Origin: Candidatus Multivorans sp.
GTDB lineage: Bacteria > Acidobacteriota > Thermoanaerobaculia > Multivoradales > Multivoraceae
DNA: 64,000 nt
Direction: 5' to 3'
Assembly (NCBI GenBank): GCA_965224025.1
Contig: OZ245033.1
Span: forward strand, 3,200,001 to 3,264,000
Positions within the stretch are counted from its first letter, which is position 1; each line of letters starts with the position of its first letter. The position numbers were made by a program, and so were the translations under genes. This document shows positions 1-64,000 of this stretch, one piece after another. The notes beneath the pieces are model-generated. The model made no database searches, had not been told where the DNA came from, and was given only the letters and a program-made list of their open reading frames with translations.

Positions 1-721
1 TCGGCCGGCGGGCGCCCTCTACCTGCTGCCGCTGTGGCACCCGCTGATCGTCGCGGAGCAGGTCGGCACGCTGGCCAGCGTGATGGAGGGCCGGTTCATC
101 CTCCAGTGCGCGATCGGCCCGGCCGACAACCAGTTTGCGGCCATGGGCGTCCCGGCGCGTCAGCGGCCGTCGCGATTCGAACAGTCGCTCTCGATCCTGC
201 GCCGACTCTGGGCCGGAGAGACGGTCACGACCGATGGTGAGAACGACCGTTTCGGGATGCACGAGGCGCGGATCGCGCCCTGTCCGCCGGAACCGGTCGA
301 GGTCTGGGTCGGCGCTTCGGCGCCGCCGGCGATCGACCGCGCCGCGCGGCTGGGCGACGGCTGGTTGGCGGCGCCCGGTCTGACGCCGGACCAGGCGGCG
401 GAGCAGCTCCGGCGCTACCGGGAGGCCTGTGAACGGCACGATCGTCCGGTCGGCGCGTGCGCGATCCGGCGCGACATCTATGTCGGTGAGACGGCTGCCG
501 AAGCCGAGGCCCTGGCGGGGAAGATGATCGATCGCGGATACCGGGGCTTTCCGCCGGAGGCGCTCATCGTGGGCGACGTGGAACGGGTCGCAGCGGCGTT
601 CGCTGAACTGGGCGCGATGGGGTACGACGAGGTCGTGGTGCGGCACCTGGTGCAGGATCCGGCGCGGGCGCTCGACTCCATCGGGCGCCTGGCCGGGGTC
701 AGGGAGAGGCTGGGTTGCTAG
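1..721 (+). CDS. LLM-class (luciferase-like) flavin-dependent oxidoreductase, 5' end outside window
   Basis: Frame open from position 2 (PLWHPLIVAEQVGTLAS); motifs VWVGASAPPAIDRAARLGDGW and ALIVGDVERV. Confidence 0.85.
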   Translation, partial: RPAGALYLLPLWHPLIVAEQVGTLASVMEGRFILQCAIGPADNQFAAMGVPARQRPSRFEQSLSILRRLWAGETVTTDGENDRFGMHEARIAPCPPEPVEVWVGASAPPAIDRAARLGDGWLAAPGLTPDQAAEQLRRYREACERHDRPVGACAIRRDIYVGETAAEAEALAGKMIDRGYRGFPPEALIVGDVERVAAAFAELGAMGYDEVVVRHLVQDPARALDSIGRLAGVRERLGC

Positions 722-1320
722 CGGCGCGGCACGTCGTCCGGGAACGGCTCCAGGCCCTCGTCGAGTTCGACCTGGATGCTCCTGAGCGCCATCGACACCA
801 TCCGGTATTGGCCGACGGTGAAGATGAGGTCGATCATCTGCTGGTCGCTGTAGCGGGCTTTCAGGAATGCCCAGGTGCGGTCCGAGATGGCCGAGCGCGA
901 ATGCAGCTCGTTGGCGGCGCTTAGCAGGTAGCGCTCAAAGCTGCTCCACGGCCCCGCGTTCACACCCACGGCGATATTCCTGATCTCTTCGTCCGTCATC
1001 CCTGCAGCCTTTGCTGCGCGGGCGTGGTACCCCCATTCGTACTCGGCCTCATTGAGCCAGGCGGTGCGCAGGATGACCATCTCGCGGTCCCGGTCGGGCA
1101 AGGTACTGCCGCGCAGAATGTAGCCTCCGAAGGGCCCCCAAGCCTCCATCAGCGGCGGGTGATGGGAGAGGGTGCGGATCAGGTTGATGCTCTCGACACC
1201 CTCGGCCGGTGGGATTCTGGGCCCAGTGTCGCGCCTCTGCCTCTGTGCCGAGAGCGAGCTGGCGGCAAGGGCCAGGCAGAGGGCGGCCGCGGCGGTCTTG
1301 CGGGGTGTCAGCGTGCTCAT
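718..1320 (-). CDS. Carboxymuconolactone decarboxylase (CMD/AhpD-like) family protein with signal peptide
   Basis: STLPDRDREMVILRTAWLNEAEYEWGYH motif; N-terminal AAAALCLALAASSLSA. Confidence 0.75.
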   Translation of the reverse strand: MSTLTPRKTAAAALCLALAASSLSAQRQRRDTGPRIPPAEGVESINLIRTLSHHPPLMEAWGPFGGYILRGSTLPDRDREMVILRTAWLNEAEYEWGYHARAAKAAGMTDEEIRNIAVGVNAGPWSSFERYLLSAANELHSRSAISDRTWAFLKARYSDQQMIDLIFTVGQYRMVSMALRSIQVELDEGLEPFPDDVPRR

Positions 1321-1362
1321 CGTCGATCCTCCTTGTCGCGGCTCACTATAGCCGCCGGGTCT

Positions 1363-3069
1363 CTACTCTCCGGCTCGACTCCGGCGTGCGGCCGCGGTCT
1401 TGAAGCCGGAGTACTTGGGCTGATCGATCGCGATCTGGTTGACCACGGTGGCGCGGAGGTGCTCGTGGAGCCGGGTGTCGTCGAGCGCGATGGCCTCGTC
1501 GCGAATCGCGTGGACCAGCTTCCAGCGCAGGTTGAGCAGCGAGCCGTCGGCGTCGAGCAGGCGGCGGAGCCGTTCGTGTTCGCTGTGACGGTGTTCGGCG
1601 CCGAAGTGCAGGTCCCGGTACACGATGTCGAGCGCGTTGCCGGCGACCAGCGCGTGGAAGCGGGTTCGCCCGGTGGTTTCGTCCCGTACCGGGCCGTGCA
1701 GGAAGTCGCGCGTCGCGCCGACGAGCTCCTCGAGGCGCGGCATGTCGGGGTCCTCGAGCTGCTCGGGCGCCGCGACGAGTTCGACGGGACCGGGGATCAG
1801 GAGATTTGTGCAGTCGACCTGGCACTCCGTCGTGCGGCGGCCGATCGTCACCCGCTCGACGGAGCGGTCCAGGCCGATCCGGTAGGCCTTGGTCATGCCG
1901 AGAGTGGAGACCGCCCACCAGTAGGAGCCGAAGACCTCCCAGTACTGGACACGACGGAGGTCGACCCGGTTCCCGCTCGTCGCCTCGTAGCCGGCGAAGA
2001 GGTCCTCGTAGGCGCCGAAACCGCCGACCGGCAGTTCGGGGCCGGCGCCGTAGCGCCAGGAGTTCGTACAGATCCAGCCCAGGTCGCGCATAGGGTCGCC
2101 GATATGGGCGATCTCCCAGTCGAGCACCGCGACGACGCCGGTCCGATCGACCATCAGGTTGCCGTTGCGGAAGTCGTTGTGAACAAGGGTCTGTTCAGTC
2201 GACTCGGGAAGGTTCTCGGTGAGCCAGCGTCCCGTGAAGTCGATCATCGGCTGCGGTGTTCCGAGGGCCTCGTAGCGGCCGCGGGTCTGCTCGATGAAGT
2301 CGGCGGCGCTCAGGCGCGCGAGGTCGCGGTCGAGTCCGTGTGCTTCGAGGTCGATGCTGTGCAGTCGGCCAAGGATCTCGCCGCACTGACGGGCCAGCTT
2401 GGGGCGGACTTCGGCGAGGTCGGGCGAGCGGACGATCCGCGCACCCAGTGCGATGCCGTCGAGCCACTCCATGACGAAGCCGCCCCCAAGATCGTCGCCC
2501 GGCTCCAGGATGTAGAAGACCTCGGGCTCCGGAATGCCGTTGCTTCGGGCGACCTGCATCAGCTTCGCCTCGATCCGAAGCCCCGGCGCGCTGCGCTCGA
2601 CGGCAGGAGCTTCTTCCTGCTTTCCGCCCTGGGATCGCCGGAGTGCGAGCTGGCGATCACCGGCCTCCGTTTCGATCCGTAGACGGTAGGTCTCCTGGCT
2701 GGCGCCGCCCGAGAGCCTCTCGACCGCGGCCAGATGCTCGCAGCCCGCGATCTCGCGCCGGAGCACGCACTCCAGTCGCGCCTCGAAGCTGTCCTTCTCC
2801 CATGTGCCGCCGCTGCCGCCGGCCACTGGAGCGAGCAGGTAGATCTCGTCGCCGTCCTGGAGCGGCCGTTCGCGGTTCGTCTCCAGGGGGCAGCGCTCAC
2901 CGTTGATCATCAGGGTGTCGCGCAGATGGGTCGAGGACTTGATCGCCTCGGACAGCGGCACGCCGGCGCGGTCGGCGGCCGGCAGGAGCTCGGCCAGCGT
3001 AGCGCCGGGCGCCAGACGGAAGGTGCGGTCGACATCGTGCCAGCCAGCTCCGATCCGGCCGCGGATCAA
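1363..3069 (-). CDS. Fusion: MoaD/ThiS ubiquitin-like domain + APH-family phosphotransferase + small C-terminal helical domain (LvaA/LvaB-like); start uncertain
   Basis: [16 protein letters not shown] (ThiS/MoaD end), [18 protein letters not shown] and VLDWE kinase motifs, C-terminal [11 protein letters not shown]. Confidence 0.75.
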
Positions 3070-3122
3070 AACCCGGACGCGACGTACCGCTTCGCCAGAG
3101 CGCTGGCGTCGAGAAACAGCAT
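3066..3122 (-). pseudogene. Truncated PIN/VapC toxin N-terminus
   Basis: ATG overlaps the antitoxin stop (TGATG); reads [18 protein letters not shown]. Confidence 0.65.
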
Positions 3123-3405
3123 CAGAATCGGTCGTCTCGATCCTCGACGATGGTGTCCGCGATCGATCCGCCGCGCACCGGGACCGGTTCAACGGACGCC
3201 GCAAGGCGAGCGGTCCTCAGCGTCACGAGTCCCCGGGCCGCAAGGTCGGGGAGTATCTCCTCCTCGTCCGAGGCGGCCTTCGGCACGGGCCGCGGTTCGG
3301 CGACCGGTCGTCCTCGTTCGGTCACGAGAATCACCGACCCCCTCGCACCCTCCGGAGGTGCGTGCCCAGCCTTGTGTTGAGTTCTCTTGCTCCAACGGTC
3401 ACCAT
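3122..3405 (-). pseudogene. Frameshifted Phd/YefM antitoxin
   Basis: MVTVGARELNTRLGTHLRRVRGGR* continues in another frame as VILVTERGRPVAE. Confidence 0.75.
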
Positions 3406-3441
3406 GTGACCATTGTAGGCACAAGAGCGCGGGTCAGGCAA
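3397..3441 (-). promoter_or_regulatory. Putative sigma70 promoter and palindromic operator of the decayed TA module
   Basis: TTGCCT-18 bp-TACAAT; GGTCAC-ATG-GTGACC inverted repeat over the start codon. Confidence 0.45.
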
Positions 3442-3476
3442 TCGCAACCGGTGCTGCCTGGCCCGTTGCGGACTCG

Positions 3477-4013
3477 TCAGCGTCGCTTCAGGTGGAAGGT
3501 CATCGTGCCGGACTCTCTGTCTCCCTCGTGGGCCTTCCAGGCGCTGTCGAGCCGGTCCTTGCCGTCGAGCCGGATCTCTGCCGAGTGGATGTGGCTGGGC
3601 GTGGTTTCGAGGTTCGTGCCACCGTCGAAATCGAAGGCCAGGCGGTTCGGAGCGCTGGTGGCGGCGTTGAACTTCATCCGCGGCTGGTTGCCGCCCGAGC
3701 AGTAGTGGGTGAGGACGAGGTCGGAGCCGTCGAGGTGGTACATGTTGACCATCTCGTAGTCGGTGTCCGGCCCCATGCGCTCCATCAGCACGTGGCCGCT
3801 GGCGGTGACCTCAAACTCGTGGACGACGGTTCCGGTACCGTCCGCCTCCGCCGCGGCCTCGGCGCCCTCGCCGCTGGCCGAACCCTCCCAGGTCCCCGCC
3901 AGCGCCTTCAGGCGCTCGAACGCCTTCTCGGCGGTCAGGTCGTCGGACGCCGTCGCGGCAGCCGGAAGCGCCAGGACGGCCGCGACGGCCGCGATCCACT
4001 GGATTCTCTTCAT
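3477..4013 (-). CDS. Secreted conserved hypothetical protein
   Basis: Signal peptide, AGGAGA RBS, LVLTHYCSGGNQPRM segment. Confidence 0.75.
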   Translation of the reverse strand: MKRIQWIAAVAAVLALPAAATASDDLTAEKAFERLKALAGTWEGSASGEGAEAAAEADGTGTVVHEFEVTASGHVLMERMGPDTDYEMVNMYHLDGSDLVLTHYCSGGNQPRMKFNAATSAPNRLAFDFDGGTNLETTPSHIHSAEIRLDGKDRLDSAWKAHEGDRESGTMTFHLKRR

Positions 4014-4189
4014 TTCGTGTCTCCTCTTGGGGCGGGATGATGGTATCAGGGCAGTAGGATAGCGCCCTTCGTCCAGGCGGCAGCAGGCTGCCGACCAGTG
4101 TGCCGTGCGGCCCGGCGGGGCCGTGGACGAGTTCCGCTAGCCACTCGCCGGGAAGCCGCTGATGGAGTCATCGCGTATTCTCTCGCGTC

Positions 4190-5104
4190 GTGCCAGAACT
4201 CCCATTTCTGCCCGAGAGCCTGCGCCTGCACGGAGCGGGCGGTGTCGAACTGCGGGTCTACGACTACGGCAACGCGGAGGCGCCGCCCCTGGTCCTGCTT
4301 CACGGCATGCAGGACCTGGCGATGGCGTTCGAGCCGTTGGCGAACCGGTTCCGCGACCGCTACCGCGTCGTCTCGCTCGATTTGCGCGGCCACGGCGACA
4401 GCGGCAAGCCGGGCGTCTATGCGCTGCCGCACTTCATCGCCGATCTCCACGCGGTCATCTTCCAACTCCAGCTCAAGCGGCCGGTGCTGGTCGGCCACAG
4501 CCTGGGCGGTCACATCGTGAGCCACTACGCCGCGGTGTTCAGCGACGTACCGAGCGTCGTCGTCAACATCGACGGCGTCGGCGCTCCGTTCCGCGAGAGC
4601 GACATGCCGGTCGAGAACCGGCAGCTTCGCCTCCAGAACGGCCATACGAGCCTGTTGCGGCCTGGAGGCCACAAGCGGCCGATGATGGACCTGGACGACG
4701 CCTGGCGGCTGTACTGCCGGTTCCATCCCGGGCTCGACCACGATCTGGCGCGGCACCTGGTCGAGATCGGCACCACCGAGCATCCGTACGGCGGCCTGCA
4801 GTGGAAGTGGGACCCGCAGGTCGAGACGACGGGGCTGACGATGTCGTCACAGTTGGCGGCGGAGCGCTGGCCCTGGATTGCCTGCCCGGTCCTGGTCGTC
4901 ACGGGCGGCCGCTCGGCCGACTTCTACCGTGGGCGCGGCGGCATCGACTACGGCACGCCGGCGGCGCCGGACGAAATCGATCGTCGCGTCCGCCTGTTCC
5001 GCAACGTTCACCACGTCGAGATCCCGGAGGCGGGCCACATGGTCCACTTCGACGCGCCGGAACGGCTGGGCGAGATCATCGGCAACTACCTGGATGCGGG
5101 GTAG
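4190..5104 (+). CDS. Alpha/beta fold hydrolase
   Basis: LLHG, DLRGHGDS, GHSLGG nucleophile elbow, AGHMVH. Confidence 0.9.
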   Translation: MPELPFLPESLRLHGAGGVELRVYDYGNAEAPPLVLLHGMQDLAMAFEPLANRFRDRYRVVSLDLRGHGDSGKPGVYALPHFIADLHAVIFQLQLKRPVLVGHSLGGHIVSHYAAVFSDVPSVVVNIDGVGAPFRESDMPVENRQLRLQNGHTSLLRPGGHKRPMMDLDDAWRLYCRFHPGLDHDLARHLVEIGTTEHPYGGLQWKWDPQVETTGLTMSSQLAAERWPWIACPVLVVTGGRSADFYRGRGGIDYGTPAAPDEIDRRVRLFRNVHHVEIPEAGHMVHFDAPERLGEIIGNYLDAG

Positions 5105-5111
5105 CAGGACC

Positions 5112-6359
5112 ATGGACTTCGAGATTCCCCAGGACATTCGCGACAAGCTGGCCGAACTCGACGACTTCATCGAGCGCGAGATCAAGCCGTTGGAGCAGCA
5201 GGACGACAACATCCGTTTCTTCGATCAGCGTCGCGAGTGGGCGCGGACGGACTTCGACAACGACGGAACGCCGCGGCCCGAGTGGGAGGCCCTGCTGCGC
5301 GAGATGAAGCGCCGCGCCGACGCGGCCGGCCATCTGCGCTTCGGCCTGCCGAAGGAACTCGGCGGCCAGGACGGCTCGAACCTGGCGATGGCGGTGATCC
5401 GGGAGCACCTGGCCGCCAAGGGGCTGGGCCTGCACAACGACCTGCAGAACGAGTCCTCGATCGTCGGCAACTTCCCGACCGTGATCATGATGCACCGCTT
5501 CGGGACGCCCTCCCAGAAGGCGCGGTTCATGGAGGGCATGATGACCGGCGCGGTGCGGATGGGCTTCGGCCTGACCGAGCCGGACCACGGCTCGGACGCG
5601 ACCTGGCTCGAGACGTCTGGAGTCCGCCACGGCGACGACTGGGTGATCAACGGCGCCAAACGGTTCAACTCGGGCCTCCACGCGGCCACGCACGACCTGA
5701 TCTTCGCCCGCACCTCGGGCGATCCGGGGAAGGCGGACGGCGTCACCTGCTTCATCGTGCCGACGAATTCACCCGGCTTCGAGATCCCCTTCATGTGGTG
5801 GACCTTCAACATGCCGACCGACCACGCCGAAGTGTCGTTGACCGACGTGCGCGTGCCGAACGAAGCGATCCTCGGCGAAGAGGGCCGCGGCCTCGCACTG
5901 GCCCAGACCTTCGTTCACGAGAACCGCATCCGCCAGGCCGCTTCCGGTGTCGGCGCCGCCCAGTTCTGCATCAACGAGAGCGTCAAGTACGCCCGCGAGC
6001 GAACCGTCTTCGGCAAGCCGCTATGGCTGAACCAGGCGATCCAGTTCCCCCTCGCCGAACTCCAGACCGAGTGCGAGATGGTGCGCAACCTCGTCTACAA
6101 GACCGCCTGGGAGCTCGACCAGCAGCACCACATGGAGGTCACCGACAAGGTCTCCATGTGCAACTACCGCGCGAACCGCCTCGTCTGCAACGCCGCCGAC
6201 CGCGCCATCCAGACCCACGGCGGCATCGGCTACACCCGCCACATGCCCTTCGAGCACATCTACCGCCACCACCGCCGCTACCGCATCACCGAAGGCTCCG
6301 AAGAGATCCAGATCCGCCGCGTCGCGGGGATCATGTTCGGCAAGCGGGCGAAGCGGTAG
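5112..6359 (+). CDS. Acyl-CoA dehydrogenase
   Basis: FGLTEPDHGSD, INGAKRF, AIQTHGGIG, RITEGSEEI; AGGA RBS before ATG 5112. Confidence 0.92.
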   Translation: MDFEIPQDIRDKLAELDDFIEREIKPLEQQDDNIRFFDQRREWARTDFDNDGTPRPEWEALLREMKRRADAAGHLRFGLPKELGGQDGSNLAMAVIREHLAAKGLGLHNDLQNESSIVGNFPTVIMMHRFGTPSQKARFMEGMMTGAVRMGFGLTEPDHGSDATWLETSGVRHGDDWVINGAKRFNSGLHAATHDLIFARTSGDPGKADGVTCFIVPTNSPGFEIPFMWWTFNMPTDHAEVSLTDVRVPNEAILGEEGRGLALAQTFVHENRIRQAASGVGAAQFCINESVKYARERTVFGKPLWLNQAIQFPLAELQTECEMVRNLVYKTAWELDQQHHMEVTDKVSMCNYRANRLVCNAADRAIQTHGGIGYTRHMPFEHIYRHHRRYRITEGSEEIQIRRVAGIMFGKRAKR

Positions 6360-6372
6360 TAGACTGTCGCGC

Positions 6373-6645
6373 ATGAGCGAGGCGACCTTCGACACACTTT
6401 CCGCCGCTCGCGCTCTGGAGAGCGCCGGGATGGACACCGCTCAGGCGGAGGTCGTCGTCGAAACCGTTCGCTCCGCGGTGATCCAGGGTACCGCTACCAG
6501 GGCGGACATCGCGGACCTTCGGGCCGACATGCGGGCCTATCTGGCAGCACTGGAACTGCGCCTGACCAAGCAACTGCATCGTCAGACGGCAATCCTCGCC
6601 GGCCTCGTGGCGGCAGCCGCCGCACTCTTTCGGGTGCTGGGCTAG
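6373..6645 (+). CDS. DUF1640/CCDC90-like small coiled-coil membrane protein
   Basis: FDTLSAARALESAGMDTAQAE, ATRADI, C-terminal hydrophobic helix. Confidence 0.7.
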   Translation: MSEATFDTLSAARALESAGMDTAQAEVVVETVRSAVIQGTATRADIADLRADMRAYLAALELRLTKQLHRQTAILAGLVAAAAALFRVLG

Positions 6646-6698
6646 GTGGCAACGCCCCAGGTAGCGCGCACTGCCGCAGGCCGGCACCGGGTCGAAGC

Positions 6699-6890
6699 GA
6701 CCGCGAAGGCTTCGTGGACCGGGAAGCGGACGAGCGCCGCCCGCGCGACCTGGTCGCCAGGCTGCGCGGGCTGAAGTTCGAATCTCCGACCCAGGGCATG
6801 ACACTCGACATCCTGCGCGACCTCAGGTCGTGATCGTCGTCAGCGCCTCGGTCTCGATCAGGTGTTCGTGTCCGGCGAGCCGCTAGCGAG
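6699..6890 (+). pseudogene. Degenerate fragment of the Phd/VapC module found intact at 11405-12075
   Basis: FVDREADERR..LRGLKFESPTQGMTLDILRDLRS* then GTG VIVVSASVSI with frameshift to FVSGEPL. Confidence 0.8.
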
Positions 6891-7020
6891 CGCCGTCGCA
6901 TCATGAGCCGAAGATCCGATGCCGCTGTCCGCCCGACTCCGGCGGCGGTGGAGCGTGTAGGCCGCCCGGTCGCCGATTCTCGACGAGCCCGAGGACGGAG
7001 GGGCGGGAGCGCCCCGCGAG

Positions 7021-7572
7021 CTACGATGTCGGCTCGAGGATCGCCTGGTAGGTGAGACGGCGGCTCAGCGAGCGAACGTCCGGGCGCAGGGGGCCGAAGT
7101 GCTGGATCATGCCGACGAAGACGAGATCTTCCTTCGGGTCGATCCAGAACCAGGTGCCGGCGGCGCCGCCCCAGTAGTACTCGCCCTTGGAGATGCCGTC
7201 GGCGGCGACGGGGTCGAGGATGACCGCGAAGTCGAGGCCGAAGCCGGTGCCCGGGGACATCTCGCCGAGTTCGCGAGGGAGGTGGTTCCGGTGCATCAGT
7301 TTGACGGTCGAGGGCGCGAGGATGCGCGCGCCGTCCAGTTCGCCGCCGTTGAGGAGCATCTGGCTGAAGCGCATGTAGTCCCTCGTGGTCGATACCAGGC
7401 CGCCGCCGCCGGAGAGGAATGTGGGCGGATCGAGGTAGTCGCGGCGGCCGCCGAAGCCCTCCTGGGCGAGCAGGTTGCCGTCCTCATCGTGGGTGTAGAC
7501 CTGGGAGAAGCGGTCGGCCTTGTCTGCCGCGACGTGGAAGGCGGTGTCGTTCATGCCCAGCGGACCGAACAC
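7021..7572 (-). pseudogene. Serine hydrolase (beta-lactamase family), C-terminal half only
   Basis: FGPLGMNDT, SGGGGLVST, YYWGGAAGT; SxxK half absent. Confidence 0.75.
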
Positions 7573-7654
7573 CGGAAGCCGCGCATCCTACCAGTCTGCG
7601 ACGCTCGGATGGCCGCTCGGTTGAGGCGGCCGCTGCTACGATTGGCGGCTCGCG

Positions 7655-8659
7655 ATGGAGAAGACGATCGACAGGCCCAAGCTGGCGCGGGACATCATGG
7701 TGACCAAGCTGGTCACGGTGCATCCTCGTACCCACGTGTACGACGGCATCAGCGCCTTGCTGCGCCATCGCATCACCGGCGCGCCGGTGATCGACGAGCG
7801 GCATCGCTACCTGGGCATGCTGTCCGAGAAGAGTTGCCTTGCCGTGCTCACGGTGACCGCGCGCGGGGCGGACGAGCGCGGTCTGGCCCGGAGCCGGAGC
7901 ACGCTGGCCCGCGACTTCATGGCCACCCGCCTGGTGACGCTGCAGGCCGGCATGTCCGCGCTCGACGCGATCGGTCTGCTGCTCAAGAACCGGATTTCGG
8001 GCGCGCCGGTGGTCGATGAGAACGGTCGGCTGCTGGGGGTCTTCTCCGAGAAATTCTCGATGGAGGTCCTCCTGGGACTGGCCTACGACCAGTTGCCGGC
8101 GGCGCCGGTCGACGCCTTCATGAACACGGACTTCGGCCGCGTGATCGACGGTTCCGAGCCCCTGCTCGAGATCGCCCAGCGGTTTCTCGATACGGAGTAT
8201 CGGCGCCTTCCGGTTGTCGACGGCGGTGCGCTTGTAGGCCAGGTCAGCCGCCGGGACGTGCTCGCGGCGTCGCACCACCTGACATCGGCGCTCGACGGCC
8301 GTCGCTCGATACTGCGCGAGCGCAGCGGCGAACTCGGCCTGGAGGATCTGGCGGCGCCGGACGACGAAGGCGAATCCGGGGACTTCGAACTCGACTCCAC
8401 GGACGCGTCGGCCTTCATGGACCGCAAGGCGCGCACGATCTCCGAGGACACGGACATCCTGAGCATCGCCCGCATCTTCAAGAGCACGCCCTATCGCCGG
8501 CTGCCGGTGCTCCGGGGCCGCGGGCTGGCCGGGCAGATCAGCCGCCGGGACGTGCTCGCCGCCACCCACGGCCTCCTGGTGCGGGAGCCGCAGCCGGGTC
8601 AGGCGCTGCTCTACCTGAGTGCCGTGGTCGATTCCGGCGAGCGGCCCTCGTTGTCCTGA
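7655..8659 (+). CDS. Multi-CBS-domain protein
   Basis: Repeated ARDxM..GAPV(I/V)D..G(M/V)(L/F)SEK and YRRLPV..GQ(V/I)SRRDVL units. Confidence 0.85.
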   Translation: MEKTIDRPKLARDIMVTKLVTVHPRTHVYDGISALLRHRITGAPVIDERHRYLGMLSEKSCLAVLTVTARGADERGLARSRSTLARDFMATRLVTLQAGMSALDAIGLLLKNRISGAPVVDENGRLLGVFSEKFSMEVLLGLAYDQLPAAPVDAFMNTDFGRVIDGSEPLLEIAQRFLDTEYRRLPVVDGGALVGQVSRRDVLAASHHLTSALDGRRSILRERSGELGLEDLAAPDDEGESGDFELDSTDASAFMDRKARTISEDTDILSIARIFKSTPYRRLPVLRGRGLAGQISRRDVLAATHGLLVREPQPGQALLYLSAVVDSGERPSLS

Positions 8660-8735
8660 CCCCTGAGTGTCGCAGTCTGGGCCGCGATAGGTTCGGTCCC
8701 TTGATCCCCGGTTTGGAAGACTGGAAGGAGAAGCC

Positions 8736-10415
8736 ATGTCCCAGTTGAGTGTGGATCTCTCGCCCTGGAGGCGTCTGTTCGGCTTCGGACTGGCCGTTCT
8801 GGTCGCTCTCTCGGCGGTGACCGCGCCGCTGGCGGCTGCCGATGACGAGGACGAAGAAGAGAAACTGGTCCAGCCGGCGCCTCCGCGCCCGGACGGCGAA
8901 GGCGAAGGTCCCTTCGACCGCCTGATTCTGCGCGGCGTGACCGTCATCGACGGCACCGGCGCGCCTCCCTCGGGGCCGGTCGACATCGTCATCGAGGGCA
9001 ACCGGATCGAGGAGATCAAGGGCATCGGCATGCCGGGCACCGAGATCGACGAGAGCAAGCGGCCGAAGGATGCCGACGGCGAACTTGATCTCGGCGGGTC
9101 CTACGTGCTGCCCGGCCTGGTCGATCTGCACGCCCACACCGGCGGCGTGCCGAAAGCGCCCACGGCGGAGTACGTCTACAAGCTGTGGTTGGCGCACGGC
9201 ATCACGACCGTCCGCGGCGTACCCACCGGGCCCATGGACTGGGACCTGAGCGAGAAGGAGCGCAGCCGGAAGAACGAGATCACCGCGCCGCGCATCGTCT
9301 CCTATCAGCGCCCCGGCGGCGGCAAGGAGTGGAAGGACCGGAAGATCCGCACACCGGCCGACGCGCGGGAGTGGGTGCGATACGCCCACGACAAGGGCGT
9401 GGAGGGATTGAAGCTGGGCGCCTACCCGCCGAAGATCATGGCGGCTCTGATCGACGAGGCCGCCAGCCTGGGAATGGGATCGACGGCCCACCTCGACCAG
9501 ATGGGGGTGGCGCACATGAACGCTCTCGACGCCGCCCGCCTCGGCCTGGTCGGCATGACCCACTTCTACGGCCTGTTCGAGTCGATGTATGACGGCGCCG
9601 ACGTGCAGCCCTGGCCGGCGCGGATGAACTACATGGACGAGCAGTTCCGCTTCGGCCAGGTGGCCCGCCAGTGGCGTCTGGTCGAGCCCGGCGGGGAGCG
9701 CTGGAACGCCCTGCTCGACGAGTTTCTCGCACTCGACTTCTTCATCAACCCGACGATGACGATCTACTCGGCCGGCCGCGACGTGATGCGGGCGCGCAAC
9801 GCCGACTGGCACGCTGACTACACCCTGCCCACGCTCGCCGAGTTCTACGCTCCCAGCCGCGAGGACCACGGCTCCTACTGGTACGACTGGACGACCTGGG
9901 ACGAGGTGGCCTGGAAGAACTTCTACCGGGTGTGGATGCAGTTCCTCAACGAGTACAAGAACCGCGGCGGCCGGGTAACGATCGGCTCGGACTCCGGGTT
10001 CATCTACCAGACCTACGGCTTCGGCACGATCCTGGAACTCGAGCTGCTCCAGGAGGCTGGCTTCCATCCGCTGGAGGCGATCCGCTCGGCGACGATGTAC
10101 GGTGCCGAGGAGTTGACCCGGGCCAGCGGCGCCGAGATGGAGTTCGGCATCGTGCGCGAGGGCATGCTTGCCGATCTCCTGGTCGTGGACGAGAACCCGG
10201 TCGCCAACCTGAAGGTGCTCTACGGCACCGGCGCGGTGCGGCTCAACGACGACACCGGCCGCCCCGAGCGGGTTGGCGGCGTCCGCTACACGATCAAGGA
10301 CGGCATCGTGTTCGACGCGAAGAAGCTGCTCGCGAACGTGGCGGATATGGTTGCCGCCGCCAGGATCCAGTCAGAGAGCCCGTTGCAGGAGACGGCGGGA
10401 GGAGCGCGGCCGTAG
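8736..10415 (+). CDS. Secreted amidohydrolase family protein
   Basis: VIDGTG, PGLVDLHAH, GSDSG, GMLADLLVVDENP; signal peptide. Confidence 0.88.
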   Translation: MSQLSVDLSPWRRLFGFGLAVLVALSAVTAPLAAADDEDEEEKLVQPAPPRPDGEGEGPFDRLILRGVTVIDGTGAPPSGPVDIVIEGNRIEEIKGIGMPGTEIDESKRPKDADGELDLGGSYVLPGLVDLHAHTGGVPKAPTAEYVYKLWLAHGITTVRGVPTGPMDWDLSEKERSRKNEITAPRIVSYQRPGGGKEWKDRKIRTPADAREWVRYAHDKGVEGLKLGAYPPKIMAALIDEAASLGMGSTAHLDQMGVAHMNALDAARLGLVGMTHFYGLFESMYDGADVQPWPARMNYMDEQFRFGQVARQWRLVEPGGERWNALLDEFLALDFFINPTMTIYSAGRDVMRARNADWHADYTLPTLAEFYAPSREDHGSYWYDWTTWDEVAWKNFYRVWMQFLNEYKNRGGRVTIGSDSGFIYQTYGFGTILELELLQEAGFHPLEAIRSATMYGAEELTRASGAEMEFGIVREGMLADLLVVDENPVANLKVLYGTGAVRLNDDTGRPERVGGVRYTIKDGIVFDAKKLLANVADMVAAARIQSESPLQETAGGARP

Positions 10416-10486
10416 CGGCCTGAGAACGTCCGCCCGCTCGGACAGACCGAGAACATGGAGAACCCCCAAGTGAGACAGACAAACTC

Positions 10487-11365
10487 GTGAAACAGACACT
10501 CGTGAAGCACGCAGTCGCAATTCTGCTCGCCACCGCCGTGATCGCCGCGCCGCTGGCGGCCGGCACCGACACCGAAGTCCACGCCGACGTGGTCTACGGC
10601 CACAAGATGGGCATGGCTCTCACTTTCGATGCACTGGTGCCGGCCGAACAGAACGGCGCCGGCGTGCTGTTCATGGTCAGCGGCGGCTGGTTCTCCCGCT
10701 GGTCGGACCCGCACCGCATCGTGTCCGGTGAGGGACGCCGGTTCGGTGCGATCGGCGACCTCCTGGACAACGGCTACGCCGTGTTCATGGTCCGCCACGG
10801 CTCGGCCCCGTTGTTCAAGGTGCCGGAGGCGGTTGCCGACGTGCGCCGCGCGGTCCGCTACGTCCGCCTCCACGCGGACGATTTCGGCGTCGACCCGGAA
10901 CGGCTGGGCGTCACCGGCGGCAGCGCCGGCGGCCACCTGTCCCTGATGCTCGGCAACGCCTCGGACGAGGGGAACGCGGAGAGCAACGATCCCATCGAGC
11001 AGACAGGAAACCGCGTCGCCGCGGTGGTCGCCTACTTCCCGCCGGTCGACCTGCAGGGGCTGACCGGTCCGAACGAACGCTTCCCGGCGCTCGATTTCGA
11101 CGCGGAGAAGGCCGCCGCCATCTCGCCCGTCCTGTTCGTCAGTGAGGACGATCCGCCGACCCTGCTCGTCCACGGCGACCAGGATGCGCTCGTGGCTCTG
11201 AGCCACAGCGAGCGGATCAAGGCCGCCTTCGACGAGGCGAACGTGACCTCCAAGCTGGTGGTGATCGAGGGCGCCGCCCACGGCTTCCGCGGTGAGGACA
11301 GCCAGCGCGCCGCGAGCGCGCTGGTGGCCTGGTTCAACGAGCACCTTGGGGTGTCGTCGGACTGA
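10487..11365 (+). CDS. Secreted alpha/beta hydrolase (esterase/lipase-like)
   Basis: SGGW, GGSAGGHL, HGDQD, AAHGF. Confidence 0.85.
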   Translation: MKQTLVKHAVAILLATAVIAAPLAAGTDTEVHADVVYGHKMGMALTFDALVPAEQNGAGVLFMVSGGWFSRWSDPHRIVSGEGRRFGAIGDLLDNGYAVFMVRHGSAPLFKVPEAVADVRRAVRYVRLHADDFGVDPERLGVTGGSAGGHLSLMLGNASDEGNAESNDPIEQTGNRVAAVVAYFPPVDLQGLTGPNERFPALDFDAEKAAAISPVLFVSEDDPPTLLVHGDQDALVALSHSERIKAAFDEANVTSKLVVIEGAAHGFRGEDSQRAASALVAWFNEHLGVSSD

Positions 11366-11404
11366 GCCCGGCTGCTCGGCTGCCTGCCTGTTCCAGCGTC
11401 AGCG

Positions 11405-11815
11405 CTACGACCCGAGCAGAGAAACCAGGTCGCGGTTCGCAACCCGGCGCACGGCCCGCGCATCGGCGGTCAGCCATTCACCGCCAGCCAGCGAAGCCAG
11501 CGCCAGGTACACCGCGTCGTAGCCTGATAGCCGCCAGCGGTCCGCGAAGTCGGCGGCAAGGGCCAGCAGTTCATGTCCGTTTCCGACCCGGGTCATGCCG
11601 AGCGCCTCGACCAGAGAAAGTGCCTCCTTGACCTTTGCCGGAGTGCTCCCGGGCAGGCGGCAGAGAACTGCGAGCAGCTCGTTCATGAACAGATCGGGGA
11701 CCAGGTAGCGAGCCGGATTCGCCTCGATCTCTCCGAGAACACGCTCCGCCTCTTTCACCAGGGGCTCGCTGGTCACGAACCACTTGATCGCGACCGACGC
11801 GTCTACGACGGTCAC
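11405..11815 (-). CDS. vapC: Type II TA toxin, VapC/PIN domain
   Basis: VVDASVAIKW, YDAVYLALA, LTAD. Confidence 0.9.
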   Translation of the reverse strand: MTVVDASVAIKWFVTSEPLVKEAERVLGEIEANPARYLVPDLFMNELLAVLCRLPGSTPAKVKEALSLVEALGMTRVGNGHELLALAADFADRWRLSGYDAVYLALASLAGGEWLTADARAVRRVANRDLVSLLGS

Positions 11816-12075
11816 GACCGGAGGTCGCGAAGCATGTCGAGGGTCGTGCCTTTGGCCGGCGACTCGAACTTCAACCCGCGGAGTTTGGCGACCACTTCAC
11901 GCCGCCGGTCATCGGCCTCTTGGTCGACGAAGCGCTCCTGGTAGTCCTTCAGACTGACGAGGGCTGCCGCAGGCGTCCGGCGACGGCAGACGAGAATCGG
12001 GTCCCCGTGCCGCTCGAGGTGGTCGAGTACCTTGCCGAGACTCTGACGCAGTTGCAGGGCGTTCACCGTTCTCAT
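11812..12075 (-). CDS. Type II TA antitoxin, Phd/YefM family
   Basis: MRTVNALQLRQSLGKVLD..PILV..PAAALVS; 4-nt overlap with toxin. Confidence 0.88.
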   Translation of the reverse strand: MRTVNALQLRQSLGKVLDHLERHGDPILVCRRRTPAAALVSLKDYQERFVDQEADDRRREVVAKLRGLKFESPAKGTTLDMLRDLRS

Positions 12076-12085
12076 GACAGTTCAG

Positions 12086-12115
12086 AGTATCCCTACTTGT
12101 ACAGTTTGGTGTCAA
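12086..12115 (-). promoter_or_regulatory. Putative sigma70 promoter of the TA operon
   Basis: TTGACA-18 bp-GATACT with TGTACA palindrome in the spacer. Confidence 0.55.
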
Positions 12116-12118
12116 GAC

Positions 12119-13744
<1,626 letters not shown>

Positions 13745-13817
13745 GGCGGCTCCTGGGGTCTGGGGATTCGGAAGCGGTACCTTAGCGAGTCCCGAGGTCG
13801 CGGCGTAGACTCCGCCC

Positions 13818-15365
13818 GTGGATCCGGTCCGTCTGGAGCTGTTTTCCAATCGGTTCGCTGCGATTGCGTCCGAGATGGGCGTGATGCTGCGGCGGACCGC
13901 GATGTCGGTGAACGTGAAGGAGCGGCTCGACTTCTCGTGCGGTCTGCTCGATGCCGGCGGCAGGTTGCTGGTCAACGCGCCCCACATTCCGGTGCACCTG
14001 GGCGCTCTCGGCGAGTGCGTGCGCGGCGTCGCCGCCGAGCTTGAACTCGGCCCCGGCGATGTCGCGGTCACGAACCATCCCGGCTACGGCGGGTCCCACC
14101 TGCCGGACATCACGGTCATTGCTCCGGTCCACGTGGACGGCAGGCTGATCGGCTACGTCGCGAACCGGGCCCACCACGCTGAACTCGGCGGCATCCGCCC
14201 GGGCTCGATGCCGCCGAAGGCCGCGAACCTGGCCGAGGAGGGCGTCGTCATCGCGCCGCGGCGCCTGGTGCGGGCCGGCGAGCCCCGGTGGGAGCGGATG
14301 GAGGCGTTGCTGCGCCGCGGCCCGTCGCCGTCGCGCTCGGTGGCCGAGAATCTCGCCGACCTCGGCGCGGCGGTGGCGGCCAACCGGCGTGGAGCGGCGG
14401 CGCTTCAGCAGCTCGCGGCGGCCCACGGCGAGGACGAAGTACGGCGCTACATGACGGCGCTCTACTCGCGCGCCGCCGACCGCATGCGGATCGCTCTCGA
14501 GGATCACGTGCGGAGCACCGGACGCCAGTCCTTCCACGCGCTCGAACGGCTTGACGACGGCTCGCCGATCGAGGTCGAGGTGACGATCGATCGCGGTTCG
14601 GCCCGGATCGACTTCACCGGCAGCTCCCCGGTCCATCCGGGCAACCTGAACGCGACTCCGGCGATCGTGCGAAGCGCCACGATCTACGTGCTGCGGCTGC
14701 TCATCGGAGTGCCGCTGCAACTCAACGAGGGGTTGCTCGAGCCGGTGGAGATCGTGATCCCCCGCGGCATGCTGAACCCGGAGTTCTCGGCCGACCCGAG
14801 GCGCTGCCCGGCGGTGGTCGGGGGCAACGTCGAGACGAGTCAACGGGTTGTCGACACGCTGCTGCGGGCGCTCGGACTCTGCGCGTGCGGACAGGGCACG
14901 ATGAACAACACGCTGTTCGGCGACGACACCTTCGGGTACTACGAGACGGTCGGCGGGGGCGCCGGCGCCGGTCCCGGCTTCGTCGGCGCGAGCGGCGTCC
15001 ACACTCACATGACGAACACGCGGATCACCGATCCGGAAGTGCTGGAGCATCGCTATCCGGTGCGGATCGAGCGGTTCGGCCTGCGTCCCGGGTCGGGCGG
15101 GGCCGGCAGGTACCCGGGCGGCGACGGTCTTCGGCGCGAGCTGCGCTTCCTGTCCCGGCAGCAGCTCTCGGTGCTCGGCCAGCACCGGGTGGAGCGGCCC
15201 TTCGGCGTTCTTGGCGGCGACTCCGGAGCCGTGGGCAGTGCCCGGATCCTGCGGGCCGCGGGCGGGGTCCGGGAACTGGCCTCCGTCGATCAGGCCGATG
15301 TCGAGCCGGGAGACCTCCTGGTGCTCGAGACGCCGGGCGGCGGCGGCTGGGGCAAGGTCGAGTAG
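13818..15365 (+). CDS. Hydantoinase B/5-oxoprolinase C-terminal-half protein
   Basis: NVKERLDFSC, HIPVHLG, GSHLPD, QGTMNN, HTHMTNTR, ETPGGGGWG. Confidence 0.85.
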   Translation: MDPVRLELFSNRFAAIASEMGVMLRRTAMSVNVKERLDFSCGLLDAGGRLLVNAPHIPVHLGALGECVRGVAAELELGPGDVAVTNHPGYGGSHLPDITVIAPVHVDGRLIGYVANRAHHAELGGIRPGSMPPKAANLAEEGVVIAPRRLVRAGEPRWERMEALLRRGPSPSRSVAENLADLGAAVAANRRGAAALQQLAAAHGEDEVRRYMTALYSRAADRMRIALEDHVRSTGRQSFHALERLDDGSPIEVEVTIDRGSARIDFTGSSPVHPGNLNATPAIVRSATIYVLRLLIGVPLQLNEGLLEPVEIVIPRGMLNPEFSADPRRCPAVVGGNVETSQRVVDTLLRALGLCACGQGTMNNTLFGDDTFGYYETVGGGAGAGPGFVGASGVHTHMTNTRITDPEVLEHRYPVRIERFGLRPGSGGAGRYPGGDGLRRELRFLSRQQLSVLGQHRVERPFGVLGGDSGAVGSARILRAAGGVRELASVDQADVEPGDLLVLETPGGGGWGKVE

Positions 15366-15503
15366 GAAGAAGGCCAGGCAGCGGCGGTTGGGGCCGCCGC
15401 CGGGTACAATGCGCCCGTCCCGACGCGTCGGGCCAACCCTTGCCGGTCAGCAGTAGAGTCGCGGCGTCTTCGCCGCGCTGATGCGCAGGGTACATGTTGT
15501 TTC

Positions 15504-17399
15504 ATGGAGCCAACAGGAGCCGAGTCGATGAGCCAGCAACAGGTTCGAGTGAGCGAAGAGAAGGCCCGGGCGGTCGCCGAAGCATCCCGCCAGAAGGAGT
15601 GGAAGAACCCGTCTTTCATGAAGGAGCTGTTCCTGGGCAACTTCCGGTTCGACCTGATCTGTCCCTATCCCACGCGGGACGAGTGGCGCCCGGAGTTCGA
15701 GTCCTTCTACTCGGCGCTCAGCGACTTCCTGCGTGACGAGGTCGATCCGATCGAGATCGACGCCTCGGAGGACTACCCGGACCACGTGATCGACGGTCTC
15801 GCCCGGCTCGGCGCCTTCGGCATGAAGATCCCGAAGGAGTACGGCGGCCTCGGATTCGACCAGGTCGAGTACGCCCAGGTCATGGAACTGATCGGCGCCT
15901 TCGACGGCAACCTGACCGCGCTGCTCTCGGCTCACCAGTCGATCGGCGTGCCGCAGCCGCTCAACCTGTTCGGCACCGAGGAGCTCAAGCGCAAGTACCT
16001 GCCGCGCTGCGCCTCCGGCGAGATCTCCGCCTTCGCCCTGACGGAGCCGGAAGTCGGTTCGGATCCCGCCCGGCTGGCGACCTCGGCCGTGCTCGACGGA
16101 GACTTCTACGTTCTGAACGGCACCAAGTTGTGGTGCACCAACGGCACGAAGGCCGGCCTCCTCGTCGTCATGGCGATGGATCCGGCGACCGAGAAGATCA
16201 GCTCCTTCGTCGTCGAGACCGCCTGGGAAGGCGTCACGGTGGAGCGGCGCTGCCACTTCATGGGGCTCCGGGCGCTCGCCAACGGAATCATCCAGTTCGA
16301 CAACGTCAAGGTGCCGAAGAAAAACCTGATCGGCCGGGAGGGCAAGGGACTCAAGATCGCCCTGACCACCCTGAACGACGGGCGGCTGTCGATCCCGAAC
16401 AGCTCGGTCGGCGCGGCCAAGTACTGCCTAAAGGCGGTGCGCGAGTTCAGCAGCAGCCGGATCCAGTGGGGCGTGCCGATCGGCAAGCACGAGGCGATCG
16501 CGCAGAAGATCTCGGACATCGCGGCCTACGGCTTCGCGATGGAGGCGATCGTCAAGCTGGCCAGCCACATGGCGAACAACAAGAGGCTCGACCTGCGGCT
16601 CGAGAGCGCGGCCTGCAAGGAGTGGAACACCTGGCGCGGCTGGCAGATCATCGACGAGACGATGCAGGTGCGCGGCGGCCGCGGCTACGAGACGGAGTCC
16701 TCCCTGCGTGACCGCGGCGAGGATCCGGTCGGCATCGAGCGGATGATGCGCGACTTCCGGATCAACCGGATCTTCGAGGGCTCGAGCGAGATCATGCACC
16801 TGATCATGGCCCGCGAGGCGGTCGACAAGCACTTGCAGGTGGCGGGCGCCCTGATCGACAAGCGAGCCGGCTTCGGCGCCAAGCTGGCGGCGCTGCCGAA
16901 GATCGGTCTCTTCTACGCCTGGTGGTACCCGACGCGGTGGCTGGCGTGGGGCCGCTGGCCCCGCTACGCGGGCTACGGGCGCTATGCCCGCCACCTCCGC
17001 TTCATCGACCGCTCGGCGCGTAAGCTGGCCCGAGAGAGCTTCCACGGCATGCTCGTCTACCGCGAGAAGATGGAGCGCCGCCAGATGTTCCTGTTCCGCC
17101 TCGTGGACGTGGTCAACGAACTCTTCGCCATGGCCGCCTCGATCTCCCGGGCCCACACCGAGGCGCAGAAGGGCGCCGAGGACGCGACCACATCCGCGGC
17201 GCTGTGCGACCTCTTCTGCCGCATGTCGCGGCGCCGGGTGAAGCAGCTCTTCCACGAGCTGTGGCACAACGAGGACGCGCTGAAGTACCGCACCGCGCAG
17301 GACGTGATGAAGGGTCGGCACGCCGGGCGCGAGGAACTCCTGACCGCCCTCGATCCGTCGGCGCGACAGCCGCGCCAGACGGCTGCCGCCGCCTCGTAG
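15504..17399 (+). CDS. Acyl-CoA dehydrogenase with long C-terminal extension (VLCAD/ACAD9-like)
   Basis: AHQSIG, FALTEPEVGSD, GGRGY, RIFEGSSEI. Confidence 0.9.
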   Translation: MEPTGAESMSQQQVRVSEEKARAVAEASRQKEWKNPSFMKELFLGNFRFDLICPYPTRDEWRPEFESFYSALSDFLRDEVDPIEIDASEDYPDHVIDGLARLGAFGMKIPKEYGGLGFDQVEYAQVMELIGAFDGNLTALLSAHQSIGVPQPLNLFGTEELKRKYLPRCASGEISAFALTEPEVGSDPARLATSAVLDGDFYVLNGTKLWCTNGTKAGLLVVMAMDPATEKISSFVVETAWEGVTVERRCHFMGLRALANGIIQFDNVKVPKKNLIGREGKGLKIALTTLNDGRLSIPNSSVGAAKYCLKAVREFSSSRIQWGVPIGKHEAIAQKISDIAAYGFAMEAIVKLASHMANNKRLDLRLESAACKEWNTWRGWQIIDETMQVRGGRGYETESSLRDRGEDPVGIERMMRDFRINRIFEGSSEIMHLIMAREAVDKHLQVAGALIDKRAGFGAKLAALPKIGLFYAWWYPTRWLAWGRWPRYAGYGRYARHLRFIDRSARKLARESFHGMLVYREKMERRQMFLFRLVDVVNELFAMAASISRAHTEAQKGAEDATTSAALCDLFCRMSRRRVKQLFHELWHNEDALKYRTAQDVMKGRHAGREELLTALDPSARQPRQTAAAAS

Positions 17400-17522
17400 C
17401 CGCCCCGAAACGCCTCGCAGGCTCGGCCCAGTTTCCAGGTTGCGTCGGCCCATCCCGTCCTCACTATGACCTTGCGTCCCAGAACTTGCTGCGCTGCGTT
17501 CTGCGGCGCAAGCTCCTAGCCC

Positions 17523-19001
17523 GTGTCGACCCCCGCGAGGAGGGCGGATCCGGGCGCCGTGTCCGGAGTGCCGGGGCGCCCGGCCGCGGTCGGCCTGGTC
17601 AGCCTCGGCTGCGCCAAGAACCACGTCGACAGCGAGATCATGCTCGGCGTGCTGGACCGCCAGGGCTGCCGGCTGGTCGCGGACCTGGATGAGGCCGAGA
17701 CCGTGATCGTGAACACCTGCGGCTTCATCGACGAGGCCAGGGAGGAGTCGATCGACGCGATTCTTGACGCCGCGGCCCGCAAGTCCGACGGCGGCGCGCC
17801 CGTGCGGCGGGTTCTGGTCGCGGGCTGCATGGCCAACCGGTACGGCCAGGAACTTCAGGCCGAGATCCCCGAGATCGACGGCTTCATAGGTCTCGACTCC
17901 CTGCGCCAGGTGGGTTCCCTGGTGCGGCTCGGCGGCGCTCCGGCCGCGGCGCCCTCCGCGTCCCACCTGGTCTTCGATCACCGGGACAGCCGGATGCTCA
18001 CCACGAGCGGCTACGCCTACCTCAAGGTGGCGGAAGGGTGCAACAACCCCTGCACCTTCTGCGCCATTCCCGTGTGGCGGGGCCGGCTACGCAGCCGGGC
18101 GGTGGCCAGCCTGGTCGCGGAGGCGCGCGACCTTGTGGCGCGCGGGGCCCGTGAACTCGTGCTCGTGGCCCAAGACACGACCCGGTACGGGGAGGACCTG
18201 AACTACGGCCGGCACGGTCTGGCGCGTCTCGTGGAGGCGCTGCTCGCGGGTACGGACGCGGACTGGATCCGGTTTCTCTACGCCTATCCGACCACGCTCG
18301 ACGACGCTCTGCTCGAGTTGATGGCGGCCGAACCCCGGGTGGCGTCGTACCTCGACATGCCGCTCCAGCACAGCGACCGGCGCATGCTGCGCGCCATGCG
18401 CCGGGGCGGAACCGCGGACCGCTACCGGCGGATCTTCGAGCGGGCACGCGAACTCGATCCCGAAGTCAGCCTGCGCACGACCTTCATCGTCGGCTTTCCG
18501 GGGGAGGACGAAGCCGCCTTCGAAGACCTGCTCGATTTCGTGTCCGAGGTTCGCTTCGATCACCTCGGCGCGTTCGTCTACAGCCGCGAGAGCGACACGC
18601 CGTCGGCGGCGCTGCCGGGCCAGGTGCCGCGGCCGGTGGCCGAGGAGCGCAGGGAACGGTTGCTCGGCTTGCAGCGGGCAATCGCCCTGGAGCGCCGCCA
18701 ACGCCTGGTCGGCAGAACGCTCCCGATGCTGATCGAGGGGCCCTGTGAGGAGACGGAGCACCTGCTCTCTGCCCGGCACCAGGGCATGGCGCCGGAAGTG
18801 GACGGCCGGGTGCTGATCAACGACATCGTCGCCGACGACCTCGGGACCGACACGGACGCACCGTCACTGACCACTGTCGCCGCGGGCCGGATCGCGCGGG
18901 TCGAGGTGACGGATGCCTTCGCGGACGATCTCGTGGGCCGGATCGTTGGACTCGAGAAAGCGCCGGCCACTGCACCAGCCACCGTCGGGGCGAATCCCTG
19001 A
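17523..19001 (+). CDS. rimO: Ribosomal protein S12 methylthiotransferase
   Basis: SLGCAKNHVDSE, NTCGFI, EGCNNPCTFC radical-SAM motif, APEVDG. Confidence 0.93.
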   Translation: MSTPARRADPGAVSGVPGRPAAVGLVSLGCAKNHVDSEIMLGVLDRQGCRLVADLDEAETVIVNTCGFIDEAREESIDAILDAAARKSDGGAPVRRVLVAGCMANRYGQELQAEIPEIDGFIGLDSLRQVGSLVRLGGAPAAAPSASHLVFDHRDSRMLTTSGYAYLKVAEGCNNPCTFCAIPVWRGRLRSRAVASLVAEARDLVARGARELVLVAQDTTRYGEDLNYGRHGLARLVEALLAGTDADWIRFLYAYPTTLDDALLELMAAEPRVASYLDMPLQHSDRRMLRAMRRGGTADRYRRIFERARELDPEVSLRTTFIVGFPGEDEAAFEDLLDFVSEVRFDHLGAFVYSRESDTPSAALPGQVPRPVAEERRERLLGLQRAIALERRQRLVGRTLPMLIEGPCEETEHLLSARHQGMAPEVDGRVLINDIVADDLGTDTDAPSLTTVAAGRIARVEVTDAFADDLVGRIVGLEKAPATAPATVGANP

Positions 19002-19948
19002 TGCCGGCGATCCGGGACGCCATGAAGTCGACCGAGCTGCCGCGTGGCGTGATCGCCACGATCGGCAACTACGACGGCATCCACATCGGCCAGCAGAGCG
19101 TGCTCGACATGGTGACCGGCCGCGCCCGGGAGGTCGGCGTGCCGTCCGCGGTGATCACCTTCGATCCCCACCCTCTCAGCGTCGTCCGCCCGGAGGAGGC
19201 ACCGCCGCGGCTGGTGACCCAGGACCAGAAGGAGGCCCTGCTGGCGGCCGCGGGCGTCGACTATGTGCTCACGATCCGCTTCTCGCACGAGTTCTCCAAC
19301 ACCCGGGCGCGCACGTTCGTGCGCGACTTCCTGCACGGCCGGCTTGCGGTTGCCGAGCTCTACGTCGGCTCGAACTTCACCTTCGGCCGCCGGCGTGAGG
19401 GCGACATGGCGCTGCTCAAGGAGATGGGAGCGTCCCGCGGCTTCGCGGCCGTGGAGATCGACGAGGTGCGTTCGGGAGGCGAGCGGGTGTCCAGCAGCCG
19501 GATCCGCCGCTTCGTAACGGAAGGCAGGATCGCCGAGGCGAACGATCTGCTGGGGCGCCCCTACACGATGACGGGCGCCATCGCCCGCGGTGACCGGATG
19601 GGGCAGCGGCTCGGGTGGCCGACCATCAACCTGGCGCCCGAGAACGAGCTCTACCCGCACAACGGTGTCTACGTGACCAAGGTGTACTTTCCCAGCTTCG
19701 AGGCGACCTTCCGGTCGGTGACGAATATCGGCACCCGGCCGACGGTCTACGAGAACTACCGGCGGATCATCGAGAGCCATATCCTCGACTTCTCGAGCGA
19801 TGTCTACGGCGAGCGCGTGGACCTGTCCTTCTGCCGGCACCTGCGCGAGGAGAAGCTGTTCTCGTCGATGATGGACCTTTCCGCGCAGATCGGACGTGAC
19901 GCCGACGCGGCGCGGGAGTACTTTCGCCGTCTCGAGAGTTCCGGTTGA
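19001..19948 (+). CDS. ribF: Bifunctional riboflavin kinase/FAD synthetase
   Basis: GNYDGIHIGQ, TFDPHP, SSSRIR, GWPTIN, NIGTRPT. Confidence 0.93.
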   Translation: MPAIRDAMKSTELPRGVIATIGNYDGIHIGQQSVLDMVTGRAREVGVPSAVITFDPHPLSVVRPEEAPPRLVTQDQKEALLAAAGVDYVLTIRFSHEFSNTRARTFVRDFLHGRLAVAELYVGSNFTFGRRREGDMALLKEMGASRGFAAVEIDEVRSGGERVSSSRIRRFVTEGRIAEANDLLGRPYTMTGAIARGDRMGQRLGWPTINLAPENELYPHNGVYVTKVYFPSFEATFRSVTNIGTRPTVYENYRRIIESHILDFSSDVYGERVDLSFCRHLREEKLFSSMMDLSAQIGRDADAAREYFRRLESSG

Positions 19949-20088
19949 TGTCAGCATCAGGCACGAGCCCCGATCCGGAATCGACCAGCAGACCAACCCG
20001 GTTGGCGCGCTTGCGCGCGAACCGCGAACCAGTCGCGTCGCCCGTCCGCGGGCGCCGCGCTGACACCTGACACGAGGGACCCAACCCC

Positions 20089-20418
20089 ATGGCAAGCGAA
20101 CAGATTTTCAACGTGGACAGTCAGAGCTTCGAGGACCAGGTGCTGGGCGCGGACAGCCCGGTTCTGGTCGACTTCTGGGCCACCTGGTGCGGTCCGTGCC
20201 GCATGGTGGCGCCGGTTCTCGACGAGCTCGCGGATGAGTACGACGGCCGGGTGAGGATCGCCAAGCTGGACGTCGACCACGCCCAGGACGTTGCCGTGCG
20301 CTACGGAGTGCAGGGGATCCCCCACTTCATCCTGTTCAAGGACGGAGAGATCGCGGGGCGCATGACCGGAGCGGCCCCCAAGATGAGGTTCCAGGCCTTC
20401 CTGGACGACCACGTCTGA
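20089..20418 (+). CDS. trxA: Thioredoxin
   Basis: DFWATWCGPC. Confidence 0.95.
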   Translation: MASEQIFNVDSQSFEDQVLGADSPVLVDFWATWCGPCRMVAPVLDELADEYDGRVRIAKLDVDHAQDVAVRYGVQGIPHFILFKDGEIAGRMTGAAPKMRFQAFLDDHV

Positions 20419-20437
20419 GGGGCCGCGAGGCGCCGGG

Positions 20438-21664
20438 ATGACCTGGCCGCGCAGCGAACTCCTGGCCGAGCTGCTTGCCGGGGAGGAGGCCGAGGCTCTC
20501 CTGGTGCTCGCCGGTTCGAGCCGCGACCCGGACCTCGCTCCCTTCGTCGGCGGAGCGCGGTTGGGGAACGCCTGCGTGCTCGCCGACGGTTCCGGCGCCC
20601 GCCTCGTCTACTTCACGTCGATGGAGCGGGAGGAGGCGGCCCTGGCGGAGGCCGGCGGCGTCGAGCTGATCCACCCGGCGGATTTCGACATGGAGACCCT
20701 TCGCCGTGAAGGGAAGAACTCCGAGGAGATCCTCGTCGCGGCGCTCAACTCGGCCTTCGACAGGGCGGGGATCGGCGCCGGCCGGGTCGCCCTCGCCGGC
20801 CGACCCCCGGCGGGTTCGGCGGTGGCGGTGGCGGGCGCCCTGCGGGAGGTGAACCGGGCGCCGGTCTCGGGACGCGGGCTGATGCAGGCCCTGCGCCGGA
20901 CCAAGACCGGGAGCGAGATCGAGGGGATCGCCGCCGCCGCGCGCGCCACCGTGGAGGCCTTCGAGTCGGTGGCGCGGATGCTTGCCGGCAGTGCGACGCG
21001 GGAGCAGGGCGAACTCTGGCTGGGCGAGGAGCGCGTGACCGTGGCCCGGGTCAAGGCCCGGGCCGCCGCAGTCTTTGCCGGCCACGGCCTGGAACAGCCC
21101 GAGAGCTCGATTGTCGCTCCGGCAGAGGAGGGGGCGACCGGACACAGCACCGGGACGCCGGACCGGGTCCTGCGGTCCGGCGAGTCCCTGGTCGTCGATC
21201 TGTTCCCGAGGGGCCTCCTGTTCGCCGACTGCACCAGAACCTTTTTCGTTGGAGAGCCGCCGGAAGGCCTGACGCGGGCGCACGGCCTGGTGCTCGAGGC
21301 GCTCGAGACCAGTCTCGCGGCGGTCCGCCCCGGTGTGCGCGGCTGGACCCTGCACGAGCGGGTGTGCCGCAGGTTTGAAGGTGAGGGCTTCGCGGTGCCC
21401 GACAAGAACCCCGGGACGCAGACCGGCTACCTCCACCTGCTGGGACATGGTGTCGGTTACGAACTCCACGAACTGCCCAGCTTCCGGGAGACCGGACCGG
21501 GCACGGAGGAACTCGTAGCGGGCGACGTGGTGACGATCGAGCCCGGTCTCTACGACCCGGAAGCCGGCTGGGGCGTGCGGCTCGAGGATCTTGTGGTCAT
21601 AACGAAGGACGGGATGACGAACCTGACGCCGCTTCCGTACGCTCTCGATCCTCGCGCCTGGTAG
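20438..21664 (+). CDS. M24 family (Xaa-Pro) peptidase
   Basis: ADCTRT, HLLGHGVG, HELP, TIEPGLY, GVRLED. Confidence 0.88.
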   Translation: MTWPRSELLAELLAGEEAEALLVLAGSSRDPDLAPFVGGARLGNACVLADGSGARLVYFTSMEREEAALAEAGGVELIHPADFDMETLRREGKNSEEILVAALNSAFDRAGIGAGRVALAGRPPAGSAVAVAGALREVNRAPVSGRGLMQALRRTKTGSEIEGIAAAARATVEAFESVARMLAGSATREQGELWLGEERVTVARVKARAAAVFAGHGLEQPESSIVAPAEEGATGHSTGTPDRVLRSGESLVVDLFPRGLLFADCTRTFFVGEPPEGLTRAHGLVLEALETSLAAVRPGVRGWTLHERVCRRFEGEGFAVPDKNPGTQTGYLHLLGHGVGYELHELPSFRETGPGTEELVAGDVVTIEPGLYDPEAGWGVRLEDLVVITKDGMTNLTPLPYALDPRAW

Positions 21665-21689
21665 GTCTGAGGCGCGGAGCGGGGCGCCA

Positions 21690-21768
21690 GCGCGGCAGAA
21701 CTACCGGAGACCGGCGCTTCGCGCCGGATGCCGGCGGGGGCGCCGGCGCACCCAGTTTTCTGCCGCGC
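21690..21768. repeat. REP-like palindromic cluster between convergent genes (may act as terminator)
   Basis: Outer IR gcgcggcagaa/ttctgccgcgc enclosing two hairpins; core 21727-21755 recurs at 46244-46272. Confidence 0.6.
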
Positions 21769-21775
21769 AGCCTCC

Positions 21776-23257
<1,482 letters not shown>

Positions 23258-23370
23258 GCCGAACGCTATCAACTGAGAAGCCGTGACGCAGCCAGTCTTG
23301 GTTTGCACCCGCCCGCCGGAAGCCGGTCATTGCCGTCCCACAAACTTTCAGAGTAGCGCGAGCTGAGTTT

Positions 23371-23501
23371 GCGTGTTGCTCGGGTCCCTTGTGCATCAAG
23401 GTCCTTCAGCCATCCCCGGTAGGGGCGTTCCAGGCGCCGCTCGCGCTCGGAGGAGCGTGAAGGGTTGGCGCGCACTCCCCAAGATGCACCGAGCACTACG
23501 C
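23371..23501. ncRNA. Candidate structured RNA upstream of guaB (family not recognised)
   Basis: Nested stems gcgtgttgctcgg/ccgagcactacgc, tgcatc/gatgca, ccttca/tgaagg with two inner hairpins. Confidence 0.3.
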
Positions 23502-23974
23502 CGATCACGCGCGACCGAGCTGCCCGCGATACGCGATTTACGTCAACCTCCTTCCGTCGGCGAAGAGAATGCGTTGCCCACGTAATTCCCCGTCACTCGC
23601 GTAAAGGGAGCGGTGCGTCCCAAGAAATCTGATGTAGCCTGCTGTTCCGGCCTCAGGGCGAAGCTCCTCCGCGGCGCGCTTGAGTGCGCGGGCCGGCGCA
23701 ATTCCATGCGTCTCCGTCGCGCGTCCGATGCCGTGGCAGTGCATGGCGTGCATGGCGCGAGGCCCGCGGCGGCAGCCGCGCCCGCCGGGCCGGTCTCTCG
23801 CGTCACTCGACGACGCGGGCGTCGGCGCACCGGAAGTCGAGTGCGCTCGTTGCACTCGACCTGATTCCAAATCGGCCGACCACGGCACGCTGGTCGTCCG
23901 CACTCCGTGCTCCACGCAGTCCAAAAAGGGTAGGTTTCAGTTCATATATAGACTTCGGAGGTGTAGACGTGAGA

Positions 23975-24496
23975 ATGAAGAATGTGCTGTGCTGCATCGG
24001 TCTGCTCTCTTTTGTCGTCTGGCCCTTGTTTGGCCAGAAGGTAGCGGCAGAGAAGACAGCAGAGCCGGCAATCACATCGTACAGAGACGAAAACCGCACT
24101 ATCCAGATCACGCTCGTAACCGACATGGTTCTCGAGAAAGACCCGAAGGACCGGTGGTCTCTCGCAAGAACGGATGCAGACTCCCCCGGACGGGCGGTGG
24201 AAGCCGTAACTGCGGGTCGGCCGCCTGACGTCCCGGTCTTCAAGACCGATACGGGTCAGTTGCTAGCCCCCGTGGGCGGCATCATCCTGGTCCTTCATAG
24301 TTCGTGGACCAAGGGGACCTGCGAGAAATTCCTCGACATCCACGGCCTATTGGAGAGCGCCGAGCCGTTCGAGTGGCTTACTAATGCATACAAAGTCCAG
24401 GCGGACTCAGGAATGGCTTCTATCGAGCTAGCGAACCGTCTCGCGCCACTAGAAGGTGTAGTGATCTCTGCGTCCAACTTCTGGAGAGAGATTTAG
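23975..24496 (+). CDS. Small secreted protein, candidate free-standing prodomain/chaperone of the downstream S8 protease
   Basis: Signal peptide MKNVLCC..; GGAGG upstream; PVFKTDTGQLLAPVGGIIL..SIELANRLAPLEGVVISASNFWRE; 38 bp before next gene. Function is inference. Confidence 0.6.
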   Translation: MKNVLCCIGLLSFVVWPLFGQKVAAEKTAEPAITSYRDENRTIQITLVTDMVLEKDPKDRWSLARTDADSPGRAVEAVTAGRPPDVPVFKTDTGQLLAPVGGIILVLHSSWTKGTCEKFLDIHGLLESAEPFEWLTNAYKVQADSGMASIELANRLAPLEGVVISASNFWREI

Positions 24497-24534
24497 GCAG
24501 TAGATAACTTACGAAGTTTAAGGAGCGCTGAGGT

Positions 24535-26043
24535 ATGAGACAGAGTTCTTTAGTAGCGGTTGGCTTTGCGGCATTCAGCATTGTCTCCATCAATGCTTCT
24601 GGGTATTGCCAATTACAGGGCGTCGATTTTCCCCAAGACCAGTATGATCTGGCCCTCGACGAGAACACGGGGGGGGGGGTAAGTATCGCAGATGTCAAGT
24701 ATGAGGGTTCTTCTGGAGTTGGCGACGCTTGCTCGATATCAGGTTCAGATTCAGCGTCGTTTTCTGTCGAGCAGGGAGAGACCGGAGGCTCGTTCCTGAC
24801 GGCCCCGGAGAGGTATTGTCGAATCAAGACAGAGTCCGGTGTCACCTATGACCACGAGTCGAAAGCTGTCTATTCTATCATATTGGAGGTCTCGGCCGTG
24901 CTTACGTCCGATACAGCGGCGGTCACTATTTCCATAAATGATGTTGATGAGCCACCGTCCCCGCCCGATGCTCCGGGAGTTAGAGCATCATCCACTACAA
25001 GTCTGGACGTTCGACGGACGGCTCCCGACAATACGGGCAAACCCGATATCACATCGTATGATATTGAGTTGGGAAAAGATATCGATAGCCTTGTGGCAGG
25101 TCCTCAAGATGTAGCAGAAACATCAGTTACCATAAGCGGCCTGGAAGAGGACACTCGGTACTTTGTCAAGGTTCGCGCCACGAATGACGAGGGAGACGGT
25201 CCATACTCTTCGGCCGGAGAGGGGCTAACGGACTCCCGACTCAACAGTAGGCCCATATTTGATCAATTGAGCACTCGCTCGACGCCAATCGCATTTACCC
25301 TGGAAGAGGAGACGGCGGCTGGTGAGGATGTCGGCACCGCGCTAACGGTCACTGACGCCGATTCAGGAGACACTCTGACGTTTACGCTCGAAGGAAGTGA
25401 CTCAGGCCATTTCAGTATCGATTCATCCACAGATCGTGTTCAGATTCAGACTAGCGCCATATTCGACCATGACGAAGGCGGCTTTGACGATACCAAGTCG
25501 TTAGAGGTTCTTGTCAGCGACGGTACGGCGTCCGAGACGGCATATGTTGAAATTGCCATTACGGACAAGCAGGAGATTCCTCCGGTACCTACTGGTTTCA
25601 AAGTGAGCTCGATGGAGTCCGGATCAAGCTTGACTGCGTCCTGGGATTCGCCAGTTGCGGGCGATCATCCTCCCGTGTCAGAGCATCGACTGAGATGGAA
25701 GAAGGCTACAGACGCCGATTTTGCGTACGAGCTTGTCCCCGTCGCCAGGACATCTCATACAATCAGTGGCCTGGAGTTTGGCCTCACTTACAGTGTAGGG
25801 CTGGAACCACGTAACGAGGATTCCGGTATAGACGAGAGCAATTTTGCGATCGCGGTTGTGGATGCGATCGTGACGGATCCTCCTATCCCTCTATTTGCTG
25901 AAGATTGGTATTCCGTCAGTATGGATGAGGGCACGGAAACCAGCCCCGTTGCTGCCGGCACGATAGTCGGTAGTCCTATCGTTGCTAGGGACGGACGGGA
26001 AGCGGTTGTTCTCTCCTATTCGCTTGAGAACGATGGATATTAG
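24535..26043 (+). CDS. Cadherin/fibronectin-III repeat surface protein, N-terminal part (ends at in-frame TAG)
   Basis: AAGGAG/GAGG RBS, signal peptide, DEN/DHE/DVDEPP cadherin motifs, GLEEDTRYFVKVRATNDEGDG Fn3 motif. Confidence 0.85.
   Translation: MRQSSLVAVGFAAFSIVSINASGYCQLQGVDFPQDQYDLALDENTGGGVSIADVKYEGSSGVGDACSISGSDSASFSVEQGETGGSFLTAPERYCRIKTESGVTYDHESKAVYSIILEVSAVLTSDTAAVTISINDVDEPPSPPDAPGVRASSTTSLDVRRTAPDNTGKPDITSYDIELGKDIDSLVAGPQDVAETSVTISGLEEDTRYFVKVRATNDEGDGPYSSAGEGLTDSRLNSRPIFDQLSTRSTPIAFTLEEETAAGEDVGTALTVTDADSGDTLTFTLEGSDSGHFSIDSSTDRVQIQTSAIFDHDEGGFDDTKSLEVLVSDGTASETAYVEIAITDKQEIPPVPTGFKVSSMESGSSLTASWDSPVAGDHPPVSEHRLRWKKATDADFAYELVPVARTSHTISGLEFGLTYSVGLEPRNEDSGIDESNFAIAVVDAIVTDPPIPLFAEDWYSVSMDEGTETSPVAAGTIVGSPIVARDGREAVVLSYSLENDGY
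24669..24679 (+). repeat. G11 homopolymer near 5' end of the surface-protein gene
   Basis: acac-GGGGGGGGGGG-taag. Confidence 0.9.
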
Positions 26044-29000
26044 GTGGACTCTGCCTCGTTTACCGTCGGGGCGATGAGTGGGCAGCTCAAGACCGTTGAC
26101 GGCGTGGCGTATGACTACGAGACCAAGAGCGAATACTCGTTCATCATGCGAGTATCTGACGGTGACGCCGCCACGGATGACGATACCGCGCCTGTTACTG
26201 CCGCTCTTGTCGATGTTGATGAGTCAGAATTAGAGAGGAACAGCGCTCCGGTCTTTCGGGAAGCCGACGATCCAGTGCGACGTAGCGTTGCAGAAAACAC
26301 TCCAGATGGAATGGCTGTTGGGCAATCTGGAACGGGAATTAACTGGTGGAGGGGTGTGCCGATAACTGCAACCGACGCAGATAATGATGCGGTGGAATAC
26401 TCCCTTAGTGGCGCTCATGAATCGTGGTTCGAGGTTGATCAGAATGGCCAGGTCCTGATCAAGGTACCGCTAACGGATGCCGAGGCGCCTGATGTCGCAT
26501 CAGTCATCATAGCCGCCACCGATGGACATGGCGGCAGTGCGTCGAAGAACGTGGAAATCACGGTTGAGGAGTATGTCAACGTGGGGACGATTAGTATAAG
26601 TGAAATAGATCCTCCTGATAGGTTCACGATTCACCACACGAACTATAGAGTTTCGCTATTGCCAGTCGATGCGGGTATTACTGAAATGGTAGTGTACTCG
26701 AGAGTTCTGGGAAATACCGGGTTCAGCCCCATCTACGGCGATACATGGCAATCAGCATGTTATGGTGACAAGCTGCGTGACGCATTCGGACGGGAGAACT
26801 GGGATTGCACAATTGCAGTGTTGCCCGGTGGCAACTATGATCTCTTACTCCGCGTAGTGAAGGATGGTGGGAACATCTGGCTTCCACCAGAAGTCGTGCG
26901 TGACGGTTCTAAGCCTGCGTTTGGCGATGATTCCTATACTTTGTCGCTTCCCGAGAATACAACGGAGGGTGTGAGTGTTGGCGAACCGTTCATGGCCACG
27001 CACGCTGATAGTCTCTCATACGCGCTGAGAGGGCCTGACGGGGATTCGTTCGCTATTGATCGGAATACCGGTCAGATCCTGACCACCGGAGAGATGTACG
27101 ATTTTGAGGCTAAAGCCATTTATTCCGTGACCGTAACGGCCTCCTCTATCGCGACGCGCGTAATGAGTACAGTCGATGTAACAATAAATCTCAGGGACGT
27201 CTCCGAGCCCCCTTTGGCTCCAGCAGCGCCTACGATCACATCTCCGACGACTTCGAGCCTTGCTGTTTCGTGGCAGCCTCCGCCCAACGTAGGGAGACCT
27301 CCCGTAACATCCTACAGGCTTCGGTACAGAGAGAAAGACGGGGTTTCCTATACCGCTCTCAGCATCGTGGACGTGACGACCGCGATAGACGACCTGGTAG
27401 AGGACACTGCGTATCTGGTTCAGGTCAAGGCGGTCAACGATGAAGGCGAAAGCGAGTGGTCGATACACGGGGAGGGAAAGACAGTCACCGGAGGAAACAG
27501 GCCTCCCGAGTTCGATCCCGTGAGCACGGAGCGGAATCCTCGCAGGTTCCGTATAGATGAGAATACGGCGGAAGGCGCGAATATTGGCGGCCCGGTATCC
27601 GCCACGGATTCTGACGGGGATTCACTGAGCTACACCCTGAGCGGCGCCGATTCTAACGACTTCGCTATTGACGTGGGCAACGGTCAGCTGAAGACCCTGA
27701 CCGTGTTTGATCATGAAGCTCTTGTTCTCAGATCACTCGGAGAGAGCAAATCACTTGTCGTAACCGCTGATGACGGCAAGGACAAGACGAGAGCCTATGT
27801 GGAGATTCTCGTTGTCGATGTAGAAGAGCCGCCACCGATACCCGCCGCTCCTGTTCTGAGTGCGCACTCGGAAGAAAGCATTGCTGTTTCATGGAGTCTG
27901 CCCGTTGCGGGCGAGCATCCACCAGTCACACATCATATTCTGTATTACTACAGAAAGAACCCGGGAATCGTGTTGCAAACTACCGATAAGATTGACGCCG
28001 ATGTTACTACCCATATCCTGAGTGGACTGGCGCCGGGTTCAAGGTACTGGGTATTTCTTCGATCTTACAATGAGGAAGGGCAGACCGAGTCGGAAATCGT
28101 CGACAGAATACCGTCAGCGTCCGCGGTTCCTATTTTCACGGACGACGCGTATAGCAGGTCAGTTGAGGAGAATGCATCGTCAGCCGTGGAAGTCGGAGCG
28201 GCTGTTTCCCTGAGTTATGGAGGATCCGGGTCTATAGAGTTCAGCCTCGAGGGTGGTGATGCATCTTCATTTACCGTTGCTGGAACCGGCAATGACGCTC
28301 AGAGACTGACCACGGGAGTGGGATACGATGCTGAGACCAAGAACCTCTTCTCCTTCAAGCTGAAGGCATCCGTGGTCGGGGAAGGCGAGGCCTTGGCGAG
28401 CGTGGTTGTCGACATCTCGGATGTTGAGGAGCCTCCATCCCCGCCCTCGGCTGTTCGGGTGGTCCGCGCGTCCACCGCATCGCACAGGTCTCTCGATGTC
28501 AGTTGGGTCGCTCCGGCGGATGCTGGCAAGCCTCCGGTCATGGGTTATGACGTTCAATTCAGGAAGGACGGCGCCGCCGACTACGTCGACGGACCTCAAG
28601 CCGTGCCGGGAACTGCGTCGCTGCTTCGCAATCTTGAATCGGCTACCACGTACGATGTTCAGGTAAGCGCGAATAATGATGAGGGCGATGGCGATTGGTC
28701 TGCGGCAGTCCAAGGTGAAACGGATGAGGCATCTCCCCAGTCCGCGCCTTCAGCGGTTCGCGTTACTGCTGAGTCACATAAATCTCTCGATGTTAGTTGG
28801 GTTGCTCCGGCGGATGCTGGCAAGCCTCCAGTCACGGGCTATGACGTGCAATTCAGGAAGGACGGCGCCGCGGGCTACGTTGACGGACCAAGAGCAGTAA
28901 CGGGAACTGCGTCGCTGCTTCACAATCTGGAATCGGATACTGCGTATGACGTTCAGGTGAGGGCAATTAATGACATAGGTCCTGGTGGCTGGTCCGTAGC

Positions 29001-32000
29001 GGTTCAAGGTGCTACAAATCCATCTCCCGTGTTCGGCTTGGCGGAAGCTCCTCGGGCAACCGCGCATCCCGGCGATCGGACCGTCACCGTAATGTGGGAG
29101 CCCTCTTCCGGCGCTGACGCCTCATCGGTGTATGATGTGGCCTATATCGGCGATGGTTCAAGTAGCTGGAACGTGTGGACTGGTCATGGATCCGGGATGG
29201 GCTCGATTTATGCTGTTTTGCCGAGGATCTTGGAGAACGGAAGGACGTATAGCGTCAAGGTGCGAGAGAAACGAGGTTCCGAGGCCAGCGACTGGTCGGA
29301 TGTCCTGGAAGTGACCCCTTTCGATATACCTGAACCATATCACTTTTACGATACACATGCCCTGAGGTTGGACGATTTGCCGGGAGTGGTGATCGGGGGC
29401 ACGATTGTCGGGACCGACCAGGATAGTTTCATGATTACTGTTCCGGACAATTCGAGAAGAAGGGTTTGCTATGTCACGGTGTGGGAATCTGCGCTCAGTT
29501 CGAGGTTTCATTTAGAAATAGAGGAGACCCCGGGAACCGCGGGGGAAAGAAGTCGGACCAGGTTTGGACCAGTGCACTCCGAGTTGATATCCTCCGAGGC
29601 GGACGGGAGAGTGAGGCTGTTGGCCGTTCCGGGCGATGAGGGAGAACCGAAGACTTACAGGATCACGGGTTCGTTGGAAGGGAGGACCGGGCGCGGATCG
29701 AAGGTCGCGTATGACGTTCTTTGCAGGGGTTTCCTCCCCAAGAAGACTAGAGAGGACGCTATTGGTCTAGGCGGGGACTATCCTGGTACCGTGCTTTGGC
29801 GAAATATGGACGACAAGCACTACCACAAGTTTAGAATTCAGGAATCCAGTCTAGTGACGATCAGGACTCGAGGTGTACTGGATAGCCTTGTGACGCTCTC
29901 TGACAGCAGTGGCAACGACCTCTTCAAGTCCGACGACGGGTACGAGCTGGGAAACGTCTTCGATGGCGTGATTCCGCCAATGATATTGCACTACGATCAG
30001 TCAGTCCCAGAGCCGGGCGTCTACTACATAGAAGTTGCGCTACCGTATGCCTATGATGTGGTTTCGCTGTTTGGCCAACTGATTCCGGTCCCGCCGCCAG
30101 CTTCGAAGAGGCTTCTAGAGCTGGATGTGATGATGATTTCCTCGGCTTCGCTGGGTGGGAGTGAGAGCAGAGACGATCCAGATATTGCTGAGATCGACGT
30201 GTCGAGCGGGTCGCTACTTCTGGGCAATGGGAGTAAATTCATAGGTGACGCCATTCCTAGGCAATACGGCAAGTTGGAGTCAAGAGCGGAGGTTGATTGG
30301 TGGAAGTTGGTCAGCGCGGGAACCACGTACACGCCTACTGGTCAAACCTTTCCTGGGATAGATGTCGTTATCAGGGGTACGGCAGTCAGGGGTTCGGATC
30401 TTGCTGTCGTAGTCCTGGATTCAGGCGATCCTGGATCTTTCGTTGACAGCGTGTCCGTGAGAACGGAGAGGTTTCCGAAAGCTGCGTACCAATTTGAGCA
30501 TCTTGTGGACGGGTGGACGGTCTCGGGGTATTTCCCAAACGGTGAGTACTATCTGGGCGTATCCTCAGAGACGAACGCGATCGGATACTATGCGCTGAGC
30601 GCGGCGAGAGATATCGAGGTGCAGCAGTACAGGTACGATAGTGCAATTGACGCCTACGACGTGGGGTGCGACTATCCGAAACCGTCGTTTGTTCACGACC
30701 CACTTTATCGTTGCCAGTGGTACCTGGGACGGGGGCATGCGTCAGATATCAAGGTTCTGGAAGCGTGGGCCAACGGTAATACGGGGAAGGGTATCGAGGT
30801 GAAGATCGTTGACAGTGGAATTGATGACGATCATGCTGATCTGAACATAGCACCGGGCAAGAGTTTCACCTGGATAGACACTCCAGAACCAAGTCAACGG
30901 TATGATGATGCATTTCCTGATGACCGCCAAGACGGACACGGCATGAATGTTGCCGGAATTGTCGCGGCGAAGGCCAACAACTTTGGAATACGAGGCGTTG
31001 CCTATGAAGCCGGTGTGTATGGCGTTGACTTTCTGGGTCATCAGCCTGACTCACGGCAGGCTGCCGACGCGAACCATGCAGACGCGATTGTTCGTCATAT
31101 GACTACTCTTGGCGTATCTAATCATAGCTACGGTCCACCGGACCGCGGTACTCTGGCAAGAAGTGCCAAAATCTGGAATATGGCCGTCGATACAGCCGTC
31201 AAGGAGGGTCTTGGCGGTCTCGGAGTCAGTCTGGTCGTTACGGGAGGGAATCACCCCTGGAGTCGATCTAATCCGAATTGGCGGGACGTAACCACATTTG
31301 GTGAACATCTTGGCCATATGGGAGTGATAGCTGTTTGCGGCGTAGGGAAAAATGGACTCAGAGCATATGAGCAAGGCATGAATCTCTGGGTGTGCGGTCC
31401 GTCGCTGGGACTCGATATCAGCGATGAGTTCCCGCTAGCGGTGCCCAGTGACGAGGGAATGTTCACGACGGATCTGTACGGTCGCTATGTGGCAGGGTTT
31501 AGCGGCACGTCGGCGGCTGCTCCGGTAGTAAGTGGCGTTGTGGCGCTGGTGCGCGGCGCTAGTCTTCAGCATGGGAGAGACTTGACGTGGAGGGATGCAA
31601 AGCTGGTTCTTGCGGAGTCTGCCAGGAAAATCAATCCAGACGATGACAGTTGGCAAGATGGAGGCCAGAAATATGGAGATCGATCTGAGCGCTACCAATA
31701 TAGTAGGAAGTTCGGCTTTGGTCTGGTGGATGCGGACAAGGCGACGCGGTTGGTGGCGAGCTGGAACAATGTACCGTCCTTGCTTAGAAACAGTGCCGTG
31801 GATCGACCCAATGTAGATGTCTCGGGGCGTGGGTCAATAGAAAGAGCACTTACTCTTGACTCCGATGATATCGAATTTGTCGAGCATGTTGAAATTCATG
31901 TCGATATGCATGCCGAAGACTTCAAAGACGTAGAGATTTGGATTGGGTCGCCGTCAAGTGTGTCGGAGGAGTTCCCTTCGGGATGGTCCGAACTTGTTCC

Positions 32001-33141
32001 AAGGAGAAGTCAGGATGCGGAATCCGTGGACGGTCCGTTCCGATACTCCACAAACCTGTTTTTGGGAGAAGATGCTTCGACGGACAGTGGCGCTTGGAGG
32101 TTGTACTTGAAGAATCATGGTTCTGGCGGCCCGATTAGACTGAGGTCGTGGGGTCTTGTGATCTACGGGCATGGAAGGGAGTCTGTTACGCCGAGTAATT
32201 CGGATGTTCTGGATAGCGTCAGTCGATTGCTTGCTGAGCCTGAACCTGAGCCTGAACCTGAGCCTGAGCCTGAACCTGAGCCTGAACCTGAGCCTGAACC
32301 TGAACCTGAGGAACACTGCAGTACGCATATTTCGCCGTATTGGCAAGGCAACGGCGGATTCGCAGTGAGGCCCGCCAATGGCAGGTCAGTAAAGGTGGAG
32401 ATTAGTTGCAGCGGGCTGAGTGTTAGCGAGACTCTTTACGCTAGAGACGACGGACGCATCGTTCAGCTTCTGGATAAGCCGATATGCGTGGCGGACGACG
32501 GGAGACCGATTCAGGGTGATGTGCGGTTTGAGGGAGCGCGAAGCGATGGCTGGTACTGGATCAATGGAGATATGAACGCAGCGGTGTCGTCTCTGGTGTG
32601 TGAATCGAAGACTGGACAGTTTCGTGCGCTTGATCCTGGCGGTATTGAGGTTCGTACGGGTTCGGGCGGAACGTTCGTCTCTCATCATCGGAGCGGACTG
32701 ATTGGGATCGTTCCGCATGGTATGAGGAGTGGCGACGACACCTACGTTGCTCCGTTCTGGCGGGGCTGGGGCGGTGTCGTTGTCAAGCCGGTTGAGGGAG
32801 GGACTGCTGAGATCACGGTTCGATGCGGTTCGGGGGCGGAGACCTATTACCGTGAGCCGGACGGGAATGGAGTGGTTGCGGTGCTGTCACGCAACGAGGC
32901 GTGTAAGGATGGAGACGGGAAGCCACTGCGGGGATCGCTTGAGGTCAGAAACGTGGAGCCGGGCGGCTGGTACTGGGTCACCGGCGGGAAGAATGCGGCC
33001 GCTTCGGCACTTGTGCCGAAGAACAAACTGGGCAGCGTGGAAGCCGTTGACCCCACCGGACTGCTGATCGAGAGGAGCAAGGGTGGAACACTGTTCACCC
33101 ACGAACCGACGAAGCTGATTGGGATCGTTCCCCATCAGTAG
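26044..33141 (+). CDS. Cadherin/Fn3 repeats + kexin-like S8 peptidase + P-domain + EP linker + duplicated C-terminal domain (same frame as upstream ORF)
   Basis: IVDSGID (Asp 30811), DGHGMNVAG (His 30937), TGGN, GTSAAAP (Ser 31510), FGFGLVDA, FVEHVEI..GAWRL..LRSWGLVIYGH. Confidence 0.88.
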   Translation: MDSASFTVGAMSGQLKTVDGVAYDYETKSEYSFIMRVSDGDAATDDDTAPVTAALVDVDESELERNSAPVFREADDPVRRSVAENTPDGMAVGQSGTGINWWRGVPITATDADNDAVEYSLSGAHESWFEVDQNGQVLIKVPLTDAEAPDVASVIIAATDGHGGSASKNVEITVEEYVNVGTISISEIDPPDRFTIHHTNYRVSLLPVDAGITEMVVYSRVLGNTGFSPIYGDTWQSACYGDKLRDAFGRENWDCTIAVLPGGNYDLLLRVVKDGGNIWLPPEVVRDGSKPAFGDDSYTLSLPENTTEGVSVGEPFMATHADSLSYALRGPDGDSFAIDRNTGQILTTGEMYDFEAKAIYSVTVTASSIATRVMSTVDVTINLRDVSEPPLAPAAPTITSPTTSSLAVSWQPPPNVGRPPVTSYRLRYREKDGVSYTALSIVDVTTAIDDLVEDTAYLVQVKAVNDEGESEWSIHGEGKTVTGGNRPPEFDPVSTERNPRRFRIDENTAEGANIGGPVSATDSDGDSLSYTLSGADSNDFAIDVGNGQLKTLTVFDHEALVLRSLGESKSLVVTADDGKDKTRAYVEILVVDVEEPPPIPAAPVLSAHSEESIAVSWSLPVAGEHPPVTHHILYYYRKNPGIVLQTTDKIDADVTTHILSGLAPGSRYWVFLRSYNEEGQTESEIVDRIPSASAVPIFTDDAYSRSVEENASSAVEVGAAVSLSYGGSGSIEFSLEGGDASSFTVAGTGNDAQRLTTGVGYDAETKNLFSFKLKASVVGEGEALASVVVDISDVEEPPSPPSAVRVVRASTASHRSLDVSWVAPADAGKPPVMGYDVQFRKDGAADYVDGPQAVPGTASLLRNLESATTYDVQVSANNDEGDGDWSAAVQGETDEASPQSAPSAVRVTAESHKSLDVSWVAPADAGKPPVTGYDVQFRKDGAAGYVDGPRAVTGTASLLHNLESDTAYDVQVRAINDIGPGGWSVAVQGATNPSPVFGLAEAPRATAHPGDRTVTVMWEPSSGADASSVYDVAYIGDGSSSWNVWTGHGSGMGSIYAVLPRILENGRTYSVKVREKRGSEASDWSDVLEVTPFDIPEPYHFYDTHALRLDDLPGVVIGGTIVGTDQDSFMITVPDNSRRRVCYVTVWESALSSRFHLEIEETPGTAGERSRTRFGPVHSELISSEADGRVRLLAVPGDEGEPKTYRITGSLEGRTGRGSKVAYDVLCRGFLPKKTREDAIGLGGDYPGTVLWRNMDDKHYHKFRIQESSLVTIRTRGVLDSLVTLSDSSGNDLFKSDDGYELGNVFDGVIPPMILHYDQSVPEPGVYYIEVALPYAYDVVSLFGQLIPVPPPASKRLLELDVMMISSASLGGSESRDDPDIAEIDVSSGSLLLGNGSKFIGDAIPRQYGKLESRAEVDWWKLVSAGTTYTPTGQTFPGIDVVIRGTAVRGSDLAVVVLDSGDPGSFVDSVSVRTERFPKAAYQFEHLVDGWTVSGYFPNGEYYLGVSSETNAIGYYALSAARDIEVQQYRYDSAIDAYDVGCDYPKPSFVHDPLYRCQWYLGRGHASDIKVLEAWANGNTGKGIEVKIVDSGIDDDHADLNIAPGKSFTWIDTPEPSQRYDDAFPDDRQDGHGMNVAGIVAAKANNFGIRGVAYEAGVYGVDFLGHQPDSRQAADANHADAIVRHMTTLGVSNHSYGPPDRGTLARSAKIWNMAVDTAVKEGLGGLGVSLVVTGGNHPWSRSNPNWRDVTTFGEHLGHMGVIAVCGVGKNGLRAYEQGMNLWVCGPSLGLDISDEFPLAVPSDEGMFTTDLYGRYVAGFSGTSAAAPVVSGVVALVRGASLQHGRDLTWRDAKLVLAESARKINPDDDSWQDGGQKYGDRSERYQYSRKFGFGLVDADKATRLVASWNNVPSLLRNSAVDRPNVDVSGRGSIERALTLDSDDIEFVEHVEIHVDMHAEDFKDVEIWIGSPSSVSEEFPSGWSELVPRRSQDAESVDGPFRYSTNLFLGEDASTDSGAWRLYLKNHGSGGPIRLRSWGLVIYGHGRESVTPSNSDVLDSVSRLLAEPEPEPEPEPEPEPEPEPEPEPEPEEHCSTHISPYWQGNGGFAVRPANGRSVKVEISCSGLSVSETLYARDDGRIVQLLDKPICVADDGRPIQGDVRFEGARSDGWYWINGDMNAAVSSLVCESKTGQFRALDPGGIEVRTGSGGTFVSHHRSGLIGIVPHGMRSGDDTYVAPFWRGWGGVVVKPVEGGTAEITVRCGSGAETYYREPDGNGVVAVLSRNEACKDGDGKPLRGSLEVRNVEPGGWYWVTGGKNAAASALVPKNKLGSVEAVDPTGLLIERSKGGTLFTHEPTKLIGIVPHQ
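28441..29020 (+). repeat. Tandem duplication of one Fn3 module (~290 bp x2)
   Basis: SLDVSWVAPADAGKPPV.GYDVQFRKDGAA.YVDGP.AV.GTASLL.NLES repeated, with clear DNA similarity. Confidence 0.85.
32236..32310 (+). repeat. GA(G/A)CCT hexamer repeat encoding (EP)12E linker
   Basis: Direct reading. Confidence 0.95.
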
Positions 33142-33234
33142 GAACAGTCGCGGCGTACGGTCTTCCCGATCGGGGTGTTCGGGTGGGTGCCTGGCCGTCT
33201 GGAGGAGTCGGGCGTGGAGACGCCGGCGGGAGTC

Positions 33235-36060
<2,826 letters not shown>

Positions 36061-36169
36061 CGACTCGTTTCGGGGGGAAGACGCGGCGCTAGCGCCGCCG
36101 GACGGCTCGCCGATTCGCAGTTCGTGAGTGCCCGGGGCGCGGCACTTTCCGCCGCCGCGACGCTACCCG

Positions 36170-37057
36170 CTAACCCTGGTCTCGCATGAACCCGAACGGG
36201 TCGCGGGTGTCGCCGCCGATCCGCACTTCGTAGTGCAGATGGTAGCCGGTCGCCCGTCCGGAGTTGCCAACCCGGCCCAACGTGTCGCCGCGCCGGACCT
36301 CCTGGCCCTCTTCGACCAGGATGTTCGACAGGTGACCGAAACGCGTCTCGTAGCCGAATCGGTGGACCATGTAGACGGCGCGGCCCAGGTTTCCCGCCCT
36401 TTCGGCGCGGACGACGATGCCGTCGGCCGTGGCAAAGACGGGCTGGCCGCGGTCGGCCGAGATGTCGATGCCGTCGTGGTGGGAGCGCTGCCCGGTGATC
36501 GGATCGCGGCGGAAGCCGAAGCCGCTGTTGATCACGCCCCGCACCGGCGAGACCATGGGCGTTGAACGGAGCAGGAGGAGGCGATCCTCTACGGCCTCGT
36601 TCACCTCGTCGAGCTGGCCGTCGAGCCGGGAGGCCCGGGCTTCGAGCAGTGAGAGGTCGTGGCTGTTGGGGGCCGTGGGACCCGGGTAGCTGCCGCCGGC
36701 GCCGGTCTCGGACGGGCGGTTCTCCGGCTCGCCGCCGACCATCTGCTCGAGGCCGGCGACGATCGCGAGATCCCGGGTGCGGTCCTCGGCGTCGGTCAGC
36801 GCCTGCTGCAGGCGCGAGATGCTGGTCTCGAACGAGTCGTTGGCGCGGCGCAGCTCCTCGTTCTCGCGCTCGATGCGGGCGAGGTCGCGGAGTTCCGCCG
36901 CCGACCGCACCTGGGCGACGGTGGCCCAGGTGACAAAGCCCAGTATCAAGACAGCAGCGGCCGCGGCGGTTCTCAGCCAGCCGCTGCTGACGCGGAACTG
37001 CCGCGTCCGCTTCTGCGAGTGCGGAACGAAGACAATCGTGTGGAACCTTGGTCGCAT
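36170..37057 (-). CDS. M23 family metallopeptidase with TM helix and coiled coil
   Basis: HDGIDIS, GNSGRATGYHLHYEV. Confidence 0.9.
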   Translation of the reverse strand: MRPRFHTIVFVPHSQKRTRQFRVSSGWLRTAAAAAVLILGFVTWATVAQVRSAAELRDLARIERENEELRRANDSFETSISRLQQALTDAEDRTRDLAIVAGLEQMVGGEPENRPSETGAGGSYPGPTAPNSHDLSLLEARASRLDGQLDEVNEAVEDRLLLLRSTPMVSPVRGVINSGFGFRRDPITGQRSHHDGIDISADRGQPVFATADGIVVRAERAGNLGRAVYMVHRFGYETRFGHLSNILVEEGQEVRRGDTLGRVGNSGRATGYHLHYEVRIGGDTRDPFGFMRDQG

Positions 37058-37133
37058 GCTGAGGAGAGCCTGTCCGGGGCTGAGTCGCTGCAGGCGTCGA
37101 CCACCGAGGCGCGAGGTATCGAAGAACCCGAAT

Positions 37134-37162
37134 ATTATCCCTCTTGGGCGAACCTGTGTCAA
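37134..37162 (-). promoter_or_regulatory. Sigma70 promoter for M23-secA
   Basis: TTGACA-17 bp-GATAAT. Confidence 0.7.
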
Positions 37163-37306
37163 GAGTCCAGACCCCCGTGGGGCGGCGTGTACGGGGTCGA
37201 TCGAGGCACTTTAGCAGCAAACGCCGGGAGTCGTCCCGGGAGTCGTCAGGGGGGCGGCCGGACGGGGCGGAGGGGAAGCCCCGCCCGACCGCCTTCCGCT
37301 TCGACG

Positions 37307-38824
37307 TCACGGTCCGCCGCGATCCAGTGGCCGGTACTGGATCGCTTCCGCAACGTGAGTGACGTCGACCTTGGGGGACTCGTCCAGGTCGGCGATGGTG
37401 CGAGCGACCTTGAGCGCGCGGGTCAGAGCCCGGGCGGACATCGCCAGGCGTTCGAACGCGGCGTCGATGAGGCTCTGCGCGGCGGTCGTCGGCCGGCAGT
37501 GCCGGTCGAGGTCCCGGCGCGCCATCGCGCTGTTCAGGGGCGTCGGATGTCCGGCGGGGAACCGGGACGCCTGGGTACGGCGGGCCGCCTTGACCCGCTC
37601 GGCGATCGAGGCTGAAGTCTCGCAGGCCGGCCCCTTCAGCTCCTCGAGGCTGGGTACCGGCATTTCGATGTGGAGATCGATGCGGTCGAGCAGAGGTCCC
37701 GAGAGCTGACGGCGGTAGCGGTCGATGTCCCGGGGCGCACAGACGCATTCCGCGCGGGGATCTCCAAGATGGCCGCAGCGGCAGGGGTTGCAGGCGGCTA
37801 CCAGTGTGAAGCGCGCCGGGAAGGTGAGCCTGGCCTGAGCCCTGACGACCGTGACGATGCCGTCCTCGAGCGGCTGGCGCAATGCCTCCAGCGCGTCGCG
37901 TCGGAACTCGGGCAGTTCGTCGAGGAACAGCACGCCGCCGTGAGCAAGGCTGATCTCTCCCGGTCTCGGCATGGCGCCGCCGCCGATCAGCCCGGACGAG
38001 GACACCCCCGCGTGCGGGCTGCGGAAGGGGCGTGTCCACAGCAGTCGATTGCCGCGGGCGGCGCCGGACAGGGAGTGGATCTTGGTTACCGTGATCGCTT
38101 CGGCCTCACTGAGCGGAGGCAGGATGCCGGGGAGCCGGCGGGCGAGCATCGTCTTGCCGGTGCCCGGCGGCCCCACGAAGAGGACGTTGTGTCCGCCGGC
38201 GGCGGCGATCTCGAGCGCCCGCTTGGCGGTTTCCTGGCCCCGGACATCGGAGAAGTCCGGAGTCGCGCCGTTGGTGTCGCTACGGGGGAGCGGAATCGCC
38301 GGGCCGATGACCAGGTCGTCGCTCAGGTGCTGGATCGCGTCCCGCAGATGGGTGATCGGTACCACCGGCGTCCCGGACAGCGCCGCGGCCTGCCGGCTGT
38401 TCGCGGCCGGGAGCAGGAGCTCGCGGATGCCGAGCTTGCCGGCCAACTCGGCGACCTGGAGGGCGCCGCGGATCGGACGCACCTCGCCGTCCAGGCCCAG
38501 CTCGCCACAGGCCATCCGGCCCTCCAGCGAGTCGGTCGTCAGTTCGCGGTGGGCGGTGAGGAGACCCAGCGCGATCGGCAGGTCGAGCTGGTTGCCCTCC
38601 TTCTTCAGGTCGGCCGGAGCGAGGTTGATGACCACATTGCGGTTCTTCAGGTCGTAGCCGCTGTTGCGGATCGCCGAACGCACCCGGTCCCGACTCTCGC
38701 GAACCGCGGTATCGGGCAGCCCGATCAACTGCATCGCGGGCAGACCGAAGTCGGCCCCGACTTCCACCTGGACCTCCCGCGCCTCGATGCCCCAGGGCGT
38801 CGCGGAACTCATGTAAGCGATCAC
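37307..38824 (-). CDS. comM: ComM/YifB Mg-chelatase-related AAA+ ATPase
   Basis: GLPDTAVRESRDRV, GPPGTGKT, GVLFLDELPEF, LSGPLLDRID. Confidence 0.92.
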   Translation of the reverse strand: MIAYMSSATPWGIEAREVQVEVGADFGLPAMQLIGLPDTAVRESRDRVRSAIRNSGYDLKNRNVVINLAPADLKKEGNQLDLPIALGLLTAHRELTTDSLEGRMACGELGLDGEVRPIRGALQVAELAGKLGIRELLLPAANSRQAAALSGTPVVPITHLRDAIQHLSDDLVIGPAIPLPRSDTNGATPDFSDVRGQETAKRALEIAAAGGHNVLFVGPPGTGKTMLARRLPGILPPLSEAEAITVTKIHSLSGAARGNRLLWTRPFRSPHAGVSSSGLIGGGAMPRPGEISLAHGGVLFLDELPEFRRDALEALRQPLEDGIVTVVRAQARLTFPARFTLVAACNPCRCGHLGDPRAECVCAPRDIDRYRRQLSGPLLDRIDLHIEMPVPSLEELKGPACETSASIAERVKAARRTQASRFPAGHPTPLNSAMARRDLDRHCRPTTAAQSLIDAAFERLAMSARALTRALKVARTIADLDESPKVDVTHVAEAIQYRPLDRGGP

Positions 38825-39033
38825 ATGGACTTAGACGGAAAACGGCGCCCGGAACCTCGATCCGGCTCTGGCCGGCATCCGCGCGCGCCGTACCCGCTGC
38901 CGGGTTCTGGGCGTTCCGCCCCCTGAACGCAGTGAGAGCGCAGCACTGCACCGGGAGTACCTTCCAGACCCTAATCGTCACTTCGTAGGACTCGGAAGTG
39001 CTGGTTATACAAGGGTTATAGGCCATTCAGAGT

Positions 39034-39194
39034 ACAGAGACCGGCGTTCGGCGCGATGTCGCCGAGGCGTGTCTAGCTCACGTCGTGAGGGATCGGACGG
39101 AAGCGGCCTACGCTCGATCAGACCTTTCGCGCAGCGCCGCGAGGTCATGCGGGACTGGGCCGACTACGTCGGCGGAGTAACGCCGGCCGCCTGA
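39034..39194 (+). pseudogene. C-terminal remnant of P4-like tyrosine integrase
   Basis: VAEACLAHVVRDRTEAAYARSDL, frameshift, QRREVMRDWADYV. Confidence 0.75.
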
Positions 39195-39252
39195 AGGGCG
39201 GACAGCGGAAGCTCGTAACGACGACGGCGCAGCAGAGTTGGAGGAGGAAGCG

Positions 39253-39405
39253 ATGGACCTTGCGGCCGACGCCGGCATCAACACAAGGGACTACGGCCTG
39301 TGGCAGAGGGGGGAGGTCGAGCAGTGGCACCAGATCGAGCTTGTCGAGCTACATGGAGGCAAGATCGTCCACGGCCGCCCGCTGCCGGTCTTGAGGGAGT
39401 GGTGA
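39253..39405 (+). CDS. 50-aa hypothetical ORF inside the relic element
   Basis: GGAGGAGG RBS then MDLAADAGINTRDYGLW.. Confidence 0.35.
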   Translation: MDLAADAGINTRDYGLWQRGEVEQWHQIELVELHGGKIVHGRPLPVLREW

Positions 39406-39659
39406 TTCCGGCTTCGTGACCGGCGATCCCGTGGCCAACTGGCCACGCGCCATCTTGTCCGGTGGTGTGCACAATGGAAGACGTGCACGCAACACCGATG
39501 CATCGAAGCGCCGCGGTGGGAGGGGACTACGGCTGTCGACGTGACGCGCTGCCGCTTCGACTTCGACCGACGCGACCGCGGCGTCGAGAACTGGATCCCC
39601 GTCGCCGAGGTCCGATGGCCGGTCGACCGCCACCACATGCTGACCTTGCAGGACGGCGA

Positions 39660-40116
39660 GGGGGTTCGACGGTCGCGGCCGCGGTCGCCGATGCGGTGCT
39701 GCGGGGCCGCTCCAGCAGGCGCGGGCCGAGTCCGTGGTCGTCGCTTCGAGCTTCGACCAAGCGAGGCTGACGTTCGATCACGTCCTCGCGTTCGGCGACT
39801 ACCGCGACAACCGGGCGCGGTGGCGGATCAACGACACGGCCAACCGGGCGTCGATCGAGGACCGACGGACGGGCTGTCGGGTCCGGTGCGTGGGCAGCGA
39901 TCCGCGGCGCGCTCACGGCCCGCGCCGGCGTTGGTCCTGGCCGACGAGCCGGCGCAGTGGGAGCCGACGAAGAGCGACGCCATGTACGCGGCGTTGTTGA
40001 CCGCGATGGGGAAGATCCCGGGCGCGCGGATGGTCGCGTTCGGAACCCGTCCAGCCGACCCCGACCACTGGTTCGGCAAGCTGTTGGCCGGCGGGGCCGC
40101 GTACGCGCAGGTACAT
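39660..40116 (+). pseudogene. Frameshifted phage terminase large-subunit ATPase fragment
   Basis: VVVASSFDQARLTF, GSDPRRAHG, frameshift, Walker-B-like LVLADEPAQW, MVAFGT. Confidence 0.65.
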
Positions 40117-40481
40117 CGCGACCAGCTCGTACAGCACATGGTCGCGGCCTGCGGCGTTCGCGTCGACCTGGTGAGCAGTTCGGACGGCACCGGCGCGCGC
40201 GAGGGCTGGCGTCGGTTCCCGTTCGGCAGCGTCGTTCCGCTCGGCCGACTCGTGAGCGCCGAGCTGGCCGACAAGCTCGACATGCCGGGACTGACGCTCG
40301 CTTGGGACGAACTACGGGCCGCGGACGTTACGGGGCGGCCAGGGCCTTCCAGAGCCTCAGAGGCGGCGGAATGGCCGCTCAGGCGGCCGCACGGGTCGCC
40401 GGGTTCGAGGGCCTGACCGACGCCGACTTCGAGACGCCGGCCAGTAGCCAAGTCGGCCACGACCCGCCGGACGACAACTGA
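40117..40481 (+). pseudogene. Possible phage portal/head gene C-terminal fragment
   Basis: AACGV..SDGTGAREGWRRF..PLGRLVSAELADKL..ARAFQSL; similarity judged by eye only. Confidence 0.35.
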
Positions 40482-40529
40482 GCGCCGGAAACCGTAGATT
40501 CTTCAAGGACTTCCGGCTCTTCAAGCGAA

Positions 40530-40559
40530 TGAGAGCGCAGGCGTGAACCTGCGCTCTCA
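40530..40559. terminator. Perfect 12-bp hairpin
   Basis: tgagagcgcagg-cgtgaa-cctgcgctctca; no U-tract, so terminator role uncertain. Confidence 0.4.
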
Positions 40560-41077
40560 GGGTGTCCCCGGCCTGGATGGATGCGTTTTCGCGGTGGGCG
40601 TCGGGCGCCCGCTGGGCCTCGACTCGTTCTCGTTGGCCTCGGCGCGTCCGGTTCGGATCGACGATCCGACGGACGCTCGGGCGATTCAGGCGACGGTCGA
40701 GCGGCCGGATGGCATTCGTCCACTCAGGCTGCGGACTTGGCGGCCCCCGGCTTGGCGCTCTGGGCGGTTTGCCTCAGGCGGGCCGGGGGCGGGAGATGGC
40801 CCGGCGGTGTCATGGCGCCTCCTTCCGTTGCATCGGTGGAATCACGGTAAGGGGCCGCAACGGGAGTTGTCAAGCGTCCGACCGGTCGGACGGTCGCGGG
40901 GACCTGGGGGCCGCTGCTGGCGTACACTTGCCCCGATACACCGGGTGCCATCCGCACGCCCGATGACGTGCGTCCGGATGGTTCGCGGGTGGCGCGGATC
41001 GCGCCACCAGGTGCGGAGGGGGTGCCGTCACGGTTCGGGCCGGGTTCAGGAAGCGTTGCCTGACTCTCTTTCTGCGT

Positions 41078-42538
41078 TTGCTGGCGAGGCTGTTCTTCCG
41101 CGGCGTCGAGGTCACGGGAAGCGAGAACGTGCCGCGAGACGGCGGCGGCCTGCTCGTCGCCTGGCATCCCAACGGACTCGCCGACGGCGTCCTGGTCCTC
41201 GGGTTCTGCCCCCGGCCGGTGACCTTCGGAGCCCGTCACGGTCTGTTCCGCATCCCCGTGGTGGGCTGGCTGCTGCGCGGCGTCGGCGCGGTGCCGCTCT
41301 ACCGGGCTCGGGATCGCGGCGAAACGGGCGCGTTCACAAGCGACGAGGAACGCCGGGCGGCGAACCACCGGAGTCTTGGCGCCCTTGCGGATGCGGCCCG
41401 GCACTCCTTCGTCGCCGTTTTCCCGGAGGGGGCCACGCACGACGAGCCGAACCTGCTCGAGTTGCGGGCCGGAGCGGCTCGGTTGTTCCAACTGGCCCGC
41501 GAAGGTGGCGGAGACCTGGCGCTGGTGCCGGTGGGGCTGCACTACGAGCGGAAGCATGCGTTTCGCTCCCGGGCTCTGGTGGCCTTTCACGAACCCGTCG
41601 AGTTGCCGGCCGATCTCCGCGTCGGCGACGGGGACGCAGCGGAGGGCACGGGTGACTCGGCTACGGACACGTTCGTCGACCGCCTGACCGGCGTGATCGA
41701 ACGGCAACTGATCGAGGTCACCCACCCGACGCAGAGCTGGGGCATTCACCGGGCGATGGAGAGGGTGCGGTCTCTGGTGCGCGCCGAGGGCGCCGCGCGG
41801 GCGGGCGAGCGGCTGCGGCGGGCGCCGATGGACGAACGGGATCAGGGCTTTGCCCGCGTCTGGGCCGGCTACAGCACCCAGCGCGCCGTCGATCCGGAGG
41901 GGACGAGGCTGCTCACGCGCAGGGTGACGCGCTACGACGAAGCGCTGCGACTGCTGGGACTGAACGACCGGGAACTGGACGGCGCACCGCTGGCGCGGAC
42001 GGCGCTGCGCTTGGCGCTGCTCGGCGCCGAGGCGCTGGTCATGCTGCTGCTCCTGCCGACCGTTGTGCTGGTCGGCAACCTGATCAACCTGCCGGCGGCG
42101 CTGCTGGTGGTGCTCGGCGCGAAGAAGCTCTCGAAGACGAGGAAGGAGCAGGCGGGACTCAAGATGGTGCTCGGTCTCGTCATTCTGCCGACGGCGTGGA
42201 TCGTCGCGAGCTTCGCGGTCGGTATCGCCTGGACCGAGCCGTTGCCGGGATTCGACTGGGTGCCCGAATCCTTGTGGGCGCGCGTCGCCGGGATGCTCGG
42301 ATTGTGCGCCGTGTCGGCGTTGCTCGGCCTTCGCTACCATCGCCTGATCGCCGAACTCGGTCACGGTCTGCGGGCGCTGTGGACGGTGGGTCTGCGCACC
42401 GGAACGGTGAAGCGCCTGCGCCGGCGACGCGCCGAACTGTACGACGAGGTGGTCGGGCTGGCGGCGGATCTCGAACCGGCCGGAGACGGGGCGCCGGAAG
42501 AGAGAGCCGGGGCCGGTTTGGCGGATTCCGGGGCCTGA
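41078..42538 (+). CDS. PlsC-type glycerolipid acyltransferase with C-terminal TM helices
   Basis: HPNGLAD (HX4D), VFPEG, LVPVGL. Confidence 0.85.
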   Translation: MLARLFFRGVEVTGSENVPRDGGGLLVAWHPNGLADGVLVLGFCPRPVTFGARHGLFRIPVVGWLLRGVGAVPLYRARDRGETGAFTSDEERRAANHRSLGALADAARHSFVAVFPEGATHDEPNLLELRAGAARLFQLAREGGGDLALVPVGLHYERKHAFRSRALVAFHEPVELPADLRVGDGDAAEGTGDSATDTFVDRLTGVIERQLIEVTHPTQSWGIHRAMERVRSLVRAEGAARAGERLRRAPMDERDQGFARVWAGYSTQRAVDPEGTRLLTRRVTRYDEALRLLGLNDRELDGAPLARTALRLALLGAEALVMLLLLPTVVLVGNLINLPAALLVVLGAKKLSKTRKEQAGLKMVLGLVILPTAWIVASFAVGIAWTEPLPGFDWVPESLWARVAGMLGLCAVSALLGLRYHRLIAELGHGLRALWTVGLRTGTVKRLRRRRAELYDEVVGLAADLEPAGDGAPEERAGAGLADSGA

Positions 42539-42569
42539 AGATCATGGGGACTGGTAGTCTGCCGCCGTT

Positions 42570-42938
42570 GTGCGGCCGTCCGTCGTTCTTCTCGTGCTGC
42601 TCGCTGCCGGAGGCGTAGCCGCGGCAGCGCTCGTGTTGCTGCGGGTGCGGCAGCGGATCCACGCTCTGCGGCTCGAGGTGACCCGGGTTGCGACGTTGTG
42701 CGGCGCGCTGGAGAACAGGATCGACGGGATGTCGGATCGGGCGGCGGAGGTCGAAGAAGCGCTCTTCTTCGAGTTGTATCCGGCGGAGGTGCTGCCGTTG
42801 ATCGACAAGCTCGATCGGGGCGGCCGGCTGGCCGAGGGCGCGGCCGAGCGCCTGCGCCGCCTGACGCTGGAGATACGCGCGGAAGCTTGGTCCGACCACG
42901 GGGCGGACGTCGGTCTCACGCTTCCACGAGCGACATAG
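42570..42938 (+). CDS. Hypothetical membrane-anchored coiled-coil protein (paralog of 44065-44394)
   Basis: N-terminal TM; EVLPLIDKLDRGGRLAEGAAERLRRLTLEIRAEA. Confidence 0.65.
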   Translation: MRPSVVLLVLLAAGGVAAAALVLLRVRQRIHALRLEVTRVATLCGALENRIDGMSDRAAEVEEALFFELYPAEVLPLIDKLDRGGRLAEGAAERLRRLTLEIRAEAWSDHGADVGLTLPRAT

Positions 42939-42947
42939 CGCCGCCCG

Positions 42948-44048
42948 ATGCGCGTCGGCTTCGATGTCGCCAAGGTCTTCGGACCGCGCGACGGCATTGC
43001 CAGCTACACCGCCAGCCTGCTGGACGTGCTGGCGGCTCGGGCGGAGAGCGGCGGCGAGTTCTCGCTGCATCTCTACGCGGGAGACGCCGATGTCGAGCCG
43101 GAGGACTGGGAGCGGGCTCTGGGCCATCTGCCGGGGAGCGCGGTCCGGCATCCGGGTCGTCACCCGGACCGGGACGATCTCGACCTGTTCCACACGACCT
43201 CGTTCACGGACACGGGCTTCTTCGACGGGCCGGTTCTGTTCACCGTCCACGATCTGACCTTCCTTACCCACCCTGAGTGCCACCAGTCGGTCAACCGGGC
43301 CCACTGCCTCCGATCGACGCTGCGCGCGGTGTGGCAGGACGCGACCCTGGCGGTCGATTCACGGGCGACGGCGGACGAGGTGCGGCGCTGGTTCCATGCG
43401 GCGCCCGAGCGGATCCAGGTCGTCTACCCGGCGGCGTCATCGGCGTTCGCCGCACTCGACGGTGCGCAGCTCGCTGCCGCGAAGCGTCGACTCGCCGATC
43501 GCTTCGGGCTCGACGGACCGTTCGTGCTGTCGGTCGGCACGCTCGAACCGCGCAAGAACATCGCTCGGCTGATCGAAGCGTACTCCGGGCTCGACCCGGC
43601 GCTGCGGAAGGGCACGCCCCTGGTGCTGGTGGGGGACGGCGGTTGGAAGCAGGCGGCGACCTTCGCCGGGAAGTGGCCCGAGTACATGCGGCGTCTCGGC
43701 AAGGTCGACGAGCGGGATCTGGTGGCCCTGTACAACGCCGCGTCGGTGGTGGCCTACCCGTCCCTGGTCGAGGGGTTCGGTCTTCCCGTGGTGGAGGCGA
43801 TGGCGTGCGGCACGCCGGTGCTGACTTCGAACGTGTCCTCGCTGGTGGAGGTCGGCGGCGACGCGGCGGTGTGCGTCGATCCCTTCGACGCGGGGGCGAT
43901 TCGGGGTGGTCTGCAGGCTCTGCTTGGGGATCCGTCCCTGCGCCGGCGGTGTCGCGAAGCCGGCTTCCAGCACGCCGCCGGGTTCTCGTGGCGGAAGGCG
44001 GCGGACCAGGTGATCGGTATCTATCGTGAGCTGGCGGGCGGCGACTAG
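42948..44048 (+). CDS. GT4 glycosyltransferase (MtfB/WbdB-like)
   Basis: TVHDL, VGTLEPRKN, EGFGLPVVEAMACG. Confidence 0.92.
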   Translation: MRVGFDVAKVFGPRDGIASYTASLLDVLAARAESGGEFSLHLYAGDADVEPEDWERALGHLPGSAVRHPGRHPDRDDLDLFHTTSFTDTGFFDGPVLFTVHDLTFLTHPECHQSVNRAHCLRSTLRAVWQDATLAVDSRATADEVRRWFHAAPERIQVVYPAASSAFAALDGAQLAAAKRRLADRFGLDGPFVLSVGTLEPRKNIARLIEAYSGLDPALRKGTPLVLVGDGGWKQAATFAGKWPEYMRRLGKVDERDLVALYNAASVVAYPSLVEGFGLPVVEAMACGTPVLTSNVSSLVEVGGDAAVCVDPFDAGAIRGGLQALLGDPSLRRRCREAGFQHAAGFSWRKAADQVIGIYRELAGGD

Positions 44049-44064
44049 GGTACGCTCCCGGTGC

Positions 44065-44394
44065 ATGCGGCAGGTGACCCGGCTCCTGGACCTGCTCCGG
44101 CCCTTCGTCGTGCTGCTGGGGCGCTTCACGCGATCGGGCGCAGCCAGGCCTTTGCGCAGCCTGTTGCGGCAGGTGATCGGCAGAGATCGCTACGAGCGCC
44201 TTCGGCTTGGCGTCTGGCTCGGGACGAAGCAGGCCGTCCGGGTCGATCCGCTTCACGCCGACATCCTCCCGCTGATCGAGCAGCTTGACAGTGAGGGTCA
44301 CTTGATGGCCGGCGCCGCGAAGCGGCTGCGGGCCGTGGCGCTGGGGATCCGGGCCGAGGCGAGACGGGAAGCGCAGGCTTCGAGGCCGGGCTAG
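44065..44394 (+). CDS. Hypothetical protein (paralog of 42570-42938)
   Basis: DILPLIEQLDSEGHLMAGAAKRLRAVALGIRAEA. Confidence 0.6.
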   Translation: MRQVTRLLDLLRPFVVLLGRFTRSGAARPLRSLLRQVIGRDRYERLRLGVWLGTKQAVRVDPLHADILPLIEQLDSEGHLMAGAAKRLRAVALGIRAEARREAQASRPG

Positions 44395-44396
44395 CA

Positions 44397-45506
44397 GTGA
44401 TGCGCGTCGGTTTCGACGTGAGCAAGATCTTCGGGCCGCGGGACGGCGTGGCCCGGTACTCGGCAAGCCTTCTGCAGGCGCTCGCCGAGGAGGCGGAGGA
44501 GCGCGGCGGCACACCGGCGCTTCATCTCTACTCCCTGGGTGCGGAGGCGGACTCGCGGTCCTGGAGGGGCCTTCTGGACGAGCTGCCGGCGAACGCGCGG
44601 CGGGGACCGGGCCGGTGGCCGCGGCGGCGCGACGTCGACCTGTTCCATATCCCTTCGTTTTCCGATCCGGCCTGCTTCGACGGTCCGGTGGTGTTCACGA
44701 TCCACGACTTGACGTTCCTGACCCACCCCGAGTTCCACGTGCTGGACAACCGCAACCAGTGCCTGCTCGGGACCATGCGCGCGGTGTCGCGGCAGGCCAT
44801 GATTCTGGCGGTCTCGGAGGCCACCGCCGAGGAGGTGCGGAAGTGGTTCGTGCTGCCCGAGGATCGGCTGAAGGTGGTCTACGAAGCGGCATCGCCGGTG
44901 TTCGTTGCGTTCGTCGACGCGGAGTTCGAAGCCGCCCGGAAGCGGTTGGCGGCGCGCTTCGGGCTCGACGGCCCGTTCGTGCTCTCGGTGGGCTCGCTCG
45001 AGCCCCGCAAGAACATCGCCCGCCTCGTAGAGGCTTACGCCGAACTCGATCCGGCGTTGCGGAGCAGCGCTCCGTTGGTGCTGGTCGGCGGCAGCGGTTG
45101 GAAGGAGGACGCCGCGTTCGGCGGCGCCTGGCCGGACTTCGTACGGCGTCTGGGGACCGTCGAGGAGGAGGACCTGGCCGCCCTCTACAACGTTGCTTCG
45201 GTGGTGGCGTATCCGTCCCTGGTCGAGGGGTTCGGGCTGCCCGTGGTGGAGGCGATGGCCTGCGGTACACCGGTGCTGACCTCGAACACGTCGTCTCTCG
45301 TAGAAGTGGGCGGAGACGCCGCGCTCTGCGTCGACCCGCTCGATGTAGGGGCGATTCGCGGCGGCCTGGAGGCGCTGCTCGGCGACCCGGCTTTGCGCTG
45401 CCACTACCGGCGGGCCGGTCTCGCTCGCGCGGCCGGCTTCTCCTGGCGCACGGCCGCCAAGGAAGTGATCGAGATCTACCGCGGGGTGGTGGGGGCGGGC
45501 CGATGA
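44397..45506 (+). CDS. GT4 glycosyltransferase, close paralog of 42948-44048
   Basis: MRVGFDV.K.FGPRDG, VGSLEPRKN, EGFGLPVVEAMACG. Confidence 0.92.
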   Translation: MMRVGFDVSKIFGPRDGVARYSASLLQALAEEAEERGGTPALHLYSLGAEADSRSWRGLLDELPANARRGPGRWPRRRDVDLFHIPSFSDPACFDGPVVFTIHDLTFLTHPEFHVLDNRNQCLLGTMRAVSRQAMILAVSEATAEEVRKWFVLPEDRLKVVYEAASPVFVAFVDAEFEAARKRLAARFGLDGPFVLSVGSLEPRKNIARLVEAYAELDPALRSSAPLVLVGGSGWKEDAAFGGAWPDFVRRLGTVEEEDLAALYNVASVVAYPSLVEGFGLPVVEAMACGTPVLTSNTSSLVEVGGDAALCVDPLDVGAIRGGLEALLGDPALRCHYRRAGLARAAGFSWRTAAKEVIEIYRGVVGAGR

Positions 45507-46777
45507 GCGGTACGGCAACAGGCCCGCGTTCGATCGGCGTCGTCGCCTACGAGATGGAGGGCGAGTCCACCGGCGTCGGCCGCTACGCCGAGGAGCTTCT
45601 GGCGGCCCTCCGTCGAACACCTCAAGCGGAAGGGTGGCGCCTGCGGCTGTTCTTCAAGGGCGATCCCTTCGAGCACCCGCTGTGGACCGGCGGGGCGGGC
45701 GAGGGTTGCCGCTGCGAACCGGTCTTCGATCGGCGGCCCGGCGCCCATCCGATTCTCTGGGAGCAGTTCCGGTTGCCGAGGCTGCTGCGGCGTGAGCGGC
45801 CGGACGTCGTCTTCTCGCCGGGCTACAGCCTGCCGCGCGCCCTGGATCGGCCATCCCTGGTCACGATCCACGATCTTTCCTTCGAGCACCTGCCGCGGGA
45901 CTTCGGTTTCCGCGAGCTGTGTCGCCGCCGCTACCTTGCCCGCGGCGCGGCACGCGCGGCCACCAGAGTACTGACCGACACCCGGCGCACCGCCGCCGAC
46001 CTGCGGCAGCGGTACGGCCTGCCGGCGGACCGCGTTGCCGCTGTGCCCCTGGGCGTGTCGCCGCGCTTCGCGCGAGCCCGGGAGTCGGCCGGCGCCGGAG
46101 AGCAGGAGCAGGCCCGTGTTCTGGCGGAGCTGGGTGTTCAGCAGCCCTACCTGCTGGTGCTCGGCTCGATCCTCCCGCGCCGGCGGCTGGACCTGGTGCT
46201 GCGTGCTCTGGGTCGCCTGGTGCGCGAGCCGGCGCCGACCCCACTGGGTGCGCCGGCCTTCCGGCCGGCATCTGGCTCGGGACCGGGTCCCGGGTCCCCG
46301 AACCTCGACGAGCTCCGCCTCGTCATCGCGGGCCGGAACCAGTTGCCTCGTCGTGACGACCTCGACCGGCTCATCCAGGGCGGCGACTGGGCGCAACGCG
46401 TCGTCCGCCTCGGCTACGTCGACGACGAGCTGCTGCCGGCGTTGTACGCGCGGGCCCTGGGAACGATCTACGTGTCGGAGTACGAGGGGTACGGGCTGCC
46501 GCCGCTCGAGTCGCTTGCCGCCGGGGCGCCGGTGCTCGTCTCGGACGCGCCGGCCCTGACCGAGTTGTGGCCGGAGTATCCGCTTCGATGCGACCGGCTC
46601 GAGATCGACGCGTTGACCGACGGCCTGCGGCGGCTGGTGCTGGACCGCGAAGCGCGCGGGTCGGCAATGTCGGAGGGGACCGACCGGGTACGATCCCTGA
46701 CCTGGGACCGCGCCGCCGAGTGCTTCGCCGACGAGGTGGAGACGGCTTGGCGAACGGCGCGGGGGAAGGCCCAGTGA
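45503..46777 (+). CDS. GT4 glycosyltransferase
   Basis: TGVGRY, WEQFRLP, TIHDLSF, EGYGLPPLE. Confidence 0.88.
   Translation: MSGTATGPRSIGVVAYEMEGESTGVGRYAEELLAALRRTPQAEGWRLRLFFKGDPFEHPLWTGGAGEGCRCEPVFDRRPGAHPILWEQFRLPRLLRRERPDVVFSPGYSLPRALDRPSLVTIHDLSFEHLPRDFGFRELCRRRYLARGAARAATRVLTDTRRTAADLRQRYGLPADRVAAVPLGVSPRFARARESAGAGEQEQARVLAELGVQQPYLLVLGSILPRRRLDLVLRALGRLVREPAPTPLGAPAFRPASGSGPGPGSPNLDELRLVIAGRNQLPRRDDLDRLIQGGDWAQRVVRLGYVDDELLPALYARALGTIYVSEYEGYGLPPLESLAAGAPVLVSDAPALTELWPEYPLRCDRLEIDALTDGLRRLVLDREARGSAMSEGTDRVRSLTWDRAAECFADEVETAWRTARGKAQ
46244..46272 (+). repeat. REP-like palindrome inside GT4 coding sequence
   Basis: ctgggtgcgccggc-N6-gccggcatc, same arms as reverse complement of 21727-21755. 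Confidence 0.7.
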
Positions 46778-47778
46778 GCGGATCGCAGCAGCCGGCGGTC
46801 AGCGCCCTGGTCGTGAACTACAACGCCGGTGACCGGCTCAGGCGGTGCTTGGAGAGCCTCCAGGCGATCGGCGAGGCATGGCGGCCGGACGGCGCGGCCG
46901 CACCGGATTCGGCCGGGACGGGCGCCGCTGGCGGCAGGCCGGCAGCCGGGAAGTGCCGGCCGGCTCGATTGCCGGCCGGTTTGGAGGCGGTGGTGGTGGA
47001 CAACGCGTCTGTTGACGGTTCGTCGTCGTCGGTCCGCGAGTTCGAGTCGGCCGCGTCCCCGGCCCTGCCGGTTCGACTCATCGAGTCGGATCGCAACCTC
47101 GGCTTCGGCGCCGCGTGCAATCTGGCTGCCGCGAAGTCGGCCGGCCGTCATCTGCTGCTCCTGAACCCGGACGCATGGATCGACGAGGAATCCCTGCGGC
47201 GTCTGGTCGAGGCGCTGGAGTCCGACGATCGGCTCGCGGTCGCCGCACCTTCGCTCCGCTACCCGGACGGCGCCCGCCAGTTCGTCTGGTCGCCGCCCAC
47301 CGGAGTGCCGGGGGAGGCCATTCAGAGATTCCGCAACCGGTTCGAGGGGGCGGGTTGGAACCACCGCGTGCTGCCGCCCGTGCTGAGACTCCTGGTGGGT
47401 CCCGGCTGGTTCACCGCCGCCTGCCTGCTCGTCCGTCGCTCGGCCTTCCAACGGGCCGGCGGTTTCGACGAGGGGTTCTTTCTCTACTTCGAGGACGCGG
47501 ACCTGGGACTCCGACTCCACCGTGCCGGCTTCAGGCAGCGCGAAGTGGCCGGGGCGCGGGCATGGCATCTGCGGGGCGCCGTGACCGGTGCGGATCGCGA
47601 ACGCGGTCTGACGCCGGGGGTGGAGCGCTTCTACCGCGCCTCCCAGTTGCGCTACTACGACCTCCACCGGTCCCGTTGGGAACGGGCGGCTCTGCGCCGG
47701 CGGCTACGCCGCAAGTTCGGTGCGATCGGGGATGAAGCGCACCGGCGAGCCATGCTCCGGTTGCTCGAAGAGGCGTGA
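46774..47778 (+). CDS. GT2 glycosyltransferase (WbbL-like)
   Basis: VVNYN, VVDNASVDGS, NLGFGAACN, LLNPD, FDEGFFLYFEDAD. Confidence 0.9.
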   Translation: MSGSQQPAVSALVVNYNAGDRLRRCLESLQAIGEAWRPDGAAAPDSAGTGAAGGRPAAGKCRPARLPAGLEAVVVDNASVDGSSSSVREFESAASPALPVRLIESDRNLGFGAACNLAAAKSAGRHLLLLNPDAWIDEESLRRLVEALESDDRLAVAAPSLRYPDGARQFVWSPPTGVPGEAIQRFRNRFEGAGWNHRVLPPVLRLLVGPGWFTAACLLVRRSAFQRAGGFDEGFFLYFEDADLGLRLHRAGFRQREVAGARAWHLRGAVTGADRERGLTPGVERFYRASQLRYYDLHRSRWERAALRRRLRRKFGAIGDEAHRRAMLRLLEEA

Positions 47779-47850
47779 CCGGTTGGTAAGGTCCCAAGGC
47801 TTGCGGAGGGAGTGGCCAGTGTCTCGTGTTCGCCCGGGTCTTCACCGCTG

Positions 47851-48645
47851 ATGCGCCAGTACCTCGACCTGCTGCGTGAGGTGCTCGATGAGGGCGTCGT
47901 GCGCGACGACCGCACCGGCACCGGCACCCGCAGCGTGTTCGGCCGGCAGTTGCGTTACGACCTGGCCGACGGATTCCCGGCGCTGACCACGAAGCGCCTG
48001 CACCTGCGCTCGATCATCGTCGAGCTGCTGTGGTTCCTGCGCGGGGAGACGAACGTCGACTTCCTGCACCGGCACGGGGTGACGATCTGGGACGAATGGG
48101 CCGACGAGAAGGGCGACCTGGGCCCCGTCTACGGTTCGCAGTGGCGGTCCTGGGCGACGCCGGACGGGCGGTCGATCGACCAGATAGCAGCCGTCGTCGA
48201 TCGCATACGGAGCGAGCCGAACTCGCGGCGTCTGATCGTCAGCGCGTGGAACGTGGCCGAGGTCGACTCGATGGCTCTGCCGCCCTGCCACACGCTGTTC
48301 CAGTTCTACGTCGCCGGCGGCAGCCTCTCCTGCCAGCTCTACCAGCGCAGCGGCGACCTGTTCCTGGGCGTTCCCTTCAACATCGCCTCCTACGCTTTGC
48401 TGCTGATGATGGTCGCGCAGGTCTGCGGTCTCGCGCCTGGGGAGTTGGTCCATACCTTCGGCGACGCCCACCTGTACGGCAACCATGTGGAGCAGACGTG
48501 GAAGCAGTTGTCGCGGCAGCCGCGTCCGTTGCCCGAGATGCGGCTCAATCCGGACGTCCGCTCCATCTTCGATTTTGGGCCCGACGACTTCCAACTCGTA
48601 GGCTACGACCCCCATCCGGCGATCCGCGCCGCGGTCGCGGTCTGA
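47851..48645 (+). CDS. thyA: Thymidylate synthase
   Basis: DRTGTGT, LGPVYG.QWR, ALPPCH, YQRSGD, GVPFN. Confidence 0.97.
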
Positions 48646-48646
48646 G

Positions 48647-49153
48647 ATGCGGCTCTCGGTGATCCTGGCGGCGGCGACGAACGGCGTCATCGGCCTGGAC
48701 GGCCAGCTTCCCTGGCGGCTTCAGACGGATGTGAGCCGCTTCAAGCGGCTGACGGTGGGCCATCACGTGGTGATGGGTCGGCGGACCTGGGAGGAGATCG
48801 GCTGCCGGCCGCTGCCGGGAAGGGAGTGCATCGTGCTGAGCACCCGGACGGACTTCGAGGCGCCGGGCGCGGCCACATTCCGCTCGCTCGACGACGCGCT
48901 GGGCGCGGCACGCGAGGCGGGCGAGGAGGAGGCGTTCGTGATCGGCGGCGCCGGCCTGTTCCAGGCCGCGTTCCGTTTCGCCGACCGCGTCTACCTGACC
49001 CGCGTCCTGGCGGATGTCGAAGGCGACACGGCGGTCGATCTCGGGCCCCTTCGGGGGTGGCGCGTGGAGTGCTTCGAGGACGTTCCCGCGGGCCCCAACG
49101 ACGACTACGCCACCCGCTTCGAGATCCTGTCGCCGCCCGAAGACCGGGCATGA
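48647..49153 (+). CDS. folA: Dihydrofolate reductase
   Basis: NGVIG..LPW, VMGRRTW, PLPGR, VIGG; follows thyA. Confidence 0.93.
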   Translation: MRLSVILAAATNGVIGLDGQLPWRLQTDVSRFKRLTVGHHVVMGRRTWEEIGCRPLPGRECIVLSTRTDFEAPGAATFRSLDDALGAAREAGEEEAFVIGGAGLFQAAFRFADRVYLTRVLADVEGDTAVDLGPLRGWRVECFEDVPAGPNDDYATRFEILSPPEDRA

Positions 49154-50229
49154 CGGCCGTCAGCGCGGCGAAGAACCGCACGGAGCTGCTGACCGGGTGG
49201 GCGCTCGAGGCCGGTTTCGACCGCGCGGGGGTCGCTTCGCTGGAACCGCGGGCCGGCGCCGGCGCGTCCTTCCTGCGCCGGCTGGAGCGGGGCCTGTTCG
49301 CCTCCATGGCCTGGCTCGGCAGGCGGCCGCGGAGGCGCCTGGCGCCGGCTTCGTTGCTCGACGGAGCGAGGTCGGCGTTGTGCGTGGCGCTTCACTACCA
49401 CCCTCTGGAGGGCGAGCCCGAGCCCGAAGGCGACCTCTGGCCCCGGGTGGCCCGGTACGCGCGCGGCGACGACTACCACCCGGTGATGGAGCGGCGCCTG
49501 CGGGCGCTCGCGGCCCGTATCCGGGAGGCGTTTCCGGGCGCCGGCGCGCGCTTCTACGTCGATACCGGGCCGGTGCTCGAGAGAGAACTGGCGGCGCGGG
49601 CGGGACTTGGCGCCATTGCCAAGAACACCCAGTTGCTCGACCGCACCGGATCGTGGTTCCTGCTCGGCGAGCTGTTCCTGACCCTGGAACTGGCCCCCTC
49701 CGAGCCGCTGGCCGAAGACCTCTGCGGCAACTGCCGGCGCTGTCTTGAGGCCTGTCCGACCGGGGCGCTGCCGGCCCCCTACGTCCTGGACGCCGGCAGG
49801 TGCATCAGCTACTGGACGATCGAACACCGCGGCGAAGTTCCGGACCACGCGCGATCCCTGGTCGGGGACTGGGTCTTCGGGTGCGACGTCTGTCAGGAGG
49901 TCTGTCCCTGGAACGAACACCGCGCCGCGCTGGCTACGCCCGAGCGGAGCCGGGAGTTCTCCTTGCCCGCGCATCGCGCCGAACTCGATCTGACGGCGCT
50001 CCTCGGGGTGTCGGAGGGCGAGTACCGGACGCGTTTCCGCGGCAGCCCGATGAAGCGGGCCGGGCGGTCCGGATTGCGGCGCAACGCCGCCCTGGCGATG
50101 GGGAACCGTGGCGAAGCCGCCTACGTCCCGGCGCTCGAACGGGCGCAGGCAAGCGGCGACCCCGTGGTCCGAAGACACGCGTCCTGGTCCCTGGCGGCGC
50201 TTCGGAACCGGGCCGAACGCGACACTTAA
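49150..50229 (+). CDS. queG: Epoxyqueuosine reductase
   Basis: YARGDDYH, VDTGPVLER, CGNCRRCLEACPT, RCISY, GCDVCQEVCPWN. Confidence 0.93.
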   Translation: MTAVSAAKNRTELLTGWALEAGFDRAGVASLEPRAGAGASFLRRLERGLFASMAWLGRRPRRRLAPASLLDGARSALCVALHYHPLEGEPEPEGDLWPRVARYARGDDYHPVMERRLRALAARIREAFPGAGARFYVDTGPVLERELAARAGLGAIAKNTQLLDRTGSWFLLGELFLTLELAPSEPLAEDLCGNCRRCLEACPTGALPAPYVLDAGRCISYWTIEHRGEVPDHARSLVGDWVFGCDVCQEVCPWNEHRAALATPERSREFSLPAHRAELDLTALLGVSEGEYRTRFRGSPMKRAGRSGLRRNAALAMGNRGEAAYVPALERAQASGDPVVRRHASWSLAALRNRAERDT

Positions 50230-50289
50230 GTGTCGTGGAATGAGTGATTAAGCCATGCGCGACGGCACGTTCTGCAAACCGAGCGGCGG

Positions 50290-50318
50290 TTGACCGCTTC
50301 CGGCCGCGTCCCTATACT
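50290..50318 (+). promoter_or_regulatory. Sigma70 promoter of rpsA
   Basis: TTGACC-17 bp-TATACT. Confidence 0.7.
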
Positions 50319-50456
50319 TGTCGGTCTGACCTTGGCGTCCGTTCGGGCCCCGACGCCTGCTGTTCGCAGTGCGTCACGGGCCCGATTGTCGGTGCGCTCA
50401 CTATCTGGAAACGCCTACCGCACGGTCCACCGACCGCGGCGAGAACACAGGAACCC

Positions 50457-52418
<1,962 letters not shown>

Positions 52419-52447
52419 AAGGGCCGGCTAAGGGGAGAAAGCCGAAA

Positions 52448-52771
52448 ATGAAAGACGCGATCCAGATCTCTGAAGCCATCCGCCAGGGGATGACCAAGGC
52501 TCACCTGGTCGAGGAAGTGGCGCGCGGCACCGACTTGACGAAGAAGGATGCCGAAGTCATCGTGAGCACGGTGCTGGATAGCATCGTCGACTCGCTGAAG
52601 GACGGCGACAAGATCGAACTTCGCGGCTTCGGGAGTTTTCGCATCCGCGAGCGCGGTTCCAGGATCGGTCGCAACCCGAAGACCGGCGCCCGGGTCGATG
52701 TTCCCTCCAAGAAGATTCCGTACTTCAAGCCCGGCAAGGAACTCAAGGAGCGCTTGAACTCTGACGAGTGA
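52448..52771 (+). CDS. ihfB: Integration host factor beta / HU family protein
   Basis: IELRGFGSF, GRNPKTG, FKPGKELKE; follows rpsA. Confidence 0.85.
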   Translation: MKDAIQISEAIRQGMTKAHLVEEVARGTDLTKKDAEVIVSTVLDSIVDSLKDGDKIELRGFGSFRIRERGSRIGRNPKTGARVDVPSKKIPYFKPGKELKERLNSDE

Positions 52772-52825
52772 CCTTGGTAGTGAGACCGAGCCCCACAAGG
52801 CCCGGGTTGAGCCCGCCGCGCCCAG

Positions 52826-53239
52826 ATGACGACGACTTCGCCTCCAGCCGGCCCTCCCGCCGAGCCCAGCGGTGTCGTCCGGCCAGTGCTCGTGGCGGTC
52901 GCGGCCTGGGCGGTGCCCGGCAGCGGCCACCTGATTCTGCGCAAGCCGCGTCGCGCCGCCGTCGTCTTCGGCGTGGTCCTGTTCTCCTTCCTGTTCGGGT
53001 GCTGGCTCCGGGGTCACCTCTACGTCGTCGTGCCGGAGCAGCCGCTCAGCCGGCTGGCCACTCTGAGTTCGATGGGCGCCGGCGCCCCGTACTTCGTGGC
53101 CCGCTACCTGGTGGAGTACAGCGGCGACATCCTGTCTTCGACCTTCGAATACGGCAAGGCGTTCCTGCTGACTGCCGGTCTTCTCAATCTCCTGGCGGTG
53201 TTCGACGCTTGGGACATCGCCAGCGGATCGAAGGACTGA
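52826..53239 (+). CDS. Conserved membrane protein
   Basis: AWAVPGSGH..EYG..LLTAGLLNLL..DAWDIA; three hydrophobic segments. Confidence 0.75.
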   Translation: MTTTSPPAGPPAEPSGVVRPVLVAVAAWAVPGSGHLILRKPRRAAVVFGVVLFSFLFGCWLRGHLYVVVPEQPLSRLATLSSMGAGAPYFVARYLVEYSGDILSSTFEYGKAFLLTAGLLNLLAVFDAWDIASGSKD

Positions 53240-53244
53240 CGGAC

Positions 53245-53442
53245 GTGTTGACCAGCCACTTCGCCTTGATGGTGATCTACGCCGTCCAGGTCAGCCTGTT
53301 CTTCGCCGTGCTGTGGCGGCGCCAGTTCAGGGACAGGGTGCGGCTCTTTGTGCAGATGATGGTCGGCATGATCGGCGGGGGCCTGGTGCTGGCCTGGTTG
53401 ATGTTCCCGTTTCCATGGTCGCCGCCGGCGCCGATTCCCTGA
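53245..53442 (+). CDS. Small two-TM hypothetical protein
   Basis: SHFALMVIYA..LAWLMFPFP; fills the operon gap. Confidence 0.65.
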   Translation: MLTSHFALMVIYAVQVSLFFAVLWRRQFRDRVRLFVQMMVGMIGGGLVLAWLMFPFPWSPPAPIP

Positions 53443-54671
53443 CCGGGAGGCCCGGGACCGAGAGCGGTTCGGCGGTTCTGATCTCCGCCGGCGAGGCCTC
53501 CGGCGACCACCACGCGGCGCGAATGATGGAAGCGGTGCGGCGTCTGGCTGGGAACGAAGGGCCGATTCGCTTCTTCGGACTCGGCGGCGACGCGATGGCT
53601 GCCGCGGGTCTGGATCCGGTCGCGCACAGCGATGAGGTGGCCGTGGTCGGCATCGTCGAGGTTCTGCGGGAACTGCCGCGGATCCGGCAGGTCTTTCGCC
53701 GGCTGCTCAGGGCAGTCGAGAAGCGCGGGCCGGAGCTGGCGGTGCTGGTCGACTTTCCGGACTTCAATCTGCGCTTGGCCCGGCGGCTTCACCGGCGTGG
53801 CGTGCCGGTGCTCTACTACGTGTCGCCGCAGGTGTGGGCGTGGCGCCCGCGCCGGGTAGGAACGATCGCCCGCCTGGTCGACCGCATGCTTGTGCTCTTT
53901 CCATTCGAGGTCGACGTGTACCGGGGGCACGAACTCGCGGTGGAGCACGTCGGCCATCCCCTGGTCGATGAGGTGCCCCAACTCCAGTCGGTGTGGGACC
54001 GGGAGGCGGATCTGCCGGCACGCCCGACGGTGGCGCTGCTGCCGGGCTCGCGCAACAGTGAGGTGCGGCGGATCCTGTCGCCGATGCTGCGGGCCGCGGC
54101 GGCCGTGGCGGGCGGACGAAAACACGGTACGACGGAAGCCGGTTCCGGCAACGACGCCGCGCGCATTCGCCTGATCCTGGCGCCTATGGTGGATACCGAC
54201 CTGGTTGATCGCCTGGTCGCGGCGAGCCCGCTCGCCCGCGAGGACCTGGAGATTGTCCGCTCGGGGCGGTTTGCGGCGGTTGCCGGCTCTCATCTCGCGC
54301 TCTGCGCTTCCGGCACCGCGACCCTGGAGGTGGGGCTGCTGGGCACGCCCATGGTGGTGGTCTACCGCGTGTCGCCGCTGACCGGGCTCGTCGGCCGGTG
54401 GTTGGTCAACCTGCCGTTCGTCAGCCTGGTCAACCTGGTGCTCGGTCGCCGGGTCGTGCCGGAACTGCTCCAGGGTGAGGCTGGTGAGGCGCAAATGGCG
54501 GCGACGGCGCGGAAACTCCTGTCCAAACGGCGCCGGATCGACAACATGCGGGCGGACCTGGCCGAACTCCGGCCGGCGCTCGGCGAGTCCGGCGCCAGCG
54601 AACGGGCCGCCCGGAGCCTCCTGCGGGAACTTTCGATGAGCAGGCGATGCCGGGAAGGAGGCCGGCCCTGA
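53439..54671 (+). CDS. lpxB: Lipid-A-disaccharide synthase (start uncertain)
   Basis: AGEASGD, DFPDFN, VSPQVWAWR, VGHPL, LLPGSR, SGTATLE. Confidence 0.93.
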   Translation: MTGRPGTESGSAVLISAGEASGDHHAARMMEAVRRLAGNEGPIRFFGLGGDAMAAAGLDPVAHSDEVAVVGIVEVLRELPRIRQVFRRLLRAVEKRGPELAVLVDFPDFNLRLARRLHRRGVPVLYYVSPQVWAWRPRRVGTIARLVDRMLVLFPFEVDVYRGHELAVEHVGHPLVDEVPQLQSVWDREADLPARPTVALLPGSRNSEVRRILSPMLRAAAAVAGGRKHGTTEAGSGNDAARIRLILAPMVDTDLVDRLVAASPLAREDLEIVRSGRFAAVAGSHLALCASGTATLEVGLLGTPMVVVYRVSPLTGLVGRWLVNLPFVSLVNLVLGRRVVPELLQGEAGEAQMAATARKLLSKRRRIDNMRADLAELRPALGESGASERAARSLLRELSMSRRCREGGRP

Positions 54672-55567
54672 GAAGCATGACCGGGATCGGAGAGGCGGCC
54701 GAACAGAGCGGTACGCACCGCGTGACCGTCACGGCCCGGTCCGTCAACCACCGCTTTCTCGACTTCGCCGTGCGTCTGCGGGCGCCCTACCGGGTTCTGG
54801 AGCCGGAGTTGCGTGCGGTGGTCGCGGCGGAGATCCGGCGCGGCCGTGTCGAGCTCGGCGTCGAGATCGACACGGCGACTGGCGCCGCAACCGTCGAGGC
54901 GTGCGACGAGACGGCGGATGCTCTGCAGCGGGTCGCCCGGCGCTGGCGGCGCCGGGGCCTCGTGGCGTCGGAGCTGAGTGCCGGCGAGTTGATGTCGGCC
55001 GCGCGCGTGTCGCGACCGGAAGGCGGGCCGTCCGTCATGGGAGCGGAGGAGATGGCGCTCGCGGTGCGGGTCTGCCGGCGCGCGGTGGCGGCTCTCGCGG
55101 CCGAGCGGGAACGGGAGGGACAGGCCCTGGAGGACGCTCTTCGGGGCCATCTCCGCGAGTTGCGTGGAAGGGTGGAAGCCCTTGCCGCGCGCCGCGAAGA
55201 GGTGGTGGATCAGGCCCTGAACGAGTTGCAGGGGCGGGTGCGCGGCCTGCTTCAGCGTCGGGAAGCGGCGGACGCGGCGGACGCCGGACTCGACCCGGCG
55301 CGCGTGGTTCAGGAGGTCGCCCTGCTGATCGAGCGCAGCGACACGGTCGAGGAACTGGAGCGGCTGAGCGGCCACCTGGAGGGCTTTGCGGCGGCGATGG
55401 CCGAAGAAGGCGCGGTGGGGCGGCGGCTCGACTTCCTGACCCAGGAGATCCTGCGCGAGCTGAACACGGTCGGGTCGAAGTGCCGCGACCTGGCGATGCA
55501 GCGCGCGGTCGTCGAGGGTAAGGTGCTGTGCGAGCAGTTGCGCGAGCAGGTGCAGAACATCGAATGA
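54668..55567 (+). CDS. yicC: YicC/YloC family endoribonuclease
   Basis: RSMTG, SVNHRFLD, GRRLDF..QEILRELNT..SK, REQVQNIE. Confidence 0.9.
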   Translation: MRSMTGIGEAAEQSGTHRVTVTARSVNHRFLDFAVRLRAPYRVLEPELRAVVAAEIRRGRVELGVEIDTATGAATVEACDETADALQRVARRWRRRGLVASELSAGELMSAARVSRPEGGPSVMGAEEMALAVRVCRRAVAALAAEREREGQALEDALRGHLRELRGRVEALAARREEVVDQALNELQGRVRGLLQRREAADAADAGLDPARVVQEVALLIERSDTVEELERLSGHLEGFAAAMAEEGAVGRRLDFLTQEILRELNTVGSKCRDLAMQRAVVEGKVLCEQLREQVQNIE

Positions 55568-56226
55568 CCGCGGGCACGGCAAGAGGGGAGCTGTTCATAC
55601 TCTCGGCGCCGTCCGGCGCCGGGAAGACCACGCTCGTGCATCGGGCGATGGAACTCGTCGCCGGGGTCGAGTTCTCGATCAGCCACACCACCCGCCTTCC
55701 CCGTGAGAACGAGAGGACCGGCGTCGACTACCACTTCGTGGAGCGGGACGCGTTCGCGTCCATGGTGGCGGAGAACCGGTTCCTGGAGTGGGCGGTGGTC
55801 CACGGCAACCGTTACGGGACATCCGTCGACGAGGTCCTGCCCCGGATCGAGAGGGGAGTGGATGTCCTGCTGGACATCGACGTGCAGGGCGCGGCCCAGG
55901 TGATGGCCAACGGGGGCGCGGCGGGCCGGTTGGGTACCGCGGTCCACAGCATCTTCGTCATGCCGCCGAGCCCCCAGGCGCTGGTGGCGCGCCTCCGGGG
56001 ACGCGATCTGGACGAGGCGCCGGCGATCCGGCAGCGGCTCCAGGGTGCGCTGGGCGAACTGGGCCGCGTGCTGGACTACGACTATGTTATTGTCAACGAC
56101 CGCGCCGAGGCGGCCAGCGAGACCTTGGCCGCCATCATGCTCGAGAAACGACAGCGAAGGGAGCGGATGCGGGAGCGCGTACGCGGCGTTCTTGCGGATT
56201 TTGATGCATATGGCCCGTTTTCCTGA
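55564..56226 (+). CDS. gmk: Guanylate kinase
   Basis: SAPSGAGKTT, SHTTR.PR, GVDYHF, DIDVQGA. Confidence 0.95.
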   Translation: MTAGTARGELFILSAPSGAGKTTLVHRAMELVAGVEFSISHTTRLPRENERTGVDYHFVERDAFASMVAENRFLEWAVVHGNRYGTSVDEVLPRIERGVDVLLDIDVQGAAQVMANGGAAGRLGTAVHSIFVMPPSPQALVARLRGRDLDEAPAIRQRLQGALGELGRVLDYDYVIVNDRAEAASETLAAIMLEKRQRRERMRERVRGVLADFDAYGPFS

Positions 56227-56476
56227 GAAAGTGGATAGCAAGTTCCGTTTCGTCCTTCTGGCCGCGCGCCGAGCCGAGCAGTTGATTCGCGGCGCCCAGG
56301 AACGCATGCCCCGGGAGAGCCCGAAGTTCGCCCGGCATGCGATGAGCGAGATGCAGCACGACATGGTCGAGTGGGACTACGGCGAGGCGCCCGAGTCTCC
56401 TGAGTCGGTCAGCGCCGAGGACGGAAGCCCGCAGCCCGGGGGCGATGCCTTCGGGCGGCGCAGCACAGTCAACTAG
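56210..56476 (+). CDS. rpoZ: RNA polymerase omega subunit
   Basis: DSKFRFVLLAARRAEQL; between gmk and coaBC. Confidence 0.88.
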   Translation: MARFPEKVDSKFRFVLLAARRAEQLIRGAQERMPRESPKFARHAMSEMQHDMVEWDYGEAPESPESVSAEDGSPQPGGDAFGRRSTVN

Positions 56477-56497
56477 GGGTCTGCCGGAGGTCACGGT

Positions 56498-57748
56498 GTG
56501 CCCGACGCGCCTGCACGGGCTGCCCGAGTCCTTCTCGGCATAAGCGGCGGGATCGCCGCCTACAAAGGCGCTTACCTGGTCCGCCGGCTTCGCGAGCGGG
56601 GGGTCGCCGTACGCTGCGCGCCGACGCTGGCGGCGGAGAGCTTCGTGTCGCCGCTCACACTCGAGGTGCTGAGCGGCGAACGGGTCTACGGCCAGAGCTA
56701 CCTGTCGCGCGACGGCGGTGTGGATGGCGCCGAGCTCCACGTCGAGGCGGCGCAGTGGGCCGATCTGCTCTGCGTCGCGCCGGCGACCGCGAACACGCTG
56801 GCCCGCCTGTCCCTCGGTCTCGCGGACGACTTCCTGAGCACCACCGCTCTGATGTTCGAGGGACCGGTGGTGGTGGCGCCCGCGATGCACGACGCGATGT
56901 GGCGCAAGCCCCAGGTCGGCGCCCAGGTCAAGGCGCTGAGCGGCCGCGGCGCCCTGATCGTGGGGCCGGTCGAGGGCGCCCTGGCTTCGGGCGAGCGGGG
57001 TTGGGGCCGCATGGCCGAACCGGAGGCGATCGTGGACGCCGTGTGCCGGAAGTTGGCTCTGCCGGAAACCGGGGCCGCTTCGCCTGTGGGTCCACTGGCC
57101 GGTTGGCGAGTCGTCGTCACGGCCGGCCCGACCTACGAGGCGATCGATCCCGTTCGTTTCCTCGGCAACCGGTCGAGCGGGCGCATGGGCTTCGCCCTGG
57201 CGCGACAGGCGGCGTTCCGGGGCGCGGCGGTCACTCTCGTCGCCGGACCCGTGAACCAGGAGACTCCCGAGGGCGTGCAGCGGATCGATGTCGTCTCCGC
57301 GGTCGAGATGCAGGCGGCGCTCGGGGAGACGGCGCCGGCGGCCGACCTGGTCGTGATGGCCGCCGCGGTGGCCGACTACCGGCCGCGCGAGCGCGCCGGC
57401 CAGAAACTCAAGAAGTCCGGCGCCGACGGTCTGGTGCTCGAAATGGAGCAGAACCCCGACCTCCTCGCCGGTCTGGCGTCGGTGGCGCCCGCGGCGATGC
57501 GCGTTGGTTTTGCGGCCGAGACCGAGCGCCTCGAGGACTCGGCGCGGAGCAAGCTGAAGGCCAAGCAGGCGCACTGGATCGTCGCCAACGACGTGTCGCG
57601 GCCGGACATCGGCTTCGAGGCGGCGGACAACGAGGTGGTCGTCTTCGGCCGGGGCGGCGGCCCCGTCCGCTTCCCGAAGCAGTCGAAGGACGAACTGGCG
57701 GGCCGTCTGCTGGAGTTGTTTGCCGGCGACAGGGCCGCTTCGGGCTAA
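56498..57748 (+). CDS. coaBC: Phosphopantothenoylcysteine decarboxylase/ligase
   Basis: GGIAAYK, APATAN, TAGPT.E.IDPVRF..NRSSG.MG, GFAAET. Confidence 0.95.
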   Translation: MPDAPARAARVLLGISGGIAAYKGAYLVRRLRERGVAVRCAPTLAAESFVSPLTLEVLSGERVYGQSYLSRDGGVDGAELHVEAAQWADLLCVAPATANTLARLSLGLADDFLSTTALMFEGPVVVAPAMHDAMWRKPQVGAQVKALSGRGALIVGPVEGALASGERGWGRMAEPEAIVDAVCRKLALPETGAASPVGPLAGWRVVVTAGPTYEAIDPVRFLGNRSSGRMGFALARQAAFRGAAVTLVAGPVNQETPEGVQRIDVVSAVEMQAALGETAPAADLVVMAAAVADYRPRERAGQKLKKSGADGLVLEMEQNPDLLAGLASVAPAAMRVGFAAETERLEDSARSKLKAKQAHWIVANDVSRPDIGFEAADNEVVVFGRGGGPVRFPKQSKDELAGRLLELFAGDRAASG

Positions 57749-57754
57749 GGGCTC

Positions 57755-58450
57755 GTGACGCGGCCTTCGCCACGGGCTGCCGGACTCTCCGCGAGTCAGG
57801 AACTCGGTCTGCTGCGAGACCTCGGTTTCGAGGACGCCTATCCGCCGCGGGCGGCGGAAGCCGTCCAGGAAGGCGCGGGAGACCGCTCCGAGCGTCTACG
57901 GACGGTGGCGGAAGAGGCTCGGGGCTGTACCGCGTGCCGGCTCTGCGAGCAGCGCAAGACGGTCGTGTTCGGTGACGGTCATGCTGACGCCGGCCTGATG
58001 TTCGTCGGCGAGGGTCCCGGCTACAACGAGGATCAACAGGGCCTGCCCTTCGTGGGGCGGGCGGGACAACTGCTGGACCGCATCATCGCGGCGATTGGCC
58101 TGAGCCGTCAGGAGGTCTACATCACGAACGTGGTCAAGTGCCGGCCGCCGAACAACCGCAATCCGCAGCCGGACGAAATCGCCGCCTGCCGTTCGTTCCT
58201 CGACCGGCAGATCGAACTCGTGGCCCCGGGTGTGATCGTCGCCCTCGGCGGAGTCGCGGCCCAACAGCTCCTGCAGACGAAGGACTCCGTGGGCCGCATG
58301 CGGGGCCGTTGGCACGACGTGCGGGGTGTACCGGTTCGGGTGACCTACCATCCGGCCTTCCTGCTAAGGGATCCGTCGTACAAGCGGGCCGCCTGGGAAG
58401 ACATGCAGCTCGTCCGCGATCGTCTGTTGGAGGCTGGCGGACATGGCTAG
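57755..58450 (+). CDS. Uracil-DNA glycosylase family 4
   Basis: CTACRL, GEGPG..ED, PFVG.AG, NVVKCRPP, YHPA. Confidence 0.92.
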   Translation: MTRPSPRAAGLSASQELGLLRDLGFEDAYPPRAAEAVQEGAGDRSERLRTVAEEARGCTACRLCEQRKTVVFGDGHADAGLMFVGEGPGYNEDQQGLPFVGRAGQLLDRIIAAIGLSRQEVYITNVVKCRPPNNRNPQPDEIAACRSFLDRQIELVAPGVIVALGGVAAQQLLQTKDSVGRMRGRWHDVRGVPVRVTYHPAFLLRDPSYKRAAWEDMQLVRDRLLEAGGHG

Positions 58451-58540
58451 GAGTGTCCGCAGCGTTGTCGCTGCGCTGTCGCGCAGGGAACAGGCAGCGA
58501 GTAGCCAACGTTACAGCGGCGTCGTGGGTTCATAGAGTTG

Positions 58541-58700
58541 GCCGCGCTGGGCAGCGAGGCCGCGCAGGCACTGGTGTGTTGGCGCCCGACTAGGAGTTTG
58601 GCCCGGACCGTGATCGGCGCTCTGACGCTGGCGGCGCGGCTTGTGTCGCGACCCCGTATGCAAGATTGAGCTTTTCGCCGCGGTCTCTGCCCAGCGCGAC
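58541..58700 (+). ncRNA. Candidate IS110 bridge RNA
   Basis: Closing stem gcgctgggcag/ctgcccagcgc; internal matches to left flank (ctaggagt), right flank (cggac) and right end (atgcaag). Confidence 0.6.
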
Positions 58701-58731
58701 GATTGGATTCCACATCTACGGGAGGCAGGGG

Positions 58732-60051
58732 ATGGCAAAGCGGAAGGCGGAGCGTCTGGAAGTCGTTCACCCGGATTGCGCCGGTGTGGACGTAGGCAAG
58801 CGCAAGCACTACGTGGCGGTGGCCCCGTCGCGTTTCGAGCGGCCGGTGCGCAATTTCTCGTCGTTCACGGAGGACCTCGAGGCGATGGCCTCGTGGCTTC
58901 AGGAGTGCGGCGTGCGTGAGGTGGCGCTGGAGTCGACGGGGGTGTACTGGATTCCGGTGTTCGAGGTGCTGGACCGGGCGGGGTTCGAGGTGCATCTGGT
59001 GAATCCTCGGGCGACCAAGCAGGTGAGTGGCCGCAAGAGTGACGTTCTGGACTGCCAGTGGATCCGGCAGTTGATGAGCTACGGGCTCCTGCGCGGTGCG
59101 TTTCGCGCGCCGGACGAGTTGTGTCCGCTGCGTTCGTACACGCGGCAGCGCGCCCAGTTGGTCCGCGACCGCAGCCGCGCGGTGCAGCACATCCAGAAGG
59201 CTCTGGTGCAGATGAACGTGCAGTTGGACAACGTGCTGAGCGACATCATGGGCAAGACCGGCCAGTTGATCGTGCGCGCGATCGTCGCCGGCGAGCGCGA
59301 CGGCGCGGCGCTGGCCCGTCACCGGGACGGTCGCTGCAAGGCTGGTCCGGCTGTGATCGCGGCGAGTTTGCAAGGCAACTGGCGAGACGAGCACCTGTTC
59401 GCTCTGGGCCAGGCGCTGGCCCGCTACGACATGCTGCAAGGCCAGATCGAGATGTGCGAGAAGCGCATCGACGCCGAGCTCGACGGTCTGGCCCAAGACG
59501 GCGTCGAGGACGCGCCGCCGCCCGGTTCGAAGGCGCGCGAGCGCGCCCTGCGGAAGCGGCTGCATCGCATGCTCGGCGTGGACCTGGTCGCCATTCCGAC
59601 GGTCGGCGTCGAAACCGCGCTGACCTTCGCCGCTGAGATCGGCCCGGACCTGTCCCGGTTTCCCTCGCAGGGCAACTTCTGCTCGTGGCTGTGTCTGGCT
59701 CCACCGACCAACATCAGCGGCGACAAACGGCTGAACGGCCCTCCCGTGAAGCAGACCAACCGGGTCGGCCAGGCGCTGCGCCAAGCCGCCACCACAGCCC
59801 GCAACAGCAAGACCGCCATCGGAGCCTCTCACCGCCGGCGTCTCCAGCACATGGAGAAGGCGAAGGCCATCAAGGCCACCGCTCATCAACTCGGCCGACT
59901 GATCTACGCCATGCTGACCCACGGCGAAGAGTACGTCGAGCGCGACCTCGCCGAAATGGAGGCCGTCCGACGCGAACGACAAATCAGAAACCTGCAGCGT
60001 CAGGCCCGCCGCCTGAATCTGGCTCTCGTGCCGACCGAACATGCCGCCTGA
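58732..60051 (+). CDS. IS110 family transposase/recombinase
   Basis: DEDD motifs GVDVGK, LESTGVYW, KSDVLD; C-terminal NISG; GGAGG RBS. Confidence 0.95.
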   Translation: MAKRKAERLEVVHPDCAGVDVGKRKHYVAVAPSRFERPVRNFSSFTEDLEAMASWLQECGVREVALESTGVYWIPVFEVLDRAGFEVHLVNPRATKQVSGRKSDVLDCQWIRQLMSYGLLRGAFRAPDELCPLRSYTRQRAQLVRDRSRAVQHIQKALVQMNVQLDNVLSDIMGKTGQLIVRAIVAGERDGAALARHRDGRCKAGPAVIAASLQGNWRDEHLFALGQALARYDMLQGQIEMCEKRIDAELDGLAQDGVEDAPPPGSKARERALRKRLHRMLGVDLVAIPTVGVETALTFAAEIGPDLSRFPSQGNFCSWLCLAPPTNISGDKRLNGPPVKQTNRVGQALRQAATTARNSKTAIGASHRRRLQHMEKAKAIKATAHQLGRLIYAMLTHGEEYVERDLAEMEAVRRERQIRNLQRQARRLNLALVPTEHAA

Positions 60052-60135
60052 ATCGCGCAACCTGCGCTGCCAACAAGGAACCCCTACCCGTTTGTTCCAT
60101 GCAAGTCCGCGCGGCAGGTTGCGGGTCTTGGCCCC

Positions 60136-61176
60136 TTGAGCGGCGCCGGCGTCCCTCCGGTGGGTCTTCCGGAGAAGGTCTGCGAGGATGTGAGCGAGGC
60201 GATCGGCGGCACGCCCATGGTGCGTCTCCGCCGTTCGCTGGGCTCGGCCCGGAGCGGGACCTGTGTCTGCGCGAAGCTCGAGTACCTGAACCCGATGGGC
60301 AGCGTGAAGGACCGCGTGGCGCGGTACCTCGTGGACCGTGCGCTCGCCTCGGGAACGCTCTCGCCGGGAGGCGTGGTGATCGAGGCTTCGTCCGGCAACA
60401 CGGCAATGGGGCTGGCGATGATGGCGACGAACCGGGGCCTGCGCTGCCGCGCCGTGGTCCGCCGCCAGACCAGCCGGGAGAAGCTCGACTGCCTGCGCGC
60501 CCTGGGCGTCGAGCTGATCCTCGTGGACGGCGATCTGCCGCCTGAGCACCCGGAGTCGTACAACCGGAAGGCGCGGTGCCTGGCGGCCGCCCATCCCGAC
60601 GCCTTCTTCCCCGACCAGCACAACAACCGCGACAACAACCGCTGCCACTACGAGACGACCGCCCCGGAGATCTGGCGGCAGATGGAAGGGCGGATCGATG
60701 TCTTCGTCGGCGGCATCGGCACCGGCGGCACCGTCTCCGGCGTGGGCCGGTACCTGAAGGAGCAGGATCCGAGGATTCTGGTGGTCGCGGTGGACGTCGA
60801 AGGCTCGGTGTTCAGCCGCCACTTCGCGGCGCTGTCGGGGGCGGAGGACGACTCGGCGGCCCCCGGCCGCTACCTGCTCGAAGGACTCGGCGACGAGGAG
60901 ATCATCGACTGCCCGGAATTCGATGTCTTCGACCGGATGCTCCAGGTGAGCGACGCGGAGGCGTTCCTGGCCGCCCGGGAACTCGCGCGGGAGGAGGCGA
61001 TGCTGGTCGGCGGCTCGAGCGGCGCGGCGCTCTGGGGAGTGCGAGAGATCCTTCCCGAGCTGAACCCGGCGGCGCGGGTGGTCACCCTGTTTCCCGATTC
61101 GGGCACCCGCTACCTGAGCACGATCTACAACGACGACTGGCTACGCCAGCAGGGCCTGCCGGCGGCGCGCAGCTAG
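60136..61176 (+). CDS. Cysteine synthase/cystathionine beta-synthase family PLP enzyme
   Basis: IGGTPMVRL, NPMGSVKDR, SSGNT, GIGTGGT, GGSSG, PDSG.RY. Confidence 0.9.
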   Translation: MSGAGVPPVGLPEKVCEDVSEAIGGTPMVRLRRSLGSARSGTCVCAKLEYLNPMGSVKDRVARYLVDRALASGTLSPGGVVIEASSGNTAMGLAMMATNRGLRCRAVVRRQTSREKLDCLRALGVELILVDGDLPPEHPESYNRKARCLAAAHPDAFFPDQHNNRDNNRCHYETTAPEIWRQMEGRIDVFVGGIGTGGTVSGVGRYLKEQDPRILVVAVDVEGSVFSRHFAALSGAEDDSAAPGRYLLEGLGDEEIIDCPEFDVFDRMLQVSDAEAFLAARELAREEAMLVGGSSGAALWGVREILPELNPAARVVTLFPDSGTRYLSTIYNDDWLRQQGLPAARS

Positions 61177-61210
61177 GCGGAGGCAGCACCCGCCGGTCCA
61201 GGCGGTGCCC

Positions 61211-61951
61211 TCAGCCGGCGAAGATCAGGTCGTAGCCGATCGCCATGATGGCGAGGTCGAAGCAGACGTGGCTGATCCAGGGCGCCAGGAGCCGGTTGCC
61301 CGTGGCGCGGTACAGCAGGGAACAGAGGACGCCGCCGACGACGACGGGCACCGCCATGAGGAGCACCACCAGAACCGGCGCGTCGCCCACGTAGACGCCG
61401 ATCACGACGACGTGGTGGGCAGCGAAGCCGAGGGCCGCTATGACGAGGGACCACTCCGAGCGCATGAGCCGCTGGAGCCAGCGGTAGACGAAGGCCCGCC
61501 AGTAGACCTCCTCGAGCCAGGAGTGCAGGAAGCTGATGAGGAGCGCGGCGAGGACATAGCGCCAGAGCGTGTCCAGGTGGAAGTCGGCGAGCTTGACGGC
61601 GATCGCTTGGGAAGCCGTAGCCGCCATGTCGCCGCCTCGAAAGAGGGCCACGTAGGCAATCCACGTGAAAGCGGCGCCGGCGATTCCGGTGCCGAGGCCC
61701 AGCGCCAGGGATCGGCCCGGGCGTGACGGCCCGGCTGCCGCCGCGAGCAGTGCGCCGAGGGCTGCCACCGGGCCCGCGAATTGGAGCACCTTGGCGCCGA
61801 GGTAGGCCGGGGCGACCCAGCCGGTGCCTTCGAGCCAGACGAAGTAGGCGAGCGAGGCGACGGTCGGCAGGGTCATGGCGGCGACCAGGACGGTCCACAA
61901 GACCTTCCGGCTTCGTGGGCCGAAGGCGACCTCTTCGCGGACACCCCTCAC
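61211..61951 (-). CDS. CPBP (CAAX/Abi) intramembrane metalloprotease
   Basis: LEEVYWR, FAAHH, SHVCFD; multiple TM helices. Confidence 0.85.
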   Translation of the reverse strand: MRGVREEVAFGPRSRKVLWTVLVAAMTLPTVASLAYFVWLEGTGWVAPAYLGAKVLQFAGPVAALGALLAAAAGPSRPGRSLALGLGTGIAGAAFTWIAYVALFRGGDMAATASQAIAVKLADFHLDTLWRYVLAALLISFLHSWLEEVYWRAFVYRWLQRLMRSEWSLVIAALGFAAHHVVVIGVYVGDAPVLVVLLMAVPVVVGGVLCSLLYRATGNRLLAPWISHVCFDLAIMAIGYDLIFAG

Positions 61952-63276
61952 CGGCGGCGGCGCTCTCCCCGCGATAGAGCTTCCAGGTAGGCGTTCCGAT
62001 AGGCGCCGGCGACGATGTCCCAGGTCAGATGCGAAACGGCCCTGGCGCGGGCGCGGGCGCCCATCCGCCGCCGGCGCTCCGGATTGCGTAGGAGACTGGC
62101 GATCGCGTCCCTGAGGGCGGGGCGGTCCTGTTCCGGGACCAGCAGTCCCTCGACGCCGGACTCGATCGCGAGCGGAATTCCCGAGATGGCGGTGGAAATC
62201 ACGGGCAGGCCGCTTGCCAGGGCCTCCAGGATCACGTTGGGCAGGCCGTCGACATTGCCCTGCGGGTCGTGGACCGCGGGCAGGACGAAGAGGTCGGCGC
62301 TGCGGTAGAGGCCAGGCAGATCGTCGTGGGCGACCAGACCGGGAAAGTGGATCCGCGCCGTGTACTCCGGCGCCCAGGCCGCCACCGCGGCCAGGAGTTC
62401 GGGCATCTGGTCGCCGCCGCCGGCGATGACGGCGTGCAGGTCGTCGAACTCGGCCAGGAGCCGCGGGAGCACGTCGACCAGGACGTGAAATCCCTTCTTC
62501 GTCGCCAACCGTCCGACGCCGAGCAGCACCGTGGCGTGGTCGGGGATGCCGAGCCGTTCACGCCACCGTTCGCGGCTCGGCGGGTCCGCGGCCTCGGCGG
62601 CGGGACAGAAGAGGTCGACGTCGACGCCGTAGGGGATGACCCGGTGCGGCTTGCCGCGGTAGCCCAGCTTCAGGACGCGCTCTACAAGTTCCGGCGAGCA
62701 GCCGGTCAGGAGTTGGCAGCGCTTCAGGACGCGCCGGATCGCGGGACGCGCCGCGGCCTTCTCGGCCAGGAAGACGTCGCTGCCGTGCAGGCCCGCGGCA
62801 ATCAGGGCGTTCCGCCCGTGGACGCCCGGCCACAGCGCCACCAGTCCGTTGGGGGCGAGCCAGTGCGCGTGGAGCAGGTCGTAGGGGTCGCGCGCGAGAT
62901 GGCGGGCGACCGCGGCGGCGGCGGCGCGCAGGTAGAGCGGCGCCGCCAGACCGGCGCCAGGCCGGATGCGCTCGTCGGCGGCCAGACTGCGTCCATAGCC
63001 GAGCACCTCAAGCTGTCGCGGCGCGTAGGCGAAGGTGCGGACCTCGACGCCGTCGTCGACCCACGCGGGACGCACGCCCTCCGCGCGGGGCGCCAGCACC
63101 GTGACGCGGTCGCCGCCGCGGACCAGGCCCCGGGCCAGTTCGCGGATGAAGGGTCCGGCCGTATCGCCCGGCCAGCGGGGGTAGGTCTGGGTGAGGAACA
63201 GGATCCGCAGAGCCGCCGCCGGGGCGCCGGTTCGCCCGCCCCGTTCCGCTGCCGAGGTCAGGTTCTCTTCAGGCAA
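61948..63276 (-). CDS. GT4 glycosyltransferase
   Basis: LLHAHW, HGSD, VGRLATKKG, DGLPNVILEALASG. Confidence 0.9.
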   Translation of the reverse strand: MPEENLTSAAERGGRTGAPAAALRILFLTQTYPRWPGDTAGPFIRELARGLVRGGDRVTVLAPRAEGVRPAWVDDGVEVRTFAYAPRQLEVLGYGRSLAADERIRPGAGLAAPLYLRAAAAAVARHLARDPYDLLHAHWLAPNGLVALWPGVHGRNALIAAGLHGSDVFLAEKAAARPAIRRVLKRCQLLTGCSPELVERVLKLGYRGKPHRVIPYGVDVDLFCPAAEAADPPSRERWRERLGIPDHATVLLGVGRLATKKGFHVLVDVLPRLLAEFDDLHAVIAGGGDQMPELLAAVAAWAPEYTARIHFPGLVAHDDLPGLYRSADLFVLPAVHDPQGNVDGLPNVILEALASGLPVISTAISGIPLAIESGVEGLLVPEQDRPALRDAIASLLRNPERRRRMGARARARAVSHLTWDIVAGAYRNAYLEALSRGERRRR

Positions 63277-63283
63277 GTCGCCC

Positions 63284-64000
63284 TCAGCCGACCCGCTCGC
63301 GTACGGAGTAGCTGTCGTGCCGGCGGAAGTTCTTGAAGGTGATCAGCTCGCCGATCAGGCCGGTGGTGACGATCTGAATGCCGAGCACCATGAGCAGGAC
63401 GCCAAGCAGCAGCAGGGGCCGGTTCGAGAGGGACGCGCCCGCGAACCAGAGCGCGGCCAGATAGGAGCAGACGCCAAGACCCGCCGCGAAGCTGATCAGA
63501 CCGACCGGCCCGAAGAGATGCAGCGGCCGGCGGGTGAAGCGGCTGATGAAGAGCACCGTGATCAGGTCGACCGGGCCCTTGTAGGACCGATCCCAACCGT
63601 ACCGGCTGCGGCCGACGCGGCGCGGATGGTGGGCGACCGGAATCTCGCCGATGACGAAGCCGCGGCGGCTGGCGAGAACCGGGATGTACCGATGGAGTTC
63701 GCCGTAGACGGCCACCTGCTCCAGGACCTCCCGACGATATGCCTTGAAACCCGAGTTGAAGTCGTGCAGCTTGACGTTGGAGAGCGTGCGCGTCACCCAG
63801 TTGAAGACCTTCGAAGCCATGCGGCGCCGCAGCGGGTCGCGGCGGGTTCGCTTCCAGCCGCTGACCAGGTCGAGGGGTCCCTCCTCGAGGGCCTGCAGGA
63901 GGCGGGGAATCTCGTCCGGATCGTCCTGCAGGTCGCCGTCCATCGTGACCAGAATGCGGCCGCGGGCGTAGTCCACCCCTGCCGAGAGCGCCGCCGCCTT
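63284..64000 (-). CDS. GT2 glycosyltransferase (ArnC/DPM-synthase-like), 5' end outside window
   Basis: TMDGDLQDDP, SGWK, HDFNSGFKAYR, GELHRYIP; two C-terminal TMs. Confidence 0.9.
   Translation of the reverse strand, partial: KAAALSAGVDYARGRILVTMDGDLQDDPDEIPRLLQALEEGPLDLVSGWKRTRRDPLRRRMASKVFNWVTRTLSNVKLHDFNSGFKAYRREVLEQVAVYGELHRYIPVLASRRGFVIGEIPVAHHPRRVGRSRYGWDRSYKGPVDLITVLFISRFTRRPLHLFGPVGLISFAAGLGVCSYLAALWFAGASLSNRPLLLLGVLLMVLGIQIVTTGLIGELITFKNFRRHDSYSVRERVG

Follow-up and report, generated by a model that had tools for sequence, protein, structure and literature searches.

Structure of the element and its boundaries

The insertion sequence at positions 58454 to 60105 (+ strand) of the window, meaning the whole 64,000-nucleotide stretch of DNA analysed here, is an intact member of the IS110 family, 1652 bp long including the right-hand copy of its core. 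It encodes a transposase or recombinase of 439 aa (58732 to 60051, + strand), with 278 bp of non-coding DNA inside the element upstream of the open reading frame and 54 bp downstream. In its N-terminal part the protein matches the Pfam domain DEDD_Tnp_IS110 (PF01548, 1.1e-25) and in its C-terminal part Transposase_20 (PF02371, 2e-11). It also scores 271 bits with the NCBIfam model NF033542, 'IS110 family RNA-guided transposase', whose cut-off is 140, and RNA guidance has been demonstrated for this protein family, as reported in PMC11208160. A distant match to the IS621 protein (8wt6_A; phmmer, E 6e-9), with a weak second segment of 10 bits, aligns the D in GVDVG, the E in LESTG, the D..D in SDVLD and the S in ISGD with the IS621 catalytic residues, given in PMC11208158 as D11, E60, D102, D105 and S241. 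Relatives with 45-86% protein identity are found in Pseudomonadales-like and other metagenome-assembled genomes; a 46%-identical relative lies on a plasmid.

The genome holds 14 near-identical copies of the element (99-100% identity) with ends in common, all of which sit at CTAGG-AG. Identity among them spans 58447-60105, beyond which the sequence diverges. LT, the left target half (CTAGG; 58447 to 58451, +), present at all 14 left junctions, holds the TAG stop (58448-58450) of an upstream uracil-DNA glycosylase gene, recognised by a UDG Pfam match, and is followed by the left core copy AG (58452 to 58453, +), which has its right counterpart at 60104-60105. This right copy, together with the right end (LD, ATGCA), occupies 60099 to 60105 (+) and is followed by the right target half (RT; 60106 to 60112, +), which forms the first arm of a palindromic repeat of REP-like type. 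AG alone is common to both junctions in all 14 copies, and insertion involved no target duplication beyond this core.

A preliminary description of this DNA had placed the junctions at ctaggagtgtcc (58447-58458) and atgcaagtccgc (60099-60110); both strings are present there and the boundaries stand. The 3-nt core AGT that it had assigned is replaced here by the 2-nt AG, because the base after the right-hand AG differs between copies, being T, C, A or G among the 14. It had also pointed to a 10-bp inverted repeat (60056-60065/60114-60123) as a sign that the true boundaries might lie elsewhere. This repeat exists and was rejected as a boundary marker, its right arm lying in the flank and being missing from the other 13 copies, which settles that question in favour of the boundaries first drawn. 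The target proposed as roughly ctaggAGtccg is upheld in the form CTAGG-AG-TCCG. The empty site that it predicts occurs in a related organism, where contigs from two runs bridge 58451 to 60130/60134 at the element-free orthologous site. An identical free site occurs elsewhere in the genome (contig 1, position 929341).

Just inside the left end is a terminal palindrome with 6-bp arms and a 4-nt loop (58459 to 58474, strand unassigned), to which a function may be ascribed; a palindrome of other sequence occupies the same place in relatives and in mini-elements. Further inside, the left subterminal inverted repeat GGAACA (58487 to 58492) has its counterpart TGTTCC near the right end (60093 to 60098), both unassigned as to strand. 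An inverted repeat of 5-7 bp with the right end was found in 24/24 related elements, at left-end positions 34-40, and the two subterminal arms covary, the observed mean over these 24 elements being reached by 0/500 permutations.

A probable bridge RNA in the left end

The left end very probably encodes a bridge RNA that is used by this active-looking element, a reading that draws on covariation among its relatives. An alignment of 33 sequences, evaluated with RNAalifold and pair counts, predicts an RNA of about 160 nt (58541 to 58700, +), delimited by the two strands of an outer helix, with transcript ends that are approximate. The structure comprises 41 pairs in six helices, 25 of the pairs changing on both sides, and 90.7% of cells are paired, compared with 36-42% when slid. 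None of 500 shuffles reached this value. The relatives are phylogenetically linked, so that permutation counts overstate independence.

A fold of the single sequence was no better than those of shuffles (z +1.0), an Rfam search returned no family at gathering score, and a simple sigma-70 and terminator scan of 58400-58800 found neither a promoter nor a terminator. A sub-threshold Rfam match to gntR-DTE on the minus strand (E 0.77) was taken as chance.

Guides for the left target half and the right end

The preliminary description had located ctaggagt (58590-58597), cggac (58604-58608) and atgcaag (58658-58664) in the left end, all of which are present at those positions, and had interpreted the left end as holding guide copies of the target and donor (right-end) junctions. 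That interpretation is borne out by relatives, in which the guides covary with the flanks, a check that it had itself proposed.

The left-target guide CTAGGAG (58590 to 58596, +), composed of LT plus the core, lies on the 3' strand of the target-binding loop. Across the 33 relatives it equals the left junction exactly in 27, with one mismatch in five and with no match to the left flank in one (L057); over 24 elements, which hold 15 distinct words, the mean match is 6.83/7 against a background of 1.7. The left-donor guide ATGCAAG (58658 to 58664, +), identical to the last five bases of the element plus the core, lies on the 3' strand of the donor-binding loop. A perfect match to the right end is seen in 24/33 relatives and a match with one mismatch in 2/33. 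In the other 7/33 the right end was not found within the range searched, two of these being found subsequently, with exact matches. Its mean match over the 24 elements is 6.92/7, again against a background of 1.7, with 10 distinct words. Covariation of the guides with the junctions is diagonal (z 4.6-6.7), and both guides end in AG in 33/33 aligned RNAs. The base directly 3' of the left-target guide (58597, +) is handshake-like: in 92% of the 24 elements (z 4.9; 0/300 permutations) it agrees with the first base inside the left end.

Taken from this one window by themselves, the guide matches could arise by chance: there are two occurrences of CTAGGAGT, a number equalled or exceeded in 18/100 shuffles, and two of ATGCAAG, equalled or exceeded in 79/100. 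The weight of the evidence comes from the other copies and the relatives.

A probable guide for the right target half

The sequence GCGCAGG (58562 to 58568, +), on the 5' strand of the target-binding loop, is complementary to the seven bases that follow the core in the right flank and is probably the right-target guide, to judge from its pairing across copies and relatives. At least 5/7 Watson-Crick pairs form between GCGCAGG and the right flank in 11/14 copies here. Over 19 distinct guide words, cognate pairing was 3.19/7 as opposed to 2.29 when permuted (1/5000 as high), and fell to 1.3-1.7 with the register slid by 1 or 2; across four settings of the permutation test, 0-6 of 5000 were as high. 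The signal emerged only with the guide anchored on an invariant CA, and a column-wise scan for a right-target guide gave no clean diagonal. Pairing with the core would require a U as the second base after this guide, but that base is A. Two early candidates for a right guide, 58617-58623 and 58680-58688, were dropped, their bases lying in or beside helices.

It could alternatively be proposed that the RNA reads the left target half only, that the likeness of the right flanks is a by-product of insertion into a single family of REP-like repeats, and that GCGCAGG is no guide. This proposal is judged unlikely, though it deserves some weight, as it would accommodate the 9/19 guide groups in which no copy exceeds 3/7 right-flank pairs, the several L026-type copies that adjoin, and so tolerate, unrelated right flanks, and the insertions beside mini-elements or in guide-coding DNA, whose right flanks do not match. 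Against it stand the excess of cognate over permuted pairing, its collapse on a slide of one or two bases, and differences between close relatives that are matched on both sides, such as the single-base switches in guide and flank that distinguish L037 from L039, with agreement also in L023, L026 and L058. Among 108 unoccupied CTAGGAG sites in the genome, 30 have at least 5/7 of the ideal right half, compared with 3.3% in the background, which also argues against a by-product, although REP structure alone could yield the same.

A further alternative is that the structured left end is a leader controlling expression of the transposase, in which the 7-mers are relics, such as a captured target, that guide nothing. 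The RNA does stop about 30 nt ahead of the transposase start codon, as would suit a leader, but relics would not track both junctions through 24 elements and 15 plus 10 words at fixed positions in the loops, and the protein belongs to the family whose RNA guidance is described in PMC11208160, making this alternative very improbable.

Also very improbable, and already contradicted, is an IS621 layout in which the left guide is followed, a few bases on, by a right guide 'cggac' reading gtccg at the right junction or just inside the left end, as the preliminary description had sketched. The string gtccg, of which cggac is the reverse complement, does occur at the right junction of this copy and at 58455-58459, but right flanks differ in the other 13 copies, relatives with other left ends, flanks and junctions retain the same bases, and cggac is not a guide because it is paired with 58681-58686, a pairing upheld by compensatory changes in, among others, L054, L070, L072 and L078. 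It lies in the 5' strand (58605 to 58610, +) of a covarying structural helix, the fourth of the RNA, in which 81% of cells are paired and 4/6 pairs change on both sides. The bridge-RNA reading of the preliminary description was retained, and its core length and its role for 'cggac' were not.

The inner left end

A guide for the inner left end (RD) was sought by comparing left-end positions 1-11, as complement and in the same sense, with every RNA column (58541-58704), and none was found; the 5' and 3' strands of the donor-binding loop likewise gave no consistent position or significance as an RD guide in this range. The 5' strand of that loop (58620 to 58628, +) is conserved, with no pairing partner and no diagonal covariation with left-end DNA in either sense. 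A same-sense likeness between this strand and a left-end motif about 25 nt inside was rejected, being reached by 38/300 permutations. The inner left end may instead be recognised by its hairpin and inverted repeat, with no guide involved.

Proposed mechanism

In the proposed mechanism, the left-end RNA would be transcribed and bound by the recombinase, a protein with a DEDD RuvC-like domain and a serine-bearing Tnp domain. The outer helix encloses two arms, each consisting of a stem that closes a loop with a 5' strand, a distal hairpin and a 3' strand. In the target arm, the 5' strand GCGCAGG would pair with the first seven bases of the right flank, and the base next to the 3'-strand guide matches the first base of the left end in a handshake-like manner. 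In the donor arm, the 3' strand ATGCAAG has the same sense as the last five bases of the element plus the core. Strands would be exchanged at AG between the element, in circular form, and REP-like sites that follow the pattern CTAGG-AG-NNTGCGC.

On the other DNA strand the core reads CT, and guides at the 5' and 3' positions take the roles that they have in IS621, so the chemistry would presumably be the same, with the cassette of RNA plus gene inverted relative to the core. The guide-coding DNA may itself be read as a target, of which there are independent signs: in L032, L074 and L017 the right end of such an element lies directly against the base that follows the AG of the guide.

Significance of the element family

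Bridge recombinases are under development as programmable DNA-insertion tools, and to our knowledge nearly all mechanistic work on them is based on IS621 and a few relatives. The family described here provides a natural reprogrammed series, in which a single conserved scaffold carries 15 different target words and 10 donor words, and has a different core reading (AG on the gene strand), a mirror-image guide order and possibly a guide-free donor end. A single genome brings together the full element, non-autonomous miniatures derived from it, about 30 free sites and cases of insertion into guide-coding DNA, a compact natural setting in which to ask how such elements spread and limit one another.

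Comparison with known systems

The RNA-guide mechanism is already known, and the novelty lies in the mirror-image order of the guides relative to the textbook example. The predicted order is the reverse of that described for IS621 and for ISEc21 and matches that of the IS1111 seekRNAs, though the RNA is upstream of the transposase; in this respect the preliminary description was right to caution that the loops might be built differently from those of IS621. In both loops the same-sense guides, which would pair with the bottom strand, lie 3' of the distal hairpins, in a layout other than the IS621 type.

As IS621 is described by Durrant et al. 2024 (PMC11208160) and Hiraizumi et al. 2024 (PMC11208158), the likenesses include an upstream non-coding RNA, a DEDD/Tnp recombinase, target and donor loops, one guide per loop in the sense of the DNA top strand, a complementary guide as well (here a probable one, in the target loop at least), guides that include the 2-nt core, a base beside the target guide that matches the donor (the handshake), and REP-type targets. 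The differences from that description are the length of the protein (439 aa here, about 326 aa in IS621), with only distant relatedness between the two (E 6e-9); the position of the same-sense guides, on the 3' strand of the loop here and on the 5' strand in IS621; the core on the gene strand, AG here and CT in IS621; the outer helix, which here closes the whole RNA; the 5-7 bp subterminal inverted repeats; and the second donor guide, which was not found here in the 58541-58704 alignment.

The IS1111 seekRNAs compared were those of ISEc11, ISPa11, ISKpn4 and ISPst6, as presented by Siddiquee et al. 2024 (PMC11187229). In that account they share with the present RNA, on the guide assignments proposed here, the order of the matches, with the segment complementary to the top strand 5' of that complementary to the bottom strand, and the elements share subterminal inverted repeats and, for ISPa11, REP targets. 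They differ in that the non-coding region and RNA are downstream of the transposase there and upstream here, and in that the transposases have 330-350 aa there and 439 aa here (PMC11187229); the repeats, given as 7-17 bp in PMC11208160, are 5-7 bp here. The seekRNA of ISEc21, an IS110-type element, resembles the present RNA in its upstream non-coding region and in short matches to both target strands, whereas its top-strand match lies 3' of its bottom-strand match, as in IS621 and opposite to the order here (PMC11187229).

The IS110-family element ISPpu10 of Pseudomonas putida, as described in bioRxiv 10.64898/2026.03.19.712850, also homes into REP sequences and has a stem-loop beside its site, and its split donor, consisting of the ends without the gene, can be mobilised in trans, paralleling the mini-elements here. 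Its mapping followed the logic of IS621, with CT as the core.

It is possible, though doubtful, that the element and its relatives represent an undescribed architectural class, with an upstream RNA, IS1111-like polarity and repeats, an AG core and an inner left end read through its hairpin and repeat. If so, recognition by hairpin and repeat would explain how mini-elements of 52-60 bp with a different left end are mobilised to the same sites, and guide-coding DNA would in addition serve as a built-in target, by way of which copies disrupt each other. If this layout has already been drawn in the literature, the element becomes a well-documented new member.

Boundaries of the element and its core

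The RNA encoded at the left end of the IS110-family element (58454-60105, forward strand) is a real bridge RNA. The central idea of the preliminary description is supported, with three corrections. The genome (5.14 Mb, 67.6% G+C) contains 14 copies of the element at 99-100% identity, all of which share the stretch 58447-60105. Their flanks upstream of CTAGG are unrelated; their right flanks after AG are alike, not identical, usually comprising two variable bases followed by TGCGC. Because AG are the sole letters that both junctions of the 14 copies have in common, the core is AG and not the AGT originally proposed, and the element is 1652 bp long including one core copy. A 10-bp inverted repeat had raised the concern that the boundaries lie elsewhere; the repeat exists, but its right arm falls within the flank, and none of the other 13 copies has that arm. 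The repeat is perfect and crosses the right junction of this copy alone (60056-60065 and 60114-60123). In addition, 60061-60067 in the right end of the element are the seven bases that would form the ideal right half-site, lacking the preceding AG.

Every string listed in the preliminary description was found where it had been placed. The left-junction 8-mer and the right-end 7-mer each occur exactly twice in the 64 kb window, which was matched by 18/100 and 79/100 shuffles, respectively. Repeats within the window alone are thus not beyond chance, and the case therefore depends on other copies and on relatives.

Guides that follow the junctions

One scan of genome contigs yielded relatives at 59 loci with 45-86% protein identity, mostly in metagenome-assembled Pseudomonadales-like genomes and several of them multi-copy. 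Their upstream and downstream regions were aligned, followed by an RNA alignment of 33 distinct regions, from which truncated, interrupted or duplicate loci were left out (L022, L024, L027-35, L042, L044, L047, L048 and L050, as well as L053, L056, L059-61, L063, L067-69, L071 and L074).

The left-target guide (58590-96) comprises seven bases equal to the left flank plus core. Its columns hold 15 different words among the 33 rows, which match their own left junction exactly in 27 rows, with one mismatch in five (L036, L054, L062, L065 and L079) and not at all in one (L057). The left-donor guide (58658-64) is identical over its seven bases to the terminal five at the right end of the element plus core, with 10 different words, 24/33 exact and two with one mismatch; the other seven have no right end within the searched range, although a looser scan found two of these exact. 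Among the 24 elements for which both junctions are available, the mean match was 6.83/7 for the left-target and 6.92/7 for the left-donor guide, against about 1.7 at other columns. Column-by-position covariation of guides with junctions gave clean diagonals (z 4.6-6.7), and in each of the 33 rows both guides end in AG. Position 58597, immediately 3' of the target guide, carries in 92% of elements the same base as the first one within the left end (z 4.9); its counterpart in IS621 is the handshake position (PMC11208158). The claim that the left end carries guide copies of the target and donor junctions is therefore borne out by matches and covariation among relatives.

Fold of the RNA and the transposase

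Six helices were obtained by RNAalifold on the 33-row alignment, with one helix added by eye: P1 (58541-51 with 58690-58700), P2 (58558-61 with 58600-03), which closes the target loop, P3 (58572-78 with 58583-88), P4 (58615-19 with 58676-80), which closes the donor loop and is stacked on P6 (58605-10 with 58681-86), and P5 (58629-40 with 58645-56). Paired cells make up 90.7% of the alignment, compared with 36-42% when partners are slid, changes occur on both sides in 25/41 pairs, and none of five measures was reached by shuffling (0/500); the structure was not used to adjust the alignment, but as the sequences are related these numbers are not probabilities. Each loop consists of a 5' strand, a distal hairpin starting with UGG and ending with CCCG, and a 3' strand. 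The motif cggac, previously read as a guide, is instead the 5' strand of P6, with compensatory changes in 4/6 pairs.

A few bases ahead of the outer helix is a -10-like CATAGAG (58531-58537), which a simple promoter scan did not call. Relatives show TATAAA or GATGTAAG at this place, a hint that the promoter may be internal to the element and not built across the circle junction.

The transposase gene (58732-60051) encodes 439 aa with two IS110 Pfam domains and scores 271 bits with the NCBIfam model 'IS110 family RNA-guided transposase'. The protein is distantly related to IS621 (E 6e-9), and in the alignment D, E, D, D and the SG serine stand opposite the IS621 catalytic residues, the roles of which are described in PMC11208158. 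Its length fits the 395-455 aa subgroup which Siddiquee et al. state was not examined in detail (PMC11187229).

The probable right-target guide and the donor left end

With the invariant CA that precedes P3 taken as anchor, seven bases (58562-68) are complementary to right-flank positions 1-7, with at least 5/7 Watson-Crick pairs in 11/14 copies. Cognate pairing among 25 elements (19 words) was 3.19 versus 2.29 when permuted, with 1/5000 permutations as high; a five-position version gave 2.52 versus 1.62 (0/5000), and pairing dropped to 1.3-1.7 with the register slid. Near relatives change in step on guide and flank (for example, L037 and L039 at one position, and also L023 and L026). Counting against the assignment, 9/19 guide groups never exceed 3/7 pairs with the right flank, and many of their elements adjoin left-end-like repeats or mini-elements. 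On this pairing, 58562-68 is likely to be the right-target guide. No RNA segment tracking the inner left end was found in either sense; the left-end bases are variable, in contrast to the conserved 5' strand of the donor loop.

Target sites and empty sites

CTAGGAG occurs 136 times in the genome, comprising 14 left junctions, 14 internal guides and 108 free sites, 30 of which are followed by at least 5/7 bases of the right half that would suit the RNA best (background 3.3%). The free site at contig 1 position 929341 equals the predicted empty site of this copy over 19 bases. An empty site is also seen in contigs from two public runs, which come from an organism whose flanking genes are about 88% identical. 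These contigs join 58451 to 60130/60134, and in them the left junction's seven letters are directly followed by the first four of this copy's right flank. In a more distant organism the same genes are joined without the repeat or the element. REP-like palindromic repeats serve as the targets, often beginning at the stop codon of a gene. Here, the left half-site CTAGG takes in the TAG stop of uracil-DNA glycosylase (58448-58450), and this gene is left intact; many free sites likewise lie directly after coding sequence.

Mini-elements, split copies and guide DNA as target

Right-end motifs number 41 in the genome: 14 belong to full elements and at least 15 to mini-elements (52-60 bp), with some longer ones and fragments making up the rest. 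Every mini-element has a left-end-like palindrome, the subterminal inverted repeat and the family's right end, and uses the type of site used by the full element, with insertion junctions CTAGG-AG, CCAGG-AG or ATGCA-AG (for example, contig 1 527078-527139, 1070790-1070856 and the 4516173 region, all outside the window). Mini-elements of this kind probably represent non-autonomous derivatives that are moved in trans. Their first left-end bases are unlike those of the full element, consistent with a donor left end whose bases are not read one by one. Elsewhere among the relatives, a mini-element of 89-126 nt comes next, after which the REP-like flank resumes (L025, L041 and L054), another left end comes next in tandem (L022), or two RNA copies lie in tandem 1881 nt apart (L045).

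A second family member in the genome, whose target guide is the family's right end plus core, is broken in two. One half is a left end and RNA lacking the gene (contig 1 ~909026-909277, L016) and the other a gene lacking the RNA (2129243-2130580, L015; transposase 85% identical), 1.2 Mb apart in opposite orientation. Both break points bear inverted copies of the 10-base terminus of some other element, suggesting insertion followed by inversion.

Guide-encoding DNA apparently also serves as a target itself. In three independent places (the right flank of L032, the RNA region of L074, and L017 at contig 1 4134200-4134340), a right end abuts the base after a guide AG, and this AG belongs to the target-guide-coding segment of another copy. 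The guide of L074 is split by an 86-nt insert.

Comparison with known systems

The guide order of ISEc21 is the same as that of IS621 and is reversed in the seekRNAs of IS1111 (PMC11187229). Both same-sense guides of the present element lie on the 3' side of their loops, an order shared with IS1111 (PMC11187229), although, as for the IS110 group, the RNA is encoded upstream of the gene. A subterminal inverted repeat of 5-7 bp (60093-98 and 58487-92) has fixed positions in 24/24 relatives and covaries (0/500 permutations). No description of this combination of guide order, RNA place and repeats was found in the portions of the literature consulted, which is not proof of its being unpublished; the mechanism itself is already known, the layout being a variant. 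When the opposite DNA strand is read, the core becomes CT, the 5' strand gives the left guide, and the 3' strand gives the right guide and then the handshake base. The ribonucleoprotein would therefore presumably follow the logic of IS621, with the RNA-plus-gene cassette inverted relative to the core.
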